The position numbers were made by a program, and so were the translations under genes. A model generated the notes under the pieces. It had not been told where the DNA came from, made no database searches, and worked only from the letters and a program-made list of their open reading frames with translations. Positions 1-64,000 of a stretch of 64,000 bases of DNA are shown here, piece by piece. Positions within the stretch are counted from its first letter, which is position 1; each line of letters begins with the position of its first letter. The DNA is from Gemmatimonadota bacterium (GTDB lineage Bacteria; Gemmatimonadota; Gemmatimonadetes; Gemmatimonadales; GWC2-71-9): positions 32,001 through 96,000 of the forward strand of contig JAZDCY010000011.1 of the NCBI GenBank assembly GCA_036679645.1. Direction: 5' to 3'.

Positions 1-1423
1 TCCCGCCAATCCGATGCGCGAGGCCCGGCGTACCCGGCACCGCCCAGGTACGCGCCAACGTGTCGGCGTCGCGCAGGAGCGGGTGGAACCCCTCTGGGTC
101 GGTCCGCTGCGTGACCGGGAACGGCTCGATTTCATTGATATCTGGGACGAGCCACGGCTCGGCCGCGTTCGCTAAGAAGCCATCAGTCAACAACATGACT
201 GGCGTCATGTACTTTGTGGCCAGGCGGACCGCCTCAATCCCTACCTCAAAGCAATCTGCTGGAGTAGCTGTAGCTACTACTGGCATCGGCGCGTCAGCGT
301 TTCGTCCGTAGACGGCCTGGAAGAGGTCGGATTGTTCGGTCTTCGTGGGCAGGCCCGTGGAGGGGCCGGCGCGCTGCGCATTCACTACTACGAGGGGTAG
401 CTCGGTAGCGATTGCAAGTCCCAGCGCCTCTCCCTTGAGCGCTATTCCCGGCCCCGAACTCGACGTCATGCCGATGGCTCCGGCGTACGAAGCGCCGATC
501 GCGGAGCACACGGCAGCAATCTCGTCCTCGGCCTGGAAGGTCACCACGCCGTGTTCGCGGAACTTGGCGAACAGGTGCAGGAGGGGCGACGCGGGTGTGA
601 TAGGGTAGGAACCAAACACCAGACGCTTCAGGCCCGCAGCCCGCACGCCGGCGAGCAGTCCCCACGCGAGCGCCTCCGTGCCACTCACCGTGCGATAGAG
701 TCCGGGTTCGAGATCCGCCTCCGACACCGCATAACCGGTCACATCGGATCCCATTTCGGCAGTTTCACCGAAGGCGTGCCCGGCATTCAGCGCCGTAGTG
801 TTCGCTTGGGCAATCTCGGGCCGTTTCGCGAACTTCTGCTGGAGCCACTCGATCGTCGCCGCCCGCTCACGTCCGTACATCCACAGCATCAGGCCGAGCG
901 CCCACATGTTTCGGCAGCGCAGAGCTTCCTTCTGACCCAACCCAGACTCCTTTACCGCCTCGAGCGTGCGTCGCGTGATGTCCAGCTTGAGGACCTGATA
1001 CGGCGCCAGCGTCTTGTCCTCGAGCGGGTTCTCGGCGAAGCCCGCCTTAGCGATGTTGCGGTCGGTGAAGGCACCAGTATCGACCAGCACCGTTCCACCG
1101 GCCCGCAGGTCGTCCACCGACACCTTCAGAGCAGCCGGGTTCATGGCAACGAGAACATCCAGCTCGTCTCCCGGCGTTTTCACGTCGCGCGAACCGAACT
1201 GGATCTGGAAGGCAGACACCCCGAACGTCGTGCCTGCAGGGGCTCGTATCTCAGCGGGAAAGTCCGGAAAGGTCGCCAGGTCATTGCCGAGCAGTGCGGT
1301 CTCTTGCATGAACTGAGACCCGGTCAGCTGCATGCCGTCGCCCGAGTCGCCCGCGAATCGGATGACGACGGAATCCCGTATCTGGCGCCCCGTGGGGCCG
1401 TGCGTGACAGTCGGACTGCTCAT
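1..1423 (-). CDS. korA: 2-oxoacid:ferredoxin (acceptor) oxidoreductase subunit alpha, 3' end outside window
   Basis: Not in the ORF track. Manual translation from ATG 1423 gives MSSPT...VVIRFAGDSGDGMQLTGSQF...LATFPDFPAEIRAPAGT, the typical N-terminus of this family. Confidence 0.9.
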   Translation of the reverse strand, partial: MSSPTVTHGPTGRQIRDSVVIRFAGDSGDGMQLTGSQFMQETALLGNDLATFPDFPAEIRAPAGTTFGVSAFQIQFGSRDVKTPGDELDVLVAMNPAALKVSVDDLRAGGTVLVDTGAFTDRNIAKAGFAENPLEDKTLAPYQVLKLDITRRTLEAVKESGLGQKEALRCRNMWALGLMLWMYGRERAATIEWLQQKFAKRPEIAQANTTALNAGHAFGETAEMGSDVTGYAVSEADLEPGLYRTVSGTEALAWGLLAGVRAAGLKRLVFGSYPITPASPLLHLFAKFREHGVVTFQAEDEIAAVCSAIGASYAGAIGMTSSSGPGIALKGEALGLAIATELPLVVVNAQRAGPSTGLPTKTEQSDLFQAVYGRNADAPMPVVATATPADCFEVGIEAVRLATKYMTPVMLLTDGFLANAAEPWLVPDINEIEPFPVTQRTDPEGFHPLLRDADTLARTWAVPGTPGLAHRIGG

Positions 1424-1503
1424 GGGAGATACCCTGGTCGATACATCTACGTCATAAGCTAACGGGAGAAGGCGACGAAGCGGGAGGGTTCCGTTCCCCT
1501 TAC

Positions 1504-1914
1504 CTAGCTCCGGCGCTCCTTTCTAATAACCAACTTGAGCCCCGACCAGGTTTCATCGACCGCGCAGACCTTTACGTCCACCAGGTCGAGCGGGAACGCA
1601 ATCTCCCGCACCACGTCCTCCGTGATGTCGGTCGGCACCCGGGCCGCCTTCTTGGGCCACGACGCCCAGATCATGCCGTTTTGGGCCATTCGCTTGCGCG
1701 CCGAGCGGACAGACCTCTCCAGCGCCGTTCGACGAGTGGCGAAGATGTGCACGAGATCCAGCTCCTTTGCCGCCCCCGCCATGACCCGCACCCCACCCGG
1801 CAGTCGACCAACCAGATCCCAGTAGTTCGCGGGTGGCCCAACGACGGCGACGCGCATCTTCTCTCCATAACCCAGTTTGCGCACCAACGGTGTCCCTGAG
1901 TAGCCAGCAGGCAC
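1504..1914 (-). CDS. DUF3052-like conserved protein
   Basis: AGYSGTPLVRKLG N-terminus; WASWPKKAA...DVKVCAVDETWSGLKLV. Confidence 0.8.
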   Translation of the reverse strand: MPAGYSGTPLVRKLGYGEKMRVAVVGPPANYWDLVGRLPGGVRVMAGAAKELDLVHIFATRRTALERSVRSARKRMAQNGMIWASWPKKAARVPTDITEDVVREIAFPLDLVDVKVCAVDETWSGLKLVIRKERRS

Positions 1915-1916
1915 GG

Positions 1917-2933
1917 TCAGTCCTTTGCGAGGGTGATGCGCCAGATCCTTCCTTCAACGCCCGCAACCCATCCCACTCCCGCTGCGCCCATCGCAACCGC
2001 GTTCACGCTCACGGTATCGATCGCCGTCCAGGTGGTACCCCAGTCGGTTGAGAATCCATAGCCCGACGGCCCGGACGCGACCAGCGTACCGGGGCGACCG
2101 GTCGCTACGGACACCCCGTACCGCACGCCACGAGGGGCCGACGTTCCGACGACCTCCCACGTGACGCCCCCGTCGCGTGTGCGGATGACATTGTCCGACC
2201 CGTCAGTCCGCACCTGGTAGTTACCGCCAACGGCCACTCCGTTGCTCGGATCCTGGAAAGCCAGACCGAACACGCCCGCCGTGGCACCGACCTCCAGTGG
2301 CGTCTCGTGCGCCGTCCACGATCGTCCGCCGTCGGTCGTGCGCAGCACCCGCGCTGTCACGCCGCCACCCGTCCCTATCCACGCATATCGATCGCCGGCC
2401 ACAGTGATGGCGGTACCGCTGGCGGCGAATCCCGCTTCCCTCTCGAGGGGTTCGGGCAGCCGGTCGTGCGACACCTCCACCCACGATCGGCACCCATCCT
2501 CCGTTCGTAAGATGAGAAACGCGCCGTCAACCGGGTCGCCGAACGCGACGCCGCGCTCGTCGTTCCAGAAGGCGAGCCCGTCGAAGAACACGCCCTCGTG
2601 TGTGTTCTCGTACGCGACCGTCCACTGATCACCACCATCCGCGGTGCGATAGATCCGGGCCAACCCGCCCTCGAAACTCGTCCCGAGAACGCAGGCGGTA
2701 ACGGCGTCGACCGCGTGTACATCGACCAGAAACAATCCCTCGCCACCCGGGATGGTATCGGTGTACCAGGTCGTGCCTCCGTCATCCGTGCGTGAAAAAA
2801 CGCCGTTGCGTGCGGTAGCCCACACGACATTGGGGCCGGCAACGGACAGGCCGCGATACTCCGCCTCCGTGCCGGTGAATTGTGGCACGGCCACCGCCTG
2901 CATGGCGAGAGCCACTGCCGGCATGAAACCCAA
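1917..2933 (-). CDS. Exported BNR/Asp-box beta-propeller protein (YCF48-like)
   Basis: Repeated RTxDGGxTW Asp-box motifs; hydrophobic N-terminus; start may be ATG 2924. Confidence 0.8.
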   Translation of the reverse strand: MGFMPAVALAMQAVAVPQFTGTEAEYRGLSVAGPNVVWATARNGVFSRTDDGGTTWYTDTIPGGEGLFLVDVHAVDAVTACVLGTSFEGGLARIYRTADGGDQWTVAYENTHEGVFFDGLAFWNDERGVAFGDPVDGAFLILRTEDGCRSWVEVSHDRLPEPLEREAGFAASGTAITVAGDRYAWIGTGGGVTARVLRTTDGGRSWTAHETPLEVGATAGVFGLAFQDPSNGVAVGGNYQVRTDGSDNVIRTRDGGVTWEVVGTSAPRGVRYGVSVATGRPGTLVASGPSGYGFSTDWGTTWTAIDTVSVNAVAMGAAGVGWVAGVEGRIWRITLAKD

Positions 2934-2945
2934 GTGACGTTCCTC

Positions 2946-3674
2946 CTACGCGATGAGAAGAGAGTTCAGACGTTCACGCGCACGCTCCCACTCGGGCATC
3001 GCGCGGCGGAGCAGTCGATAGAACCGCCTCGAGTGGTTCATCTCGATGCGATGACAAAGCTCGTGTACCAGGACGTAATCCAGACACGAGACCGGCGCCT
3101 TGATCAGCTCGACGTTCAGGGAAACCGTCCCCTTGGCTCCGCAACTTCCCCAGCGCCGGGTCATCTCTCGAAGACGGACGAGCGGCTCGGGACGTCCCAA
3201 CCACGGTGCCTGACGGAGCACGGCAACGAGCCTACGGGGCACTACCTGTTCGGCCCGATGCCGGTACCACGCCTTAAGGAGTGCCTCGATGCGATTGCGT
3301 GACATTCGCCGAGGAGTCGTTACCCACAAGAATCCACCTGAAAGCTTCACCAACTCGGCGCCACGGCGCACCCTCAGCCGATACTGCCGGCCGAGATAAC
3401 AGTGGGTCTCACCGCTCACGTAGCGACGCGGAACGGGAAGCGGGTGGTACTTCTCGAACTGCCGCTGCTGGCGGACGATCCAACCGACCCGGGCGAGGAC
3501 CCGCTGATCCACTTTCTCCAACTCGGCGCTAACCGGCGCCACCACGGAAACGGACAGATCGGGCTCGACCGAGACGGAGAGATACCGGGTGTCGGCGAAA
3601 TGCAGGGCGTATCTGATCTGCCGTCCGTTGATCCCAACTCGCCGGATGACCCCGTCATGCACGTGCCGGCTCAC
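2946..3674 (-). CDS. YgjP/M48-family zinc metallo-hydrolase associated with type I RM
   Basis: GETHCYLGRQY, RWGSC and YVLVHELCH (HExxH) motifs; GTG start overlaps hsdR stop (GTGA). Confidence 0.85.
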   Translation of the reverse strand: MSRHVHDGVIRRVGINGRQIRYALHFADTRYLSVSVEPDLSVSVVAPVSAELEKVDQRVLARVGWIVRQQRQFEKYHPLPVPRRYVSGETHCYLGRQYRLRVRRGAELVKLSGGFLWVTTPRRMSRNRIEALLKAWYRHRAEQVVPRRLVAVLRQAPWLGRPEPLVRLREMTRRWGSCGAKGTVSLNVELIKAPVSCLDYVLVHELCHRIEMNHSRRFYRLLRRAMPEWERARERLNSLLIA

Positions 3675-6600
3675 GGCTTGCGCGCCTTGGCCACATCGAG
3701 GCACCGTTCCATCACCGTGTCAATATCCTCGAGCGTCAAGGGGACGCCGTAGCGGTCCTTCAATTCGAACAGTCGGTCCTCGATGGCGTTCCGCATGCGG
3801 TTCTGTACATCGGTGTTCCGGGTCCAGTTCACCGTCCGTAGCTCTTCCACGATCCTGTCGATGTCGAGTGCGACCTCAGCACCTAGCGTATCTATGTCGA
3901 TACTGTCGGTCCCGTAGCTCAACACGCTTTCGCGCACGACACCGTATAGGGCCCTCGCATCGGGAGCATAGCGGACTGGCTCCGGGACGGTATCCCCCGA
4001 GCGGTCACGCACCTGCCCGCTGATTTCCTGAACGCGATTGAAATACTCGACATCTGACAGACGCCGCTCCCGAAAAGCCCGAATGGTCTCCTCGAGTAGA
4101 TCCGAGAATCGCCTGTAATACGCCGGATCCTCCTCCCAGCGCTCCTTGATTGTCTGTCTCGTGCGGTACGCAATCGTGTCCGCCTTACCGCCGGGCGTGT
4201 CGACCTTCTCGACCTCCCGCGCAAAGGCCTCCTGATCGAAGATGTTCACCAGGTCGGTGAGTTGTTCGACTTCTCCGGTCCCGACGTGCATGTCCAACAA
4301 CCGCTGGATGCGCGGCTCGTAGTCCTTGAACTCGATCTTCTCGGCGTAGCGCCGTTGCACCGAGGCACGCAGCGCCATGAAGAACTTCAGGTCATCCCTG
4401 TACTTCTGGACCTTCTTCTCCGGCGTTTCTTCCAGGAACTTCACGGTCGACAGCGCGACCTGCAGCGTGCGGGCGTACGCCGAGAGCCGTTCCTTGAACT
4501 CCGCCCGCAGGACCGGGTCGGCGAGAACGCGCTCGTACTCCTCTTCGTCCCGCTTGTTCAGTACCGTCTTGAAGACATCCCACAGGTCGGAGTGAAGCTG
4601 AGGGAGCTTGGCGATCTCGAGGGAAACATCGGTCAGCGTGTCTTCCAAGTCTTCCTGGTCGAACTCAGGCAGGCCGCCGTAGAGGTCGAGCGCCTTCTCC
4701 AGATCGTGGAGTACGCCGGCGTAGTCGATGACGTATCCGAAGTCTTTCCCCTCGTAGACGCGGTTAACCCTGGCGATGGCCTGGAGTAGCGAATGGTCCT
4801 TCAGCGGTCGCGTGAGGTACAGCACGACATTCCGCGGCGCGTCGAACCCCGTGAGCAGCTTGGCTACCACGATGATGATGTCGGGCTCAGGACCGTGCTT
4901 GAAGGCGCCGATCAGCTGTTCGTTGTACTCGGTCTCGGATCCGTACCGCTCCATCATCTTGCGCCAGAACTTGACTACTTCTTCGACGTTCTCCTCCAGT
5001 ACATCGACTTCGCCCTCGCGATCGTCGGGCGCGGAGATCAGCACCTCGGAGGTCACTCTGCCGCACTCGTCCAGGTGTTTCTTGTACAGCAGGGCGGTGC
5101 GCTTGTCGGGAGCCACGAGCTGCCCCTTGAATCGCGTGTCCTTCCACGCGTTGGCGAAGTGCGCGCTCAGGTCCCACGCGATGGTCGCGATCTTCTGTTC
5201 GGCTTTGTCGAGCTGGGCGGTGGAGCTGAACTTCTTCTTGAGATCCGCCGCTTGGTCCTTGGAGAGGGTAGCCGTGATCCTGTCGAACCAGCGATCGATC
5301 TGCTCCTTGTCCACCATCTGCGGCACGTAACGCCCCTCGTAGAGCAGGGGAACCACCGATTTGTCTTCAACCGCTTGCCGAATCGTATAAACCGGGGGGA
5401 TCAACCCGCCGAACTGTCGCACGGTGCTCTTCTCGCGCGTCATGATCGGCGTCCCGGTGAAGCCGAGGAAGCAGGCGTTGGGGAGCACACGCCGCATGCG
5501 GGCGTGGATTGGCCCATACTGGCCGCGGTGGCTCTCGTCGACCATCACGAAAATGTCGGGGCTGGTGAGTTTGAGGCCCTTGGTCGCCACCGCGGTCTCG
5601 AACTTGTCGATCACGGTCGTGACGACCATGTGTTTTTCACTCTTGAGCAGCTCGACGAAGTGCTTGCCCGTTCGCGCCCGCTGGGGTTCGAACCCGCAGT
5701 AGCGGAATGTATCCCGTATCTGCTTGTCGAGGTCGATGCGGTCGGTGACGAGAACCACCTTCTTGTTTGCCCCGACAATTTCCTCGGCGATCGCAGCGGC
5801 GAGCATGACCATCGTGAGTGACTTGCCGCTACCCTGGGTGTGCCACACCACGCCGCCGGGCCGGGTGCCGTCGGCACTAGGCCGAGCGACGCGCACCATG
5901 GTCTGCTTGACACAGAAGTACTGCTGGTAGCGGGCGATCTTTTTCTGGCCGCCGTCGTACACCACGAACCGTCGCATCAGTTCGAGCATGCGTTCCGGGC
6001 GACACAGGCTCACCAGCGTCCCGTCCTGCACCGTCGGCTCGCGGCCGGACTCGGAGAGCGCGTCGAAATGGCGGCGCACGTAGCGGAAGCGGTTAGCGAA
6101 CAGACGCTCCATTTGGTCTGAAGGCAACGGCCTATTGACTGCCTCATCGAGCGTCGCTTCGTCCAGGTCCTCTCGCCACACCGCCCAGAACGGCTTGGGT
6201 GTTCCCACCGTCCCATACAGCGCTTCGTTCTTAGAAATCGCGAACAACAGTTGGGCGTAGAGGAAGAGCCGGGGGATGTACTCGTTCTTCTGGTTCCGGA
6301 TCTGTTGTGAGATCGCCTGGTCCATGGGGTCGTCCAGATCCGGCCGCTTGCACTCGATCACTGCCATGGGAATCCCGTTCACGAACAGGACGATGTCCGG
6401 CCGACACGTGTCCGTGCTGCCGGTACGCTCGACCTCGAACTCCTCGGTTACGTGGAACGCGTTGTTCCCGGTGTGTCCCCAATCGATGTACTGAAGCGGG
6501 AACCCTCGTGTATCGCCGAGTATGCTTTGCTGCAGGGATTTGCCCAGCCGGAGCAGGTCGTAGACCTTCTCGCTGGTGCGCACCAGGCCGTCGATGGGAA

Positions 6601-6859
6601 TGTCCTCCAGCGCCTCGACGGCGGTGCGGATGTTCCCCTCCGAGAACGGCCATTCTCTTCCCTTATAGCGAATGCGATTCAGCTCGCGGAGCTTGGGTGC
6701 CAGAATGCCTTCCAACAGCACCCGGCGGGCACGCCCTCCCCGCAGTTCACGGGCCTCATCCGCTGTCAGATACTCCCACCCGAGGTTCTGTAACACCTGG
6801 AGCGCCGGGACCTGGGATATGTGGTCCTCTTTGAAGAGCGGAGTCGCCGAGTCGGTGAT
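3671..6859 (-). CDS. hsdR: Type I restriction endonuclease subunit R
   Basis: RPDIVLFVNGIPMAVIECK nuclease motif, HTQGSGKS Walker A, DESHR DEAD-like box, QAIARVNR. First canonical start is GTG 6796, but HsdR-like residues extend to about 6859. Confidence 0.95.
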   Translation of the reverse strand: MTDSATPLFKEDHISQVPALQVLQNLGWEYLTADEARELRGGRARRVLLEGILAPKLRELNRIRYKGREWPFSEGNIRTAVEALEDIPIDGLVRTSEKVYDLLRLGKSLQQSILGDTRGFPLQYIDWGHTGNNAFHVTEEFEVERTGSTDTCRPDIVLFVNGIPMAVIECKRPDLDDPMDQAISQQIRNQKNEYIPRLFLYAQLLFAISKNEALYGTVGTPKPFWAVWREDLDEATLDEAVNRPLPSDQMERLFANRFRYVRRHFDALSESGREPTVQDGTLVSLCRPERMLELMRRFVVYDGGQKKIARYQQYFCVKQTMVRVARPSADGTRPGGVVWHTQGSGKSLTMVMLAAAIAEEIVGANKKVVLVTDRIDLDKQIRDTFRYCGFEPQRARTGKHFVELLKSEKHMVVTTVIDKFETAVATKGLKLTSPDIFVMVDESHRGQYGPIHARMRRVLPNACFLGFTGTPIMTREKSTVRQFGGLIPPVYTIRQAVEDKSVVPLLYEGRYVPQMVDKEQIDRWFDRITATLSKDQAADLKKKFSSTAQLDKAEQKIATIAWDLSAHFANAWKDTRFKGQLVAPDKRTALLYKKHLDECGRVTSEVLISAPDDREGEVDVLEENVEEVVKFWRKMMERYGSETEYNEQLIGAFKHGPEPDIIIVVAKLLTGFDAPRNVVLYLTRPLKDHSLLQAIARVNRVYEGKDFGYVIDYAGVLHDLEKALDLYGGLPEFDQEDLEDTLTDVSLEIAKLPQLHSDLWDVFKTVLNKRDEEEYERVLADPVLRAEFKERLSAYARTLQVALSTVKFLEETPEKKVQKYRDDLKFFMALRASVQRRYAEKIEFKDYEPRIQRLLDMHVGTGEVEQLTDLVNIFDQEAFAREVEKVDTPGGKADTIAYRTRQTIKERWEEDPAYYRRFSDLLEETIRAFRERRLSDVEYFNRVQEISGQVRDRSGDTVPEPVRYAPDARALYGVVRESVLSYGTDSIDIDTLGAEVALDIDRIVEELRTVNWTRNTDVQNRMRNAIEDRLFELKDRYGVPLTLEDIDTVMERCLDVAKARKP

Positions 6860-6866
6860 CGGAATC

Positions 6867-8114
6867 TCAGGCCGGCACCCTGACCTTGCCGGTCAGGAGC
6901 AGCTCCATGACGCCGCGGCGTTGGCGGTCGAGGACGTCTCTCAGCCTCTCGAGGTACCGGATTTCACGCTCTAAGCAGTCCGCAAAGTCGGCGATCGCGG
7001 CCTGCTCCGCCTTAGGAGGTAATCGAATGTAGATCTTCGAGAGGGCCTGCGGATTCAGTCTCTTGGCTTTCCGGCCGCCTTTCGTGAGTCCGATCTGCCG
7101 AAGGTAGAACCATGGCTGCGTCGCGAGACGGACAAGCCATCCGACATCGACTTCATCAGCAACGTCGAAGGCGGGTAGATCCAGTGTCGTCTCGTAACCG
7201 TCCAGCTCTTCCGGGACGATGCCGCATGCACCATTCAGAAAATCGAGCTTGCTATAAATGAACTGCCCAGCAGATCGACGGTAGTACTTGGTGTTTGCGC
7301 TACCTGGACGCCGGCTAGCGGACGCAACTACGCCCTTGCCGTACAGACGAATGGTAAGCCGTCGCGCATGACGGCCGTCAGACGACGATACGCGGCTCTC
7401 CGTGAGCAGGTCCCCCATTGGATGGGGCACCCATTCTTCCCCGAACTCCTTGAACCGTCGCTTGCCCGTCAGCAGTTGCTGCATGAGGCCGCGCTTGAAC
7501 CGGCGCTTGGCGTCGATTAGGGCCGTGAGCTGTGAATCCAGGAGTTCATGTATTGCTTGGAGCTGGCCGATTCGACGCTGATCGTCTACCGGAGGAACTG
7601 CGACCTTCATGGACGCAAGCCGCCTCCTAGACAACTTCTTCATGCTACCGCTTGTCCCGGCAGCCCGGGCTACTATCTCCCGTCGAGCACGTTCGCCACG
7701 CAGATATGCAGAGAGCCAACGCGGCTCTATCCCTTCGATCACCTCCATGGCCCACATGAGATCGGGGAGGTGGAGGTTTGGATAGTCTCGGTCTACATAT
7801 GCTGTAAGCCCCACGAGGTTTGCGGTGTTCGACCGTGTAATGAGGATCCACCCCGCCTTGATTGGTGGACCGAGTGGTCCACCGCGCTCCGGTCGGACAG
7901 CCTTGTTCTCGAGAGGCCGGAAAGTTCCGTTTGTCACAGCGCTGAGCTTCAGTATTCCATGCTCGCCAACATTCGTAGTACGCTCTTCACATGGAAGACT
8001 TACACCCCCGCGGAACGTTCTGACGAGGTCACCTAGTGTGGAGGTGGTCCATCCCCCGAGCGGTTCCGGGTCCGAGGTTGGTGGGGTGCCGACTAGCGGC
8101 CCGGCGCTAGACAA
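6867..8114 (-). CDS. hsdS: Type I RM specificity subunit S (two TRDs)
   Basis: Two TRDs followed by VPPVDDQRRI and LPPKAEQAAI; KRGLMQQLLTGK and ELLLTGKVRV spacer helices. Confidence 0.93.
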   Translation of the reverse strand: MSSAGPLVGTPPTSDPEPLGGWTTSTLGDLVRTFRGGVSLPCEERTTNVGEHGILKLSAVTNGTFRPLENKAVRPERGGPLGPPIKAGWILITRSNTANLVGLTAYVDRDYPNLHLPDLMWAMEVIEGIEPRWLSAYLRGERARREIVARAAGTSGSMKKLSRRRLASMKVAVPPVDDQRRIGQLQAIHELLDSQLTALIDAKRRFKRGLMQQLLTGKRRFKEFGEEWVPHPMGDLLTESRVSSSDGRHARRLTIRLYGKGVVASASRRPGSANTKYYRRSAGQFIYSKLDFLNGACGIVPEELDGYETTLDLPAFDVADEVDVGWLVRLATQPWFYLRQIGLTKGGRKAKRLNPQALSKIYIRLPPKAEQAAIADFADCLEREIRYLERLRDVLDRQRRGVMELLLTGKVRVPA

Positions 8115-9603
8115 CCCCTAATCCTCTCAAGCGCTGCGCAATCAGGTCGCGGGTCTGTTCAAGCTCGGACTGGATGGACTCGATCTCGGCTTGCACCGCA
8201 GCGAGATCGACCTCCTCTTGCTCCTCGAAGGTGTCCACGTAGCGGGCGACGTTCAGGTTGAACTCGTTCTTCCTGATTTCATCGATCGTCGCCCGGTGGG
8301 CATACTTATCGACCGATTTCCGTGCGCGGAACACGGTCACGATCTTGTCGATATCTTCCGGCCGCAATCGGTTCTGGTTCTTTTCGTCCTCGTACTCCGA
8401 GCTGGCATCGATGAACAACACGTCCGTGTTGTCGCGGCCTTTGCGGAAGATCAGAATAGCGGCCGGGATGCCGGTGCCAAAGAAGAGGTTCGCCGGGAGT
8501 CCAATCACCGCATCCAGCAGGTTCTCGTCGATCAACTTCGTGCGGATCTTCCCCTCGGCGCCCCCGCGGAAGAGCACACCGTGCGGCACGATCACGCCAA
8601 CCCTACCACCGTCTTCCACCGCCGTCTCCACCATGTGGCTGATGAACGCGTAGTCGGCTTTTGATTTAGGGGGCGTGCCGCGATGAAAGCGGTGGAACGG
8701 ATCGCCTGGCGCGTTCTCGGCGCCCCACTTGTCCAATGAGAACGGGGGATTCGCCACGACCACGTCGAACTTCTTCAGCCGGTCACCCTCGACGAGCTTG
8801 GGGCTGTTGAGCGTGTCGCCCCACTCGATCCGCGCGCTATCCACGCCGTGCAGAAACATGTTCATCTTGCACAGCGCCCACGTACCCCCGTTCACCTCTT
8901 GTCCGAAGACGAAGTAATCTTCGCTGCCGACCTCGGCGGCGACCCGGATCAGCAATGAGCCGGAGCCACACGTCGGATCGCAGATCGTCTCGCCCGGCTT
9001 GGGCGCCAGCAGTTTGGCCAACAGAATAGAGACCTCGGCGGGCGTGTAAAACTCGCCGCCTTTCTTGCCGGCGTCGCTGGCAAAATGTCCAATGAGGTAC
9101 TCGTAGGCGTTGCCGATAACATCCAAGTTCCCGATCCGCGATGGCCGCAGATCCAGCACGGGATTGGCAAAGTCGTGGAGCAGGTTCTTGAGACGGCGGT
9201 TCCGGTCCTTGGTCTCGCCCAGGTACGGCTCACTGTTGAAGTCCACGTTCCGGAACACGTTTTCCAGCTTGGTCCGGTTGGCATCCTCGATTCTCTCGAG
9301 CGCAATGTTTATCAACTCGCCGACGTTCGGGGCATCCCGCCGGTCGTAGAGATAGGAGAAGTGCGATTCCTCGGGCACCACGAACCGCTCCCGGCCCAGG
9401 GCACGCTCAACCCGCACCTGGTCACCGCCGTACTTTTTCTCCAGCGCGGCGCGTTTGTCGGTCCACACGTCACTCACGTACTTCACGAACAACATGACCA
9501 GCAGGTAGTCCTTGTATTGCGCCGGGTCGAGCGCACCGCGAAAGGTGTCACAGGCTCGCCAGAGGGTATCGTTGATCTCCTTCTGCGAGATCTTGTCAGT
9601 CAT
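8107..9603 (-). CDS. hsdM: Type I RM methyltransferase subunit M (m6A)
   Basis: GEFYTP, DPTCGSG SAM-binding motif, NPPF catalytic motif; ATG 9603 (MTDKISQ). Confidence 0.96.
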   Translation of the reverse strand: MTDKISQKEINDTLWRACDTFRGALDPAQYKDYLLVMLFVKYVSDVWTDKRAALEKKYGGDQVRVERALGRERFVVPEESHFSYLYDRRDAPNVGELINIALERIEDANRTKLENVFRNVDFNSEPYLGETKDRNRRLKNLLHDFANPVLDLRPSRIGNLDVIGNAYEYLIGHFASDAGKKGGEFYTPAEVSILLAKLLAPKPGETICDPTCGSGSLLIRVAAEVGSEDYFVFGQEVNGGTWALCKMNMFLHGVDSARIEWGDTLNSPKLVEGDRLKKFDVVVANPPFSLDKWGAENAPGDPFHRFHRGTPPKSKADYAFISHMVETAVEDGGRVGVIVPHGVLFRGGAEGKIRTKLIDENLLDAVIGLPANLFFGTGIPAAILIFRKGRDNTDVLFIDASSEYEDEKNQNRLRPEDIDKIVTVFRARKSVDKYAHRATIDEIRKNEFNLNVARYVDTFEEQEEVDLAAVQAEIESIQSELEQTRDLIAQRLRGLGVV

Positions 9604-10228
9604 GGGAGTCCTCCTGCGCATTCAGACGCAGGTTGTCGATGAGCATCTGTCCGATCATCCGGTGGGACGTATCGGTGGCTTGGGCTAGGGCGCTCCTGAG
9701 ATCGCGCTCCCGCGTCAGCAGTTCGGCAAGTTCCGCGATCTCGCGCTGCGTCGCTACCGGCGGTACGACGATCTGCATGTTTTCGAAAACCTTCCGCTGC
9801 ACGATGGGCGTGCCGGCCCCGGTCCGGATCTGTTCGATGATCGCCTGCGCGGGCTTCTGATTCAGGTACCACGCCAGATACCGGCCGTCCAGGCCCTCGC
9901 GCGGGCGCAGGATGTAGAAACTGACGGGCGGCATCGTGCGGTCCGGCACTTCCCGCATCACCCAGGCTCGGTTCTGGATACCCCGGGACATGAACAGCAC
10001 GTCGCCGCCTGCCAGGTGGTACCTGCTCGTGTCCCGGGCACCCGGGTCCATGCGGAGTTCGTGCGCCGGCTCGTACACGTACGGCACGCCGTCTTCCAGG
10101 TGGCGAGAAAGCACGAGCTGGTGGGTCCCATCCGGATCGTGGTCCATCCGGCCGCGAACGGAGAAGCCGGGGAGAACCTCGGCGCAGTCACCGAGTGGCA
10201 TCACGCGGGTTGCCTCGGCTCTCCCCAT
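9596..10228 (-). CDS. Half-size HsdS-like protein (single TRD)
   Basis: GDVLF...YLAWYLNQ...VPPVATQREIAEL matches one HsdS half; overlaps hsdM start. Confidence 0.75.
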   Translation of the reverse strand: MGRAEATRVMPLGDCAEVLPGFSVRGRMDHDPDGTHQLVLSRHLEDGVPYVYEPAHELRMDPGARDTSRYHLAGGDVLFMSRGIQNRAWVMREVPDRTMPPVSFYILRPREGLDGRYLAWYLNQKPAQAIIEQIRTGAGTPIVQRKVFENMQIVVPPVATQREIAELAELLTRERDLRSALAQATDTSHRMIGQMLIDNLRLNAQEDSHD

Positions 10229-10239
10229 TGCTCCTTCCT

Positions 10240-10569
10240 TTACTCGCCGTTACAGGGCGGCTTGTAGTTGTCGATCAGATCCCGCTCGATCGTCAGCCGC
10301 CGCTGCTGGGACGATTCGGTACAGACGCCGAGGTGCGTCTTCCCGTTGCGGTCGAAGCACTGCGCTTTGTGGTGACTGTCGAACCGCTCACTGAGGTTCC
10401 CGGTCTCCCCGATGTAGAGGACATCATAGCGGTCATCCGTACGGAGCTTGAGCACCGCATAGACGCCGCCGATGGGTTTGCACTCCGTCCTCCATGGGTA
10501 GACCGTGAACTCGTACGCGGCGCCCGAGCGCCCCTTCAGGACAACGGTGGTACTGGTACTGGTGGGCAT
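10240..10569 (-). CDS. Small stand-alone GIY-YIG nuclease-family protein
   Basis: GGVYAV...VLYIGETGNLSERF, IERDLI and PPCN motifs; GGAGGG RBS before ATG 10569. Confidence 0.8.
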   Translation of the reverse strand: MPTSTSTTVVLKGRSGAAYEFTVYPWRTECKPIGGVYAVLKLRTDDRYDVLYIGETGNLSERFDSHHKAQCFDRNGKTHLGVCTESSQQRRLTIERDLIDNYKPPCNGE

Positions 10570-10644
10570 ATGGCCCTCCGTCAGGATGTGGGACCGACTG
10601 GACGGCCACCGGCTCGACGCGTAGACTTCTCTTACCATGTGCTC

Positions 10645-10721
10645 GGCCTGGGACGCTTATGTCGACCCTGGTTGAGAGGTGGCGAGAGGCCCGTGCTACT
10701 AACACGGGTCTTCTCATTTTT
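10645..10721 (+). ncRNA. Candidate cis-antisense sRNA (ptaRNA1-like)
   Basis: TACCAT -10-like hexamer at 10633-10638; GGACGCTTATGTC...GGTTGAGAGGTGGC body; terminal hairpin plus T-run; antisense to the GIY-YIG leader. The family resemblance is from memory and was not searched. Confidence 0.5.
10684..10721 (+). terminator. Intrinsic terminator-like hairpin
   Basis: GAGAGGCCCGTG-ctactaa-CACGGGTCTTCTC followed by ATTTTT. Confidence 0.65.
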
Positions 10722-10884
10722 CCAGCAGAATGGCAGTACTCGGCTGGATATGCGTTGAAATGTACCGTTCGCAGGATGTATGTCAAATTTCTGTTGCGGT
10801 ATGGGATTCTGCAAAACAATTTGCAATTGACTTATTGACAAGTATCGGCGACATTATTGACGCACTTTGGTTTCCAGGACCGCC

Positions 10885-12234
10885 ATGTCGCCACCCATCT
10901 CGTTCACTCCAGCTCTCTCGCCCGATCAGATCGCCGAACTGACCCGCCTGCTCGGAGAAATCGACGAGTTCAAGGGCCACTGGCGCAAGCTCGGGGAGAT
11001 CCGAGCCGAACGCCTGGCGTCGCTCAGGCAGGTGACCACCATTGAGTCGGCAGGCAGTTCCACCCGCATCGAGGGCGCCCAGCTCAGCGACGACGAGGTC
11101 AAGCTCGTCCTCCAGGGGCTACGCGTAGACAGTTTCCGCGAGCGCGATGAGGGCGAGGTCCGGGGCTACGGCGAGTTACTCCAGACCATCTTCGACAACT
11201 ACCGCGAGATCCCGGTCACCGAGAACTACATCAAGCAGCTCCATAAGATGCTGCTCGCCCACGTAGAGAAGGACGCCTGGCACCGCGGGGAGTACAAGAA
11301 GCAACCCAACCCGGTGGAGGCTCGTCACCCTGATGGGCGGGTAGAGGTGATCTTTGAGACCGCATCACCGTTCGATACGCCCCGCCTGATGGCGGAACTC
11401 ATCGCGGCAACAACGCAGAGCCTCGACGGCGAGCATATCCATCCACTGGTCACCATTGCCCGCCTCGTCGTCGAGTTCCTCGCCATTCACCCGTTCCAGG
11501 ATGGCAACGGACGGCTATCAAGGGCACTCACCGCGTTGCTGATGCTGCGCGCCGGCTACGAGTACGTCCCGTACGCATCCGTTGAGCGGATCATTGAAGA
11601 CAACAAGACGGAGTACTATCACGCGCTGCGTATGTCGCAGACCGGAATGTCCGACGATCCCTCGGATTTCGGCGACTGGCTGCTGTTTTTTCTCCGGGCA
11701 CTGCAAACACAAAAGCGGATTCTCGCCGGCAAACTCGAGGTCGAACGTTCAATCGTCCGCCTCAATGACATCCAGGTGCGTGCCCTGGAACTGGTCGAGA
11801 AGCATGGGCGCAGCACCAGCACGGACGTAGCCACCGCACTCTCGATCAGCACCCGGTCTGCGCGGTATCACCTCGGCATGCTTCTGGAACGGGGCCTCGT
11901 ACAGGCGCACGGAGAGCGACGCGGACGCTACTACACACGAGGATTGGGCACCAACGAAGGGATGCTCAGGGATCCGCGATCGAAAAACGCGGCCATCCTG
12001 GCAGAAATCCTCGCACGTGGAGGGTCGGTTACACAGAAAGAACTGATCGAACTGGTCGACGCTGAGCGTGCCGACCGCCGGATCGTCGGCTCGCTGCACG
12101 GTCGCCGGCAGGCACACCTGCAACGCGATCACAAGACCGGGAGAAGCAGGCTCACGGCTCGCGGAAGAGAGGTGGCGGAGCAGTACGTCTTTGCCAGACG
12201 ACTTTCCAAGGAGCCGGCCACCGAAACGACGTGA
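10885..12234 (+). CDS. Fic family protein with C-terminal winged-HTH domain(s)
   Basis: HPFQDGNGRLSR Fic motif; N-terminal STRIEG inhibitory motif (class II); wHTH (STDVATALSISTRSARYHLGMLLERGLV...GRYY). Confidence 0.9.
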   Translation: MSPPISFTPALSPDQIAELTRLLGEIDEFKGHWRKLGEIRAERLASLRQVTTIESAGSSTRIEGAQLSDDEVKLVLQGLRVDSFRERDEGEVRGYGELLQTIFDNYREIPVTENYIKQLHKMLLAHVEKDAWHRGEYKKQPNPVEARHPDGRVEVIFETASPFDTPRLMAELIAATTQSLDGEHIHPLVTIARLVVEFLAIHPFQDGNGRLSRALTALLMLRAGYEYVPYASVERIIEDNKTEYYHALRMSQTGMSDDPSDFGDWLLFFLRALQTQKRILAGKLEVERSIVRLNDIQVRALELVEKHGRSTSTDVATALSISTRSARYHLGMLLERGLVQAHGERRGRYYTRGLGTNEGMLRDPRSKNAAILAEILARGGSVTQKELIELVDAERADRRIVGSLHGRRQAHLQRDHKTGRSRLTARGREVAEQYVFARRLSKEPATETT

Positions 12235-12237
12235 CTC

Positions 12238-13596
12238 CTAGCTGAGTTCCTCGAACTCCGCGGTAAAGTGCCGCAAGAACGGCGGTTCGTTGGTCATCCG
12301 TAGTCCCGCGAGTTCCGACCGCTTCTCGAACACGGCGGCACAGGCCTCCACCACATAGTCGACGTGACTCTGGGTATACACCCGCCGCGGAATGGCGAGC
12401 CGTACCAGCTCCATGGCCGGCGGTTCATCGCCTCCGCCAAACATGACGCTGCCGATCTCGACAGCCCGGATGCCCGCTTCCCTGTACAGCGCGCAGACGA
12501 GCGCCTGCCCGGGGAATTGGTCCGGCGGGATGTGGGGACAGAGCACGCCGGCGTCGATGTAGATAGCGTGGCCGCCCGGAGGCTCGACGATCTGATAACC
12601 GAGCGCGAGTAGCCGTTCGCCGAGATACTCCGTGGACCGCAGGCGATACGCCAGGTAGTCCTCGTGCAGCACCTCCTCGAATCCCTGCGCCATCGCCTCG
12701 AGGTCGCGTCCGGCCAGGCCTCCATAGGTGACATACCCCTCGGTGAGGATGAGCAGCGCATCCGCACGCTGCACCAAATCCTCGTCCCGCAGAAGCAACA
12801 CACCTCCGATATTGACGAGACCATCCTTCTTAGCGCTGATCGTCGCGCCATCGGCCAGATCGAACATCTCGCGCGCAATCTGTCTTGGCGTGCGGTCTTG
12901 CTGGCCGGCCTCGCGCAGCTTGATGAAGTACGCGTTCTCGGCAAACCGGCAGGCGTCGAGGAACAGCGGAATCCCGTGGCGGTCGCAGATGGCACGCACC
13001 GCCCGGATGTTCTCGAGACTCACGGGCTGCCCGCCCCCGGAGTTGTTGGTGACCGTCATCATGCAGAGTGGAATACGATCTACACCGACGGCATCGATCA
13101 GGGCCTCGAGCTTCGCCGTATCCAAGTTGCCCTTGAACGGGTGCCGCGTCGCCGGCTGCCGACCCTCGTCGATGACGAGATCGACCGCTTCGGCGCCTGT
13201 GTGCTCGATGTTGGCGCGTGTGGTGTCGAAGTGGTTGTTGTTCGGGATGACTTTCCCCAGGCCCCCTACTAACTCGAACAGTATCCGTTCCGCCGCACGT
13301 CCCTGATGCGTCGGCAGAATGTGCTCAAACCCTGTGATCTCCTCGAGACTCCGCTTGAAACGATAGAAGCTCTCCGCTCCAGCGTACGACTCGTCACCCT
13401 GCATGATGCCGGACCACTGGAGGCTGCTCATGGCCCCCGTGCCGCTATCGGTCAGGAGGTCGATCAGGACATCCTCTGCGTGAATGGCAAACGGATTGAA
13501 GGCGGCGGCACGCAAGACCTCCTCCCTGTGCGCCGGCGACGTCATGTGGATCGGCTCGACAACCTTGATCCGAAACGGCTCGATGATCGTCTTCAT
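12238..13596 (-). CDS. tnaA: Tryptophanase (tryptophan indole-lyase)
   Basis: EPFRIKVVE, DLLTDSGT, SAKKDG PLP lysine; LRHFTA favours TnaA over tyrosine phenol-lyase. Confidence 0.88.
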   Translation of the reverse strand: MKTIIEPFRIKVVEPIHMTSPAHREEVLRAAAFNPFAIHAEDVLIDLLTDSGTGAMSSLQWSGIMQGDESYAGAESFYRFKRSLEEITGFEHILPTHQGRAAERILFELVGGLGKVIPNNNHFDTTRANIEHTGAEAVDLVIDEGRQPATRHPFKGNLDTAKLEALIDAVGVDRIPLCMMTVTNNSGGGQPVSLENIRAVRAICDRHGIPLFLDACRFAENAYFIKLREAGQQDRTPRQIAREMFDLADGATISAKKDGLVNIGGVLLLRDEDLVQRADALLILTEGYVTYGGLAGRDLEAMAQGFEEVLHEDYLAYRLRSTEYLGERLLALGYQIVEPPGGHAIYIDAGVLCPHIPPDQFPGQALVCALYREAGIRAVEIGSVMFGGGDEPPAMELVRLAIPRRVYTQSHVDYVVEACAAVFEKRSELAGLRMTNEPPFLRHFTAEFEELS

Positions 13597-13677
13597 GTCA
13601 AGCACCCCGCTCCCTCGGTAACGTAGCCGTACAGACACGTTCTGCGAAGCCAGTGCCGCTTCGCGTATATTCCGGAA

Positions 13678-15091
<1,414 letters not shown>

Positions 15092-15115
15092 CGCAGCCCT
15101 CTCAGCGAGCGTTTC

Positions 15116-15313
15116 ATGGTCCCGATCTCCTCCCTGTGGCTCGCCATCGTCCTGTCATCGGTACTGGTCTTAGTGGTGAGCTTCGTCGTCTGGACGATGA
15201 TGCCGTACCACAAGTCCGATTACAAACCCCTGCCCAACGAAGACGCGGCCCGCAAGGCGCTCATCTACGGATCGCTGACCGCGGGCATCTTTGGTTGGCT
15301 GTGGCCGGCGTAA
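15116..15313 (+). CDS. Small membrane protein, possibly an internally deleted remnant
   Basis: 65 aa with hydrophobic N- and C-terminal segments; fills the thiC-pepE gap. Confidence 0.6.
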   Translation: MVPISSLWLAIVLSSVLVLVVSFVVWTMMPYHKSDYKPLPNEDAARKALIYGSLTAGIFGWLWPA

Positions 15314-15317
15314 GGCC

Positions 15318-16025
15318 GTGAAGCGTCTGCTGCTCCTCAGCAACTCGACCAATCCCGGCCAGCCCTTCCTCGAGCATGCGTTACCACACCTGGGCGCGTT
15401 TCTTGGCGAGCCGACGCAGATCGCCTTCGTGCCGTTCGCGGCGGTGCGATTTTCCTACGATGAGTTCACCGCGAAGGTGGCTGCGCGGTTCGGCGAGCTG
15501 GGACACACGGTACGATCCGTCCACGATGCGCGCGATCCAGCCGGCATGCTTCGCGACGCCGGCGCAATCGCCGTTGGTGGCGGGAACACATTCCATCTGC
15601 TGCGGGCGCTGGCCGAGCGGTCTCTGCTTGGTCCCATTCGCGAGAGTGTGGCAGGCGGGACACCGTACATCGGGTGGAGCGCAGGCTCCAACGTAGCCTG
15701 TCCGACCATCCGTACCACCAACGACATGCCGATCGTCGAGCCGTCCTCATTCGTTGCGCTTGGGCTGATTCCGTTTCAGATCAACCCGCACTTCACCGAC
15801 GCCGGGGTTCCCGGGCATGGCGGCGAGACCCGGACCGAGCGTCTGCTCGAGTTTGTCGCGGCGAATCCTACTGCTCGTGTGCTGGCGCTTCCGGAAGGGA
15901 CGATGCTGCGCGTAGAAGACGGCACGCTCACGCTCATAGGCGACCGACCTGCGAAGATCTTTGCGCAAAACGCCGCGCCTGCCGAAATAGCACCAGGCGG
16001 CTCGCTTCAGGGACTCGTGGCGTAA
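15318..16025 (+). CDS. pepE: Dipeptidase E (peptidase S51)
   Basis: LLLLSNS, VGGGNTF, GWSAG, TTNDMP, INPH, GETR. Confidence 0.93.
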   Translation: MKRLLLLSNSTNPGQPFLEHALPHLGAFLGEPTQIAFVPFAAVRFSYDEFTAKVAARFGELGHTVRSVHDARDPAGMLRDAGAIAVGGGNTFHLLRALAERSLLGPIRESVAGGTPYIGWSAGSNVACPTIRTTNDMPIVEPSSFVALGLIPFQINPHFTDAGVPGHGGETRTERLLEFVAANPTARVLALPEGTMLRVEDGTLTLIGDRPAKIFAQNAAPAEIAPGGSLQGLVA

Positions 16026-16336
16026 CGGCGGCGCGGTCGCCACCTGAGGCGCTCCAGTGCCACGCGGCCCGAGGCGTCGAACGTCACACCTTCATCTTCC
16101 AGCAGTGTACGCTGGATCGTTTCACAATCACGCTCGGTCCGGGTACTCACACGGCCGCGCGCATTGATGACCCGGTGCCACGGAATGCGGTCGTCGGTGA
16201 GCGCGTTGAGGGCATATCCCACGAGACGTGGCTGTCGCGAGAACCCGGCGAGTTCGGCGACCTGGCCGTATGTGGCGACGCGGCCTCGTGGGATCCGCTT
16301 CACAACCGCGTAGATACGTGCGTGCGTACCGCGCAC
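16007..16336 (-). CDS. Alkyltransferase-like protein (Atl/YbaZ, MGMT family)
   Basis: IPRGRVATYGQVA; PWHRVIN, with Trp replacing the catalytic Cys. Confidence 0.88.
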   Translation of the reverse strand: MRGTHARIYAVVKRIPRGRVATYGQVAELAGFSRQPRLVGYALNALTDDRIPWHRVINARGRVSTRTERDCETIQRTLLEDEGVTFDASGRVALERLRWRPRRRYATSP

Positions 16337-16337
16337 C

Positions 16338-18287
16338 TCAAATGAGTTCTGCGTCCGTCACGATCTCGACGAGTGCCGGCCCGTCGTGCGCCAACGCCTT
16401 CTCGATCGCCTCCCGCACATCGGCTCTCTGCTCGACGCGTTGCCCAAAGGCGCCGCACAGCCGCGCGTAGCGGGCAAAGTTGGGATTGTGCAGCGACGTC
16501 TGCCACACCTCCCATTCGCCCGCACGCTGTTCCTTCGAGATCTTCCCGAGTTCGCTGTTGTTGAGCAGGATGTGCGTGATGTTCATCCCGTACTTCACGG
16601 CGGTGGTCAGTTCGGCCATGTACTGGCCGAACCCACCGTCCCCGGTGACCGCGATGATCGTTCGATCGGGTGCTGCGGCCCACGCGCCCATCGCCGCCGG
16701 GAAGCCGAACCCAATCGACCCCAGATACCCCGACATCAGCACGGATTGGCGCTTGCATTCGAAGTAGCGGCCAAACGAGTACGTGTTGTTGCCCACGTCC
16801 ACCGCAATGACGGCGTCCTCCGGAGCAACGTCTGTCAGTGCGGCAAAGATCGACGCCGAGTTCACGCCGCGGCCACGATCGTCGAGGAGGCGCTTCGCCT
16901 TTTCGGTACGCCAGATCTCCCACCGTTTCGCAACCTCCGGTCGCTGGTCTTGCGTCGCCGGCGTACCCACGGCGTCGAGCATGAGACGAGCCGTGACACC
17001 AATCTCCCCCAGTACGGGAACAGCAACCGGATGGAATTTGCCGTGGGCCATGGGATCGAAATCGACCTGAACTATCGGCTTCTTTGGCGTGATGCCCGTA
17101 TGATTGGAGAACGACGCCCCGAACACGACGAGCACGTCCGACTCGTTCATGAACCAACTCGCGATCGGTGTTCCGCTGCGACCGAGCACACCACATCCCA
17201 GCGGATGCCCGTCGGAGATCAAGCCCTTTCCCTTGAAGGTCGTGAGAACCGGCGCGTTCAGCCGCTCGGCAAGCTCGATGATAGGAGGCATGTTGAAGCG
17301 TGCGCCATGGCCCACGATGAACACTGGGCGCTTGGCGCCCTTGAGGAGGTCGACCGCTTCAGCGAGCGCCGCCTGAGGCGGCGCAATTTCCTGGCTCGGC
17401 ATGCGGCCTCGAGGGGACGATGGCTTCTTGCCTTCAGCCGGGATCGTCTGCACTTCGTTCGGGAAGATCAACGCCGCCACATCACGCTGGAGGGTGGCGT
17501 GTTTCAGCGCGAGCGTCATGAGTTCGGCGTGGCGACTAGTGGGCAGGACCGTCTGCTTCCACGCCGCCACGGCCTCGAATGCCGAATTGAGATCGACCTC
17601 CTGAAAAGCCCCGGGACCGAGTACTTGTGTATCGACCTGGCCCGGCAGCGCGAGGATAGGCGCGCGATCGACCTTTGCGTCCCAGAGGCCCGTGAGCATG
17701 TTCGTCGCGCCCGGGCCGGCAATTGAGAAACATGCGGCGGGCTTGCCCGTCAGCTTTGCATACGCCGACGCGGCAAACGCGGCCGCGCCTTCATGGCGAA
17801 CACCAATGTAGGTGAGTCTGCCCTGTTGCTCTTGCCGGCGGAACGCGTCTGCCAGCCCCAGGTTGGAGTGTCCGACCATACCGAACACGTGGGTGACACC
17901 CCAGTTGACCATCGTCTCTACCATTACGTCGGCGACCGTGCGCACGTGCGGCGGCTCCGGTTCAAGCCCGAGGTAGATGCCGTCGTCCCGTATCTCGACG
18001 GGATACGTCGGAATCCCGTCGCCGAAGCTGCCCGGTGACTTACCTGTGCAGGGATGAAAATCCCACCCGTGCCACGGGCAGCGGAGCCACCCGTTCTCGA
18101 TGGACCCCTCACCCAGTGGCCCACCCTGATGCGGACACCGATTGTCGAGTGCCGCGTACTCGCCCTCGAAGTGCGTCAGAGCGAACTGGCGGTGGGCCGC
18201 CGTCACCGTCATGACGCGCCCCTCCGGAAGCTCCTCGACGTCGGCCACGCGATGCCAGGTCAGTTCACGTGTCTGCGACTCGGCCAT
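16338..18287 (-). CDS. Rieske [2Fe-2S]-fused TPP-dependent enzyme (pyruvate oxidase/acetolactate synthase family)
   Basis: CPHQG...CPWHG Rieske ligands; RHEGAAAF, GPGATN; GDGGF...NN TPP motif. Confidence 0.9.
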   Translation of the reverse strand: MAESQTRELTWHRVADVEELPEGRVMTVTAAHRQFALTHFEGEYAALDNRCPHQGGPLGEGSIENGWLRCPWHGWDFHPCTGKSPGSFGDGIPTYPVEIRDDGIYLGLEPEPPHVRTVADVMVETMVNWGVTHVFGMVGHSNLGLADAFRRQEQQGRLTYIGVRHEGAAAFAASAYAKLTGKPAACFSIAGPGATNMLTGLWDAKVDRAPILALPGQVDTQVLGPGAFQEVDLNSAFEAVAAWKQTVLPTSRHAELMTLALKHATLQRDVAALIFPNEVQTIPAEGKKPSSPRGRMPSQEIAPPQAALAEAVDLLKGAKRPVFIVGHGARFNMPPIIELAERLNAPVLTTFKGKGLISDGHPLGCGVLGRSGTPIASWFMNESDVLVVFGASFSNHTGITPKKPIVQVDFDPMAHGKFHPVAVPVLGEIGVTARLMLDAVGTPATQDQRPEVAKRWEIWRTEKAKRLLDDRGRGVNSASIFAALTDVAPEDAVIAVDVGNNTYSFGRYFECKRQSVLMSGYLGSIGFGFPAAMGAWAAAPDRTIIAVTGDGGFGQYMAELTTAVKYGMNITHILLNNSELGKISKEQRAGEWEVWQTSLHNPNFARYARLCGAFGQRVEQRADVREAIEKALAHDGPALVEIVTDAELI

Positions 18288-18315
18288 GTCTCGCTATCTC
18301 CTCGTCTGCGGTGTT

Positions 18316-19923
18316 TCACTTCTCTCCGACCCCGCCGTAAGACACGCCCGACAGGGAGGCCATGTCGCGATCCCACGTCGTGAGGTCGCCGCGCGAGAAC
18401 TGATTCAGGTGTGAGTGACCGCATGCGCGTGCCAGGATCTTCATCAGGTCCGCGGCCGCGCCCAGAAATCGCGCGAGCCGCTCGGCCGCTGGCTGCGCCG
18501 GGAGGCGTGCCCGGAGATGCGGCTTTTGTGTGGCGATCCCAACGGGGCAGTTGTTGGTGTGACACGCCCGCATGGCGATACAGCCTATCGCCTGCATGGC
18601 CGCGTTGGAGACGGCGATACCGTCGGCCCCAAGCGCTAGCGCCTTGGCAAAATCGGCCGGCGTCCGCAGCCCGCCGGTGATGATCAGCGTGACGTCGCCG
18701 GCCCCACATCCGTCCAGGTGGCGCCGCGCGCGCGCGAGGGCCGGGATCGTCGGCACCGAGATGTTCTCGCGAAAGATCAACGGCGCTGCTCCCGTTCCAC
18801 CGCCCCGCCCATCCAAAATGATGTAATCGACCCCAATCTCCAACGCGGTATCGATATCGCGCTCGATATGCTGTGCCGAGAGCTTGAACCCCACGGGTAT
18901 TCCACCCGTTTGCGCGCGCACCTCCTCCGCAAAGTCACGGTAGTCAGCGGGGTGCGTCCAGTCGGGAAACCGCGCCGGTGACACCGCGGGTTCCCCCTCG
19001 GGGAGGTTCCGGACCTCTGCGATCTTGCCTGTCACCTTTGGACCGGGAAGGTGGCCACCCGTGCCCGTCTTTGCGGCCTGTCCTCCCTTGAAGTGAAAGG
19101 CCTGCACGCGCTTCACCTTGTCCCACGAGAACCCGAAGCGTGCCGACGCCAACTCGTAGAAATACCGGCTGTTTGCCGCCTGCTCTTCGGGCAACATCCC
19201 GCCCTCTCCCGAGGCAATGCCGGTACCCGCCAACTCGGCACCGTGCGCGAGTGCGACCTTGGCCTCTTGCGAAAGAGCGCCAAAGCTCATGTCGGATACG
19301 AAGATCGGTATCTCCAACCGCAACGGCTGTGGCGCCTTGGGACCAATAACTAGATCGGTGCCGACCTCCGTGCCGTCGAGGAGCGGGAGTGTGTGCAATT
19401 GGGCAGTGACGAACTGGATGCCATCCCAACTCGGGAGTTCGCGTTCCGGTACCCCCATCGCGGCAACGGGTCCATGTTCACCACCCAGTCCACGAGACGC
19501 TAGTTGCTGGATGTAGCCGGTATGGGGTTCGTCGGGCGTGCCGTGCGGGTCCTGATATGATCCCTGATAGGCATCCCGGTCATACGGCTGCGGGTATTCC
19601 GTGGCCCACGCCGCGACCTCGTCTTCATCAACCCAAACTGCTTCATCCTCCACCCAGCTCGTGAACTTCTGCAGGCGTTCGGTATTGTTGTACGCACTTA
19701 CACCGGTACTGATTCGGTAGTCCCACTGATGAACACCACAGATAAGGTTCTCACCGCGCACAAACCCGTCGCACAGGAGTGCGCCCCGATGCAGACACCG
19801 GCCGTAGAGCACGGAAACGTCGTCACCCTGTCGGACGACGACGAGATCCACATCCGCAACGAGCGCGTGGGTCGGCACACGTTCCTGCAGCGTGTTCCAG
19901 CCGGCAATCTTGACGCGCTTCAT
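18316..19923 (-). CDS. Rieske-fused FMN-binding glutamate synthase-related protein
   Basis: CLHRG...CGVHQW Rieske; MSFGALS, GEGG, DGRGGGTGAAP; CIAMRACHTNNC [3Fe-4S]; no glutaminase domain. Confidence 0.9.
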   Translation of the reverse strand: MKRVKIAGWNTLQERVPTHALVADVDLVVVRQGDDVSVLYGRCLHRGALLCDGFVRGENLICGVHQWDYRISTGVSAYNNTERLQKFTSWVEDEAVWVDEDEVAAWATEYPQPYDRDAYQGSYQDPHGTPDEPHTGYIQQLASRGLGGEHGPVAAMGVPERELPSWDGIQFVTAQLHTLPLLDGTEVGTDLVIGPKAPQPLRLEIPIFVSDMSFGALSQEAKVALAHGAELAGTGIASGEGGMLPEEQAANSRYFYELASARFGFSWDKVKRVQAFHFKGGQAAKTGTGGHLPGPKVTGKIAEVRNLPEGEPAVSPARFPDWTHPADYRDFAEEVRAQTGGIPVGFKLSAQHIERDIDTALEIGVDYIILDGRGGGTGAAPLIFRENISVPTIPALARARRHLDGCGAGDVTLIITGGLRTPADFAKALALGADGIAVSNAAMQAIGCIAMRACHTNNCPVGIATQKPHLRARLPAQPAAERLARFLGAAADLMKILARACGHSHLNQFSRGDLTTWDRDMASLSGVSYGGVGEK

Positions 19924-19939
19924 GTTCTCCCCTTGCCAC

Positions 19940-20512
19940 TCAACCGTTATAGATCAGCCCACCACCCGTCCCATACGCTTCCAGAACGGCTGCTGCTTCC
20001 GCGCGCAGGACACCGTGTACCGCGGTAATGCCGCGCGCCTCGAGATAGCGGTACGACTCCGGGAAGACCGGCCCCTCATCGAACCCGATCCGATTGGCGT
20101 CTTCGCGCGTGGCTCCGCACACGACCCGGGTCACCCCGCTCCAAAGGATGGCTCCTAGACACATGGCGCACGGATTGCATGAGGTCACCAACTCGTGCGC
20201 CGGGCAGCCTTCCGCTTGGAGCGTGTATGCTCCTACGGCCTGTTCGGCCAACATCAGCGCGAGAACCTCCGCGTGCATCAAGGAGTTCCGAGCTCGCACC
20301 ACGCCGTTCACTCCCGCTGCCACAACACGGTTCGTGTCCGTGCGAACGACCACGGCCCCGAAAGGCCCACCCGCCTCTTGCTCGACGTTGCGCGCCGAAA
20401 GGGAGATCGCCAATTGCATCTTGTCCGCGTCAGTCTCATACGCGTGATTCCAGTCCACCATCGTGCCGACCCATTCCGGCACACCAACCCGAATCTCGTG
20501 GTGCGGTGACAC
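19940..20512 (-). CDS. Nucleoside/nucleobase deaminase (cytidine deaminase superfamily)
   Basis: GGPFGA, HAE and PCAMC zinc motifs. Confidence 0.88.
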   Translation of the reverse strand: MSPHHEIRVGVPEWVGTMVDWNHAYETDADKMQLAISLSARNVEQEAGGPFGAVVVRTDTNRVVAAGVNGVVRARNSLMHAEVLALMLAEQAVGAYTLQAEGCPAHELVTSCNPCAMCLGAILWSGVTRVVCGATREDANRIGFDEGPVFPESYRYLEARGITAVHGVLRAEAAAVLEAYGTGGGLIYNG

Positions 20513-21127
20513 TCAGTGCTGTTCGGTCATGATGTAGGCCCGCGTGATCACGGGAGGCTCGGTTGGGAAATGCGGGTACGTGCGGCGGCGTACGGTGGGG
20601 ACACGGGCAATGGAGTCCATCACGCTCAATCCCTCGATCACCCGACCGAACACCGCATACCCCCAGCCCGTGGCGGTGGACGCCGTGTAATCGAGTTTGG
20701 CGTTGTCGACGAGGTTGAAGAAGAACTGACTCGTTGCACTATGCGGATCACCTCCGCGCGCCATCGCCACCGTGCCGCGCAGGTTGTGCAGGCCGTTGGC
20801 CGCCTCGTTCTCGATCGGGAACACCGGACTGATGCGCTTGCGCCCTTCGGTATCCACCTCGCCCACCTGGGCGACGAACCCAGACTCGATGCGATGAAAC
20901 ACGACGCCATCATAGAAGCCCGACCGGACGTGCAGCAGGAAGTTCTCAACCGATACGGGCGCGCGCTCGTTGTCCAGCTCGATTACGATCCGGCCGAGCG
21001 TCGTCTCCATGACAACCGTGTCCGCCGCGACCACATCGACGGCGAGTTCATCCGAACCAGATTCCTCGCCCGTGCACGCCACGACGACCGCAAGGGCGGT
21101 GAACCAGTATCTGTGATCACGTCTCAT
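20513..21127 (-). CDS. Cyclophilin-type peptidyl-prolyl isomerase, probable lipoprotein
   Basis: FYDGVVFHRI, RGTVAMAR, SATSQFFFNL, GYAVFGRV; VVAC lipobox. Confidence 0.9.
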   Translation of the reverse strand: MRRDHRYWFTALAVVVACTGEESGSDELAVDVVAADTVVMETTLGRIVIELDNERAPVSVENFLLHVRSGFYDGVVFHRIESGFVAQVGEVDTEGRKRISPVFPIENEAANGLHNLRGTVAMARGGDPHSATSQFFFNLVDNAKLDYTASTATGWGYAVFGRVIEGLSVMDSIARVPTVRRRTYPHFPTEPPVITRAYIMTEQH

Positions 21128-21636
21128 CGGTTCTCCAGCGATTCGCTGCGCTCACGCACGTCTTCCGAGGTAAGTCCATAGAGCGGTGGGGTGGCCACCC
21201 CGATCATGCCGAGCATCAGGTAGATCTGTCCCCGATGGTGCACTTCGTGCTCCACCATGGCGCGAAGCCACTTCCAGGCCGCCATGCGCGCCCCCGCCGG
21301 TGTGGCGATCTCCGCATCGAGCCCATCGTCACCCATGTCGCCGATAATCTCCACGGAGTCGGCGTGCATCTTGTCGAAGTACTCCAGCACCACCTCGTAG
21401 CCGTCCGCCAGAGCGCGACCATGCCCAGGGTAGCGGCTCGCGCGGCCGGCGACGTTCTCCGCAAACATCCATCGTTCCAGCGCGGCCAGATGGCGCACAG
21501 TGTCACCCAAGGTGAAGGCGCCGGCGCGGTGTGTCCACTCGAGCTTATCAGGAGGTATGCACGTGACTACCCGGCGTGTCCGGCTGCGAATCCGTTCGTA
21601 GTATGTCAGAAAACGCTCGACCGAACGAATCTCCAT
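21124..21636 (-). CDS. DinB family protein
   Basis: HLAALE and EHEVHHRGQ metal-binding histidines. Confidence 0.85.
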   Translation of the reverse strand: MEIRSVERFLTYYERIRSRTRRVVTCIPPDKLEWTHRAGAFTLGDTVRHLAALERWMFAENVAGRASRYPGHGRALADGYEVVLEYFDKMHADSVEIIGDMGDDGLDAEIATPAGARMAAWKWLRAMVEHEVHHRGQIYLMLGMIGVATPPLYGLTSEDVRERSESLENR

Positions 21637-21749
21637 CAGACGCCTCCGGCTGGCACCGCGTCGTTCTGGGTATGTACAGCGTAGAGGTGGGAGCGAACCT
21701 TGGCGTCAGATAGCTGCTGGGCGTCGCGCACGGGGAATCTCGTGACGGT

Positions 21750-22961
21750 TCAGTCCAGCGACTCGAGGAACTCCTTCACGACTCGCGTCACGTTGACGGG
21801 TTGCTCCATAGGCGCGAGATGACCGGCGTCCGGCATCACCGAGAACTGCGCATGGGGAATGGCCTCGGCCATCGTCCGAGCCTCTGCTGCCGGCACGATC
21901 TGATCGTCGCTCCCCGCCATCACCAGGGTGGGCACGTCGATCCCGGACAGGGTCGGCGTGGAATCGGGTCGGTCGCGCACCGCGGTAAGCGCGCCGGCCA
22001 CTCCGTCGGCCACCTGATTTGTGATCATGTTGCGCACGTGCTCGACGACGTCCGGCATGGTTTGCCGGGTCGCGGGAGCCAGCAGCTTGGGCAGCATCTC
22101 CGCCGCGAGAAACGTCGGGCCGTCGCGTCGCACCCGTGCAAGGGTCGCGTCACGCTTCGCCCGGCCCTCCGGGTCGTCTGGGGTGGCGCGCGTGTTCATG
22201 AGTATCAAGGCCCGGACGCGATTGCTGTAACGGCGCACCATGTCGAACGCGACATACCCGCCCATCGAAATCCCACACACGACCGCTCGCTCTATATGCA
22301 GCGTGTCCAGCAACGCAATCAGATCGTCCGCGTATACGCCGATCGAGTACCCTTCTTCCGGTACTTCCGTCAGACCGAACCCGCGCAAGTCCACGGCAAT
22401 CCGCCGCCATCCGGTGAGTTTCCCCGACACCTGTCGCCACATCGTCCGGTCGAGTGGGAATCCATGCACGAGAAGCACCGCGACACCATCGCCGGACACA
22501 TCGACAGCCGTGGCGAGTCCGTTGACCGAAAGGTGTTGCGTGACACCCGTCCGCCGGGAAGGCCTGCCGCCAAAGAGTGCGGTGATCTCTTCGGGCACGG
22601 CTCGTGGTTTCCCGTCGCTGTCGACGCAGACGAAGACCAACTCCGCCTCGGCCGCGGGCCGGGAGCCATTCTCCTTGCGAGCCGACTGGCGGAGCGTGAA
22701 ACTAGTCTGCCCCTTCTGAGCCCACTCGATCGAGAAGTGCAGCCGGTCCCCGGGAAACACCTGCTCGTAGTACTCAATGGTCGTCTTTCGCACGACCGGT
22801 TGCACGTGGTTCCGTGCGAACACTTCCATGCCCGGACCTCGGGCAACCGCGTCCCACCGGGCGCGTTCGAAGAGTGCGAGAAAGCTCGCCTGATTCAGGT
22901 GGCCGAAGGCGTCGCAGTCGTCCGGGTAGACCGTAAACGCGGTGGATGGAGTTTCAGTCAC
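21750..22961 (-). CDS. Hotdog acyl-CoA thioesterase fused to an alpha/beta hydrolase
   Basis: DCDAFGHLNQ...ERAR (4HBT/YbgC-like), then HGFP, GISMGG, D...AGH triad. Confidence 0.82.
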   Translation of the reverse strand: MTETPSTAFTVYPDDCDAFGHLNQASFLALFERARWDAVARGPGMEVFARNHVQPVVRKTTIEYYEQVFPGDRLHFSIEWAQKGQTSFTLRQSARKENGSRPAAEAELVFVCVDSDGKPRAVPEEITALFGGRPSRRTGVTQHLSVNGLATAVDVSGDGVAVLLVHGFPLDRTMWRQVSGKLTGWRRIAVDLRGFGLTEVPEEGYSIGVYADDLIALLDTLHIERAVVCGISMGGYVAFDMVRRYSNRVRALILMNTRATPDDPEGRAKRDATLARVRRDGPTFLAAEMLPKLLAPATRQTMPDVVEHVRNMITNQVADGVAGALTAVRDRPDSTPTLSGIDVPTLVMAGSDDQIVPAAEARTMAEAIPHAQFSVMPDAGHLAPMEQPVNVTRVVKEFLESLD

Positions 22962-23024
22962 GGCATGAAAGGTAGCCGACGGTCGTCGTCCCGTCTCCCT
23001 TGGCAGACCGGGGGACATCTGGCG

Positions 23025-24200
23025 ATGATTCCGGCCAGCATGCCCACTCGATCTTCGTCCGCCGACCACCCGGCCATCGTCACGGACAGGGACGCCCTCG
23101 TGGCCCTGGTGAACCGGCTCAAACGCAAGCAGCGCATAGCCTTAGATACCGAGGCCGCGTCGTTTCACCGCTACGTTGACCGGGTCTATCTGGTGCAGGT
23201 CAGCTCGGATGACGAGACCGCGCTCATCGATCCCCTCGCGTTCGACGACCTGAGTCCGCTTGGGGATCTCCTGGCCGATCCCAAACTGGAGACGATCTTC
23301 CACGATGCGGACTACGACCTGCGGATCCTGCATCGCGACTACGGGTTCAGTGCCCGGCGCGTGTGGGACACGCGTATCGCGGCCCAGTTCGTGGACGAGC
23401 CGGGTGTCGGCTTGGGACCGTTGCTCGAGCGTCACTTCGGCATCACGCTGAGCAAGAAGCTGCAGCGTGCGGACTGGTCCCGCCGGCCACTGACACCGGC
23501 GATGATCGCGTACGCAGCCGCCGACACCGCTCACCTCCCGGCGTTGCGTGATCATCTGGAGCGCGAGCTGCGCACGCGGAAGCGACTGCCTTGGGCGGAA
23601 GAGGAGTTTGGGCGGCTCGAAGCGGTCCAGTGGACCCCACCATCCGAAACTCAGCAGTTTCTCCGGATCAAAGGAGCAAAGGCGCTCCCGGGGCATCAAC
23701 TGGCGATAGTGCGATCGATCTGGGAATGGCGAGAGCGCACAGCCGCCGCGATGGACCGAGCGCCGTTCCGCATCCTGGCAAATCAGTTGATCGTGGCGAC
23801 TGCGCGTACGGCCCCGACCAAACCCGGTGCGCTACGTCGCGTGGACGGGTTTCCCGAGAGTGTGGCCAAGCGCCACGGACGCGAAATCGTGGAGGCGGTG
23901 CTGGAGGGGAAGGCGACCCCGGAAAAAGACTGGCCTCGTGTGGAGCGGCGGCGTCGGGCAAAACCCGATCCCGCCGCCGACCGGCGATACCAGCGACTGC
24001 GGGAACTCCGCGCTATGAGGTCAGGCGAGACGGGACTGGAACCCGGCCTCATGTGCCCCAACGGAACGCTGCTGGCGATCGCGCGCGTCGGCCCCACCGG
24101 CGCAGCCGATCTCGACGGCATCAGCGAACTCCGCCGTTGGCAACGGGAGGTGCTCACGGACGCCGCGATCCTCCAGGCGGCGGGAGACGGGAAGGACTAG
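23025..24200 (+). CDS. rnd: Ribonuclease D (with HRDC domains)
   Basis: ALDTE, HDADYD, ADWSRRPL, YAAAD DEDDy motifs. The upstream part of the 799-aa ORF is an antisense shadow. Start is 23025 or 23040. Confidence 0.9.
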   Translation: MIPASMPTRSSSADHPAIVTDRDALVALVNRLKRKQRIALDTEAASFHRYVDRVYLVQVSSDDETALIDPLAFDDLSPLGDLLADPKLETIFHDADYDLRILHRDYGFSARRVWDTRIAAQFVDEPGVGLGPLLERHFGITLSKKLQRADWSRRPLTPAMIAYAAADTAHLPALRDHLERELRTRKRLPWAEEEFGRLEAVQWTPPSETQQFLRIKGAKALPGHQLAIVRSIWEWRERTAAAMDRAPFRILANQLIVATARTAPTKPGALRRVDGFPESVAKRHGREIVEAVLEGKATPEKDWPRVERRRRAKPDPAADRRYQRLRELRAMRSGETGLEPGLMCPNGTLLAIARVGPTGAADLDGISELRRWQREVLTDAAILQAAGDGKD

Positions 24201-24499
24201 AGCCCCAGAAACGCTCGCACCCGCGGATCGATGCGATCGGGCGTCCAGTACGGTTCCCAGACTATCTCAATCTTCACGTCCGTCACGCCGTCGAGCGCAC
24301 GGATAGCCTGCTCCACGTCGGCGAGGATCTCCGGCCCCGCCGGGCAGCCCGGCGAGGTCAGCGTCATCTTCACATCGACGACCTCCTGCTCAACTTCCAC
24401 GTCGTACACGAGGCCGAGGTCGATGATGTTCAAGTTGAGCTCGGGATCCTGGACACCACGAAGGCTCTTCCGAACGATCTCTTCAGTCAGGTCCGCCAT
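24197..24499 (-). CDS. Metal-sulfur cluster assembly factor (DUF59/SufT)
   Basis: DPELNLNIIDLGLVY, MTLTSPGCP, WEPYW; alternative GTG start at 24535. Confidence 0.9.
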   Translation of the reverse strand: MADLTEEIVRKSLRGVQDPELNLNIIDLGLVYDVEVEQEVVDVKMTLTSPGCPAGPEILADVEQAIRALDGVTDVKIEIVWEPYWTPDRIDPRVRAFLGL

Positions 24500-24628
24500 A
24501 GCCCCTCTTTCCCGCGTTGCGGGGTCAGGAGTCACCCTCGAAGCTAGTGGGAGCGGGTCCCTGCCGGCTACCCCGAAGAGTGCTGCGTTCGCTGCGGTAA
24601 GTGTCCAGAACCCCGTTCGGGCTGACGG

Positions 24629-25750
24629 CTAGCGACATCCGGTCTCGCGCCGGCACGCGCTCCACAGGCCGACCGCCGCATCGGCCACTTCACCCCGTAC
24701 ACGCTTGAGCCCGGAGATCGACCGTCGCGTGCGCGGGGCGTAGACGCGGTTCGTCAACACGATCACCAAGAGATCCCGTTCCGGATCGAGCCACATCGAC
24801 GTACCGGTGTAACCCGTGTGACCGTAAGACGCGGGCGAGAAGAGAGTGCCCGCATTATCGGCGCTCGTGGTGTCTCGCATTTCCCACCCGAGCGCCCGAT
24901 TGCCCGGCCCGCGCCTCGTGAACAGCGCCACGGTCCCGGTCCGAACCACTTGTTCTCCGCTCGCGCTGCGACCCTGTCGCAACATGAACTGCGCGAAGCG
25001 CGCGAGATCCCTGCCCGTGGAGTAGAGCCCCGCATGCCCCGATACCCCACCCAAGCGGACGGCATTCTGATCGTGGATCTCCCCAGCGATCGGGTGACCG
25101 CGCCACAGCCCGACCGGGACCGTGCGAGCGAGCGCGCTGCGTGGCGGGCGGAACCGCGTTTCCGTCATCCCGAGGGGTTCGAAGACGGCATGGGTCGCGA
25201 ACCGATCGAGTGGCTCGCCCGCCATCGCCTCTACGGTCCACCCGAGCAACATGCCGTTCAAGTCACTGTACACAACGCGCGCGCCGGGCTCCCACCGCAG
25301 CGCTTCCACCTCGACCAGCCGCCGCGCTTCCTCCGCATCCGACGCCAGCGTGTTGAGCGGCAGGAACGCACGCAGGCCCGAGCGATGTTCCAGCAGATGA
25401 CGTACGGTCACACGGTCCTTCCCCTCACCCACGAAACCGGTCACGTAATCCGACACCGGGCGACGAAGTGCAATACGGCCCCGATCGGCGAGCACCATCA
25501 CCGACGCGGTCGTCGCAACGACTTTCGTGAGTGATGCCAGATCGAAGAGCGTGCTGCCCGGGTCGGGAACGGTGCTGAGGGTGTCCCAGGTGAAGTGTCC
25601 GTATCCTCGGGCAAAAAGCACCGAATCGCTCGTGCCGACGACCACGACCGCAGCGGGGTAGATCCCCTCGGCAATCCCGCGGTTGACGGCCCGGTCGATG
25701 TCGTGGCCTACACCCTGGACGGTAAGCAGCGCTACGATCAGCCCGGTCAT
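24629..25750 (-). CDS. Serine hydrolase, beta-lactamase/AmpC-like family
   Basis: ASLTK (SxxK), YSD, GHTGYTG motifs. Confidence 0.88.
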   Translation of the reverse strand: MTGLIVALLTVQGVGHDIDRAVNRGIAEGIYPAAVVVVGTSDSVLFARGYGHFTWDTLSTVPDPGSTLFDLASLTKVVATTASVMVLADRGRIALRRPVSDYVTGFVGEGKDRVTVRHLLEHRSGLRAFLPLNTLASDAEEARRLVEVEALRWEPGARVVYSDLNGMLLGWTVEAMAGEPLDRFATHAVFEPLGMTETRFRPPRSALARTVPVGLWRGHPIAGEIHDQNAVRLGGVSGHAGLYSTGRDLARFAQFMLRQGRSASGEQVVRTGTVALFTRRGPGNRALGWEMRDTTSADNAGTLFSPASYGHTGYTGTSMWLDPERDLLVIVLTNRVYAPRTRRSISGLKRVRGEVADAAVGLWSACRRETGCR

Positions 25751-25801
25751 GTGTCTATGTTACCGAACATGCGGCGTCACGTGCCACCCGGAGTCTCGAC
25801 G

Positions 25802-27253
25802 ATGGTTCGCACAGCACACTGGATTCTTCTCACGCTGCTGGTCTTGCAGGGATGTGCTCCCCGGCGCCCGCCCCGACCGCAAACCGTCCGCGTTCGCAGT
25901 CCGATCGATACGCTGGCGCTCCGCGCCCACACTTACTTCCTCGCGAGCGACTTGCTCCTTGGACGTGGCACCGGAACACCGGGCGCGGAAGCGGCAGCAC
26001 TGTATATCATCAGTGCATGTCGACGCCAGGGACTCGAGCCGGTCGGCGGGCGGTACGCGCACCCAGTGTCTCTCGACCTCGTGCACATCCGCACCGCACA
26101 GAGTTCGGTCATCGTGGTCGGCCCAGGCTCCACTGAAGAGGCGTTCCCGGTCGGGGAAGAAGCCGTGTTCGCCGCCGGCTCGCGGACCGTGTTGCGGAGC
26201 TTCGCGGGTCCCGTAGTGTGGGTGGGATCGGGTGGCGAGATCACCGGGTCTCCCGACGAAATCCCGTCGTTGCGCGGCGCCATTGCCCTAACTGCCGGTA
26301 CCATTCGGCCGCGCGCCGCCCAAATCCTGCGAGACCGCGGAGCCGTGGGTGTCATCTACCTGATCGACGACGCCGAGACATTCCGGTTGTACGTCGCGAG
26401 CCGCGGGCCCGAGTTGATGGCGTTGTCCGACACGTTGGTCGCATCGTCCTTTCTTGCGCCCATTCCAAGTCTGATCGTAGGCCCGACCGCTGCACGCGCA
26501 CTTCTCTTGGCCGCGCATGCCGGGAGAGAAGCGCGGGTCCACGTCGAGGCCGACCGTCGCCCCATCCGATCGGACAACATCACGTGTGCGCTGCGCGGAA
26601 CGGATTCGGGGCTGCGCGACACCGCCATCGCGTTCACAGCCCACTACGATCACCTCGGCGTGAGTGTTCCGGACGCGGCCGGCGACTCGATCTATAACGG
26701 GTTCTCTGACAACGCCGTGGGAGTCGCGATGCTCCTCGCGATCGCCGAGGCCGCGCAGCGAGAGCCGCCGGGTGGGTTTCGACACACGCTGCTCTTTCTC
26801 TTCTTCACCGGGGAAGAACGGGGACTCCTCGGGTCCGACTACTTCGTCGCCAACGCGCCGTTTCCCCTCAACCGCATCCGCGCCGTGATCAACCTCGACG
26901 CGGGCGCACCGCCCGCGCGTCCTTGGAACTGGCGCATCGCCGGCGGTCAAGCGAACGCGTTGGGGTTGTTAGCCATGGACGTCGCGGCCAGTCGCGGGTG
27001 GTCGGCGACTACCTCCCCCGCCACTCCCAATTCGGATTACTTCCCCTTCGCACGGGTCGGCGTGCCGGCTGTCTTCATCATTCCCGGTTCTGCGCCGTAC
27101 GAGGGGCTTTCCGCCGACAGCTCGGCCGCCCTGCGCCGCCGTTGGGACCGCTACCACCAACCCGGCGACGCGTGGCACGAGGACTTCCCCTACGCCGGTG
27201 TGCAGCGTTACGCCGAGTTTGCGTATCTGTTGGCGAGGGCGATTGACAGATAG
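25802..27253 (+). CDS. M28 family peptidase, probable lipoprotein
   Basis: AHYDH, GFSDNAVG, GEERGLLGS, YHQPGD; LQGC lipobox; alternative in-frame ATG at 25769. Confidence 0.88.
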   Translation: MVRTAHWILLTLLVLQGCAPRRPPRPQTVRVRSPIDTLALRAHTYFLASDLLLGRGTGTPGAEAAALYIISACRRQGLEPVGGRYAHPVSLDLVHIRTAQSSVIVVGPGSTEEAFPVGEEAVFAAGSRTVLRSFAGPVVWVGSGGEITGSPDEIPSLRGAIALTAGTIRPRAAQILRDRGAVGVIYLIDDAETFRLYVASRGPELMALSDTLVASSFLAPIPSLIVGPTAARALLLAAHAGREARVHVEADRRPIRSDNITCALRGTDSGLRDTAIAFTAHYDHLGVSVPDAAGDSIYNGFSDNAVGVAMLLAIAEAAQREPPGGFRHTLLFLFFTGEERGLLGSDYFVANAPFPLNRIRAVINLDAGAPPARPWNWRIAGGQANALGLLAMDVAASRGWSATTSPATPNSDYFPFARVGVPAVFIIPGSAPYEGLSADSSAALRRRWDRYHQPGDAWHEDFPYAGVQRYAEFAYLLARAIDR

Positions 27254-27350
27254 ACGCACAGACGCACAGACGCTCAGGTGCTCAGGTGCTCAGACATGTG
27301 GCAATTGTGAGCTTCCATCTCCCACCCTGAGCACCTGAGCGTCTATCTGT
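27246..27350. repeat. 8-bp tandem repeats with an inverted copy between convergent genes
   Basis: ACAGATAG-ACGCACAG-ACGCACAG-ACGCTCAG-GTGCTCAG-GTGCTCAG ... CTGAGCAC-CTGAGCGT-CTATCTGT. Confidence 0.8.
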
Positions 27351-28080
27351 TCCCCAGTTTCAGCGAGCCCGGCGGTACTGAGTACAGCAACCGCGCCGTG
27401 TGGCGGTCGCGTTGCGTGATGTCGTGCACTTCGGTGGAGGGGAACATCACGTCGTCGGGGTCGTCTGAGTGGCCGAGTCCCAGCAGATGGCCAATTTCGT
27501 GGAGTGCTACCGTACCGACGGCCTCATCGGTGAGTTCGATGCCACTCGATGTATGTGTGGCGAGCGTGAGCTGCGCGCGCACGATCCACCCACCGTGCTG
27601 CCAGGTGACGTCTGCTTGGCCCGCCCGCCGGATATCGAATCGATCGATCCACGACACGGTCACCTCGGCGGACGCCGAGTCGCTGACGAAGGCGAACCGC
27701 ACCGGAATGGCACCGACACGTTCCCACCGGACGAACGCCGCGCGCGCCGCGTCGCGTAGGTCCCGGGAATAGCCGGGCACCCGTCCGTCGGGCAGGTAGA
27801 CCGCGATGGGCCGGGCCATTCGTTCGGGCCAGCGGCGCAGGATCGAATCGCCATCGGCCAGCATCTGGGGCAAGTACGTTCCGGGACCCGCTATGTGCCG
27901 GAGCACAGCCTGCCGCACCGCCCCCGCGGAATCCGCGTTGAGTGCCCCGCCAAGCGTCTGCGCATCGTCTGGCACCTCTCCCTCACGGCCCCTACCGAGG
28001 CGCCCGCGGGCCAGATCGACCAGCAACCAAGCCGTGGCGACGATCAACACGATCCTCAGGCCGGCGAGCAATACGCGCAT
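27343..28080 (-). CDS. Matrixin family (metzincin) metalloprotease
   Basis: HEIGHLLGLGHS zinc motif and VMFP Met-turn; N-terminal TM segment. Confidence 0.85.
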   Translation of the reverse strand: MRVLLAGLRIVLIVATAWLLVDLARGRLGRGREGEVPDDAQTLGGALNADSAGAVRQAVLRHIAGPGTYLPQMLADGDSILRRWPERMARPIAVYLPDGRVPGYSRDLRDAARAAFVRWERVGAIPVRFAFVSDSASAEVTVSWIDRFDIRRAGQADVTWQHGGWIVRAQLTLATHTSSGIELTDEAVGTVALHEIGHLLGLGHSDDPDDVMFPSTEVHDITQRDRHTARLLYSVPPGSLKLGNR

Positions 28081-28227
28081 ATGCACAATATGCCCGCCGG
28101 TCCACTGGCAACGCCATAACGGCATGCTGGCGGAGCACCCCCGAGCCGTCTATCATTCGGCCCCGTCGTGGCTTAGCTGCCGACCCCAGGACGGTTACCC
28201 CGTCCCAGTCCCTGCGGAGGTCGTTGA

Positions 28228-30513
28228 GTGATCGCGTTGCCCGCGCGCGCCATCATCAGGTTTCGGGTCCTCGTCATCGTCTTCTGGCTCGCCGTCGCCG
28301 CGTTCGCCATTCCGCGGGCGTCACGCGTACACGAGGTCCTGAACGTCGAAGGTCGGTCGGTGGAGACTACGGAGTCGGACGTCGCCACCAGCCTCATTCG
28401 GCGCACGTTCCGGCAGCCGTTCACCCACTTCTTTGCCGTCACCGTCCAGGGACCGGTACCGCTCGAGGATCCGGCGTTCCAGAACGTGCTCAGGGTGTTG
28501 ACCGGAGCCGCCGAGCGGGAGCCGTTTATTAGCGCGGTCGTCTCCGCGCTGACCACGGATGACTCCACGTTCGCGAGCCCTGACCGACACAGCACGTTCT
28601 TTGTCGCCGCTGTCGCAAACGCCCACGCCGACAGCTCTACGGACCTCGTGCCCAGGTTCCGCGAGGCCATTCACGGCGCGGCCGCCCGGCTCCCCAACCG
28701 AGACGACTACACGGTGGCAGTCACGGGACAACCCGCGCTCGACTACGATATCCGTACGGTGAGCAAGGAGGATGCGGACTGGGCCGAGGCCCGGGCGCTT
28801 CCGCTCGCGGCAATCGTGTTGGTCGTCGCGTTCGGCGCACTGGTCGCCGCCGTCCTTCCAATCGTTGTGGGGGTGTTCGCGATCACATGTTCGCTCGCAT
28901 TGGTACATGTCGCCGCCAGCGTTCACCCCATGTCGGTGTTTGTCCTGAACATCCTGACGATGATCGGACTCGGCGTGGGTATCGACTATTCCCTGCTCAT
29001 CGTTACGCGGTTCCGGGAAGAGTTGAACCGCGGGCTGCGGCGCAGCGACGCCGCCATCCGGACGGTGCAGACAGCGGGGAGCGCGGTCGTGACGAGCGGG
29101 CTCACGGTCGTGGTCGGGTTCGCGGCGCTCTTCATCACGCCACTGATGGAGACGCGATCCGTCGCAATTGGCGGGGTGATAGTCGTGAGCGTGGCGGTCC
29201 TCCTCTCGGTCACCCTGCTACCCTGCGTGCTTGCCTTTCTCGGTCGCGCTATCGACATCCCTCGTGGGCTGGCGCGCAAGCTCGCGTGGTATCACGCCCC
29301 CACCGGATGGGAGCGATGGGCACGGTGGCTAGGAAGCCACCCGTGGAGGGCCCTCGTGATTGGGCTCGTCGTGGGTATCACCATCACCTGGCCCATCACG
29401 CACATCGAGATCGGTCTCCCGCGCTCCGGGTGGTTCCCTGCCAATACCGAGTCGACGGCCGGCGTCGATGCTCTCGAGGAGATCGGCGCGAGTGGGGCAC
29501 TCCTCCCCATCAGGATTCTGGTAAGGGCTCCCGAGGGCCGGAAGATCGTTGGCTCGCGGTACCTGAGCGGTCTGCGGCGGCTCGCCGATTCCATCAGCCG
29601 GGATCCGCGCGTGAAACAGGTGCGTGGGGCCGTGATGCTGCAACCGCGGCTGTCGACGCTGCAGTACTCGATGCTGTACAGCAACATCCCACGAGCACGC
29701 GAGCGGTACCCCGATCTTCTAGCAACGTATCTCTCCGAGGACGCCAGCGTCACGCGAATCGATGTGTTCCTCACCGATAGCACCTCTCTCACGGGCTCCA
29801 TGGATCTCGTGCGCGATATCCGCACGATACGCGACACCGGTGTCCGCGGACTCGATTCGGTTGAGATTCTCGTGGGAGGTTTCCAGGCGGCGAGCGTCGA
29901 TCTCCAGCATCAGATGCTCGCGCGCTTCCCGCTTCTCATTGCCGTCGTTCTCGTGGTCACCGCCGTTGCCCTCTTCATCGCTTTCCAATCGGTCCTCGTA
30001 CCGATCAAAGCTGTACTCATGAACCTGCTGTCGGTGGGCGGCGCGTTCGGGCTCATAGTGCTCGTTTTCCAATTCGGCGTCGGCGTGGAGTTGTTCGGAC
30101 TCAGCGAGCCAACGGGGGCCATCTACGTCGTGGTACCCGTTTTCGTTTTTGCCGTCGTCTTTGGCCTGAGTATGGACTACGAGGTCTTCCTACTCGCGCG
30201 CATCAAGGAGGCATTCGACCGTTCGGGTCGAAACAGTCAGGCGACCATGGAGGGATTGAGCGCGACGGCATCGGTAATCACGAGTGCCGCGGCCATCATG
30301 ATCATCGTGTTCGGGACATTCAGTTTTTCGCGTGTGCTTGCGGTGCAGCTCACAGGCTTCGGATTGGCCGTGGCGGTGTTCCTCGATGCGACCCTGATCC
30401 GGATGGTGCTCGTACCGTCGTTCATGCACATAGCCGGACGTTGGAACTGGTGGCCCGGCGTCAAACCAAAGCCGGTGTCGTCGGGCTCACCCGGGGACGG
30501 TTCCGCGAACTAG
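28228..30513 (+). CDS. MMPL family transporter
   Basis: GLGVGIDYSL, FGLSMDYEVF, DATLIR, RWNWWP; two membrane repeats. Confidence 0.92.
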   Translation: MIALPARAIIRFRVLVIVFWLAVAAFAIPRASRVHEVLNVEGRSVETTESDVATSLIRRTFRQPFTHFFAVTVQGPVPLEDPAFQNVLRVLTGAAEREPFISAVVSALTTDDSTFASPDRHSTFFVAAVANAHADSSTDLVPRFREAIHGAAARLPNRDDYTVAVTGQPALDYDIRTVSKEDADWAEARALPLAAIVLVVAFGALVAAVLPIVVGVFAITCSLALVHVAASVHPMSVFVLNILTMIGLGVGIDYSLLIVTRFREELNRGLRRSDAAIRTVQTAGSAVVTSGLTVVVGFAALFITPLMETRSVAIGGVIVVSVAVLLSVTLLPCVLAFLGRAIDIPRGLARKLAWYHAPTGWERWARWLGSHPWRALVIGLVVGITITWPITHIEIGLPRSGWFPANTESTAGVDALEEIGASGALLPIRILVRAPEGRKIVGSRYLSGLRRLADSISRDPRVKQVRGAVMLQPRLSTLQYSMLYSNIPRARERYPDLLATYLSEDASVTRIDVFLTDSTSLTGSMDLVRDIRTIRDTGVRGLDSVEILVGGFQAASVDLQHQMLARFPLLIAVVLVVTAVALFIAFQSVLVPIKAVLMNLLSVGGAFGLIVLVFQFGVGVELFGLSEPTGAIYVVVPVFVFAVVFGLSMDYEVFLLARIKEAFDRSGRNSQATMEGLSATASVITSAAAIMIIVFGTFSFSRVLAVQLTGFGLAVAVFLDATLIRMVLVPSFMHIAGRWNWWPGVKPKPVSSGSPGDGSAN

Positions 30514-31973
30514 TTGGCGCGGCGCGTGCGTGCGGTTGTCCTGCCTGCGACCGGCCATCCGACCGGTTCCACGCGGCTGCGCGCCCAGAGTGCAACGATC
30601 TCTCCCGCACCACCGCCGCCGGTCTTCCAGGTCACGAAGACCGTCCCTGCGTTGCCAACTACCAGCCCCTCGGCCGAGCCACCGCCCGCTACGCTCCGCC
30701 ACACCAGGTTGCCGGTCACTTGTTGCACACCACACACCTCCCGCGCGGCCCCGCTCAGACACGGCACCACCATCGTCCCATCGAGCAGGAGTACGGGCCC
30801 GCCCACGCCACCCGTCGTCGCTCCGTACCCGAGGGAATCGGCTGCCCACTGTGTGGTACCGCCCGGCAGGTAGGAGACGAGCCCCGCTTCGGATTGGACG
30901 AAAATGTTGCCTGCACCATCGATGACCGGTGAAGACGCCTGCGCATCGACGGCAGCACCGGGAAGGTCGGCCATGAAGGCGCGGCTCCATACCACCGCGC
31001 CTGCCGTATCGTATACGGTCACGCCGCCTTCGTGTCCAACCACGATCCGGTTCCCGGCAATTGCGGGGCTGGCGTAGCGCGACCATCCCGGCATGGACAC
31101 CCTCCAGCGGACCGTACCGTCGGCGGCCACTCGCGTGAGCCAACTGGAGTCGGCAGGGGCACGCCACGGAACGTAGATGTCACCGTTGGCCGCTATGGCG
31201 GGCGCTGATGCCTGGGCCAGCGCTTCGCTCCGCAACGTATCCCGCCACGTCTCCGCGCCGGCCGATGAGATACTGCTCAACACCACAACATCTGCGGGCT
31301 GACCGGTCTCGTGCAACACGATGACGCTGCCGTCCGTCGCAAGCGCGACACCGGACGCAGCATCGCCAACGGGAAGCGACCAGTCCGCGGTACCGGAGGT
31401 GTCCGTACGGGATGTACACGCGTCGCCTGTCGTCACGACCTTGCCGGCGGGCAGTGTCGGTCCCAGGGAGCCGTTGCACACAGCGAACGTGAATTGCTGC
31501 TCACCCAAGGGTGAGAACGCGCTCGCCGTACCGGACCCGTGCATGACGACTACGCTGCTGTCGCCGGCAACTGCGGGAAGGAGTGCCGGCACGCCCGTGA
31601 GGGCGACTCGCCAACGCACGAGTCCGTCATTGACCACAGTGACCAGCACGCTGTCGCGAAAGTCTTCATTGATGAGCGCGATCACCCACGCGACGCCGGT
31701 GTCCTTGGCCGACACACTGCCCGAGAGATCAGCCAAAACCACTACAGCCAGCTTCGACGTATCGGAGATTCCCCAACTGATTGTCAGTGGAGCACCCGGT
31801 CCGAACGCATACTGCGCCACCGCACGCACGACGATCGCGTCGTCAGAGAAGATCGTGGTATCGGCGGTCTCGATCTCGGCCGAAAGCGTGTTCGTGAGAC
31901 CGCCGAACGGTTCCCCCCTGCACGCCGATACAGCCACGACGCCTGCTAGAAGTGTCAGCCAGCTCTTGGACAT
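30510..31973 (-). CDS. PQQ-like beta-propeller lipoprotein
   Basis: VSAC lipobox after MSKSWL; repeated GxxxW blades and SSPVID motif; start 31973 or 31979. Confidence 0.75.
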   Translation of the reverse strand: MSKSWLTLLAGVVAVSACRGEPFGGLTNTLSAEIETADTTIFSDDAIVVRAVAQYAFGPGAPLTISWGISDTSKLAVVVLADLSGSVSAKDTGVAWVIALINEDFRDSVLVTVVNDGLVRWRVALTGVPALLPAVAGDSSVVVMHGSGTASAFSPLGEQQFTFAVCNGSLGPTLPAGKVVTTGDACTSRTDTSGTADWSLPVGDAASGVALATDGSVIVLHETGQPADVVVLSSISSAGAETWRDTLRSEALAQASAPAIAANGDIYVPWRAPADSSWLTRVAADGTVRWRVSMPGWSRYASPAIAGNRIVVGHEGGVTVYDTAGAVVWSRAFMADLPGAAVDAQASSPVIDGAGNIFVQSEAGLVSYLPGGTTQWAADSLGYGATTGGVGGPVLLLDGTMVVPCLSGAAREVCGVQQVTGNLVWRSVAGGGSAEGLVVGNAGTVFVTWKTGGGGAGEIVALWARSRVEPVGWPVAGRTTARTRRAN

Positions 31974-31981
31974 CGTCATCC

Positions 31982-32230
31982 TCAAGTGGGTGGGACCCCG
32001 TTGCCCCGCGCTACCCGCGGAGCAGACAGTGCGACGGCGCGTTGCAACCGTTCCCCTCGCAGATCCCAGTGCCAAGCATCTACCCGCACGCCCGTGCGGG
32101 GGTCCCTGATCGGGCGATACTGTAACCAACCTCGTGGCATGTCGAGGGTCCGGCCGGCTTCGATCAACACGTCGCGATCCGCGGAGATCAGATGCGCCCA
32201 CGCCGCGCCGCGCAGCACGAACCGATGCAA
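31982..32230 (-). CDS. Small DUF4031-like protein
   Basis: WAHLISAD...WLQ...HWDL pattern; TTG start uncertain. Confidence 0.55.
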   Translation of the reverse strand: MHRFVLRGAAWAHLISADRDVLIEAGRTLDMPRGWLQYRPIRDPRTGVRVDAWHWDLRGERLQRAVALSAPRVARGNGVPPT

Positions 32231-32248
32231 CCAGAGCCCGCCACGGCA

Positions 32249-34984
32249 TTAGCCTTTCGCGTCCATCCAGTTATCTCCCACTGCCACATCGGCCACGAGC
32301 GGGACGCGCAACTCAGCGGCCCCCTCCATCTCCCGCCGCACGACCTCCGCAATGCTCGTCGTTTCCGCTTCCGGAACTTCGAGCACCAGCTCGTCGTGTA
32401 CCTGAAGTAACAGGACCGCCTCGAACGCGTCGCGCGCGAGCGCCGTGTGCAGGCTGATCATCGCCACCTTGATCAGATCCGCTGCCGAGCCCTGCATTGG
32501 CGAGTTCATTGCCGTCCGCTCCCCAAACGCCCGGACATTGCGGTTCTTCTCCTGAAGCTCGGGGATGTAACGCCGCCGCCCCAGTATCGTCTCTACGTAT
32601 CCCGAAGTCCGGGCGTTGTCGATGGTGCGATCGAGAAACCGCCGGACGCCAGCGAAGCGCTCGAAGTAGGTCGCGATGAATGCCTTAGCTTCGTCCAGTG
32701 TGATGCCCAGCTGGCGGCTCAGGGCGAAGGGACCTTGTCCGTAGATCGTTGCGAAGTTGATCGTCTTGGCACGCCCCCGCATGTCCGATGTTACATCGTC
32801 AGGCGTGACACCAAAAATGATCGCCGCTGTCTCGCGGTGAATGTCGCCGCCTCGCTCGAATGCATCGATGAACGCCTCGTCTTCCGACAGGTGGGCGAGA
32901 ACACGGAGTTCGATCTGTGAGTAGTCCGCCACTACGAGTTTGTATCCCTCCCGCGCTATGAAACAGCGTCGGATCTCCTCACCCCTTTTCGTGCGCACGG
33001 GGATGTTCTGAAGGTTCGGGTCCTGCGAGGAGAGACGCCCGGTTGCGGCACCCGTCTGGTTGAACGTCGTGTGGATTCGACCGGTCGTTGCGTCGACGTA
33101 TCCCGGCAGCGCGTCCACATAGGTGGATCGGAGCTTCGTGAGCTCGCGGTACTCGAGCAGGAGCCGCGGCGCGCTGAACCCCATATCGGTGAGCTGCATG
33201 AGGACGTCCGCGTCGGTCGATGGGCCCGTCTTGGTCTTCTTAATGATGGGAAGCTGGAGCTTCTCGAACAGGACGTGTCGCAGCTGCGGCGTGGAGTTGA
33301 TGTTGAAGTCCGTCCCCGCGGCCTCGTGGATCTTCTGCTCCAACGTCTTGAGTTCAGCGCCGAAAGCGCGCGACAGCTCCTGCAGGCGAGCGACGTCCAC
33401 GCGCACGCCCTGCCACTCCATGTCGACGAGCACGCCCGTGAGTGGCATCTCGACATCGTCAAACAGCGCGCGCAGCCCCATCCTATCGAGGTCAGGGGCA
33501 ACCGACTCCCGCAACCGGCCAATTGCGTGCACGCGGGCACTCGCGAACGCCGCCGCCGCCGCCGGCTCGATTTCCGCAAAGGGGCGCGCCGATCTCCCCT
33601 TGCCGAGTAGATCGGCCAGTTGCGGAAGCCGGATCCCGAGTCTCTCCAGTGCCACGACAGCGAGCGCCGTCGCGCGTCGCCCTGGTTCGAGCAGAAACGT
33701 GGCGACCATCGTGTCGAAACCCGGGCCGGCCATGTCGACGCCCGCGCCACGCAGCAACAGCCAGTCGCGCTTGAGATCGTGCCCTACCATCGTCACCGCA
33801 GTGTCGCTGAGGAGTGCGGCGATGGGTGCAAGATCCGGCTGATCAAGTGGTGGTAGGTTGGTGGGTTCCGTTGCGCCCAGTTCGGCCGGAGCGCGATGGC
33901 CGAAGGGGAGATACCAAACCCGACTCCGGGCACCAATTGCCAGCCCGGCAAGTCGCGCGCGTTGTCCCGCACGATCGGCGGGGAAGGCAGCCACCGTGGC
34001 GCACCCCGCGTCCCGCACAGCTGCGACGATCTCACCGATGTCGCCTACGTGGGCCACCAGACAGTGGGATGCAGCCCGCGTCTCTGCCGCCGCCAGGCGC
34101 GGGATGAGCGTGTGAAACTCGAGTTCCGCGAAGAGCGCGGCGAGCGCCTCCCGATCCGGCTCCTGCACCCGCAGCGCATCGAGCGTCACGGCAACCGGTA
34201 CATCGCGGCGAATCGTCACCAGATCGCGTGACAGGCGTGCCTTGTCCGCTTCCGCCACCAGCGCCTCGCGCACGCGCTTCGCCTTGACCTCTGATGCGCG
34301 CGCCAGGATCTCATCCAGCGCACCGAACTCCTCGATGAGTTTGCGGGCGGTCTTGTCACCCACACCCCTAACCCCGGGGACGTTGTCGGACGAGTCCCCG
34401 ACGAGCGCGAGATAATCCACTACACGTTCCGGCGGCACGCCCAGACGGTCGGCAGCGTTCGACCGATCCACCCAGTGCGCCTCGACCGCGGCTGGGCCCC
34501 CGCGCCCGGGATTCAGCAAGCCCACCCGATCGGAGATGAGTTGGTAGAAATCCTTGTCTCCCGAGACGATCACCGCATCGAGCCCCGCGTCCTCCGCGTG
34601 TGTCGCCAACGTGCCGATTACGTCATCCGCCTCATACCCGTCGATAGCAACGAGCGGTACGCGGAACGCTTCGAGCAACTCCTCGACCCGCTCGACCGAT
34701 CGGTCGAACACTTCCTGCACGTCCGGATCGAGCTTCTCCCGCGTCGCCTTGTAGTCGGGGAAGACCTCATGGCGGAAGGAAGTACCGGCATCGTGTATCC
34801 ACGCGAGATACGCCGGTTGATACTCCGTGGAGAGTCGTAAGAGAAAGTTCGCGACCCCCCAGGTCGCCGACGTGTTCTCTCCCTTGGACGTCGTCAGTGG
34901 GCGCGCGATCATCGCAAAGAACGCCCTATAGATCAGCGCGTATCCGTCGACGAGAAAGATCCGCGGGGGATCGGCGCCAGACAT
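32249..34984 (-). CDS. polA: DNA polymerase I
   Basis: FLVDG..IYRAFFA 5'-3' exonuclease; DYSQIELR, AKTINFATIYG, QVHDEL. Confidence 0.97.
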   Translation of the reverse strand: MSGADPPRIFLVDGYALIYRAFFAMIARPLTTSKGENTSATWGVANFLLRLSTEYQPAYLAWIHDAGTSFRHEVFPDYKATREKLDPDVQEVFDRSVERVEELLEAFRVPLVAIDGYEADDVIGTLATHAEDAGLDAVIVSGDKDFYQLISDRVGLLNPGRGGPAAVEAHWVDRSNAADRLGVPPERVVDYLALVGDSSDNVPGVRGVGDKTARKLIEEFGALDEILARASEVKAKRVREALVAEADKARLSRDLVTIRRDVPVAVTLDALRVQEPDREALAALFAELEFHTLIPRLAAAETRAASHCLVAHVGDIGEIVAAVRDAGCATVAAFPADRAGQRARLAGLAIGARSRVWYLPFGHRAPAELGATEPTNLPPLDQPDLAPIAALLSDTAVTMVGHDLKRDWLLLRGAGVDMAGPGFDTMVATFLLEPGRRATALAVVALERLGIRLPQLADLLGKGRSARPFAEIEPAAAAAFASARVHAIGRLRESVAPDLDRMGLRALFDDVEMPLTGVLVDMEWQGVRVDVARLQELSRAFGAELKTLEQKIHEAAGTDFNINSTPQLRHVLFEKLQLPIIKKTKTGPSTDADVLMQLTDMGFSAPRLLLEYRELTKLRSTYVDALPGYVDATTGRIHTTFNQTGAATGRLSSQDPNLQNIPVRTKRGEEIRRCFIAREGYKLVVADYSQIELRVLAHLSEDEAFIDAFERGGDIHRETAAIIFGVTPDDVTSDMRGRAKTINFATIYGQGPFALSRQLGITLDEAKAFIATYFERFAGVRRFLDRTIDNARTSGYVETILGRRRYIPELQEKNRNVRAFGERTAMNSPMQGSAADLIKVAMISLHTALARDAFEAVLLLQVHDELVLEVPEAETTSIAEVVRREMEGAAELRVPLVADVAVGDNWMDAKG

Positions 34985-35001
34985 GACCGGAAGCTAACGG
35001 C

Positions 35002-35032
35002 AAATGAAACGCCCCGCCGATTGGCGGGGCGT
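35002..35032 (-). terminator. Intrinsic terminator downstream of the cold-shock gene
   Basis: ACGCCCCGCC-4 nt-GGCGGGGCGT stem followed by TTCATTT on the minus strand. Confidence 0.8.
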
Positions 35033-35058
35033 GTGACCCATGAGTGCCCGTCGGGACG

Positions 35059-35256
35059 TCACGGGCGTTGCACGTTTTTTGCGTGGAGGCCGCGATCGCG
35101 CGTCTCGATTTCGAACTCGACCTGCTCGCCTTCCGCTAGCGTCTTGAACCCTTCCATCTGTATGGCGGAGAAATGGACGAACACGTCGTCCCCGGTGTCT
35201 TGTTCAATGAACCCGTACCCCTTGGAGTCGTTGAACCACTTCACCTTGCCGAGCAT
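35059..35256 (-). CDS. Cold-shock protein (CspA family)
   Basis: GKVKWFN..KGYGFI and DVFVHFSAI (RNP1/RNP2). Confidence 0.96.
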
Positions 35257-35311
35257 CTGCTGAAGCCTCCTCTACTGGACACGCAATACTGTCCCGCGCG
35301 TCAAAACGCTG

Positions 35312-35872
35312 TCAAGCCAGTACCCATGTGGCGATCGCCACGCCCGGGGCCACGATCACATTATCGTCGAACGGTCCCGACCATCGCTCGAGCGCCGCCG
35401 CCGCCATGGCAGCGGCCGGCACGACGCGCCACGGAAGGTCACATCGCCCCAGAGTTACGACGAGGACCGTAACGCTCGCGGCCGCGAAGAGGGCGGCGAG
35501 GCTCCCTGGCCAGCTCTTGCGGGCCCCCTTTCGCCAGCGCGATCCTGCGAGCGACGCGGCCGGATCCGCGACTGAGGCACAGAGAATCGCGACGACTGGG
35601 GCGGGCATCGGCACCCACACCGCCGCGCCATAGCCGAGCGCAAGCCAGAACGCCCCGGTGGGGCGATTTCGTTCGGCGGGGCGAAAGACCGGAACGGCCG
35701 CGGCGAGCCGTCCCGCCATCGCCGGCGCGCGTAAGCGGATCATCTCGCTCACCGACGCCGCGATCACCACTCCGGTGACCAGCAGGCGAAAGGTCTGAAC
35801 CGGAAGGAGCGCACCCAGGAGCACACCGGCAGAGGCGACATGAAGGACGCGCCGAAGCGCGGGCCCGCTCAC
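35312..35872 (-). CDS. Dolichol/phytol kinase-like membrane protein
   Basis: RRVLH, ADPAASLAG, KSWPGS, DDN motifs. Confidence 0.7.
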   Translation of the reverse strand: MSGPALRRVLHVASAGVLLGALLPVQTFRLLVTGVVIAASVSEMIRLRAPAMAGRLAAAVPVFRPAERNRPTGAFWLALGYGAAVWVPMPAPVVAILCASVADPAASLAGSRWRKGARKSWPGSLAALFAAASVTVLVVTLGRCDLPWRVVPAAAMAAAALERWSGPFDDNVIVAPGVAIATWVLA

Positions 35873-38016
35873 TCCGATGGGCCGTACAGCGCGCGGTAGA
35901 GCGCGTGATTTCGCACGACCGTGCGGACGTACCCGCGCGTCTCAACGAAGGGGATGCCCTCGACAAAGAACGCCGGGTCAGACGCTCCCGGATAGCGCAG
36001 CCACCGTCGCGCGCGTGAGCCACCTGCGTTGTACGCTGCGAGTGCTGCGACGATGTTGCCATCGAACTGGCGGAGGAGTCCCGCGAAATGGGCGGCGCCA
36101 ATGTGGACGTTAGCGTCGGCGACGCCGAACATTGTCTCGTTCCACGGGACACGGAGCCGCCGCGCCACGCCGCGTGCCGTGGCAGGCATGAGTTGCATGA
36201 AACCGCGCGCTCCTGCGCGAGAGGTAGCGGTCGCCTGGAAACTCGACTCCTGGCGAATCAATCCGGCGAGCAGATATGGATCGATGTCGAATTTCCTCGC
36301 CTCGCGCTCGATCATCGTCCGGTTGGGCCATGGGAAGATGACCCGGATCACGCGCGCGTCGTTCAACGAGAGTTCACGCGTGGCCCGCCAGCCGAGCCGG
36401 ACGCCAAGGGGGCCGCGACCGCGGGCAATCAGTCCCTCGGCCAAATCGAGCATCTCGTTGACGTCGGCCCACTCGCGCTGCATGAGGGCGTCTATCTCGA
36501 GCACGGTCTCGTCCACGAGCCCCATTGCGACTAGCAGGTCGAGCACCCGCAACGATTGCTGTACGGCCGGTGTCGGCGTCCGCGATGGCGGCGCTGCGAA
36601 GACCGGCGCCGCCAATCCCACCGCCGCGCGGGCGATGGTGCCGTAGTAGCCCACCGAGTCGTCCCGGGCGAGCGCTTCAAAGGCGGCACGCGCGACATCG
36701 ATCTCACCGCGGCGAAGCCGGGTACGCGCGAGGAGATACCGCGCGAGCCGTGCATTCTCTCCCCCCGCATCGACCTCGCTCGCGTACAGTGTCACGGCGG
36801 CCGCAGTGTCCGCCCGACGAAGGAAGCGACGCGCGAGGCGGAAACGCGCGCGCGAGGCGTACGCATGCGCGGGCCAATGTGCGATCACTGCCCTATAAAG
36901 GCTGTCGCTCCCCCGAACCTCGGCAGCAAGGTAAAGCGCCAGCGGTGCCCACCTGTGCGTACCATGCTCCAAGGCGAAACTGACGAACCCGCGCGCCGCC
37001 TCCGATCGACGGCCAAGCCGGAGTTGCGCACGTGCACGCAGATAGGCGCCGTCAACCCCGCCGCGGGCGTAGACAGCAACCGCCGCGCGCCGCGCGCCGT
37101 TCCGTTCGAGCCATTCGCCCAAGGTGACGGCGGTTTCCACGGACGAATCCCCAGCCAAAACTGCGCGGCGCCCGTAGCGCACCGCCCGCCCGATCTCACG
37201 CACGCCTGCCCACGCGCGCGCCGCATCCATGAACTCGCTCGCATCGGACGGCGGCAGCACGGTCTCGACGAGATCGAGCGCGGCACGAAGCGTCGCCCCG
37301 TCGCGCTCGCGTAGACCCCTGTACGCGAGGGTCCGCGCATCGGCACTGTCACCTGTCGCCAGGGCCAGTGCCGCGGCGCGTACATACGCACCCGCAACGG
37401 TGTAGCCATTGATCGCCGCGGCGGTGTCCCCCACACCAAGCCAGACGCCTGCGCGGATCGATTGAGCGATCCCATTCCCCGCCGCCGGTACCGACGTGAG
37501 CAGACTCTCTGCCGTGGCAGGCGTTGCGGCAACGGCGGCCGCTCGCAGGCGCAGCCAGCCGGCGGCGGCGGGAAGAAGATCAGCGGCTCTGGTGTAGGCG
37601 CCAAAGGCGCGGTCAGCGCGACCCAAACGGCCAAAGGCCCGGCCCGCCCGCGCCGCGAGCAGACCCGCCGTGGTGCCGGTCGCGCCAAGAGCCGCCCGTG
37701 CGTAAAGGTCTGCCGCGGCTGAGTCATTACCGGTCGCCTCGCTCGCCGCCCCACGCAGCGCGCGAAGTTGCACGACCAGTGCCGGGTCGGACGGGCGCAC
37801 CTGCTCCAGTAACCGCAGCGCCTGCACCGGCCTGCCGATCCGAAGCTCAGCGGCCGCCGCACGAAGGATGTCCTCAACCGACGGGCTCGCTACCGTATCG
37901 GCCGCCCACGTAACGACGTCGTGCCACGACGGATCATCATCCCACGGCCAGATACCATCCGACTGCCCCATCGCCGTCGCTAGGGGGCAAAGCAGCATCA
38001 GCGCCCCACGCATCAC
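35869..38016 (-). CDS. Lytic transglycosylase (Slt domain) with helical/TPR N-terminus
   Basis: IRQESSF, GARGFMQLMP, AAYNAG, ETRGYV. Confidence 0.88.
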   Translation of the reverse strand: MMRGALMLLCPLATAMGQSDGIWPWDDDPSWHDVVTWAADTVASPSVEDILRAAAAELRIGRPVQALRLLEQVRPSDPALVVQLRALRGAASEATGNDSAAADLYARAALGATGTTAGLLAARAGRAFGRLGRADRAFGAYTRAADLLPAAAGWLRLRAAAVAATPATAESLLTSVPAAGNGIAQSIRAGVWLGVGDTAAAINGYTVAGAYVRAAALALATGDSADARTLAYRGLRERDGATLRAALDLVETVLPPSDASEFMDAARAWAGVREIGRAVRYGRRAVLAGDSSVETAVTLGEWLERNGARRAAVAVYARGGVDGAYLRARAQLRLGRRSEAARGFVSFALEHGTHRWAPLALYLAAEVRGSDSLYRAVIAHWPAHAYASRARFRLARRFLRRADTAAAVTLYASEVDAGGENARLARYLLARTRLRRGEIDVARAAFEALARDDSVGYYGTIARAAVGLAAPVFAAPPSRTPTPAVQQSLRVLDLLVAMGLVDETVLEIDALMQREWADVNEMLDLAEGLIARGRGPLGVRLGWRATRELSLNDARVIRVIFPWPNRTMIEREARKFDIDPYLLAGLIRQESSFQATATSRAGARGFMQLMPATARGVARRLRVPWNETMFGVADANVHIGAAHFAGLLRQFDGNIVAALAAYNAGGSRARRWLRYPGASDPAFFVEGIPFVETRGYVRTVVRNHALYRALYGPSE

Positions 38017-38020
38017 GGTG

Positions 38021-39388
38021 TCAGTTGGCCTCTCGTCGAATGCGGCTCAGAACGCGGTCGAATTCCGATCGAGAAATTGGCGTCAGCCGGAACCGGCCAA
38101 AACCCGTATCGTCGCCGAAATCCAACACCACCCGCTCGGTGACAAAGGTCCACCGGATGATGCGCCTTTCTCCCCGCAGATCGGTGCTCTGATCGAACAC
38201 CTCGTCCGGCTCTCCCAAGGCGATGTAGACCTCTCCCCGATCCGTCAGCCAGCCGGGACCTCCCGTCTCCTGAAAACGCAGGTTCGCGACCTGCACGCGG
38301 CGGAAGTACTGCTCGAGGGCTTCGTTTTCCGGCGTGATTGGGTTGGGATCGGTTTCCTCCCAGAACCGCCGCCACCGCGAGGGGCGTTCGGATGGGTCCG
38401 CGAGACGCATGCTGTCGACAGTCTCTTCGTGCCCGAAATATCGTAGCAGAGACAACACGTCGAGGAAGTTCGTGATGGCCCATTGGTCGGAGAAACTCAC
38501 AAGGGCGATGGCGCGCGCGGTGTCGTCTACACTCTCCGCCGTGGCGATGACATTGAGTTCGCCCACGGGCAGACGGTCCGGCGCGACCCGCACTGTCCCT
38601 GTGGCGAGATCCCTGGTGCCTAGCAAGGGGGCGCGCTCCGTCCAGATCGTGTCGCCGGCCATCGATATGCCGCGCACGACGACTTCGGTTCCGGGTGTCA
38701 GCCCGTACGCCTCGAAGTAGAACACCAGTGTGTCGAGTCCGTATGGGGTAGTGGCGCGCGGATTCATGAGTAGGGAAGGAAGCGCGTTTGCGGATGTGCG
38801 CCCGGCCCCCTCGTACGTGGCGATCAGGTCCGACAGATGCCGCTCGCGGAACGACGGGATCTCGACCGATTGCTCATCGCGGCTGAAGGCTCCCCCATAC
38901 TCGTCGCGCACGATGACGGCCAGTTCGTACCCGCCGGCCGGCACTGGGACGAACTCCTGGAAGACCACACTCTCATCCAATCTGAGCGTTTCCTGAAATG
39001 AGCCGACGCGCACAGTCTCGTCCGCAGTCACCCGCTTTACGACCCGATCGTCTTGGCGAAAGACCAACTCGACCAGATAAGTGGCCTCAAACCCCGAGTT
39101 GCTCCTCCTGAACGACAGCGAGTTGTTCGCAAGAGACAGGCCGAAGACCGCCAGCGTCGTGTCGGGATGTGGGCCTGCGAGGTAGCGCACGCCGGCGACA
39201 AAGGGTACCGGTGCGCCCTTGGCAAAGAACCCCATAGCCGCGTACATGCGGGTCGGGTCGAACAGACGTGGCACGATTACGGAGGGGTCGGGTCCCGCGT
39301 CGCGCTGTTGCAGTTGGCCGCACGCCGCAAGACCGGCCGCGAGAACGAGAAACCCGAGCCGGCCTCGGGATCCGAGGCACGGTATCAT
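38021..39388 (-). CDS. GWxTD domain-containing lipoprotein
   Basis: FW...DPNP.TPENE...GWLTDRGEVYIALGEPD; LAAC lipobox. Confidence 0.85.
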   Translation of the reverse strand: MIPCLGSRGRLGFLVLAAGLAACGQLQQRDAGPDPSVIVPRLFDPTRMYAAMGFFAKGAPVPFVAGVRYLAGPHPDTTLAVFGLSLANNSLSFRRSNSGFEATYLVELVFRQDDRVVKRVTADETVRVGSFQETLRLDESVVFQEFVPVPAGGYELAVIVRDEYGGAFSRDEQSVEIPSFRERHLSDLIATYEGAGRTSANALPSLLMNPRATTPYGLDTLVFYFEAYGLTPGTEVVVRGISMAGDTIWTERAPLLGTRDLATGTVRVAPDRLPVGELNVIATAESVDDTARAIALVSFSDQWAITNFLDVLSLLRYFGHEETVDSMRLADPSERPSRWRRFWEETDPNPITPENEALEQYFRRVQVANLRFQETGGPGWLTDRGEVYIALGEPDEVFDQSTDLRGERRIIRWTFVTERVVLDFGDDTGFGRFRLTPISRSEFDRVLSRIRREAN

Positions 39389-39448
39389 GGCGCAACCTAC
39401 CCGTCCGACTTGCCGATGTTCAAGTACGGCACTTAGTTTGCCGCGCAT

Positions 39449-40396
39449 ATGCCTGCAGAGAACCTCGCCGGTCGGATGATCGCGTCCTACCGCCTGCTCG
39501 AGCGGATCGGGGAGGGGGGAACGGCGACCGTCTATCGGGCCGAACATGGCGAACGGGGCACCTGTGCCATGAAGGTGCTGCGCGAGCGGTCCCGCAAGGA
39601 CCCGATTGCGGTCAAGCGCTTCCTACGGGAGGCGGGCTTCGGGTCACGCGTGGTCCACGACAACATCGTCCGGACGTACGGTTTCGGCGAAGAGGAGGGT
39701 CTCCACTACCTGGCCCTCGAATGGGCCGAGGGGGAACCCCTCACCGACGTGGCGCGCAAGGATGGACCTCTGGACGCACTGACGACTGGGAAGATCATCG
39801 AACAGCTGGCCAACGGGCTGGCGGCCGCCCACGCCGCGGGAATCATCCACCGCGATCTAAAGCCCGAAAACATCGTCTATGACCAGAAGACGGGTACGGT
39901 CAAGCTGCTCGATTTCGGGATTGCGCGCGACGCCGCTGACGATCCGGCCCAACGACTTACCCGAACCGGGTTCTTCGTCGGGAGTCTCAACTACGTTGCT
40001 CCGGAGGCGCTGTCCGGCGAACTGGTAGGCGAGGCTGCGGACATCTACAGCCTCGCGACGATCGCCTATTTCCTGTTGAGCGGCGAGCACCCGCACAATG
40101 GGCGGTCGCCCCGCGAGGTGTTCCAGCAACTGCTAACCCAGGACGCGCGGCCACTGCGCGATACGCTCCGCGGGAAACGGGTCTCCCCTCCGGTTGCGGC
40201 GGCCATTATGAAGAGCCTGGCCCGCGATCCCGGCAAGCGGCACCCGGATGTCCAAGCCTTTGCTCGAGATCTGGTGCGGGCCGCTGGGGAGGACGGGGGG
40301 GGCGGGGGCGGTGGTGAGTCAGCGGCTAGCTCGACCGGCGGTAAGGGCGGGTTCCTTGGCTCAATCAAATCGGTATTTGGGAAGAAGAAAAAGTAA
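39449..40396 (+). CDS. Hanks-type Ser/Thr protein kinase
   Basis: IGEGG, AMK, HRDLKPEN, DFG, APE. Confidence 0.93.
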   Translation: MPAENLAGRMIASYRLLERIGEGGTATVYRAEHGERGTCAMKVLRERSRKDPIAVKRFLREAGFGSRVVHDNIVRTYGFGEEEGLHYLALEWAEGEPLTDVARKDGPLDALTTGKIIEQLANGLAAAHAAGIIHRDLKPENIVYDQKTGTVKLLDFGIARDAADDPAQRLTRTGFFVGSLNYVAPEALSGELVGEAADIYSLATIAYFLLSGEHPHNGRSPREVFQQLLTQDARPLRDTLRGKRVSPPVAAAIMKSLARDPGKRHPDVQAFARDLVRAAGEDGGGGGGGESAASSTGGKGGFLGSIKSVFGKKKK

Positions 40397-40452
40397 GATA
40401 GTAGTCTCTACTACTATTAAACACTTCGCTCGCTTCATCCCCACCAGTCCGC

Positions 40453-41313
40453 TCATCCGCCATGTCCGAGGTATCTCATCCCACGCTTGTTCAGTGGATG
40501 GAAGGTGCGGAAGGCGGACCGGTAAGGGATGATTAGTCGGCCGAGGTAGTACCGGAGCGTGGCATCGAAGCCGTAACGGCTGCGGAACTCTCCCGCTGTC
40601 ATGCCGAGCATTGCTCGCAGGTGCCGCCCGAAGCTCTGCGGCGAGGAGTATTCGAGCCGGTAGGCGACATCTGCGATGGAGAGTCCTCGCTCCTCGAGGA
40701 GCGCGGCGGCGTAGACGATGCGCGTCGATGAGAGGTATCTCTTGGGCGATGGCAGCCCTGCTCGAAAGAAGCGCGACATGAACGTGCTGGGCGTTACGCC
40801 AAACCGCTGCACAAGCCGCCGCACGGTCGACACGCCACACGCAAGCCGGATGAGCGCCCGAAAGAACAGACCACAATCTTCTGGGTGCGGACCCATGGCC
40901 GGGATCACAGCCGCGAGGATGCGCGCCGCGGTCGGCGAGCCCCCGTCCGACACGAGCGCACGAAGCCGACGCCAGCCCTCCGGATCGGAGAGATCCACGA
41001 TGCGCCTCACCCCAGACGCGCCGAGCGCCAACAGACACTCGCTCGACCGGGCGTCATGACGGCAGAGAACCGCTACGGTGGGCACTCCCGGGAATCGCTC
41101 GATCAGCGACGAGACGCCTTGGAGTTGATCACTCCGCAGGTATGCCGGTGAGAGGAGGACGGCGCGCACGGGCCGTTCTCGTACGGCTCTGATTGCCTGT
41201 GGAAGGGTCTCGGTATGTATGGCGGTGAAAGCTCCCTCGGCGGCAACGTCGAGGCGACGCCGCTCGCGCGGCTCCACAATCGTGGCGATGGTTGGGGTTT
41301 GAGATTTGTGCAT
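40453..41313 (-). CDS. AraC-family transcriptional regulator with receiver-like N-terminus
   Basis: SIADVAYRLEYSSPQSFGRHLR...TAGEFR AraC HTH. Confidence 0.8.
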   Translation of the reverse strand: MHKSQTPTIATIVEPRERRRLDVAAEGAFTAIHTETLPQAIRAVRERPVRAVLLSPAYLRSDQLQGVSSLIERFPGVPTVAVLCRHDARSSECLLALGASGVRRIVDLSDPEGWRRLRALVSDGGSPTAARILAAVIPAMGPHPEDCGLFFRALIRLACGVSTVRRLVQRFGVTPSTFMSRFFRAGLPSPKRYLSSTRIVYAAALLEERGLSIADVAYRLEYSSPQSFGRHLRAMLGMTAGEFRSRYGFDATLRYYLGRLIIPYRSAFRTFHPLNKRGMRYLGHGG

Positions 41314-41434
41314 GGGTCACGTCCGCAAAACGACAACGCGAGTCTACCACCCGTGCTTCAACCCCCGATCAACCCCGGCGCGCGCGGGCTCAACCTATGC
41401 CGTTGGCACCAGACCTTACTATCTTCAGGGCGTT

Positions 41435-41824
41435 GGAGGTGGGCGGTGGGGCGAGACGGTCGCGGCTCGTCATTTGGCGAGTCGAGGAAAGTCCGAGCTC
41501 CTCAGGGCAGGCTGCCAGGTAACACCTGGGCGTCGCGAGGCGACGGAAAGGGCCACAGAAAACAAACCGCCCGCGGAAACGTGGGTAAGGGTGAAAAGGT
41601 GGGGTAAGAGCCCACCGCACGCCTGGCAACAGCGCGTGGCACGGTAACCCCCAGCCGGAGCAAGGCCAAATAGGCGGTGAGGTTCGGCCCGAACCACTTG
41701 AGCCGCGGGTAGGCCGCACGAGGTGGCGAGCGATCGTCATCCCAGAGAGATGACCGTCCCCCTAGGGGCCTTTGGCGTCTAGTGCAGGAACAGAACTCGG
41801 CTTACGGCTCCGCCGCTCGTCTCC
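41435..41824 (+). ncRNA. rnpB: RNase P RNA, bacterial class A
   Basis: GAGGAAAGTCC, GGTAAGAGCCCACCGC, GGAGCAAGGCCAAATAGG, ACAGAACTCGGCTTAC; complementary ends; boundaries approximate. Confidence 0.95.
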
Positions 41825-41859
41825 GACACCCCACCGGCGGCCCGCCCGAAAGGACATCC

Positions 41860-42702
41860 ATGCGCCGCACCGCTTCGCTCGTGCTGATTTCTGCCACGAT
41901 CCTGTTCGTGCTGCCGCATCACCAACTCGCCGCCCAGTTCCGCGCGCCGCGTTCGGCCGACTACCTCTTCGTGGCCCTGGACAACGACGCACGCATGCTC
42001 TGGGTCAACCCCGCCGCGCTGGGCATGGAGTTCCAGGCCTCCATCATGGGCGAAGCGCTTCTCGCACGTAACAGCAACGACGATTTTACGTTGGCACAAT
42101 ACACGATCGGATTCTCCTCGCGCGGTCTGGCCTTTGGGTACCGGCGAGACCGATTCGACGATTCGACGGGAGGGAACACATTCCGCCTTGGGTTCGGCAG
42201 ACGATACCCTCGCTACGCCGTCGGGGGCTCGTTGACCCTCTACAGCGACTCGGCGGATCAACGAGAAGGCGAGGTCGGTATCCGCTATTACTTGCTGCGG
42301 GCGCTCGACGTCGGCGCTGTGATTCAGCACATCGGTAAGCCGAGGGTTCGGGGAGTCCTGCTCCCGTTGACGGGGGTACTGGGCGTCAGCTGGAGCCCGC
42401 TTGGCGGTGCCGTGCAGTTAGTCGGGGAAGCGAAAGCCAGCGATCGCGAAACGGCTTCAGGATACGATCTTTCGTACCGCGCGGGCGTTCGAGTGGGCAT
42501 GTCCGGTACCCTCCCGTTCGGGATCGTCGCCGCGTTGGATCTCGATGAAGATTTTGCCGCGGGCCGCTTGGTGCTCGGTCTCCAGATAGGCCGGAAAGAC
42601 CGCGGCGTTTTGGTTGGTAATGGTGCGCGGCGGATGGGATCGACGTTCGTGGAGGATATCAGCCTGGTCGGTATTGCCAGTCGCCCGCTCAGGACCCGCT
42701 AG
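41860..42702 (+). CDS. Exported hypothetical protein, probable beta-barrel/outer membrane
   Basis: Signal peptide; WVNPAAL motif; amphipathic beta-strand pattern. Confidence 0.6.
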   Translation: MRRTASLVLISATILFVLPHHQLAAQFRAPRSADYLFVALDNDARMLWVNPAALGMEFQASIMGEALLARNSNDDFTLAQYTIGFSSRGLAFGYRRDRFDDSTGGNTFRLGFGRRYPRYAVGGSLTLYSDSADQREGEVGIRYYLLRALDVGAVIQHIGKPRVRGVLLPLTGVLGVSWSPLGGAVQLVGEAKASDRETASGYDLSYRAGVRVGMSGTLPFGIVAALDLDEDFAAGRLVLGLQIGRKDRGVLVGNGARRMGSTFVEDISLVGIASRPLRTR

Positions 42703-43808
42703 TCGACCAAGCGCAACGGCATGACGAGACAGAGATAGGAGGCGGGATCATCCCACCCAGCCGGCTCGAGCGTGACCGCCCGTTCCGGTGCCTTCATCGT
42801 GATCCGCACTTCATCTGTGGGCATGAACTTCAGGATCTCGAGCAGGTACGTGGCATTGAACCCGATCTCCAGCGCTTCTCCCTCGAAAGCCACCGACATC
42901 TCATCCTGGGCTTCGCCCAGATCTGGTGTGCTCACCGTGAAACGCAGCATTCCCGCGTCGAAGGCCAGCCGGACGCGGTGCGTCTGGTCACTGGCTACGA
43001 CCCCAACCCGCCGGAGCGCCGCACCGAAGGCCTGTTTGTCGACCGTCGCCTCGCGGTCGTTTTCGCGCGGGATGACCTGCTCGTAGTTGGGATACGGTCC
43101 CTCGATCAACCGTGTAAAGACCACTGTATCCCCACTCCGGAAGCCCAGGTGGTTATCGCTCCGGGCCATCTGGATTTCGTCGGAGACGTCAAAGAGGCGA
43201 CGGATCTGCTCCAGGGCTTTCGGGGGAACGATGAGATCGGCCGAGGTCGTGCCCCCGGAAACCGGTACATCCATGCGCGCCAACCGGTGACCATTTGTCG
43301 CAACCATCCGCATCTTGTCTTCCCGCAGCTCCCAGAGAACGCCATTCAGGATCGGCCGGCTCTCTTCGCTCGATGCAGCGAATGCCACGTGGCTTATGAG
43401 CTTTTGGAGATCCGCAGACGGTATGGTCCAGGATTCGTCGAACGAGACGGGCGGGAAGCTCGGGAACTCGTCCCGTGGGATACCGAGCAACTTGAAGCGT
43501 GAGCGCCCACATTCGAGGCTAACGCGCTGTTCACCAGCTCCTGTCACCCTGATCGCCGCACTCGGAAGCTCACGCACAATCTCCACCAGCTTTTTGGCCG
43601 GTAGAGTGACGGCCCCTTCGCTATCCACCTCGGCGGGCACCTTCGTGGAAACGGCAATATCCAGATCCGTACCGGAAAGACGGATACCACCCTCCACCGC
43701 CTCAACGAGGATATTCGACAGCACGGGAAGGGTAGTCTTGGTCGGGACGCTAGCGGCGACCGCAACGAGACCTTCCTGGAGTTTTTCTCTCGTGATCGTG
43801 AACTTCAT
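42699..43808 (-). CDS. dnaN: DNA polymerase III beta sliding clamp
   Basis: LPVLSNIL, ATNGHRL, GPYPNY, VMPLR. Confidence 0.97.
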   Translation of the reverse strand: MKFTITREKLQEGLVAVAASVPTKTTLPVLSNILVEAVEGGIRLSGTDLDIAVSTKVPAEVDSEGAVTLPAKKLVEIVRELPSAAIRVTGAGEQRVSLECGRSRFKLLGIPRDEFPSFPPVSFDESWTIPSADLQKLISHVAFAASSEESRPILNGVLWELREDKMRMVATNGHRLARMDVPVSGGTTSADLIVPPKALEQIRRLFDVSDEIQMARSDNHLGFRSGDTVVFTRLIEGPYPNYEQVIPRENDREATVDKQAFGAALRRVGVVASDQTHRVRLAFDAGMLRFTVSTPDLGEAQDEMSVAFEGEALEIGFNATYLLEILKFMPTDEVRITMKAPERAVTLEPAGWDDPASYLCLVMPLRLVD

Positions 43809-43809
43809 A

Positions 43810-44042
43810 GCGCTTCCTGCGCGGAGAATGTTTGTAATACTACTCTAATTTATTTATCTAGACGTAGTAGTAGAGGGTCTGGAAACCTTAGTGCTTTTCA
43901 TAACCCTTTCAGGTGTCATGAGATCCTAGCACAACCGCGTGTTAGTTGTCGTTGCACCCGTGTGGATGAGTGTGCTCGCGCAGTGTAGGCTTGCACACTT
44001 ACCGACACGATGTGAACGCGTCGTGTATTACGGTGCGGATAA
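43810..44042. other. Chromosomal replication origin oriC (dnaA-dnaN intergenic)
   Basis: AT-rich tract 43830-43860; DnaA-trio-like TAG-ACG-TAG-TAG-TAG (43859-43873); DnaA-box-like TGTGGATGA (43961) and TGCGGATAA (44034). Confidence 0.75.
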
Positions 44043-45407
44043 CTCCTGTCGGGCCAGATAGACGCGCTCACGGAACTGCCGATCATGCGCCATTTCCCGC
44101 GTGACCTTGCCGACGCTGTGAATGACCGTGGAATGATCCCGTCCCCCAAAGGCATGCCCTATTTCCACGAGCTGCAGGCCCAGCAGATCGCGCGCGAGGA
44201 ACATCGCCACTTGACGGGGGACGGTCAGCGTCTTGGTGCGGGCCTTCGACCTGAGGCCCTCGGGTGTAACGCCCCAGCGCCGGGCCACCACCTCCTGGAC
44301 GCGATCGACGCTCGGTACCGACGATCCGACTGCGTCACGGTCTCTCTCAGCCCGCCGGATCTTGTCTGAGAGCGCCTCACGCGCCAGCTCGATCGAGATT
44401 TCCCGGTGCTTCAGTGAGGCGTAGAGTAAGAGCTTGATGATGCAACCCTCGAGTTCGCGCACCGAGCTGCGGACGTACTCGGCAATGAACAGGAGTACGT
44501 CGTCTGGGATCGTCAATTCCAGATGATCCTGCTCGGCCTTCTTTCGTAGAATCGCTATGCGGTGCTCGAGGTCCGGCTGACCCACATCGGCGACCATCCC
44601 CCACTCGAAGCGGCTCACCAGACGCGACTCCAGGCCGGGAATCCCCTTGGGGGCGCGATCCGACGTCAGTACGATCTGCTTGCCGGCCTCGTGCAGGACA
44701 TTGAAGGTGTGGAAGAACTCCTCCTGGGTCATTTCCTTCCCTTCGAGGAAATGCACGTCATCGACCAGGAAGATGTCGATCTCACTGCGAAAGCGCCGCC
44801 GGAACTCGGGCATCGTGCGGCCGTGGATGCCCTCGATCATTTCGTTGATGAACTGCTCAGCGCCCATGTACACCACCCGGGCGCCCGGTTCCCGCTCCAG
44901 GATGGCGTGGGCGATCGCCTGCATGAGGTGCGTTTTCCCCAGACCGGTCGCCCCGTAGATGAAGAGCGGGTTGTAGGTCTTGCCCGGGGCCTCGGCCACC
45001 GCGTGTGCCGCAGCCGCGGCCAATTCGTTGGATTTACCAATCACGAACGTCCGGAAGTGATACCGGTCGTTGAGCGGCGTGGCGTTGCTGCCGCGCACTG
45101 GCGTGGCGTCGGCAGGCGGACTCACGAAGAAGTCCATCTGGGGCCGTTGGGTGCGCTCCTCCTGCACTTCGAACACCACCTCAATGGCGGTCCCGAGCGC
45201 CTGCGGTGATAGGCGGGTCAGCAGCGCGGCGTGCTTGGAGGCGTTCCATTCGACGGCAAATTGATCGGGGGCCCCGACCACGAGCCGGTCATTCTCGAGC
45301 GCAATAGCCCGCGCCGGCTCCAACCACGTGCGGACGGCTGCGTCGGGGAGTTCATGCCGTGCTTCGGCAATGAGACGGGTCCACGCCTCGTTTGCGGAAA
45401 GCTCCAT
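44028..45407 (-). CDS. dnaA: Chromosomal replication initiator DnaA
   Basis: [39 protein letters not shown]. Confidence 0.98.
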
Positions 45408-45450
45408 CCGTTTTACATGACTGGGTTGGGTGTTCCGACAAGGGCGACCG

Positions 45451-45479
45451 ATGTTACGCCCGCCGTGTGGAAAAGTCAA
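45451..45479 (-). promoter_or_regulatory. dnaA sigma70 promoter overlapped by a DnaA box
   Basis: TTGACT-17 nt-TAACAT on the minus strand; TTTTCCACA box at 45466-45474. Confidence 0.7.
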
Positions 45480-45481
45480 CC

Positions 45482-45511
45482 TTGACCCACTCAGCGCGGC
45501 GCGGGTAGCTT
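45482..45511 (+). promoter_or_regulatory. rpmH operon sigma70 promoter
   Basis: TTGACC-18 nt-TAGCTT upstream of the GAGGA RBS. Confidence 0.6.
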
Positions 45512-45535
45512 CTTAAGCTCAACAGAGGACTTACG

Positions 45536-45697
45536 ATGAGGCCAACCTATAGGCCGCGGAACAAGCGGCGTATTCATAAGCACGGGTTCCGGGCGCGCAT
45601 GAAAGACCGCTGGGGACGTGCCGTGCTGAGCCGCCGCCGCAAGAAAGGGCGGAAACGGTTGACCGTGCGACTCCCCTCCAAGCACGGGGCGGCCTGA
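45536..45697 (+). CDS. rpmH: 50S ribosomal protein L34
   Basis: Below the ORF-track cutoff; manual translation [44 protein letters not shown]... Confidence 0.97.
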
Positions 45698-46038
45698 CGT
45701 CCGAGGGCCTCCCTCGGAGTTGGCGAATCACGCGCGGAGATGATCTCAAGGCGGTGCTCAATGCCGATACGCGCCGCCGCACCCCCCGGATGGACATTGT
45801 CTGGCGATCCAACGCGCTCGATCACCCGCGTTTCGGCATCATCGTGCCGCGCTTCGGGCAGACCGCGGTCCGCCGCAACCGGCTCCGCAGACAGGTGCGT
45901 GAATTGACCAGACGGAAGGTGCTTCCACAGGTGCAGTCGATCGATATCGTTATCCGGACTCGACCGGCGGCGTATCGCGTGCCCGTAGCCGCCGTGGCGG
46001 GCGATCTCGAGCAATGGCTTGGTACCCTTCCGCGCTAG
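45694..46038 (+). CDS. rnpA: Ribonuclease P protein component
   Basis: PRFGIIVP...[12 protein letters not shown] motif; synteny; proposed CTG start overlapping the rpmH stop. Confidence 0.88.
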
Positions 46039-46253
46039 CGGGACTTCCCCGTCAGGTCGTCGCCGTGATGATTCGTGCCTACCAGCTCGCGGCATCGCCC
46101 TTCCCGTCACCGTGCCGCTACACGCCAACCTGCTCCACCTTCGCGCTGCAGGCCGTCGAGAAACACGGAGCGATCAAGGGCTCGTGGCTGGCGCTGCGGC
46201 GCATTCTCCGCTGTCACCCGTTCGCGCGCAGTGGCTCCGACCCGGTGCCGTGA
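46014..46253 (+). CDS. yidD: Membrane protein insertion efficiency factor
   Basis: [20 protein letters not shown]. Confidence 0.92.
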
Positions 46254-46261
46254 GGTGAGGC

Positions 46262-47965
46262 GTGGATAGGCGATTACTCGTTGCGATTGGGCTGATGCTC
46301 GTCGTTGCGGTGCTGCCCTCGATTCTGTTCCCCCCGGAGCCGCCCACAACGCCTCCCGGCACCGCTGCCGATTCGACACTCGCGACGTCGCCCGACAGCA
46401 GTGCGCCTGCAGCGGCCCAGCGAGAGCGCGACGACGGCCAGGTTGGTGCGGTGACCCCAGCTCCGTCCGCGGCTCGGCAACCCGCGCGCCCGGCGGCCGA
46501 CACCGCCGCGCGCCCTGCTGCGCCCGAGCGCCTCGTGGTCGTCGAGTCTGACCTGTATCGCTACGAGTTTTCGACACGTGGGGGCCGCCTCGTCTCGGCG
46601 GTGCTCTTCGAGTATAGCTCCCTGGCCCCGCGTGATTCGACAGCCGACGGGCGCCATGGAGCGGCGCAGCTGATTCCAGAAAATTCCGAATTCCTGAGCT
46701 ACACCTACGTGACGCGTCAGGACTCGCTTGCGCTGGCGGAATGGGAACTCGAGCCCAATCAGAGTGTGGTCAGCGTGGGTCGGCGCGGGGCCTCGCTGGA
46801 ATGGCGTGGACGCCACGGGACGCAAGAACTCCGGCTGACGTATCACTTCGTTCCGGACCGGTACCTCTATCGGGTAGAGGGCGAGATTTCCGGCGTGGAT
46901 GCCGGCGTCTTACGGGTTGGGTTGGGGCCGCGGCTCCGCTCGATCGATGGCGATACCAGCGCCGACATCCGCGCGTATGGCCTGGTCACCAAGGAAGCGC
47001 GACGGACCGAGCGGCTCAAGTTCAGTTCGCTCGACCCCATGGAGCAGCGAAGACTAGACGGCCCGTTCGAGTGGGTGGCGATCAAGTCCAAGTATTTTCT
47101 CCAGGCCGTGCTCGCGATCGAGGACGGACAAGCGCAGTTCGGGGGCGTGGTTGCCGTCGGCGGGCTGCGGACCGGAAAGCGGGCGACATCGCTGTCCGCA
47201 ACGACGTCACTCTCTTCGCCGAACGGCCAGTTCGCCCACGAGGTGTACGTCGGGCCGCAAGAATTCCGGCGCCTTCAGGCGATCGGCCACGGATTAGAGG
47301 ACGTGAATCCGTACGGTTGGATTCTGCGTCCGATCATCCGCCCGTTCGCCAACTTCATTGTTCGTATCCTGCTGTGGATGCACGAGACGCTGAATCTGGC
47401 CTATGGGTGGGTGCTGATCCTTTTTGGCATACTCGTGCGTCTGGTCTTGTGGCCCCTCAACCAGAAGGCCATGCGGTCGGGCACCGAGATGCAGGCCATC
47501 CAGCCCGAGATCAAAGCCTTGCAGGATCGCTTCAAGGGCATGAAGCTCTACAAGGAGCGCGGGGTGAACCCACTGGGTTCGTGTCTCCCCATGTTGATCC
47601 CGATGCCCGTGCTCTTCGCGCTCTTCTTCGTCTTCATGAACACGATCGAGTTTCGGGGCGTGTCGTTTCTCTGGCTGCCAGATCTTTCACTCGCCGATCC
47701 GCTCTACATCATTCCGCTCCTCATGGGCGTCTCGATGTACGGCGTGTCCAAGATCGGCCAGCGGGGCGTGCCGCCAAATCCGCAGGCCAAGATGATGACG
47801 TACATCATGCCCGTGATGTTCACGTTTCTTTTCCTCAGGTTTTCCTCCGGGCTCAACCTCTACTACGCGGTGAGCAACATCGCGAGCATCCCCCAGCAGT
47901 GGATGATCTCGAACGAGCGGATCCGGAGGTTGGGTAGGCAACCGGCCAAGCGATCTAAAGACTGA
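46262..47965 (+). CDS. yidC: Membrane protein insertase YidC
   Basis: YGW, GVNPLGSCLP, WLPDLS..DP, SGLNLYY; synteny. Confidence 0.95.
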   Translation: MDRRLLVAIGLMLVVAVLPSILFPPEPPTTPPGTAADSTLATSPDSSAPAAAQRERDDGQVGAVTPAPSAARQPARPAADTAARPAAPERLVVVESDLYRYEFSTRGGRLVSAVLFEYSSLAPRDSTADGRHGAAQLIPENSEFLSYTYVTRQDSLALAEWELEPNQSVVSVGRRGASLEWRGRHGTQELRLTYHFVPDRYLYRVEGEISGVDAGVLRVGLGPRLRSIDGDTSADIRAYGLVTKEARRTERLKFSSLDPMEQRRLDGPFEWVAIKSKYFLQAVLAIEDGQAQFGGVVAVGGLRTGKRATSLSATTSLSSPNGQFAHEVYVGPQEFRRLQAIGHGLEDVNPYGWILRPIIRPFANFIVRILLWMHETLNLAYGWVLILFGILVRLVLWPLNQKAMRSGTEMQAIQPEIKALQDRFKGMKLYKERGVNPLGSCLPMLIPMPVLFALFFVFMNTIEFRGVSFLWLPDLSLADPLYIIPLLMGVSMYGVSKIGQRGVPPNPQAKMMTYIMPVMFTFLFLRFSSGLNLYYAVSNIASIPQQWMISNERIRRLGRQPAKRSKD

Positions 47966-47972
47966 CCGCGGC

Positions 47973-49322
47973 ATGCTCACCGATGTGATCGCGGCGGTCG
48001 CGACCCCGGGCGGACGCTCGGCGATCGCGCTCATTCGGATGTCCGGAGGCGGGGCGCACAGTGTCGCGGCCCGGGTGCTGGATGCCTTCACCCCGCAACC
48101 GGCCCGAGTCGTGCGACGCACGCTCGCGCGCCACCCATCCTCGGGCGAGCAGCTCGACGACGTGCTCTACACGGCCTTCGCCGGGCCGGCTTCGTATACC
48201 GGCGAGGACATGGTCGAGATCGGAACGCACGGAGGCGTATTGGCGCCCGGTGAGGTGCTCGGTGCGCTCTTGGCTGCGGGTGCCCGGGACGCGGCGCCGG
48301 GAGAGTTTACGCGCCGGGCATTGGCAAACGGGAAGATGGACCTGCTCCAGGCGGAAGCGACGGCGGACCTGGTCGATGCCACGGCCCCCGCCCAACGTCG
48401 CGTCGCGCTTGGCCAACTCGATCGCGGGTTGTCACGACGCATCGACGCGTTGCGGGAACGCGTGCTCGAGATCGAAGCGCTGGTGAGCTACGACATTGAT
48501 TTTCCGGAAGAGGACAGCGGGCCCGTTTCACCGGAGCGCGTGTCGGTCGCTGTGACCTCGCTGTTGCGCGACCTCTCCTCGCTCGTCGGTACCTCCACTG
48601 ACGGGGAGCGCCTACGCGAGGGAGCGCTCTGCGTGATCGCCGGTGCCCCGAACACGGGAAAATCGTCGCTCTTCAATGCCCTGCTGGGTCACGAGCGCGC
48701 GATTGTGACTGACGTCGCCGGGACCACACGGGACGCAATCGAAGCTCCTGCCACCTGTAACGGGTTTCCGTTCCGGTTGATCGATACGGCGGGGCTACGC
48801 GAGAGCGACGACGCGATCGAGCGTCTTGGCATCGAGGTCTCGCGCCGATACCTCGACGCGGCCGATATGGTGCTGTTCTGCGTCGCGGCAGGTAGGGCAC
48901 TGCAACAGGTCGAGCGCGCGTTTGTGTCGGGGCTTTCCGTGCCAGTGGTGGTGGTGGGAACTAAGTACGACCTGGATCCAACGACCGACGAGACGGACCC
49001 GCCGCCAGAGATTGCGGTTTCCGCGCTGACTGGCGACGGCATACCCGGGCTGCGGGAGCGCATGGCCGAGTTGGCTTTCGGTGCGGTGGCGGCGTCGGCG
49101 CAACTCGAACCGGTGCTGACTCGTGAGCGTCACCGCGTGGCGCTCGATAGGGCGCGTGCGGAGGTTGCGGCATTCCGTGAGGCCCGCGATGCCGGACTCG
49201 AAGTGGTCGTCGCCGCAACCCACCTCCGGGCGGCGATCGCAGCGCTCGAAGGGATCATTGGTGTCGTGACGACCGAAGATGTGCTGGATCGCCTCTTCGC
49301 GACGTTTTGTGTTGGGAAGTAG
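47973..49322 (+). CDS. mnmE: tRNA modification GTPase MnmE
   Basis: SYTGED, GAPNTGKSS, GTTRD, DTAG, FCVGK. Confidence 0.96.
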   Translation: MLTDVIAAVATPGGRSAIALIRMSGGGAHSVAARVLDAFTPQPARVVRRTLARHPSSGEQLDDVLYTAFAGPASYTGEDMVEIGTHGGVLAPGEVLGALLAAGARDAAPGEFTRRALANGKMDLLQAEATADLVDATAPAQRRVALGQLDRGLSRRIDALRERVLEIEALVSYDIDFPEEDSGPVSPERVSVAVTSLLRDLSSLVGTSTDGERLREGALCVIAGAPNTGKSSLFNALLGHERAIVTDVAGTTRDAIEAPATCNGFPFRLIDTAGLRESDDAIERLGIEVSRRYLDAADMVLFCVAAGRALQQVERAFVSGLSVPVVVVGTKYDLDPTTDETDPPPEIAVSALTGDGIPGLRERMAELAFGAVAASAQLEPVLTRERHRVALDRARAEVAAFREARDAGLEVVVAATHLRAAIAALEGIIGVVTTEDVLDRLFATFCVGK

Positions 49323-49337
49323 GCAGGCCCTTCCGCC

Positions 49338-49562
49338 TTAGATATCCGTGTCGCCTACTTCGACCGCGATGCGCCAGATTTCGTCCGCCAGCCACTCCAG
49401 TCGCTGCTGTGCGTACTCGAGGTCCGCGGGTGGCATGTTGGGCAGGTCCTTCACGATCCCGCGTACGTGGGTCACGAGTTCGTCGAGCGCCTCACGGAGC
49501 GTGTACTTCTCGCGGCGCTCTTCGGGAATGCGAGGCTTCGTCCTGCGGCCGCGTGGGGTCAC
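49338..49562 (-). CDS. Small helical hypothetical protein
   Basis: C-terminal 74 aa of ORF 49338..50255; GTG overlaps the upstream TGA. Confidence 0.65.
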   Translation of the reverse strand: MTPRGRRTKPRIPEERREKYTLREALDELVTHVRGIVKDLPNMPPADLEYAQQRLEWLADEIWRIAVEVGDTDI

Positions 49563-50503
49563 GCGGTCTGGGCTCCGAGCATGCCGGTATCTATCTGCCC
49601 CATCTCCTTTGCGTCCAGTCGTAGCGCTTCCGCTATCCCGCGTGCGTCCACGGCATTCTCCACCATCCGTCGGCCGAGGTAGTATCCGCCCCGTTCGGGG
49701 ATGACCTTGCCACGGACTAGACGCTGCGCGGGGCTCATACCACCGGAGAGGTAGCGCAGCCGCAGCCCCAGTCCGGCTTGGTCCAGTTCCTCCGCGATGG
49801 CACGGTGCAGAAAGGCGTCCAGCTCGCGCAGCCGCCGATACTGGTGGCGGCTGTATCCGAGGTAGTCCCACCGATCGAACCCGGGTGCAACAGTCTCTGA
49901 GCCCGCGACGGCGAGCCCCTCGTTCACCAACAACTCCCGGAGCGATACGCGGGATCCAGTTTCCCAGTAATCGTAGTATCCACCAGCGTCGGCCACGGCC
50001 CGTGCCAGCTCGGCGCGGCTGGTAGGAGACGTATACCGGACCGTGTGTGCGACCTCGTGGGCGACCCAGACGGGAATGAGTTTCGGCGATAGGCCCAGGC
50101 CGAAGGTGTCCGGATTGGGTTTGCCGGTGAAGTGCTCTAGACAGATAAACGCCACACCGCGGTGGCCGACGACGAGTTCTCCGGCATTCGCCGCGCCGAC
50201 CCCGACCATCAAGTAGAGATCGACGGGCCGGTCGATGCGAAAGACGTGCTCGCACGTAGCGAGCGCATCTTCTGCGACGGTCGCGACATCAACCTCATCG
50301 AGCAGACGCAGGAGATCGCGCCGTTGCGCGGTGACGGTACGGTGGATGACTTCGTCGGCGTGCGGGCTGTCGAGATCGAGGACGTAGTTACGCCAGTAAG
50401 CTGACAGCACCTGGCGATGATCGTCGAGATACCTCCGGTAGGCCTCGATAGGGTCGTGCGCGGTGAGCGCGGTGAGAAACTCCGGAACGAGGTTGATGAG
50501 CAT
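49559..50503 (-). CDS. Putative zinc-dependent protease (gluzincin, DUF2268-like)
   Basis: HEVAH...NEGLA; GYYLG. Confidence 0.7.
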   Translation of the reverse strand: MLINLVPEFLTALTAHDPIEAYRRYLDDHRQVLSAYWRNYVLDLDSPHADEVIHRTVTAQRRDLLRLLDEVDVATVAEDALATCEHVFRIDRPVDLYLMVGVGAANAGELVVGHRGVAFICLEHFTGKPNPDTFGLGLSPKLIPVWVAHEVAHTVRYTSPTSRAELARAVADAGGYYDYWETGSRVSLRELLVNEGLAVAGSETVAPGFDRWDYLGYSRHQYRRLRELDAFLHRAIAEELDQAGLGLRLRYLSGGMSPAQRLVRGKVIPERGGYYLGRRMVENAVDARGIAEALRLDAKEMGQIDTGMLGAQTA

Positions 50504-50581
50504 GGAGGCGCGCCCCGAATTTGGGACGCGTTACGCGTGCTGACAACCCCTCAATTAGTGATCAGGTGAGCGGCGCGGTGT

Positions 50582-51079
50582 TTAGGGGGCGATCAACTGT
50601 TCCAATCGCTCTGCGTTGCTCGATGTATGCCCAAACAAGACGACGACTTCGAGCGAGTCTGCGTCGGGCGAGGTGCGAATGACGTCGAGGACGATCTGCA
50701 CGGCCTCGTCAAAAGTGAGTCTCCCGAGGCCGGCACCGAGCGCGGGAACGGCGAGACTCGCGACGTCGTGTTCAGCCGCGAGCCTGAGCGCCGACTTCAT
50801 GGCGGCACGCACAGCGTCTCCCGAGGTGCCTTCGTCACCCATGGCCACGGCGTGGATGATGTACCGGACCGAGAGCCGTCCCGCGCCCGTGATCACCGCA
50901 TCGCCGACCGCGGCGATCCCGTGGGCATCGCACGCTTCTTGGATGCTGGGTCCGCCGGCGCGACGAATCGCACCGGCGACGCCGAGGCCCAGTTGCAGCT
51001 GCGTGTTGGCGGAGTTGAGGATGGCGTCGCCTTCGAACGTCGTGATGTCGCCCTGGCGTACGCGAATCCGCGGTGGCAC
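50582..51079 (-). CDS. Macro domain protein
   Basis: GDIT, NSAN, GVAGAI, IIHAV, PALGAG. Confidence 0.88.
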   Translation of the reverse strand: MPPRIRVRQGDITTFEGDAILNSANTQLQLGLGVAGAIRRAGGPSIQEACDAHGIAAVGDAVITGAGRLSVRYIIHAVAMGDEGTSGDAVRAAMKSALRLAAEHDVASLAVPALGAGLGRLTFDEAVQIVLDVIRTSPDADSLEVVVLFGHTSSNAERLEQLIAP

Positions 51080-51089
51080 GGTGCTCCTA

Positions 51090-51929
51090 CTAGGGCCGGC
51101 GCATGTGCCGGCTCATGTCGTGCAGAAGGCGTCGTTCCGCGATGGTGAGGCTCGACATCCCCTGCTCGGAGATTTTGTCGAGCAGGCGGTCCATCTCCCT
51201 TGCAATCTCGTCGGCGCTCGGCTCTGCCGGCCGCGGTGCGGTGCCCGCCTCCTCGGCCTCGCTCTCGCTCACCTGGTGCGGAACGAGCACAGGTGTCTCT
51301 GTTTCGGCCTCGACGGCAGCACGTACGCGACGATCGACATAGACCTCACCCTTGAGATACAGCAATGCGAAGAGGAACCCACCGAGGTGCGCCACCTGTG
51401 CCACCCCACCGCTCACGCCGGTCACGAGGGGAATCATCTCGAGCGCCACGAGGAGCGTCACGAGGTATTTCACCGGGACGGGTAAGGGAAGGGGAAAGAT
51501 GAAGATGCGCGCATGGGGCCAGTAGAGCGCGAACGCGAGTGCCACTCCGAATGCCGCCCCCGACGCACCGACGAATGCCGTGACGGGCACGAACGGCGAC
51601 AGCGCGAAGGCCATCACCGGTCCGCCCAGGCCGCAGAGCAGGTAGAACCGCGCAAAGGCCGCCCCGCCCATCCGGCGCTCGACTCGCGGCCCAAAGAAGA
51701 ACAACATCAGCATGTCGAACACCAAATGTAGGAATGCCACGTGGACGAACATGTACGTCACGAACGTCCAGGGCTTCCGGGCGGCCTCCAGCGGGCTGAA
51801 CGCGAATAGGTCGGTGAACCAGGTTCCCGTGAACAGCGTGATCGACAGCAGATAAACCACGCCGTTGGCTACGAGGAGCCGGCGCACCCAAGGGGTCAGG
51901 TGGAAGGGCGAGGCTGGCTGCGTTTCCAT
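51090..51929 (-). CDS. Rhomboid family intramembrane serine protease
   Basis: GASG and AHLGG dyad; C-terminal DRLLDKISEQGMSSLT tail. Confidence 0.9.
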   Translation of the reverse strand: METQPASPFHLTPWVRRLLVANGVVYLLSITLFTGTWFTDLFAFSPLEAARKPWTFVTYMFVHVAFLHLVFDMLMLFFFGPRVERRMGGAAFARFYLLCGLGGPVMAFALSPFVPVTAFVGASGAAFGVALAFALYWPHARIFIFPLPLPVPVKYLVTLLVALEMIPLVTGVSGGVAQVAHLGGFLFALLYLKGEVYVDRRVRAAVEAETETPVLVPHQVSESEAEEAGTAPRPAEPSADEIAREMDRLLDKISEQGMSSLTIAERRLLHDMSRHMRRP

Positions 51930-51945
51930 ATGTGTCTGTACTCCG

Positions 51946-52974
51946 TCAGGGCCGAACTTTGTTCCCCAGGCCCGATCGCGCCAAGGCCAGGCGACAGATG
52001 GTGTCGCACAGGTCCACGAACGTCACGTCGGCCGCCGCGGCCGATTGCGGGAGCAGGCTCGTAGCCGTGAGGCCAGGCAGAGTGTTGGCCTCGAGGCAGT
52101 AGGGCGTCCCGTCGTCGCCGATCCGGAAGTCGATCCGCGAGAAATCCCGCAGCTTCAGGCACCGGTGCACGGCGAGTGCCAGCTGCCGGAGGCGTAGCGA
52201 CAACTTCTCGGGAATCTCGGCGGGGAAGATCTCCTGCGTCATGCCGGGCGTGTACTTGCACTCGTAGTCGAAGATCTCGTGCCGCGGCATGATCTCACCC
52301 ACGCTGAGGGCCCGTTCGCCGAGCACCCCGACGGTAAATTCCCGGTCCGTCAGATACGCCTCGAACATCACCTCATCATCGTACTCACTGGCCAGGTTGA
52401 CGGCCCCCTCGACCTCGTCGAGCGACCGCACGAGCGAGAGCCCGACAGTGGAACCGACCTTCACGGGCTTCACGATAAGAGGCAATCCCAGTCCCGCGAT
52501 TTCCGTCGGCCCCGCCGGCCAGGTGGCCCAGTGTGCGGTAGGGACGCCGGCCTGTCGGAACAGTCGTTTCGCGATGTCCTTGTCCATCGCCAGCGCGGAT
52601 CCCAGAGGACCCGACCCGGCATACGGGATGTCCTCGGCCTCGAGCAGCGCCTGCAACTCGCCACCCTCACCCTGCCGGCCGTGCAACACGGGAAAGACGA
52701 GATCGGCCTCGCGCACCTCGCGCAGCTGTACGAGCCCGGATCTGAGTTCGGACGCCGCGAGCGCCCGGAGGGCCTCGAGACTGGGAGGGTTTGCGCCCAC
52801 GTCCGCTACCAAGTACCGCGACTCCGCCGTCGGCGACATGACCCCAGACGCGGTGTCGATCACGGTGACGCTGTATCCGCGGTCGCGCAAAGCCCCCACC
52901 ACCTGCGCGGCGCCCGCAAACGCGACGTCGCGCTCGGGCGTGGAGCCACCAGTGAGCACAGCGATGCGCGTCAT
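51946..52974 (-). CDS. ddl: D-alanine--D-alanine ligase
   Basis: GGSTPERDV, LHGRQGEGG, GSTVG, YECKY, EANTLPG. Confidence 0.93.
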   Translation of the reverse strand: MTRIAVLTGGSTPERDVAFAGAAQVVGALRDRGYSVTVIDTASGVMSPTAESRYLVADVGANPPSLEALRALAASELRSGLVQLREVREADLVFPVLHGRQGEGGELQALLEAEDIPYAGSGPLGSALAMDKDIAKRLFRQAGVPTAHWATWPAGPTEIAGLGLPLIVKPVKVGSTVGLSLVRSLDEVEGAVNLASEYDDEVMFEAYLTDREFTVGVLGERALSVGEIMPRHEIFDYECKYTPGMTQEIFPAEIPEKLSLRLRQLALAVHRCLKLRDFSRIDFRIGDDGTPYCLEANTLPGLTATSLLPQSAAAADVTFVDLCDTICRLALARSGLGNKVRP

Positions 52975-53357
52975 GTGGGCCGGTATACGACGCGATACTG
53001 GGGCATCTCCCACACTTCGATCTCGACCACCTCGGCCGCCGGCGCTTTGTCTCCGAGCCGGCTGTCCATTCGGTCACAGACGATGCGCGCGAGGCGTTCC
53101 GCCGTCGGTAGAGAGCCCGCAAATGGAGGCAGGTCGTTCAGGTATTGGTGCTCGAAGTCGCTCACCGCGTCGCGGGCCCATTGTTCGAGCAGTCTGAAGT
53201 CGATGCCCATGCCGTTAGAGTCGAGCGCGTCCGGCGCAACGCGCACCGTGACCCGGAGCCGCCAGTTATGGCCGTGCATGCGCTCGCAGGCCTCCACACC
53301 CGGGAGCGTGTGAGCGGCCGAGAACGTCGTCTCGGCCGAGAGTAGATAATGGCCCAC
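52971..53357 (-). CDS. queD: 6-carboxytetrahydropterin synthase
   Basis: FSAAH, C...HGHNW, HQYLND, PTAE, VWE. Confidence 0.88.
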   Translation of the reverse strand: MGHYLLSAETTFSAAHTLPGVEACERMHGHNWRLRVTVRVAPDALDSNGMGIDFRLLEQWARDAVSDFEHQYLNDLPPFAGSLPTAERLARIVCDRMDSRLGDKAPAAEVVEIEVWEMPQYRVVYRPT

Positions 53358-54742
53358 TACCGAATGCCCTGAATGTGGTGCAACACGTCGTAGCGCGTGA
53401 CGATTCCGGCGATCTCGCCGTCGCTGCGGACCAGAACCGCGGGGGTTTCCCGGGACAGGAGCGCGCTGAACCGTTCGAGTGGCAGCTTTGAATCGATCAC
53501 TGGATAAGGGGACTCCATGATCTCCCGGACGGGCTGCTCGAGCAGTGTCGGCTCCGCAATAGCCCGCGCCATGAGTGCCGACTCCGTGACGGCCCCAACG
53601 CAGTCACCGGATTCGACCACGGGAAGTTGCGATACGTTGTAGGTGCCCATCAGGTTGAGGGCCTGACGAATGGTGTTCGTCTCACCCACCGTCACGAGCG
53701 GAGGCGCGCCGTTGGTCTTCGATTCGAGCAGCGTGGTTGCCGTGACCCGCTCCTCCTCGAGCAGTTGATGTTCCCGCATCCAGTCTTCATTGAAGAGCTT
53801 CGAGAGATACCGCTCGCCCGTATCGCACAGGAGCGCCACGACACACGCGTCGGGATCGTCGGCTTCCCGGGCGATGTCCAGTGCGACGACCACGTTGAGA
53901 CCCGTCGATCCCCCGACGAACAGCCCTTCTTCACGGACGAGACGACGTGCCATCTGAAAGGCCGCGGCGTCACTCACCGTCCGGAACTCGTCCACGAAGT
54001 CGAAATGCAGGGTGTCGGGCAGCTTGTCGCCACCGATACCCTCGACCTTGTAGGGGTGACCCTCGATTTTGGTGCGACTGCGTCCATACTCCCCGTAGAT
54101 CGAGCCGTCGGGGTCGCCGGCGATGATCCGTACGTTCGCGTTCTTTTCCTTGAGATAGCGCCCGGCCCCACTCACGGTGCCTCCGGTGCCGGCAGACGCG
54201 ATGAAATGGGTGATGCGCCCTTCGGTCTGTTCCCACAACTCCGGTCCGGTGGTGCGGTAGTGCGCGTCGGGGTTGACCTGATTGTAGAACTGGTTGGCGA
54301 GGATCGCGTTGGGGGTGTCCTTCACGATTGCCTTCGCCTTCATCACGTAGTTGTCCGGATGGTCGGGTGGGACGGCCGTGGGTGTGATGATCACTTCGGC
54401 GCCGAACGCGCGCAGCAGTAGCACCTTCTCGTTCGACATCTTGTCCGGCATCGTGAAGATGCAGCGATAGCCCTTGAGGGCCGCCGCCAGGGCCAGGCCC
54501 ACGCCGGTGTTGCCCGACGTCCCCTCGACGACCACGCCTCCCGGCACCAACTCGCCGCTATGTTCCGCGGCCTCGATGATCGCGATACCGATCCGGTCCT
54601 TCACCGAGCCGCCGGGGTTGAAGAACTCCGCCTTGCCGTACACCGGTGTGCGAATCCCATCGGTGACGCTGTTCAGCCGGATCAGGGGTGTCCACCCGAT
54701 CGTTTCGAGAACGTTGTTGTAGGGTCGTGTATGGGGAGCCAT
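53357..54742 (-). CDS. Cystathionine beta-synthase family PLP enzyme with CBS domains
   Basis: NPGGSVKDR, TSGNTG, GTGGT, DTGERYLSK; C-terminal CBS pair. Confidence 0.9.
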   Translation of the reverse strand: MAPHTRPYNNVLETIGWTPLIRLNSVTDGIRTPVYGKAEFFNPGGSVKDRIGIAIIEAAEHSGELVPGGVVVEGTSGNTGVGLALAAALKGYRCIFTMPDKMSNEKVLLLRAFGAEVIITPTAVPPDHPDNYVMKAKAIVKDTPNAILANQFYNQVNPDAHYRTTGPELWEQTEGRITHFIASAGTGGTVSGAGRYLKEKNANVRIIAGDPDGSIYGEYGRSRTKIEGHPYKVEGIGGDKLPDTLHFDFVDEFRTVSDAAAFQMARRLVREEGLFVGGSTGLNVVVALDIAREADDPDACVVALLCDTGERYLSKLFNEDWMREHQLLEEERVTATTLLESKTNGAPPLVTVGETNTIRQALNLMGTYNVSQLPVVESGDCVGAVTESALMARAIAEPTLLEQPVREIMESPYPVIDSKLPLERFSALLSRETPAVLVRSDGEIAGIVTRYDVLHHIQGIR

Positions 54743-55155
54743 CAGGCCCCACCTCCGAGGTCGGTGCTTTCAGGGTGTTGGAAGTGCACTGGCTGGAGAA
54801 ACGCCGTAGCGACCGGAATCCCGTTCCGGCGCGCCGGCGCGAAGTGCATCTCAGCTACCGCCGCGAGCGCCGCCGAGTCGAACTCTCGGTGCCCGCTTCC
54901 CTCGGCTATTCGTGTTGAGTCTGGGACGATGGCGCCGGTCTCATCGACGAAGAGCCGCAGCACCACGGTGCCCTCGATCTGCTGCTCGTAGAGCGTCGGC
55001 GGGTAGCGCACGGGCGGCTCGGGGTTAGTGGCCACGGGCGGCTCGAATTCCGGCGTCCCTCCTCCGTCGTCGACGCCGTTGTCCGAAAGCGCGGGTTGAC
55101 TCGCACAGGCGACAAGCCACATGCAGAACACGAGGAATCGTCTACCCGAGCTCAT
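54742..55155 (-). CDS. TonB C-terminal domain lipoprotein
   Basis: YP...IEGTVVL...GSG..EFD.AAL...FAPA; LVAC lipobox. Confidence 0.8.
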   Translation of the reverse strand: MSSGRRFLVFCMWLVACASQPALSDNGVDDGGGTPEFEPPVATNPEPPVRYPPTLYEQQIEGTVVLRLFVDETGAIVPDSTRIAEGSGHREFDSAALAAVAEMHFAPARRNGIPVATAFLQPVHFQHPESTDLGGGA

Positions 55156-57743
55156 GGCTCAGCGCGCTTCTTGAGGTCCGCCAGGCGCGCCAGCGCTTCG
55201 AGCGGAGTCATCGTGTCCGGGTCCAAGGTGCGGAGCTCGGAGAGCACCGGGTGGTCTCGAGAGAAGAGCGGGAGTTGGCTCGCGTCGGGCGGGGGCGGCG
55301 GTACGACGCCCGTAACATGATGACCTGCTTCGAGCGCGGTGAGGATCTCCCCCGCTCGACGGACGACCGCTGTGGGAAGTCCGGCGAGGCGGCCGACGTG
55401 AATGCCGTAGGAACGATCTGCACCGCCCGGCTCGAGACGGTAGCGGAAGACGATCGTGTCGCCCGTTTCCTGGACGGCCACATTGAAGTTCCGCGCGTGC
55501 TGCAGCTCTTCGGTCAGCTGCGTCAGTTCGTGGTAATGCGTCGCAAACAGCGTCTTGCACCCGACCACATCGTGCAGGTGCTCAGTTACCGCCCACGCAA
55601 TTGCCACTCCGTCGTACGTAGACGTGCCGCGCCCGATCTCGTCGAGCAGCACGAGACTCGCCGCCGTTGCAGCGTGGAGGATGGCGCTGGTCTCGCTCAT
55701 CTCCACCATGAACGTCGATTGTCCGCGACCCAGGTTGTCACTGGCACCGACGCGGGTGAAGACGCGGTCCACCACGCCCATGGTGGCCCGCGCACACGGC
55801 ACGAACGACCCAGCTTGCGCCAGCACCACATTGAGACCGATCTGTCGGAGTACCGTCGACTTCCCGGCCATGTTCGGGCCGGTGAGCACCACCACCCGGC
55901 CCGCGGCGTCGAGACGGATGTCGTTGGGAATGAACTTGCCCTGGGGCAGCACGTGCTCGACGACCGGGTGACGTGATTCCACCAGGTCCAACGCAAAAGC
56001 ATCCGTCATCTCGGGGCGGACATATCCGTTGGCAACCGCCGTTTCGGCCAGCGCGGCGAACACGTCGGCCTGTGAGATCTGGTGCGCGGTGGTCTGGAGC
56101 CGCCCGATGCGCTCGCCCACCGCGGTGCACAGGGCGGCGATCAGTTCTCGCTCACGGTGCAGTATCTGCTCTTCGGCCCCCAGCACCCTGGCTTCGTACT
56201 CCTTGAGTTCCGGCGTCACGTACCGCTCGGCGCCGGTCAGCGTCTGGCGCCGCTCGTAGTGCGCCGGCACAGCATCCTTGTGCGTCTTTGTCACCTCGAG
56301 GTAGTACCCGAAGACGCGGTTGTATCCGACTTTGAGGTTCGCAATGCCCGTTGCTTCGCGCTCCCGGCCCTGCAGGGCGGCGATGAACTGCTTCCCTCCG
56401 TCTCGCAGGTCGCGCTGCGCGTCGAGCGCCTCGTCGGTACCGGGGCGAATCGTGTTGCCGTCGCCCAGCGTCGCGGGCGGACGATCGACGAGCGCTCCAA
56501 CGAGCTTGCCTGTCAGGTCAGTGAGCAGATCGAGTTGCTCTGCGACGCGCTCGAGTGCGGCGCTCCGCTCCCGCGCGGCGAGACCGTCCAGCGCGCCGCG
56601 GATGTCGGGCAAACGCTCCAGTGAATGCCGCAGGGCGCCGAGGTCCCGTGGCGTGGCGCGTCCGGTGGCCGCGCGCCCGGCAAGGCGTTCCAGATCGCGG
56701 ACCTCGTCGAGCGCATCGCGCAGCCGCTCACGGCCCCGCGCATCGGTGTGAAGCACCTCGACGGCATCGAGGCGCGCCCGGATCGCCTGCGTGGTTCGGA
56801 GCGGTGCCAGCAGCCACTGACGTAGCAAGCGGGCACCCATCGGCGTCACCGTCCGGTCGATGACCGAGAGGAGCGTTGGCGCGCTCCCGCCGGGCCGTAG
56901 TGGCTCTGCCAGTTCGAGATTGCGCCGCGTCATCTCGTCGAGCGGCATCGTGCTGCCGAGACGACGAATGTACGGTCGCGCCAAGTGCGGAAGGCCCTGG
57001 GGCTGCAGAGTGCGAACGTAGGTCAGTAATGCAGCGGCCGCGGCGAGTGCCGGCCGGTCGTCGTCGGTCACCCCAAGACCGTCGAGCGACGCGAGATCGA
57101 ACCGACGCTGAATCTCTTCCCCTCCCGCCACGGGATCGAATTCCCATGACTCGCGCCGGGTTATCAGGACGCTTTCGGGAATGCCGACCGGCTCGTCGTC
57201 CGTCGTGAGCACGATCTCGCGAGGCTCGAGCCGCGCGAGGGCCGCCTCGAGGTCGCGTGGCTCGACACATTCCAGCACGAACTCGCCGGTCGAGACGTCA
57301 ATTGCTGCGAGACCACGTGGCTCGCCGGGTGCCACGGCGGCGAGGAAGTTGTTGCGTACGCCCTCCAGCAGATCATCAGTGAGGACGGCGCCAGGTGTTA
57401 CCGTCTCGATCACCTGCCGCTTGACGACTCCCTTGGCCAGTTTTGGATCCTCGATCTGCTCGCAGATCGCCACGCGAAAACCCTTTTGCACGAGTCGGCG
57501 CACGTATTCCGACGCCGCCTTTACCGGCACGCCCGCGAGCGGGATGTTTGCCGCGCCGCCATTGTTCCGCGAGGTCAGGGTGAGTCCCAACTCGCGGGCC
57601 GCGACCTGGGCGTCGTCGAGGAACATCTCGTAGAAATCGCCCATGCGAAAAAAAAGAATCGCATCTGTGTGCTGCGCCTTGATGTCCCGGTACTGCTGCA
57701 TGAGCGGCGTGTCCTGGCCGCGTGTCGGGGTGCGGCGGCTCAC
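55152..57743 (-). CDS. mutS: DNA mismatch repair protein MutS
   Basis: TPLMQQY, GDFYE, GPNMAGKS, DEIGRGTST, SYGI. Confidence 0.97.
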   Translation of the reverse strand: MSRRTPTRGQDTPLMQQYRDIKAQHTDAILFFRMGDFYEMFLDDAQVAARELGLTLTSRNNGGAANIPLAGVPVKAASEYVRRLVQKGFRVAICEQIEDPKLAKGVVKRQVIETVTPGAVLTDDLLEGVRNNFLAAVAPGEPRGLAAIDVSTGEFVLECVEPRDLEAALARLEPREIVLTTDDEPVGIPESVLITRRESWEFDPVAGGEEIQRRFDLASLDGLGVTDDDRPALAAAAALLTYVRTLQPQGLPHLARPYIRRLGSTMPLDEMTRRNLELAEPLRPGGSAPTLLSVIDRTVTPMGARLLRQWLLAPLRTTQAIRARLDAVEVLHTDARGRERLRDALDEVRDLERLAGRAATGRATPRDLGALRHSLERLPDIRGALDGLAARERSAALERVAEQLDLLTDLTGKLVGALVDRPPATLGDGNTIRPGTDEALDAQRDLRDGGKQFIAALQGREREATGIANLKVGYNRVFGYYLEVTKTHKDAVPAHYERRQTLTGAERYVTPELKEYEARVLGAEEQILHRERELIAALCTAVGERIGRLQTTAHQISQADVFAALAETAVANGYVRPEMTDAFALDLVESRHPVVEHVLPQGKFIPNDIRLDAAGRVVVLTGPNMAGKSTVLRQIGLNVVLAQAGSFVPCARATMGVVDRVFTRVGASDNLGRGQSTFMVEMSETSAILHAATAASLVLLDEIGRGTSTYDGVAIAWAVTEHLHDVVGCKTLFATHYHELTQLTEELQHARNFNVAVQETGDTIVFRYRLEPGGADRSYGIHVGRLAGLPTAVVRRAGEILTALEAGHHVTGVVPPPPPDASQLPLFSRDHPVLSELRTLDPDTMTPLEALARLADLKKRAEP

Positions 57744-58561
57744 CGCTCCTCCACGACGAACGGCGATCCACCGATCGCCCGGCGGATTCCGGCGAGCACC
57801 TGTTGGGCGCGCGCGCGTTCGGCGTAGCGGCCGACACGTACCTTGAACAACCCGTCCGCCTCGCGCACCACGTGCGGGGTGAAACCCGCCCGGCGCAGGG
57901 CCTGCATTACTTCGTCTGCCGCCGCCGCGGTCGCCACCGCCGCCACCTGTACCGCGTACGCGATCGCACCCGCAGGCGCCGCCGAGTCAGCGGCGGTAGT
58001 GGAGTCTCCGGCTTCAACCGACGTGCATCGCTGGAGGTAGAAGCGCGCCCGGTTCGCGAGTTCTACATCCTCGCCGGCCTCGTCCACGGCGAGGCGGAGG
58101 TAGCCGCATGCGCTCGGGAGGTCGCCCAACTCTATGCGCACGCGCGCCGTCCAGAATGCCGCTGCCGCCCGCACCGGACTGAACGGGTAATCGAGCAACA
58201 CACGCTCGGCGGAGCGACCCGCCGTTGCGTAGTCGCCGGCGGCAAACCGAAGCTGTGCGACGCGTAGTAGCGCCTGATCAGCCCAGGCCGACTGCGAGTA
58301 CTCGATAGCCACTCGTCTGAACGTCGCGACGGCTTCGTCGGCGTCCGCCGCGACGAGCCCGGCGACGAAGAGGGCCTGCGGGTAGAGGGAATCGAGCGGG
58401 CTCAGTTCACCGAGCCGGAAACGCGCCAGCACGCGCGCGGAATCGCCCTGGCCCTCGGTCGCCAACCGCAGCGCCTGGACCAAAGCCGAATCGGTCGGCC
58501 CCTGGGCACGAGCAGGCTGCGCCACCACGCCGAGCAGGACGGCGATGAGCACAGCTCTCAT
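57740..58561 (-). CDS. TPR + SPOR domain exported protein
   Basis: Signal peptide, TPR-like helices, YAVQVAA...FKVRVGRY SPOR domain. Confidence 0.82.
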   Translation of the reverse strand: MRAVLIAVLLGVVAQPARAQGPTDSALVQALRLATEGQGDSARVLARFRLGELSPLDSLYPQALFVAGLVAADADEAVATFRRVAIEYSQSAWADQALLRVAQLRFAAGDYATAGRSAERVLLDYPFSPVRAAAAFWTARVRIELGDLPSACGYLRLAVDEAGEDVELANRARFYLQRCTSVEAGDSTTAADSAAPAGAIAYAVQVAAVATAAAADEVMQALRRAGFTPHVVREADGLFKVRVGRYAERARAQQVLAGIRRAIGGSPFVVEER

Positions 58562-59604
58562 GCCGCGATGCTCGGTGCGACACGGAGCATCAGCGCCTTG
58601 AGCACGCCGGCCGCGTTCGTAATGGATGTGGTCTTCAACTGCCGATCTGCCTCATACGTCTCGGCAATGAAGTGATCGAGTTCCGCGCCCGACCAGCACT
58701 GCGCCGCCGCCGCCCAGCATGCCGCCTCGACACCCCACTTCCGCAGCTTCGCGGGACGTGCCGCCTTGATACTCTGGAACACAGCGCCCTCGACACGGGC
58801 GGGACTGGTTCCCTCATCCAGCAGTGCACGGGCCAGACGCGTGCCGATCAGGGACGTTCCCAGCAGCATGACCAACTGCACGGGTGTGTCTGCCGAGTGC
58901 ACCAACACGACATCCACGAGTTGGGATGCACGAGCGACGTCGCGTTGCAGGACGGCATCCACCCAATCGTGCGCGGTCTCACCGCGCCGAATTCCAACTA
59001 GTGCCGCTACGTCCGCGACCGTTACCGATCCGTCGGTCGTGGCGGCGGCCAACTTGTCGAGCTCCCGGGCGAGTAGTGCCAGCTTGCCACCCACCGCTGT
59101 CGCGAGGTGATCGACCGCCTCGGGCTCGATAGAGAGTCCGCGGTCAGCGGCACGGGTCGCCACCCAGCGGCGTACCAGCTCCGGTTTCAGCTCGTTGAGC
59201 GCGACGTGCGTGGTGTGGGCAACCAGATCGCGATCCGGCGGCTGCTCGCCGCCGTGGGTCAGTACCAGCACCGTTGATGGCGACGGGTGCTCGAGGTACG
59301 GGCGCAGCACCTTCCAGGCTTTCGCGTTCTTGCGCCACTGCTCCAGTCCGCGAATGACCACGACGCGGCGATCGGCGAGCATCGGAGGTGTCTCGATGAG
59401 CGTGTGCACCGCTTCGCCGTCGAGGTCGCCCGCCGCGCGCACGTCGACATTGAAGTCGCGGCTGGCGGGATCGACCGTCCCGTCGATCAGCGCCTTGATC
59501 AACTCGTCCTTGAGGATGTCTTCCGGGCCGGTGAGGTAGTACGCCGGCTCGATGCGGCCGCGCTTGAGCGCGCCGTAAACCCGCTCCAAAGTGATTCCCG
59601 CCAT
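58558..59604 (-). CDS. holA: DNA polymerase III delta subunit
   Basis: YYLTGPE, DFN, PMLADRRVV, ELDKL, DRQLK. Confidence 0.88.
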   Translation of the reverse strand: MAGITLERVYGALKRGRIEPAYYLTGPEDILKDELIKALIDGTVDPASRDFNVDVRAAGDLDGEAVHTLIETPPMLADRRVVVIRGLEQWRKNAKAWKVLRPYLEHPSPSTVLVLTHGGEQPPDRDLVAHTTHVALNELKPELVRRWVATRAADRGLSIEPEAVDHLATAVGGKLALLARELDKLAAATTDGSVTVADVAALVGIRRGETAHDWVDAVLQRDVARASQLVDVVLVHSADTPVQLVMLLGTSLIGTRLARALLDEGTSPARVEGAVFQSIKAARPAKLRKWGVEAACWAAAAQCWSGAELDHFIAETYEADRQLKTTSITNAAGVLKALMLRVAPSIAA

Positions 59605-59654
59605 GCTAGGCGGAAGTTACCGATGGCTGTGGAGCTATGAAAGGAGAGGAGGGC

Positions 59655-60149
59655 TCAGGGCGACAGGACGACGCGCACGTCGAGCGGTTCCTGCGAGCTG
59701 AGGAACTGGAGCGTCGATTGGGTAAAGGGCGATAGCGTGACGTCGATCTCCTCGAGGGGAGGCGGAAGTGTGTCGAATGCGATGGGCGCGAGCCGGACTG
59801 CCGGGGGAGCCTCTTCGGCCGCCGGAGTGTTGGCCTGGTATAGGAACAGTCCCAGCCCGGTCGCCAGCAGGAGCGCCGCCGCCAGACCGGCGCTCGTGGG
59901 AACAATGGGGTCGCCAATTGCCACCTCGGCCCGGAGACGCCGGCTCAGCCGGGAGCGGAACGTGGGTGACGGGGACACGTCACCGGACCTGAGGACGTCC
60001 AGTCCCAGCTCCAACGATTCGACGTGGTGGGCACATCGGTCGCACTTGTCCAAATGTTCGTGTACGTGCGCAACCGCCCACGGGTCGGTGAGCCGACCGT
60101 CGGCGTACTCAGAGTAGAGTTGGAGAAAGTCCTGGCAGTTTATCCGCAC
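59655..60149 (-). CDS. Anti-sigma factor (zf-HC2)
   Basis: C...YSEYADG...HLDKCDRC; TM segment; downstream of the ECF sigma. Confidence 0.8.
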   Translation of the reverse strand: MRINCQDFLQLYSEYADGRLTDPWAVAHVHEHLDKCDRCAHHVESLELGLDVLRSGDVSPSPTFRSRLSRRLRAEVAIGDPIVPTSAGLAAALLLATGLGLFLYQANTPAAEEAPPAVRLAPIAFDTLPPPLEEIDVTLSPFTQSTLQFLSSQEPLDVRVVLSP

Positions 60150-60223
60150 GTTTTTTTCCGAAGCCGGCGAATGGTACCCCCGGTGGCGGGAAGGTTCCCA
60201 GCGTCTGAGCCCCTGTGCGTCTC

Positions 60224-60850
60224 TCAGTCCACGTGCGGCTCGATGATCTGGGCGAACCGGTGACGTGCGCGGTTCAACCGGCTCTTCACTGTGCCCAGGT
60301 TGCAGTCGGTGATCTCGGCGATCTCTTCGTAGGTCTTGCCCTCCAGCTCACGGAGCACGAAGACCATGCGGTGGTGCTCGGGAAGCTGCGAGACAGCCCA
60401 CTCGACCAACTCACGGAGATGCCGCTTCCGGAACAGGTCGTCCGGACGGTAGTGATGGTCCTCGAACTGGAGGGGGCGGTGGTCTGCCTCCCAGTTCTTC
60501 TTGATTGTCTGGAAGAGGACCAGCGGGTTCCGGCTCCGGTTTCGCAGTTCGTTCTTGGCCAGGTTGGAGGCGATCGTGTAGATCCAGGTGGAGAACTTCT
60601 TGGTCTGATCGAACCGGTGCAGATGCCGATGCACCCGGATGAACACCTCCTGGACCAGATCCTCGCCCCGCTCCCGGTCTCCGATGGTGCGGAAGACGAA
60701 GTTGAGCAGGCGCCTCTGATACCGCTCGACCAGTTGGTCGAACGAGCGCCGATCTCCCGCGAGATACGCGGCGACGACTTCCGAGTCCGTTGGCGTACGG
60801 ACCGGCGTTGCCTCGACGGTCCGTGACGTCGTGGTCGTAACAGTGCTCAT
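60224..60850 (-). CDS. ECF RNA polymerase sigma-70 factor
   Basis: EDLVQEVF, FSTWIYTIA, YEEIAEI...GTVKSRLNRAR. Confidence 0.93.
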   Translation of the reverse strand: MSTVTTTTSRTVEATPVRTPTDSEVVAAYLAGDRRSFDQLVERYQRRLLNFVFRTIGDRERGEDLVQEVFIRVHRHLHRFDQTKKFSTWIYTIASNLAKNELRNRSRNPLVLFQTIKKNWEADHRPLQFEDHHYRPDDLFRKRHLRELVEWAVSQLPEHHRMVFVLRELEGKTYEEIAEITDCNLGTVKSRLNRARHRFAQIIEPHVD

Positions 60851-60937
60851 TTTTGGCTCCCTGGACCCCCGAAGGGGTCGCGATGCGAACGAACAGGCTC
60901 CGTAATACCCACTCCCTGTTGGTCAGAGATCACATTG

Positions 60938-60953
60938 CGCAACATCTGTACCC
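60938..60953 (-). promoter_or_regulatory. Possible sigma54 promoter of the ECF sigma operon
   Basis: GGGTAC-AGATG-TTGCG (GG-N10-GC) about 90 nt upstream of the ATG. Confidence 0.4.
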
Positions 60954-61076
60954 TGCCAGGCCCCGGGTCGTTTTGGACCATAAATCGTTTCAAGTCAGTC
61001 TGTTAGCGACCTTTTCACGATAACACGGGTGAAACCCTAATTGTTCCCTCCCGTCCCCTTCTGGGGACACGACCTG

Positions 61077-61631
61077 TCACCATCCGAGTCGAAATCCTGC
61101 CGCGTAGAGCAGGCCGACCATCGACTTGGCATCCACGATCTCGCCGTCCCGAATCATCTTCATGATCTGGGACATCGGGAACGGCCGGACGTCGATCAGC
61201 TCATCGTGCTCCGGCCGGGCCTCTCCCATAGAGATGCCCCAGGCGAGGAAAAGGTGTATTCGCTCATCTGTGAACCCCGGGGTCGTGTAGATCGTCGTCA
61301 TATGCTCTACGTGTGATGCCACCCCTCCGGTTTCTTCCGCGAGCTCCCGCCGGGCGCAATCGACCGGATCCTCACCGGGCTCGAGCACGCCGGCGGGGAT
61401 CTCCCAGATCCTGCCGTCCGCGGCGTAGCGGAACTGATGGATCAGGAGCACCTGCGGGTCATCTCCCTTTGGGTCGGACAGGAGCGGGACCACCGCCGCC
61501 GCTCCGGCGTGCCGGATCATCTCCAGCTCCACCTCGATTCCATGCGGGAGCCGGACGGTATCCACGTCGAGCTTCACGATTTGTCCGTCATACGCGCGGC
61601 GGGTTGCCAGAACGGTCGCGTTGTCGGCCAA
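61077..61631 (-). CDS. NUDIX hydrolase (ADP-ribose pyrophosphatase-like)
   Basis: EIPAG...ARRELAEETG Nudix box; QFRY, PGFTDE; GGAGG RBS before TTG 61631. Confidence 0.88.
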   Translation of the reverse strand: MADNATVLATRRAYDGQIVKLDVDTVRLPHGIEVELEMIRHAGAAAVVPLLSDPKGDDPQVLLIHQFRYAADGRIWEIPAGVLEPGEDPVDCARRELAEETGGVASHVEHMTTIYTTPGFTDERIHLFLAWGISMGEARPEHDELIDVRPFPMSQIMKMIRDGEIVDAKSMVGLLYAAGFRLGW

Positions 61632-61651
61632 GGGGTCCTCCGAGAGGTGTG

Positions 61652-61819
61652 CTATGTCTGTCGCGAGAAGACCAGCAATACCTTGGTGGGTTCCAGCGCC
61701 ACCGACGAATGGAGATGCCACCCGGTGCGCTCGCGCTCGTTGAGCAGATCGGTCAGCGCATCTTCGTCCTCCCGGCTCGCCCCGGTCAGCTTGGTGATGA
61801 CGACCTGGTATTGATGCAT
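61652..61819 (-). CDS. 55-aa hypothetical protein
   Basis: Not in the ORF track; GGAG RBS; MHQYQVVITKLTGASREDEDALTDLLNERERTGWHLHSSVALEPTKVLLVFSRQT. Confidence 0.7.
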   Translation of the reverse strand: MHQYQVVITKLTGASREDEDALTDLLNERERTGWHLHSSVALEPTKVLLVFSRQT

Positions 61820-61828
61820 GGTCTCCGC

Positions 61829-62476
61829 TCAGAGTGTTCCGAACAACCGGTCGCCGGCGTCGCCCAATCCCGGGAGGATGTATCCCTTGTCGTTGAGTTC
61901 CCGGTCGAGGGCCGCGGCAAAGATGTGCACGTCGGGGTGCGCTTGCGCCATCCGCTCGACGCCTTCCGGTGCGGCGACGAGACAGAGAAAACGAACCCGG
62001 TTGGCACCCGCCGCCTTGAGGGCGGTTGCCGCCTGCACGGCGGAGCCTCCGGTCGCGAGCATCGGGTCGAGCACGAAGAACACGCGGTCTTCTTCGCTCC
62101 CCGGAATCTTGAAGTAGTAGTCGACCGGCTCGAGCGTGTCGTGGTCCCGGTAGAGGCCGATGTGTCCGACACGTGAGTTCGGGATGAGTTGCGTGATCCC
62201 ATCGACCATCCCGAGTCCCGCGCGCAGGATCGGCACCAGGGCGAGTTTCTTCCCGGCGACCTGTTTGCCGACCGTCATCTCGAGCGGGGTCTCGACCGAG
62301 ACATCCTCCAGGACGAGGTCCTTTGTGGCCTCGTAGGCCATGAGCATCGCGATCTCGTTGACGAGCGCCTTGAAGTCCCGCGTGGCGGTCGTCTTGTCCC
62401 GCAGCAGCGTCACCTTGTGCTGCACCAGCGGGTGATCGACGACGGTGAGGTTCCAGTGCGGCCCTTCGGATGTCAC
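61829..62476 (-). CDS. upp: Uracil phosphoribosyltransferase
   Basis: [34 protein letters not shown]. Confidence 0.96.
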
Positions 62477-63153
62477 CGACCCATTCCCGGCATCTCCTGC
62501 GGTGTCTCGGTTATCGAGGACGTGGCGTCGGTCCCGTGCCCGGCCAGCACGATCTCGCTGCCCTCGGCGCCGGTCATGACGACCTTGACCATGCCGAACG
62601 GGACATCGGGGCTCACCCACACGTCGGTCTGCGTACCGCCCTCGGCGGCGGGCCGGACGTGCAGGGCCCGGAACGTCCCGGCGGGTACCGTGACCTCTTC
62701 CCACCCGACGACCTCACCTTCGCCGCATCGCATTGCGGCATTCATCGAAGGATTCTCGGGCATCTGGCTACGCATCATCTGCATCATCTGTTCGGACATC
62801 CGCATGGCCGGTTGGCCGGCCATCTTCATCACCATCGCCTGGACGTCGCCGGTCGTGAACGGCCATGTGGGCACCAGCATCTGGACGACGGCCTCCCCCA
62901 TTGGCGTTTCCATCTTGGTTTCCATCCACCAGTGCTCGGCGCCGTTCACCGCTTCGGCGTTGACGATTGCCTGGCGAATGGATGTGGTGCCGCCCTGCAT
63001 CTGTCCCTGCACTCCGGCGCCGGAGATCTGGTATTCCGCCCAATAGCCGATGGCGACATCGGCCATCGCATTGCACACCTCCTGTGCACTCTGCGCTGGC
63101 AGGGCGCGCGCGACGGAAACGAGCAGCAACGTGGCCACGGTGGTGCGCAGCAT
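62473..63153 (-). CDS. Exported hypothetical protein
   Basis: Signal peptide; [10 protein letters not shown] and WVSPDVPFG motifs. Confidence 0.7.
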
Positions 63154-63244
63154 GAGTCCAGCTCCTGTGGAAGTCATGGGGTGAGTGAGCGAAAGGTGGC
63201 ATGCCGGCGTAACCGGCAAAAGGGGGTGGCCTCTGGCCGCGCGA

Positions 63245-64000
63245 TCAGCCGGCCGGTGTGGTAGACAGCAAGCTCGCCGCGGCCCGCCTGCCCGATACGA
63301 TGGCGCCGTCGATTCCTGGTTCATGGAAGGCCGCTCCGGCAAACTCGACGGGGCCCAGCGAGCTGAGCGCGTTGCGCGCGGCAGCGATGTGGTCTTGCGA
63401 TCCGTGCGGGGAATCGGGGAAGATCTCGGGCCAACGGGTCACCCAGGCCAGGATGGGTGCGGCCCGGATTCCCAGGGTCGGTTCCAGCAGGGCCGCTGCC
63501 TTCGCTTCCCACTCGGCGTCGGTGGTACTCGCAAGCTCGCCGCGCGCCGGGCGGATCACGGAGCGGAGCAGTACCGTCCCGAGCGGTGCGCGTGCGGGAA
63601 AATGTGAACTGGTGAAGGTGCACGACTGCAAGCCGGCGCCGGAGCGTCCCAGTGGGACGGTGAACCCCGACGCGTCCAAGGGATGTGCTACGTCGTCGCG
63701 GCGGAATGCGAGCGACACGACGACCACGGACCGCGCCGAGAGTCGGGTGAGATGACGCGCCGCCTCCGGGTGGACCGGGTGCACGAGCCAGGCGGCGGCC
63801 TTGGGAGGGAATACCCGCCAGCCCGAATCGTGCGCCAGCGCCACCGCGCCGTTCCCACTGCGCAGATCGACACGGTCGCCCAGGGCGTCGGCCGCGGCGT
63901 GGACGAGTGCCTCCATGCCACACGCCAGCGTGTTTGGCACAGTATCGTGCGACGCGTCCGGGTGCGGGACGCCGAGGAGCGCAGCGGAGCCGCCCGCGGT
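63245..64000 (-). CDS. Protoporphyrinogen/coproporphyrinogen oxidase-like protein (HemY/HemG), 5' end outside window
   Basis: GMEALV, HPLDASGF, CTFTSSHFPARAP, RWP, GIDGAIVSGRRAA. Confidence 0.7.
   Translation of the reverse strand, partial: TAGGSAALLGVPHPDASHDTVPNTLACGMEALVHAAADALGDRVDLRSGNGAVALAHDSGWRVFPPKAAAWLVHPVHPEAARHLTRLSARSVVVVSLAFRRDDVAHPLDASGFTVPLGRSGAGLQSCTFTSSHFPARAPLGTVLLRSVIRPARGELASTTDAEWEAKAAALLEPTLGIRAAPILAWVTRWPEIFPDSPHGSQDHIAAARNALSSLGPVEFAGAAFHEPGIDGAIVSGRRAAASLLSTTPAG

Follow-up and report, generated by a model that had tools for sequence, protein, structure and literature searches.

The leader of a small GIY-YIG nuclease gene, which heads a type I RM operon in the window (the whole stretch of DNA analysed, 64,000 nucleotides from a Gemmatimonadota bacterium), very probably encodes a short antisense RNA on its opposite strand. 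Cis-antisense control of this nuclease had been proposed in a first-pass annotation and is supported by conserved convergent promoters, a structure that is specific to the strand, linkage to the operon and a leader that travels with the head nuclease; the -10 box, the RNA length and the ptaRNA1- and SymR-like layout proposed with it found no support. The RNA probably acts on translation of the nuclease, by burial of its RBS. That the module is an antisense-gated, RM-linked nuclease of the type I toxin-antitoxin (TA) kind, serving as a suicide or addiction toxin when the RNA runs down, is a reading on which we consider the balance to be even. The RNA family is absent from Rfam.

The operon, its head nuclease and the antisense element

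On the minus strand, the genes follow each other in the order nuclease, half-hsdS, hsdM, hsdS and hsdR, with a place for an insert between hsdM and the full-length hsdS. The nuclease gene (positions 10240–10569) is followed by the half-hsdS gene (9596–10228), which has its own Shine-Dalgarno (SD) sequence 12 nt past the nuclease stop codon and encodes an unusually conserved half-size HsdS of 210 amino acids with a single TRD, a candidate autorepressor or symmetric specificity subunit. Then come hsdM (8107–9621), the full-length hsdS (6867–8114) and hsdR (3671–6796), all three present and open as in a type I RM system, and the operon ends with the gene of a YgjP-like metallopeptidase (2946–3704), also on the minus strand. 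A divergent Fic-HTH gene (10867–12234, plus strand) is a neighbour outside the conserved module. In homologous loci L018, L021, L024, L026, L030, L091 and L093–L095, the inserts between hsdM and hsdS vary and include KilA-N, Bro-N, RhuM-family and PDDEXK nuclease genes. The window's own genome contains a second cluster, with Fic, hsdM and hsdS-like genes in that order (G000:C87:11163-14536), and further hsdM-like genes on contigs C7 and C18. Two ordinary RNA elements are present on the plus strand of the window, a TPP riboswitch before thiC (13672–13772) and the class A RNase P RNA (41443–41820). Of 400 other genomes in this phylum, 4 contain half-hsdS, and the nuclease gene was found in none of the 60 relatives searched; such rarity of the pair is as expected for a putative mobile island.

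The head nuclease, family A, consists of 109 amino acids. A start at 10638, giving 132 residues, was rejected; the ATG at 10569 is most likely the start, because it is preceded by the SD sequence GGAGGG (10574–10579, minus strand) and the homologues start there. The AF2 model (pLDDT 93) has a UvrC-N-like fold. Its nine top PDB matches are UvrC GIY-YIG domains (best E-value 1.9e-3, probability 1.0), and in a profile comparison the nuclease matches 1ycz with an E-value of 7e-5. The Pfam GIY-YIG score, 21.2 bits, is slightly under the cut-off of 22.6 bits, while an NCBIfam search at E ≤ 1 returned UvrC-type matches only, with no match to the ptaRNA1-family toxin. Residues Y37, Y52, G54, R62, H66, E95 and N107 align with those of UvrC, are kept in at least 90% of 144 sequences and are all intact in the window; we take them to be the catalytic positions. 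Since the GIY-YIG fold and the catalytic set (Tyr, Tyr-x-Gly, Arg, Glu and Asn) are both intact, we infer that the protein is an active nuclease. The proposal that it is a conditional toxin weighs, on comparative grounds, about equally for and against.

The strong hairpin with a T-run described in the first-pass annotation is present on the plus strand of the leader and forms the predicted intrinsic terminator (10684–10721), with its stem at 10684–10715 and the U-run at 10717–10721; the non-coding 33-mer quoted there is located at 10651–10683. It also holds that this terminator has no plus-strand coding sequence to terminate, the sole plus-strand reading frame across it being one of 187 amino acids opposite the GIY-YIG gene, and the Fic gene beginning only at 10867. 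The hexamer TACCAT at 10633, put forward as the -10 box, occurs ten times in the window against 8.4 expected, and a TAnnnT hexamer occupies its slot in just one of the 33 leaders listed (of 41), that of the window itself; TACCAT was rejected as a -10 box and constitutes the 5' end of the predicted RNA instead. The conserved promoter (10599–10627, plus strand) has its -35 box TGGACG at 10599–10604, a spacer of 17 nt and its -10 box TAGACT at 10622–10627, and is found at the same position in 21 of 21 leader loci. The predicted RNA is therefore about 88 nt long, from about 10634 to 10721 on the plus strand, and not about 75 nt. According to folding and comparison, it is made up of a first hairpin (10635–10682) and the terminator; the 90-nt unit 10633–10722 folds as two hairpins with an energy of -42.4 kcal/mol (z = -4.4), and one of 200 shuffled sequences was as good. 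None of the 33 leaders listed (of 41) encodes a peptide in the antisense RNA, and no second copy of the element was found in the window's own genome.

A search of the region 10200–10900 against Rfam gave nothing at E ≤ 10, so that a resemblance to ptaRNA1 and SymR, suggested in the first-pass annotation, found no backing, and 18 homologue loci gave sub-threshold, terminator-driven matches only. Covariance-model matches above 47 bits for ptaRNA1 (RF01811) or above 61 bits for symE/SymR (RF01809) were not obtained; in five of five genomes with the element, with 150 candidates scored per genome, nothing exceeded the cut-offs of these two models.

The operon is predicted to be transcribed from a sense promoter TTGACA-16-TACATT (10759–10786, minus strand), with a start near 10752 and a leader of about 183 nt that spans the whole antisense RNA. 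The overlap on which antisense control depends is thus predicted, as the mRNA would begin above 10721 and cover 10634–10721; the RNA would be complementary to its mRNA, as in type I TA systems, with the convergent promoters being conserved. Sense-type -35/-10 pairs are located 156–193 nt upstream of the ATG in most homologues. Near its 5' end, the leader contains a putative hairpin (10722–10747, minus strand), weak in the window and deduced from the homologues, with one degenerate operator-like site (GTA-N7-TCT, 10727–10739); an exact GTA-N7-TAC is present at the matching place in the leader of L013, the locus most similar to the window, from a Gemmatimonadales MAG. The predicted antisense RNA begins 65 nt upstream of the nuclease ATG and does not overlap the RBS, and in 33 of 33 leaders listed (of 41) its +1 is located 60–76 nt upstream of the start codon. 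Because it stops short of the start codon, it would act indirectly, by refolding of the leader.

The leader and the head nuclease in homologous loci

A genome scan yielded 33 loci, of which 28 are close. Half-hsdS is the next gene in 23 of these 28 and is in turn followed by hsdM in 21 of the 23, the contigs of the remaining two ending early. The element is conserved upstream of the homologues, a point on which the first-pass proposal could have failed: 20 of the 23 half-hsdS-linked nuclease loci contain the full leader, that is, the sense promoter, an A-run with hairpin, a second hairpin, the antisense -10 and -35 boxes and the RBS. In a scan that required TAnnnT and left the position free, each of the 21 leader loci had its best antisense promoter with the -10 box 48–64 nt before the ATG, and 15 of the 21 beat shuffled sequences (p ≤ 0.05; the loci are related, so that counts and p-values throughout overstate independence). 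In L030 the RNA body is kept, and a single deletion takes away the antisense promoter, the RBS and the amino-terminus of the nuclease; the leader of L031 is ambiguous. Five of the 28 loci (L033–L037), with distant family A members, have neither an RM operon nor the leader. One of these, L034, contains at about 2850–2970 a basic 37-residue reading frame 5' of the nuclease, beside an IS1595-type transposase, and has a different leader design. Cultured Pelotalea and Desulfurivibrio isolates are among the carriers (L024, L016). Locus L103 repeats L013, and L098–L100 probably repeat known loci; each was counted once.

A structure model built from proteobacterial copies, without the subgroup of the window, matches the expected place in L113, L103, L030, L023, the window, L109 and L027, and scores the window copy at an E-value of 0.14 only. 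The sequence-only RNA model misses the window copy, and model R2 at default filters misses the window, L013, L023, L027 and L032. Since the RNA models match the window weakly, homology of its copy rests on the architecture and on the 50–62% identical protein, not on the RNA sequence alone. With the RNA models alone, four strong matches were found in 151 genomes and then two in 151, and all those examined lead into a nuclease and half-hsdS; weak R2 matches in genomes, at seven of nine places, were discarded as ordinary terminators. BLASTN of the leaders of the window and L024 against plasmids gave no match, the leader pattern gave none in viral contigs, and a viral protein scan gave four weak loci, all without the leader. 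In L053, a match resembling abiF RNA is present at 39–82, about 240 nt upstream of the leader (33.5 bits, with a cut-off of 37 bits).

In metagenomes, the leader pattern matched 43 times; 11 matches, which have no terminator, RBS or downstream gene, were dropped as chance, leaving 32 true leaders. Twenty of these lead into family A, seven into a full-length family B protein, three into family-B-like stubs at contig ends, one into a truncated remnant, and one ends before the gene. Family B proteins have 116 amino acids, align with family A at the GIY-YIG motif only and have a predicted fold like the UvrC GIY-YIG domain. All seven full copies precede half-hsdS and hsdM, and their leaders are up to 90% identical to leaders of family A copies; the gene has therefore been exchanged under a kept leader. 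Locus L113, found via half-hsdS, has the same architecture with a third GIY-YIG-like family. Three unrelated GIY-YIG families are, as judged from sequences and models, exchanged in one slot.

Nineteen half-hsdS loci were found without using the leader. Two have both nuclease and leader, one the leader only, none the nuclease only and 16 neither (Fisher p = 0.018 for the association). The antisense promoter or leader is missing from L030 and L108 along with the amino-terminus of the nuclease, L108 having just the carboxy-terminal half of the nuclease and no leader; this joint loss counts, indirectly, in favour of toxicity. Locus L090 contains a leaderless nuclease between half-hsdS and hsdM, in which neither the tyrosine of YIG nor the terminal Asn is kept. 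In L029 an intact head nuclease has no leader, a point against the toxin reading. Three of three family B loci outside RM operons in a 401-genome search have no leader, one of them being frameshifted. Outside RM operons, homologues of both family A and family B are leaderless, which weakens the toxin claim and means that the leader is not always needed.

Some loci have rearranged leaders. In L061 (1621–3000), an intact leader and a truncated nuclease remnant are followed by a reading frame that by eye resembles a metallo-beta-lactamase-fold hydrolase and replaces the RM genes. Locus L109 has a leader-like antisense unit and an RBS about 250 nt upstream of half-hsdS, and no intact nuclease frame. 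About 130 nt upstream of half-hsdS in L104 (genome G309), and at the same position in L023, a shared variant of the 5' hairpin follows the sense promoter; in L104 the first terminator arm alone comes after this hairpin, which looks like a deletion of the antisense-nuclease cassette.

Of 17 half-hsdS operons that have no head nuclease, 16 have no leader either, which speaks against the antisense switch being a device that sets the timing or dosage of the RM operon, comparable to plasmid copy control. Such a device would allow a burst on entry into a new host, followed by damping via polarity and duplex cleavage, and the nuclease would be a non-lethal accessory: a nickase, or a helper in repair or restriction. 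It would account for leader and nuclease occurring together only in half-hsdS operons, with the stand-alone homologues leaderless, and for L109 and L061 keeping a leader without an intact nuclease; antisense control of RM genes is also known, for EcoRI and Eco29kI, as described in PMC12707154. A dosage device fits less well with half-hsdS having its own SD sequence, with the predicted switch acting on the RBS of the nuclease and with three unrelated nuclease families being kept in the slot, and we consider it doubtful, although of some weight.

Predicted folding of the leader and of the antisense RNA

The predicted switch involves two segments of the leader on the minus strand. Segment A (10661–10668) is the target of the antisense RNA; segment B (10590–10598) is predicted to pair with A in the ON conformer or with the SD and start codon region in the OFF conformer. 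Most free leaders are predicted to fold as a single rod, in which the antisense target pairs with segment B just 5' of the RBS. When the target is held unpaired, mimicking the duplex, segment B is freed in the prediction to pair with the SD sequence and the start codon. With the target opened, the RBS became costlier to open in 19 of the 21 leaders identified through the protein (mean shift +3.9 kcal/mol, compared with +1.2 and +0.7 in controls). The same was seen in 20 of 20 leaders identified with the DNA pattern, which does not include segment B (+4.9 kcal/mol, compared with +1.3 and +0.3). Overall, blocking of the target shifts 39 of 41 leaders towards RBS burial in silico. The leader of the window is a weak switch in these calculations, with +1.0 kcal/mol against +0.9 for a shuffled-target control; its RBS is costly to open in both states (13.7 and 14.6 kcal/mol) and its A:B conformer is 4 kcal/mol above the minimum. 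Stronger switches are predicted for homologues such as L012, L069 and L086. The leaders of L013, L018 and L028 also fail to show the predicted switch; the RBS of L013 is predicted to be buried in both states, as in the window, and the nuclease of L028 has lost the catalytic Arg too. Duplexes of segments A and B have a mean energy of -15.4 kcal/mol for cognate and -12.1 kcal/mol for non-cognate pairs, while for B with the SD and start codon region (segment C) the cognate preference is not clear on the sense strand (p = 0.06).

The proposed mechanism starts from features seen directly in the DNA, namely convergent sigma70-type promoters, the antisense terminator and the nuclease-headed order of the operon. 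Without antisense RNA, segment A would pair with B in the long rod and the RBS would be freer, a prediction with comparative support. By capturing A, the antisense RNA would free B to pair with the SD sequence and the start codon, following the logic of pSK41 RNAI, and the nuclease would be kept untranslated by the leader refolding over its RBS. The head protein, presumably active given its fold and catalytic set, would be released when the ratio of mRNA to antisense RNA rises; as triggers, and this is the weakest step, island loss, host transcription shut-off or lifted repression by half-HsdS may be considered. As the antisense RNA drains, the freed nuclease might then act as an RM-linked suicide or addiction toxin.

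Within a subgroup of 21 sequences, 95.4% of the cells are paired in the structure of the antisense RNA, and two-sided changes are present at 9 of 26 pairs, compared with 2.9 for shuffled and 2–4 for slid controls; covariation, one of the checks suggested with the first-pass annotation, is thus evident. This subgroup alignment (A6) and anchor-based tests were used in place of cross-subgroup alignments, since MAFFT across subgroups was out of register and RNAalifold on A3 and A5 missed hairpin 1. In 43 leaders, with helix registers chosen on Watson-Crick pairs only, the G-U wobbles speak for the antisense strand at the terminator (11:0) and the basal stem (59:1), and for the mRNA at the long-range A:B helix (29:5); no bias is seen in the inner rod helix (7:6). 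The wobbles thus show that both strands fold, with RNA structure under selection on each.

Strong, convergent promoters about 130 nt apart, as present here, could also interfere with each other. Collision is one role proposed for the reverse promoters of EcoRI and Eco29kI in PMC12707154, and the main effect of the reverse promoter might be to interfere with transcription, or else to attenuate it at the shared hairpin, a terminator that might work in both directions in some copies, with the shape of the RNA and the rod being minor. The wobble bias and the cognate A:B pairing, which point to selection on the RNA structure of both strands, make this rather improbable, as does the distribution of a sense-side T-rich run after the hairpin, present in 6 of the 33 leaders listed and absent from the other 27, including the window.

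The RBS of the window and of L013, predicted to be buried in both states, would be compatible with a real RNA that blocks a ribosome standby site or the reading of a leader peptide, in the manner of tisB/IstR-1 or hok/mok, and does not refold the RBS; in those systems, too, the RNA is clear of the RBS, according to PMC4147584. An upstream reading frame with an SD sequence was found in only 2 of the 33 leaders listed (of 41), on which ground a conserved leader peptide was rejected, and the complementarity of A and B co-varies, so that this type of control is hardly probable. Burial of the RBS through leader refolding remains the preferred reading. An orphan terminator or attenuator of the divergent Fic gene, with a nuclease free of antisense regulation, would suit the plus-strand unit of the window, which points to Fic at 10867, and L013, which has the same neighbour, but was rejected as very improbable, since the neighbour there changes freely from locus to locus (GreA, glyoxalase, DnaJ, ABC, gyrase and others, in both orientations), with Fic in just one homologue locus among those scanned, while the structure and its spacing from the nuclease start do not vary.

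Operator-like sites, related systems and meaning of the module

The palindrome GTA-N7-TAC is found next to the sense promoter, or overlapping it, in 21 of 42 leader loci (shuffle mean 1.5) and is located at the promoter in five of eight plasmid half-hsdS loci (shuffle mean 0.26), these eight being the ones opened of 17 matches; variants with an N8 spacer occur in further loci. The window has no exact site, just the single degenerate one described above. In the window's own genome GTA-N7-TAC is not avoided, with 362 sites compared with 253–343 for other spacers. Conservation of the recognition domain has a median of 46% for half-HsdS and 21% for full HsdS. Paired GTA-N7/8-TAC sites surround the promoters of half-hsdS and hsdM in L090–L097, L104–L106 and L108–L114 and in the leader loci, with or without the nuclease cassette, and in L093 the core of the palindrome differs. 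The sequences suggest that half-HsdS may be a general autorepressor of this RM subfamily. By analogy, it is reasonable to infer that half-HsdS would repress its own operon at GTA-N7-TAC, because single-TRD S subunits recognise split palindromes (described in PMC3874165) and AhdI is controlled by promoter methylation (described in PMC12707154).

Among known systems, the element resembles the pSK41 rep/RNAI pair, and also pT181 RNAI. As described in PMC5703833, pSK41 RNAI is a counter-transcript of about 83 nt, made up of a 5' tail and two stem-loops. It is complementary to a part of the leader that precedes the initiation region by about 100 nt, and once bound it is proposed to make the leader form a stem-loop in which the RBS is buried. 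A counter-transcript of 80–90 nt with two stem-loops upstream of the initiation region is also predicted here. The target differs: it is a nuclease heading an RM operon on a chromosomal island of Gram-negative lineages, not a plasmid Rep, and neither a RepA_N initiator target nor homology to RNAI was found, the target being GIY-YIG and Rfam giving no match.

ptaRNA1 is a short two-hairpin antisense RNA on mobile DNA. The element differs from it in having neither a match to covariance model RF01811 nor a match of its protein to the NCBIfam toxin. With symE/SymR it would share a small, cis-encoded antisense RNA that represses a small non-membrane nuclease toxin, and symE-family genes are reported near RM operons (PMC1891008, PMC4147584). 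As far as these sources describe it, SymR has its promoter inside the coding sequence and extends over the RBS and start codon, and SymE is an AbrB-fold RNase under LexA. A SymR-type layout, which had been suggested for the window, is contradicted by the distance of the RNA +1 from the ATG in all 33 leaders listed and by the GIY-YIG fold. In ralR/RalA, as in the proposed module, a DNase toxin is under RNA control; RalA pairs with a site inside the coding region and depends on Hfq, and the protein is unrelated and has a prophage context (as described in PMC4147584). By analogy, the element may be said to work like pSK41 RNAI joined to a nuclease toxin of the SymE or RalR style, and it is not a member of pSK41 RNAI, ptaRNA1 or symER.

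Antisense transcription also limits the nuclease in the RM operons of EcoRI and Eco29kI, and R.Eco29kI, itself a GIY-YIG enzyme, is among the structure matches obtained here. These are type II systems, with reverse promoters inside the REase gene and antisense transcripts overlapping the SD sequence, as PMC12707154 describes them, whereas here a discrete, terminated RNA is predicted within a type I operon whose HsdR is a separate protein. Three further systems are similar in other respects, going by the descriptions in PMC3874165, PMC12707154 and PMC12255303. In PrrC/EcoprrI, a suicide nuclease is embedded in a type I operon and is kept latent at the protein level, without an RNA; the three unrelated nucleases in the slot would argue against a PrrC-like specific contact with the RM complex. 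In RptR-RMS-M48 islands, a repressor gene heads type I RM and M48 peptidase genes, the repressor being a 79-residue protein that binds a 6-bp palindrome. The "type 1 1/2" MTase M.AhdI has a single-TRD S subunit, a split palindrome and control by promoter methylation, in a type II system. None of PrrC, RptR and AhdI combines an antisense leader, a swappable GIY-YIG nuclease and a half-HsdS. A literature search at listing level, with subscription journals and bioRxiv supplements outside its coverage, found no description of this module.

An unlikely, more far-reaching arrangement would be a guard of two layers, in which half-HsdS, alone or with HsdM, represses at GTA-N7-TAC and the antisense RNA sets the threshold on the swappable GIY-YIG nuclease. 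A phage DNA mimic titrating the methyltransferase, or a host transcription shut-off draining the RNA, would then tip the cell into DNA cutting and death. If true, restriction would here have its first known guardian gated by an RNA, and a type I operon its first case of a specificity subunit dedicated to transcriptional feedback. The module as predicted places a plasmid-style antisense switch before a defence operon in several phyla. With three nuclease families behind one switch, it would be a so far undescribed suicide or safety circuit of restriction systems. It offers an RNA family that Rfam lacks, an exchangeable GIY-YIG slot and a testable half-HsdS operator, and makes operon safety and the self-guarding of RM systems directly testable with reporter fusions and laboratory phages.

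Follow-up and report, generated by a model that had tools for sequence, protein, structure and literature searches.

The stretch of DNA analyzed here, referred to below as the window, comprises 64,000 nucleotides from a Gemmatimonadota bacterium. On its minus strand lie two intact, co-oriented open reading frames separated by 28 bp, with the following features:

18316..19923, minus strand: gene 1, a 535-aa FMN/[3Fe-4S] enzyme with a Rieske head, from the glutamate-synthase-domain family (Pfam, alignment, structure model)
19672..19908, minus strand: Rieske [2Fe-2S] domain of gene 1, residues 6-84, with C43, H45, C62 and H65 (Pfam, alignment)
18418..19329, minus strand: FMN barrel of gene 1, Glu_synthase residues 199-502 (Pfam, alignment)
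18547..18582, minus strand: [3Fe-4S] motif CX5CX4C of gene 1, with C448, C454 and C459 (motif, alignment)
18288..18315, minus strand: 28-bp spacer with a ribosome-binding-like site, GAGGAG, ahead of the second start (sequence)
16338..18287, minus strand: gene 2, a 649-aa ThDP/FAD enzyme with a Rieske head, from the pyruvate-oxidase branch (Pfam, NCBIfam, alignment, structure model)
18039..18260, minus strand: Rieske [2Fe-2S] domain of gene 2, residues 10-83, with C51, H53, C70 and H73 (Pfam, alignment)
16362..17939, minus strand: ThDP enzyme body of gene 2, residues 117-642 (Pfam, alignment)

A preliminary description had recognized adjacent co-oriented genes, each with an N-terminal Rieske domain, which the intact reading frames, Pfam and the conservation of the ligands confirm; its assignment of an FMN/[3Fe-4S] domain without glutaminase and of a pyruvate-oxidase-type ThDP body is borne out by Pfam and by the AlphaFold2 folds. 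The two Rieske domains are mutually just 25% identical. Both carry CxH...CxxH ligands without the bc1 disulfide, as in a dioxygenase-type Rieske ferredoxin, and for both enzymes all four ligands are conserved in 110-112 of the 113-115 relatives compared. GC and GC3 of the pair resemble those of the adjoining genes, promoter and terminator scans of the locus stayed at chance level, and a complex prediction pairing enzyme 1 with the first 460 residues of enzyme 2 scored 0.00, which does not bear on binding either way. An ESM Atlas look-up returned automatic names and no other information.

For gene 1, Pfam yields Rieske (6-84, E 1e-10), Glu_synthase (199-502, E 3e-86), FMN_dh and nothing else, and the same scan found no amidotransferase or GXGXG domain. 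The CX5CX4C motif (residues 448-459) is kept in all 112 alignment rows having residues there, and the AlphaFold2 model (pLDDT 86.8) matches the glutamate synthase fold. Residues K285, R305 and T377, invariant among relatives, align with K937, R957 and T1030 of Azospirillum brasilense GltB, which we take to be its 2-oxoglutarate-binding Lys, Arg and Thr. This trio is no proof of glutamate as substrate, because YerD-like and MgsC-like proteins keep it too. Residue 326 occupies the position of GltB Glu978, presumably the loop residue that signals to the glutaminase site, and is variable (S/A/D/E) in 113 relatives.

Gene 2 has the architecture of the pyruvate oxidase family: behind the Rieske domain (10-83, E 6e-18) Pfam places the TPP N, M and C domains, constituting PYR, FAD and PP domains with a catalytic Glu (E166) and a GDG...N motif (549-577), and the AlphaFold2 model (pLDDT 92.7) matches POX and AHAS folds, which Foldseek ranks about level. 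By sequence PoxB is the better match (252 bits, against 205 for acetolactate synthase). The best-scoring NCBIfam model, that of pyruvate oxidase PRK08611, gives 400 bits where its cut-off asks for 742, and the scores are likewise below cut-off for SpxB (296/638), PRK09124 (311/792) and acetolactate synthase TIGR00118 (309/538). We infer FAD binding from these alignments; pyruvate would be a putative substrate and O2 or quinone may be the acceptor. The C-terminus falls at about residue 532 of E. coli PoxB and there is no membrane anchor. The Rieske domain is closest to dioxygenase ferredoxins (2QPZ, 5BOK), naphthalene dioxygenase ferredoxin being the best solved match. A family signature consists of H140, S141, H396, Y521, K582 and K585, and K582 occupies the position of PoxB Phe465 in 115 of 115 relatives.

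Do the two genes belong together? This was examined in 251 genomes of the phylum and in two sets of 80 related loci (160 loci). Genomes with the ThDP gene also hold the FMN gene in 15 of 17 cases, and genomes with the FMN gene also hold the ThDP gene in 15 of 24; in the two locus sets the partner is present in the same genome in 50/80 and 55/80. The linkage spans about ten phyla and survives carrier swaps. Gene order and spacing vary, and the partners are often distant or on separate contigs. Pattern scans give estimates of about 5200 genome stretches for the FMN family and about 2000 for the ThDP family. The pairing is thus real and far above chance, yet it is not obligate, because nine of the 24 genomes with the FMN gene are without the ThDP gene, and two of the 17 show the reverse. 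The two-component module proposed earlier therefore stands as a functional linkage between proteins that keep their catalytic and cofactor motifs, but not as an obligate pair, since each architecture also occurs alone. A 1195-aa protein containing both domain sets (P0241), the only double-domain match among 7993 long candidates scored, was rejected as a natural fusion: it is a frameshift read-through rather than a Rosetta stone, because it leaves the FMN frame at about residue 396 and loses the [3Fe-4S] motif.

That both products are ordinary enzymes working on their own, one a pyruvate oxidase or acetolactate synthase and the other a minor glutamate synthase, with nothing but co-regulation in common, is very improbable. 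Such independence would suit the single occurrences and the variable, often distant arrangement, but both enzymes miss every curated family cut-off, ordinary enzymes lack the electron-carrier fusions seen in both, and the linkage holds over the ten or so phyla and through the carrier swaps.

The neighbors in the window were also considered as members of a pathway and rejected. The deaminase, O6-alkylguanine-binding protein, PepE, tryptophanase, ThiC and DinB were found in none of the 160 related loci, which does not support the role earlier suggested for deaminase and tryptophanase, and cyclophilin occurs in one, at 33%. The sole same-genus genome keeps cyclophilin-deaminase, and neither enzyme 1 nor enzyme 2 was found there. 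The thiC gene in the window has its own TPP riboswitch and lies on the opposite strand. Neither mgsA (amidotransferase) nor mgsB (GXGXG) was found in the window, an amidotransferase/glutaminase was met once among 126 scanned neighbors and is not recurrent, and no stress gene recurs among these 126. A search for the GXGXG domain across the whole host assembly (92.7% complete) gave 0 matches, so no canonical GltB was found; full-length GltB is present in many other genomes with enzyme 1. The host has three full-length Glu/Leu/Phe/Val dehydrogenase genes.

Two recurring partner genes, a RosB-like flavodoxin and an MsrQ-like membrane protein, were found in related genomes, neither being in the window. 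The flavodoxin, which matches RosB (5MJI) with E 4e-39, substitutes for gene 1: it is present in 14 of 25 ThDP-gene genomes without gene 1 versus 5 of 55 with it. The membrane protein, an MsrQ-Rieske fusion, was rejected as an obligatory acceptor, as it is missing from nine of 15 pair-bearing genomes of the phylum and neither enzyme is present in 20 of the 31 genomes that have it.

In a tree of the FMN domain (38 rows, LG+G4, with archaeal ferredoxin-type GltS left out), the carrier-headed enzymes form one clade (95/91), sister to MgsC-like proteins and apart from GltB, in which the N-terminal carrier is Rieske, CDGSH (as in the relative L115), rubredoxin or none. Over both enzyme families the carrier is swappable among Rieske, CDGSH, rubredoxin, rubredoxin plus Rieske, and none. 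The carriers of the two partners do not necessarily match, and some operons give one to a single partner (L302, L283). A rubredoxin head is present in 34 of 38 proteins scanned from the sister clade of gene 1. In anaerobes, rubrerythrin is encoded in 31 of 65 loci of this form, and the same ThDP enzyme, 64-67% identical and with the signature kept, in 7 of 67. Locus L302, for example, comprises rubrerythrin, headless ThDP enzyme, rubredoxin-FMN enzyme, rubredoxin and peroxiredoxin. The CDGSH forms adjoin genes recognized by motif as pirin-like (16/80) and glutathione-transferase-like (11/80), and enzyme 2 occurs in 2 of 80 loci found with the CDGSH query. Rubrerythrin was found in none of the 160 Rieske-type and none of the 80 CDGSH-query loci.

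In the preliminary description the two enzymes formed a closed circuit: enzyme 2 would oxidize pyruvate or another 2-oxo acid, and the electrons would pass through the Rieske centers to enzyme 1 for amination of 2-oxoglutarate with free ammonia. Coupling that depends on both Rieske centers is not supported, because the genes stay paired where the FMN enzyme has a CDGSH or rubredoxin head or none at all, and also where it is the ThDP enzyme that is carrierless. As for the direction, the 2-oxoglutarate/glutamate couple lies near -0.13 V with 1 M NH4+ and falls further at millimolar concentration, the FMN of GltB is near -200 mV, and the Rieske center of a dioxygenase ferredoxin is about -150 mV, below rubredoxin. 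Measured potentials are -66 to +16 mV for rubredoxin and +24 to +60 mV for NEET/CDGSH proteins, while plant-type ferredoxin is at -405 mV (PMC12019745 Table 1). At such potentials rubredoxin and CDGSH are too oxidizing to drive amination, and the adjacency of the rubredoxin form to rubrerythrin also argues against reductive amination as the likelier direction. The circuit would explain why enzyme 2 is seldom without enzyme 1, and it agrees with the lack of canonical GltB and of an obvious acceptor in the host, with the operons that supply one carrier for two enzymes, and with ammonia-dependent amination being a known side activity of GOGAT (PMC6237917). Nevertheless, enzyme 1 is often alone, enzyme 2 is rare beside CDGSH forms, GltB frequently coexists with enzyme 1, no glutaminase recurs nearby and the carriers of the partners need not match. 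The Rieske-to-Rieske amination circuit is therefore the less likely direction of flow, and as a whole this explanation appears unlikely.

We favor, with a probability of about 0.5, a co-inherited pair of soluble flavoenzymes that both oxidize a substrate, each Rieske domain being a likely exit by which single electrons reach an outside acceptor. Both enzymes likely export electrons because the carriers of the clade are too oxidizing to drive amination. Enzyme 1 would run the glutamate-synthase half-reaction in reverse, from L-glutamate to 2-oxoglutarate and NH4+, with electrons passing from FMN through [3Fe-4S] to Rieske. Enzyme 2 would oxidatively decarboxylate a 2-oxo acid to an acid and CO2, through ThDP and FAD to a Rieske domain that would take the place of the quinone-facing C-terminal anchor of PoxB. 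Its substrate may be more anionic than pyruvate, since a His and two Lys are invariant; 2-oxoglutarate is a candidate, which would make a two-step glutamate-to-succinate route. The purpose could be an NAD(P)H-independent electron supply for redox-stress defense or repair, the probable acceptor being rubrerythrin in anaerobes and, in many aerobes, the MsrQ-like cytochrome b to which a Rieske domain is fused. The alternative direction mentioned in the preliminary description, "or the reverse", comes near to this as regards glutamate oxidation; what falls away is the cycling of electrons between the two enzymes.

That the pair probably oxidizes glutamate and a 2-oxo acid and sends electrons outward is suggested by the anaerobe relatives lying beside peroxide-removal genes. 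Also counting in its favor are the 15/17 and 15/24 linkage, the carrier clade, the carrier potentials, the fingerprint shared with the C. difficile protein CD0828, the invariant K285/R305/T377 together with the loss of E978, the absence of the PoxB helix with F465 replaced by K582, and the substitution by a flavodoxin resembling RosB, which consumes glutamate. Several points weigh against it. Neither rubrerythrin nor an MsrQ-Rieske fusion was found in the host genome, rubrerythrin and any recurrent stress gene are missing from the Rieske-type and CDGSH loci, the host has its three dehydrogenases, and the rubredoxin clade is hardly closer to gene 1 (44-49% identity) than MgsC-like proteins are (42-48%). 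The Rieske potential, lower than that of rubredoxin, would also count against it, as does the judgment of Lotoux et al. that CD0828 is an unlikely rubrerythrin donor (NADH as the source, 1.2 Fe per monomer). A stress role of the Rieske form, such as in H2O2 survival or with induction by oxidants, is putative.

A different outlet is conceivable, in which enzyme 2 or NADH reduces the carrier and FMN of enzyme 1, which then reduces O2, H2O2, quinone or another electrophile, with glutamate uninvolved. The step from a carrier near 0 mV to an FMN near -200 mV, the value for GltB, would be uphill, and the 2-oxoglutarate-binding positions are invariant. Replacement of enzyme 1 by a flavodoxin-fold FMN protein and the pirin-like and glutathione-transferase-like neighbors of the CDGSH forms speak for such a sink; CD0828 is reduced by NADH, with a small H2O2-dependent NADH consumption, but the reduction is slow (PMC11980386). 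We consider this sink improbable.

Somewhat less probable again is a two-step catabolism of one specific amine, not glutamate itself but perhaps an N-substituted glutamate, a sulfonate or some further marine solute, in which enzyme 1 deaminates and enzyme 2 cleaves or oxidizes the carbonyl product. MgsC-like proteins are the closest characterized catalytic relatives, the invariant site of enzyme 2 (H140, K582, K585) is unusual and its His recurs in the L252 protein, presumably IolD-like, and NhaP-type (33/160) and DUF5996 (34/160) genes recur. Five Poribacteria loci have a class III aminotransferase and a PALP enzyme before enzyme 2, but these are closely related and four of the five genomes carry enzyme 1 elsewhere. 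The anaerobe context is one of peroxide defense, and no substrate transporter or further catabolic enzyme recurs in the neighborhoods scanned.

Returning to outward electron flow, a bolder and decidedly tentative version, doubtful as it stands, would be that the supply is widespread, undescribed and independent of NAD(P)H. Two dehydrogenases, an FMN enzyme acting on glutamate and a ThDP/FAD enzyme acting on 2-oxoglutarate, would take glutamate to succinate in successive steps, and the four electrons gained would go directly to enzymes of peroxide removal or repair by way of exchangeable one-electron plugs (rubredoxin, Rieske, CDGSH). If true, this would name the electron source of CD0828-type proteins, left open in PMC11980386, and give type 5 CISD proteins a function. 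A ThDP/FAD enzyme that passes electrons to an Fe-S domain within its own chain would add a third type of acceptor to O2 and quinone. Both families are annotated as glutamate synthase and acetolactate synthase/pyruvate oxidase, probably wrongly, which distorts metabolic models of marine and sediment bacteria.

How does the pair compare with known systems? The literature search found no study of Rieske-headed forms, in agreement with the earlier statement that no biochemical characterization is known. New here is the placement, by phylogeny, of the Rieske FMN enzyme in one clade with CDGSH, rubredoxin and carrierless forms. GltB and Fd-GltS (PDB 1EA0, 2VDC, 1LLW, 7MFM) share with gene 1 the FMN barrel, the [3Fe-4S] motif and the K937/R957/T1030 positions, but gene 1 is one third as long as the ~1500-aa GltB chain, 33% identical, without glutaminase, central and GXGXG domains, does not keep E978 and scores 123.5 bits against a cut-off of 1047. 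N-methylglutamate synthase MgsC (GlxD), a stand-alone FMN domain of the sister group, differs in that MgsC-like genes adjoin amidotransferase and GXGXG-type subunits, whereas gene 1 lacks these and brings a carrier of its own. Type 5 CISD proteins (tandem CDGSH plus glutamate synthase FMN domain; PMC3174974, PMC5859297) have the same FMN body, 67-72% identical, one branch lying inside or beside the Rieske forms in the tree; they are known from sequence alone, have CDGSH where gene 1 has Rieske and rarely neighbor the ThDP enzyme.

The best matches of gene 2 (252 and 212 bits) are the pyruvate oxidases, PoxB (3EY9/3EYA), L. plantarum POX (1POX) and C. glutamicum PQO (9EV3-6), which share the three-domain ThDP/FAD fold, the catalytic Glu and the S28/S36 position. 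Gene 2 differs by its N-terminal Rieske domain and sub-cut-off scores, by the absence of the lipid-binding helix 558-568 of PoxB with F465 replaced by Lys and D27 by His, and by Asn for the His of GPGGTH in L. plantarum POX. Among the partners, RosB uses up glutamate with release of 2-oxoglutarate (PMC11039241); the substitute flavodoxin is without the last ~50 residues of RosB, the RosB-like proteins of less than 40% identity having no specialized C-terminus. The recurring membrane protein shows a Ferric_reduct domain and matches MsrQ weakly, but differs by a C-terminal Rieske domain and a Cys/His partner in place of MsrP.

Finally, CD0828 (CD630_08280) of C. difficile is encoded in the rbr-perR-sor operon and joins rubredoxin to a glutamate-synthase-like FMN/[3Fe-4S] part (PMC11980386, bioRxiv 10.1101/2024.09.17.613384). 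H2O2 and air induce it, and its loss by deletion costs 3-5 log of survival under H2O2; the available part of PMC11980386 reports no trial of glutamate as its electron donor. Gene 1 differs from it by the Rieske head, the ThDP partner and a genome without rubrerythrin; like gene 1, it has a small carrier at the N-terminus of an FMN/[3Fe-4S] domain that stands alone. It shares with the rubredoxin sister clade of gene 1 the 21-residue rubredoxin spacing (36/59), CX5CX4C at 83 residues before the end (53/59) and a rubrerythrin neighbor, so that this clade matches CD0828 by its published fingerprint, not by aligned sequence.

Two adjacent minus-strand genes, separated by 28 bp, each encode a redox enzyme headed by a Rieske domain, and the preliminary description of them as a paired GOGAT-like FMN protein and TPP oxidase-like protein is borne out by domain content, spacing and shared strand. 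These genes and other features of the window are as follows.

18316-19923, minus strand: gene 1, 535 aa; Rieske domain at residues 6-84, glutamate synthase FMN domain at 199-502 with a CX5CX4C motif
16338-18287, minus strand: gene 2, 649 aa; Rieske domain at residues 10-83, three ThDP-enzyme domains
21750-23069, minus strand: thioesterase fused to an alpha/beta hydrolase of 3-oxoadipate enol-lactonase type
13672-13772, plus strand: TPP riboswitch before thiC
6867-12234: type I restriction-modification genes, a small GIY-YIG-like ORF and a Fic-domain gene, recognised by motifs

In a domain scan, gene 1 has no part of GltB beyond the FMN domain and the cysteine motif, and neither gene reaches a curated NCBIfam cut-off. 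Confident AlphaFold2 models resemble glutamate synthase structures for enzyme 1 and POX/AHAS structures for enzyme 2. The two Rieske domains are 25% identical, that of gene 2 finding its nearest match in dioxygenase ferredoxins. The gene 1 match in three other genomes (G083, G149, G316) carries a single in-frame stop.

How closely are the two genes linked? Linkage was counted in 80 loci found with gene 1 (flanks of at most 6 kb) and 80 found with gene 2, sets which share two contigs and come from related, non-independent genomes, many of them drafts: gene 2 lies within the flanks of 38 gene 1 loci and elsewhere in the genome for 12 of the other 42 (50/80 overall), while an FMN-domain gene is present in 33 gene 2 loci, including one left out of the count as YerD-like (L110), and a gene 1 orthologue (two cut by contig ends, one CDGSH-headed) occurs elsewhere for 23 of the other 47 (55/80 overall). 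Among 251 genomes of the phylum, 250 of them at least 90% complete, gene 1 occurs in 24 and gene 2 in 17. The co-occurrence of the two architectures holds as linkage, 15 of these genomes having both, but not as an obligate association, as complete chromosomes with a single gene occur both ways (G019, G016, G024; G051, G055). Gene 1 comes first in 59 of 71 loci (L110 and two duplicates included) and gene 2 in 8, with three on opposite strands and one cut. An upstream deaminase and a nearby tryptophanase had been cited as circumstantial sources of ammonia or pyruvate; a role for them is not supported, since the window's other genes do not accompany the pair in the 160 related loci. The cyclophilin-deaminase pair is kept in the only same-genus genome, in which the gene 1/gene 2 pair was not found.

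In alignment, K285, R305 and T377 of gene 1 correspond to A. brasilense K937, R957 and T1030, which presumably bind 2-oxoglutarate. They are invariant in relatives and also kept throughout MgsC-like and YerD-like proteins; the E978 position varies among gene 1 relatives. Enzyme 2 ends at about PoxB residue 532, short of the lipid helix at 558-568. The position of PoxB Phe465, which helps ThDP-to-FAD transfer (PMC7245740), is Lys in 115/115 gene 2 relatives, in which H140, S141, H396, Y521 and K585 are further fixed residues. The site of enzyme 2 is distinct and cationic.

Several genes recur beside the Rieske forms. An MsrQ-like membrane protein whose C-terminus is a Rieske domain (for example L008:3227-5045) is present in 40 of the 160 loci, followed in 35 of them by a Cys/His partner of about 255 aa with a D.KC...H..CA..C motif and no Pfam family. 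This membrane module is separable from the two enzymes, because 6 of the 15 pair-bearing phylum genomes have it, 20 of 31 module genomes have neither enzyme, and the window's genome lacks it. Other recurring genes are DUF5996 (34/160), an NhaP-type exchanger (33/160) and flavodoxin (9/160). None of the 160 loci contains both the flavodoxin and gene 1, and in Flavobacteriaceae loci the flavodoxin takes the place of gene 1 (L089 versus L091; L087 versus L125); this flavodoxin, which is RosB-like, occurs in 14 of 25 gene 2 genomes without gene 1 versus 5 of 55 with it. The match to RosB (E 4e-39) leaves RosB's last ~50 residues unmatched. RosB takes glutamate as amino donor, releasing 2-oxoglutarate, and its matches below 40% identity are not roseoflavin enzymes (PMC11039241). 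In seven loci from two families of Gemmatimonadota (L264-L266, L269, L277, L279, L002), one or both genes adjoin a molybdoenzyme that resembles 4-hydroxybenzoyl-CoA reductase most closely, at a score under the cut-off; the copy in the window's genome lies on contig C5, unlinked to the pair.

Candidate acceptors in the window's genome are MsrQ, a second ferric-reductase-type membrane protein and one free Rieske ferredoxin, none of the three linked to the gene pair. This genome has canonical MsrPQ, three full-length amino-acid dehydrogenase genes and one membrane-anchored YerD-like FMN protein (contig C75); a whole-genome search found no canonical GltB, and tblastn no acetolactate-synthase-like match.

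The carrier domain heading the FMN enzyme is swapped among relatives. A CDGSH-headed query returned 80 loci, two of them with gene 2; such enzymes are type 5 CISD proteins (PMC3174974, PMC5859297). One is present in two complete Pelagibacter genomes (L222, L226). A headless query returned 68 loci (its own included), chiefly from anaerobes and methanogens, and of 65 proteins from this search 38 were scanned, 34 having a rubredoxin head. These rubredoxin forms stand in a peroxide-defence context: a rubrerythrin gene is found in 31 of 65 loci, in most cases no more than a few hundred bases away (one match weak), and genes of Fur/PerR type or for peroxiredoxin, flavodoxin and di-haem peroxidase are present there too. 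Seven of 67 such loci contain a ThDP enzyme of gene 2 type, 64-67% identical with the same signature, headed by Rieske, rubredoxin plus Rieske, or nothing; in L302 the gene order is rubrerythrin, headless ThDP enzyme, rubredoxin-FMN enzyme, rubredoxin, peroxiredoxin. In a 38-row tree of FMN bodies, with a long outgroup branch and archaeal split GltS left out, Rieske, CDGSH and rubredoxin forms make a single group (95/91) whose sister is the MgsC-like proteins (100/95), with YerD-like proteins and GltB falling outside. The MgsC label is based on neighbouring amidotransferase, GXGXG-type, glutamine-synthetase-like and sarcosine oxidase genes, and the identity of gene 1 to the rubredoxin clade (44-49%) versus MgsC-like proteins (42-48%) cautions against over-reading the group.

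Other arrangements were also observed. In five Planctomycete operons (L155, L283, L286, L294, L329) a rubredoxin-membrane-cytochrome c fusion is followed by a ThDP enzyme with a Rieske head and an FMN enzyme with none; in four of the operons the two enzymes each have a short hydrophobic segment at the N-terminus, and a di-haem peroxidase is next in L283. Two methanogen loci (L345:7368-9056, L315:6825-8647), both partly broken into several frames, place a rubredoxin FMN enzyme beside a rubredoxin-headed ThDP enzyme that is 42% identical without the His/Lys signature. Multi-carrier FMN enzymes have five rubredoxin repeats, or Fer4_19, two CDGSH and rubredoxin heads (L311:3320-5521, L327:5047-7224).

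In which direction would electrons flow? Amination of 2-oxoglutarate requires about -0.13 V at molar ammonium, less at millimolar. Potentials are -66 to +16 mV for rubredoxins, +24 to +60 mV for NEET clusters and -405 mV for plant-type ferredoxin (PMC12019745, Table 1). Rubredoxin and NEET carriers would therefore be unable to feed amination and able to drain it. We infer that enzyme 1, if the clade keeps one chemistry, would oxidise an amine, most likely glutamate, and export the electrons, and that enzyme 2, its quinone-facing tail being lost, likely also exports electrons, from a 2-oxo acid. The stronger dependence of enzyme 2 on enzyme 1 would suit a route in which the product of enzyme 1 is the substrate of enzyme 2, and it would suit enzyme 1 as an electron sink too. 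For the Rieske forms the argument for export is weaker, because Rieske centres of the dioxygenase type have potentials of about -150 mV, rubrerythrin is absent from their loci and from the window's genome, and no stress gene recurs among 126 scanned neighbours.

The cores of the two enzymes belong to known kinds, and one relative with a rubredoxin head has already been studied; a literature search, with most subscription journals outside its coverage, found no publication on either Rieske-headed form. The gene families are widespread, probably mis-annotated and unstudied, and the fused architecture is common in databases, the chemistry of the pair being a proposal. The studied relative, C. difficile CD0828, is a 480 aa protein having a rubredoxin with 21-residue spacing and CX5CX4C at 398-409, encoded by the final gene of the rbr-perR-sor operon (Lotoux et al., PMC11980386). 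Likewise, 36 of 59 proteins of the rubredoxin-headed clade have the 21-residue rubredoxin spacing, and CX5CX4C starts 83 residues before the C-terminus in 53 of 59; by this published fingerprint, rather than by aligned sequence, CD0828 would belong to that clade. Its deletion lowers H2O2 survival by 3-5 log, like rubrerythrin deletion; the protein, prepared with 1.2 Fe per monomer and requiring added FMN, was reduced slowly by NADH and transferred slowly to rubrerythrin. Lotoux et al. judged it an unlikely rubrerythrin partner and left its role open (PMC11980386). A preprint (10.1101/2024.09.17.613384) reports that CD0828 and rubrerythrin show modest synergy when assayed with NADH, and raises glutamate oxidation as a speculation; the glutamate passages of both texts describe no assay with glutamate as donor. 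Membership of CD0828 in the clade would tie the pair to this published work.
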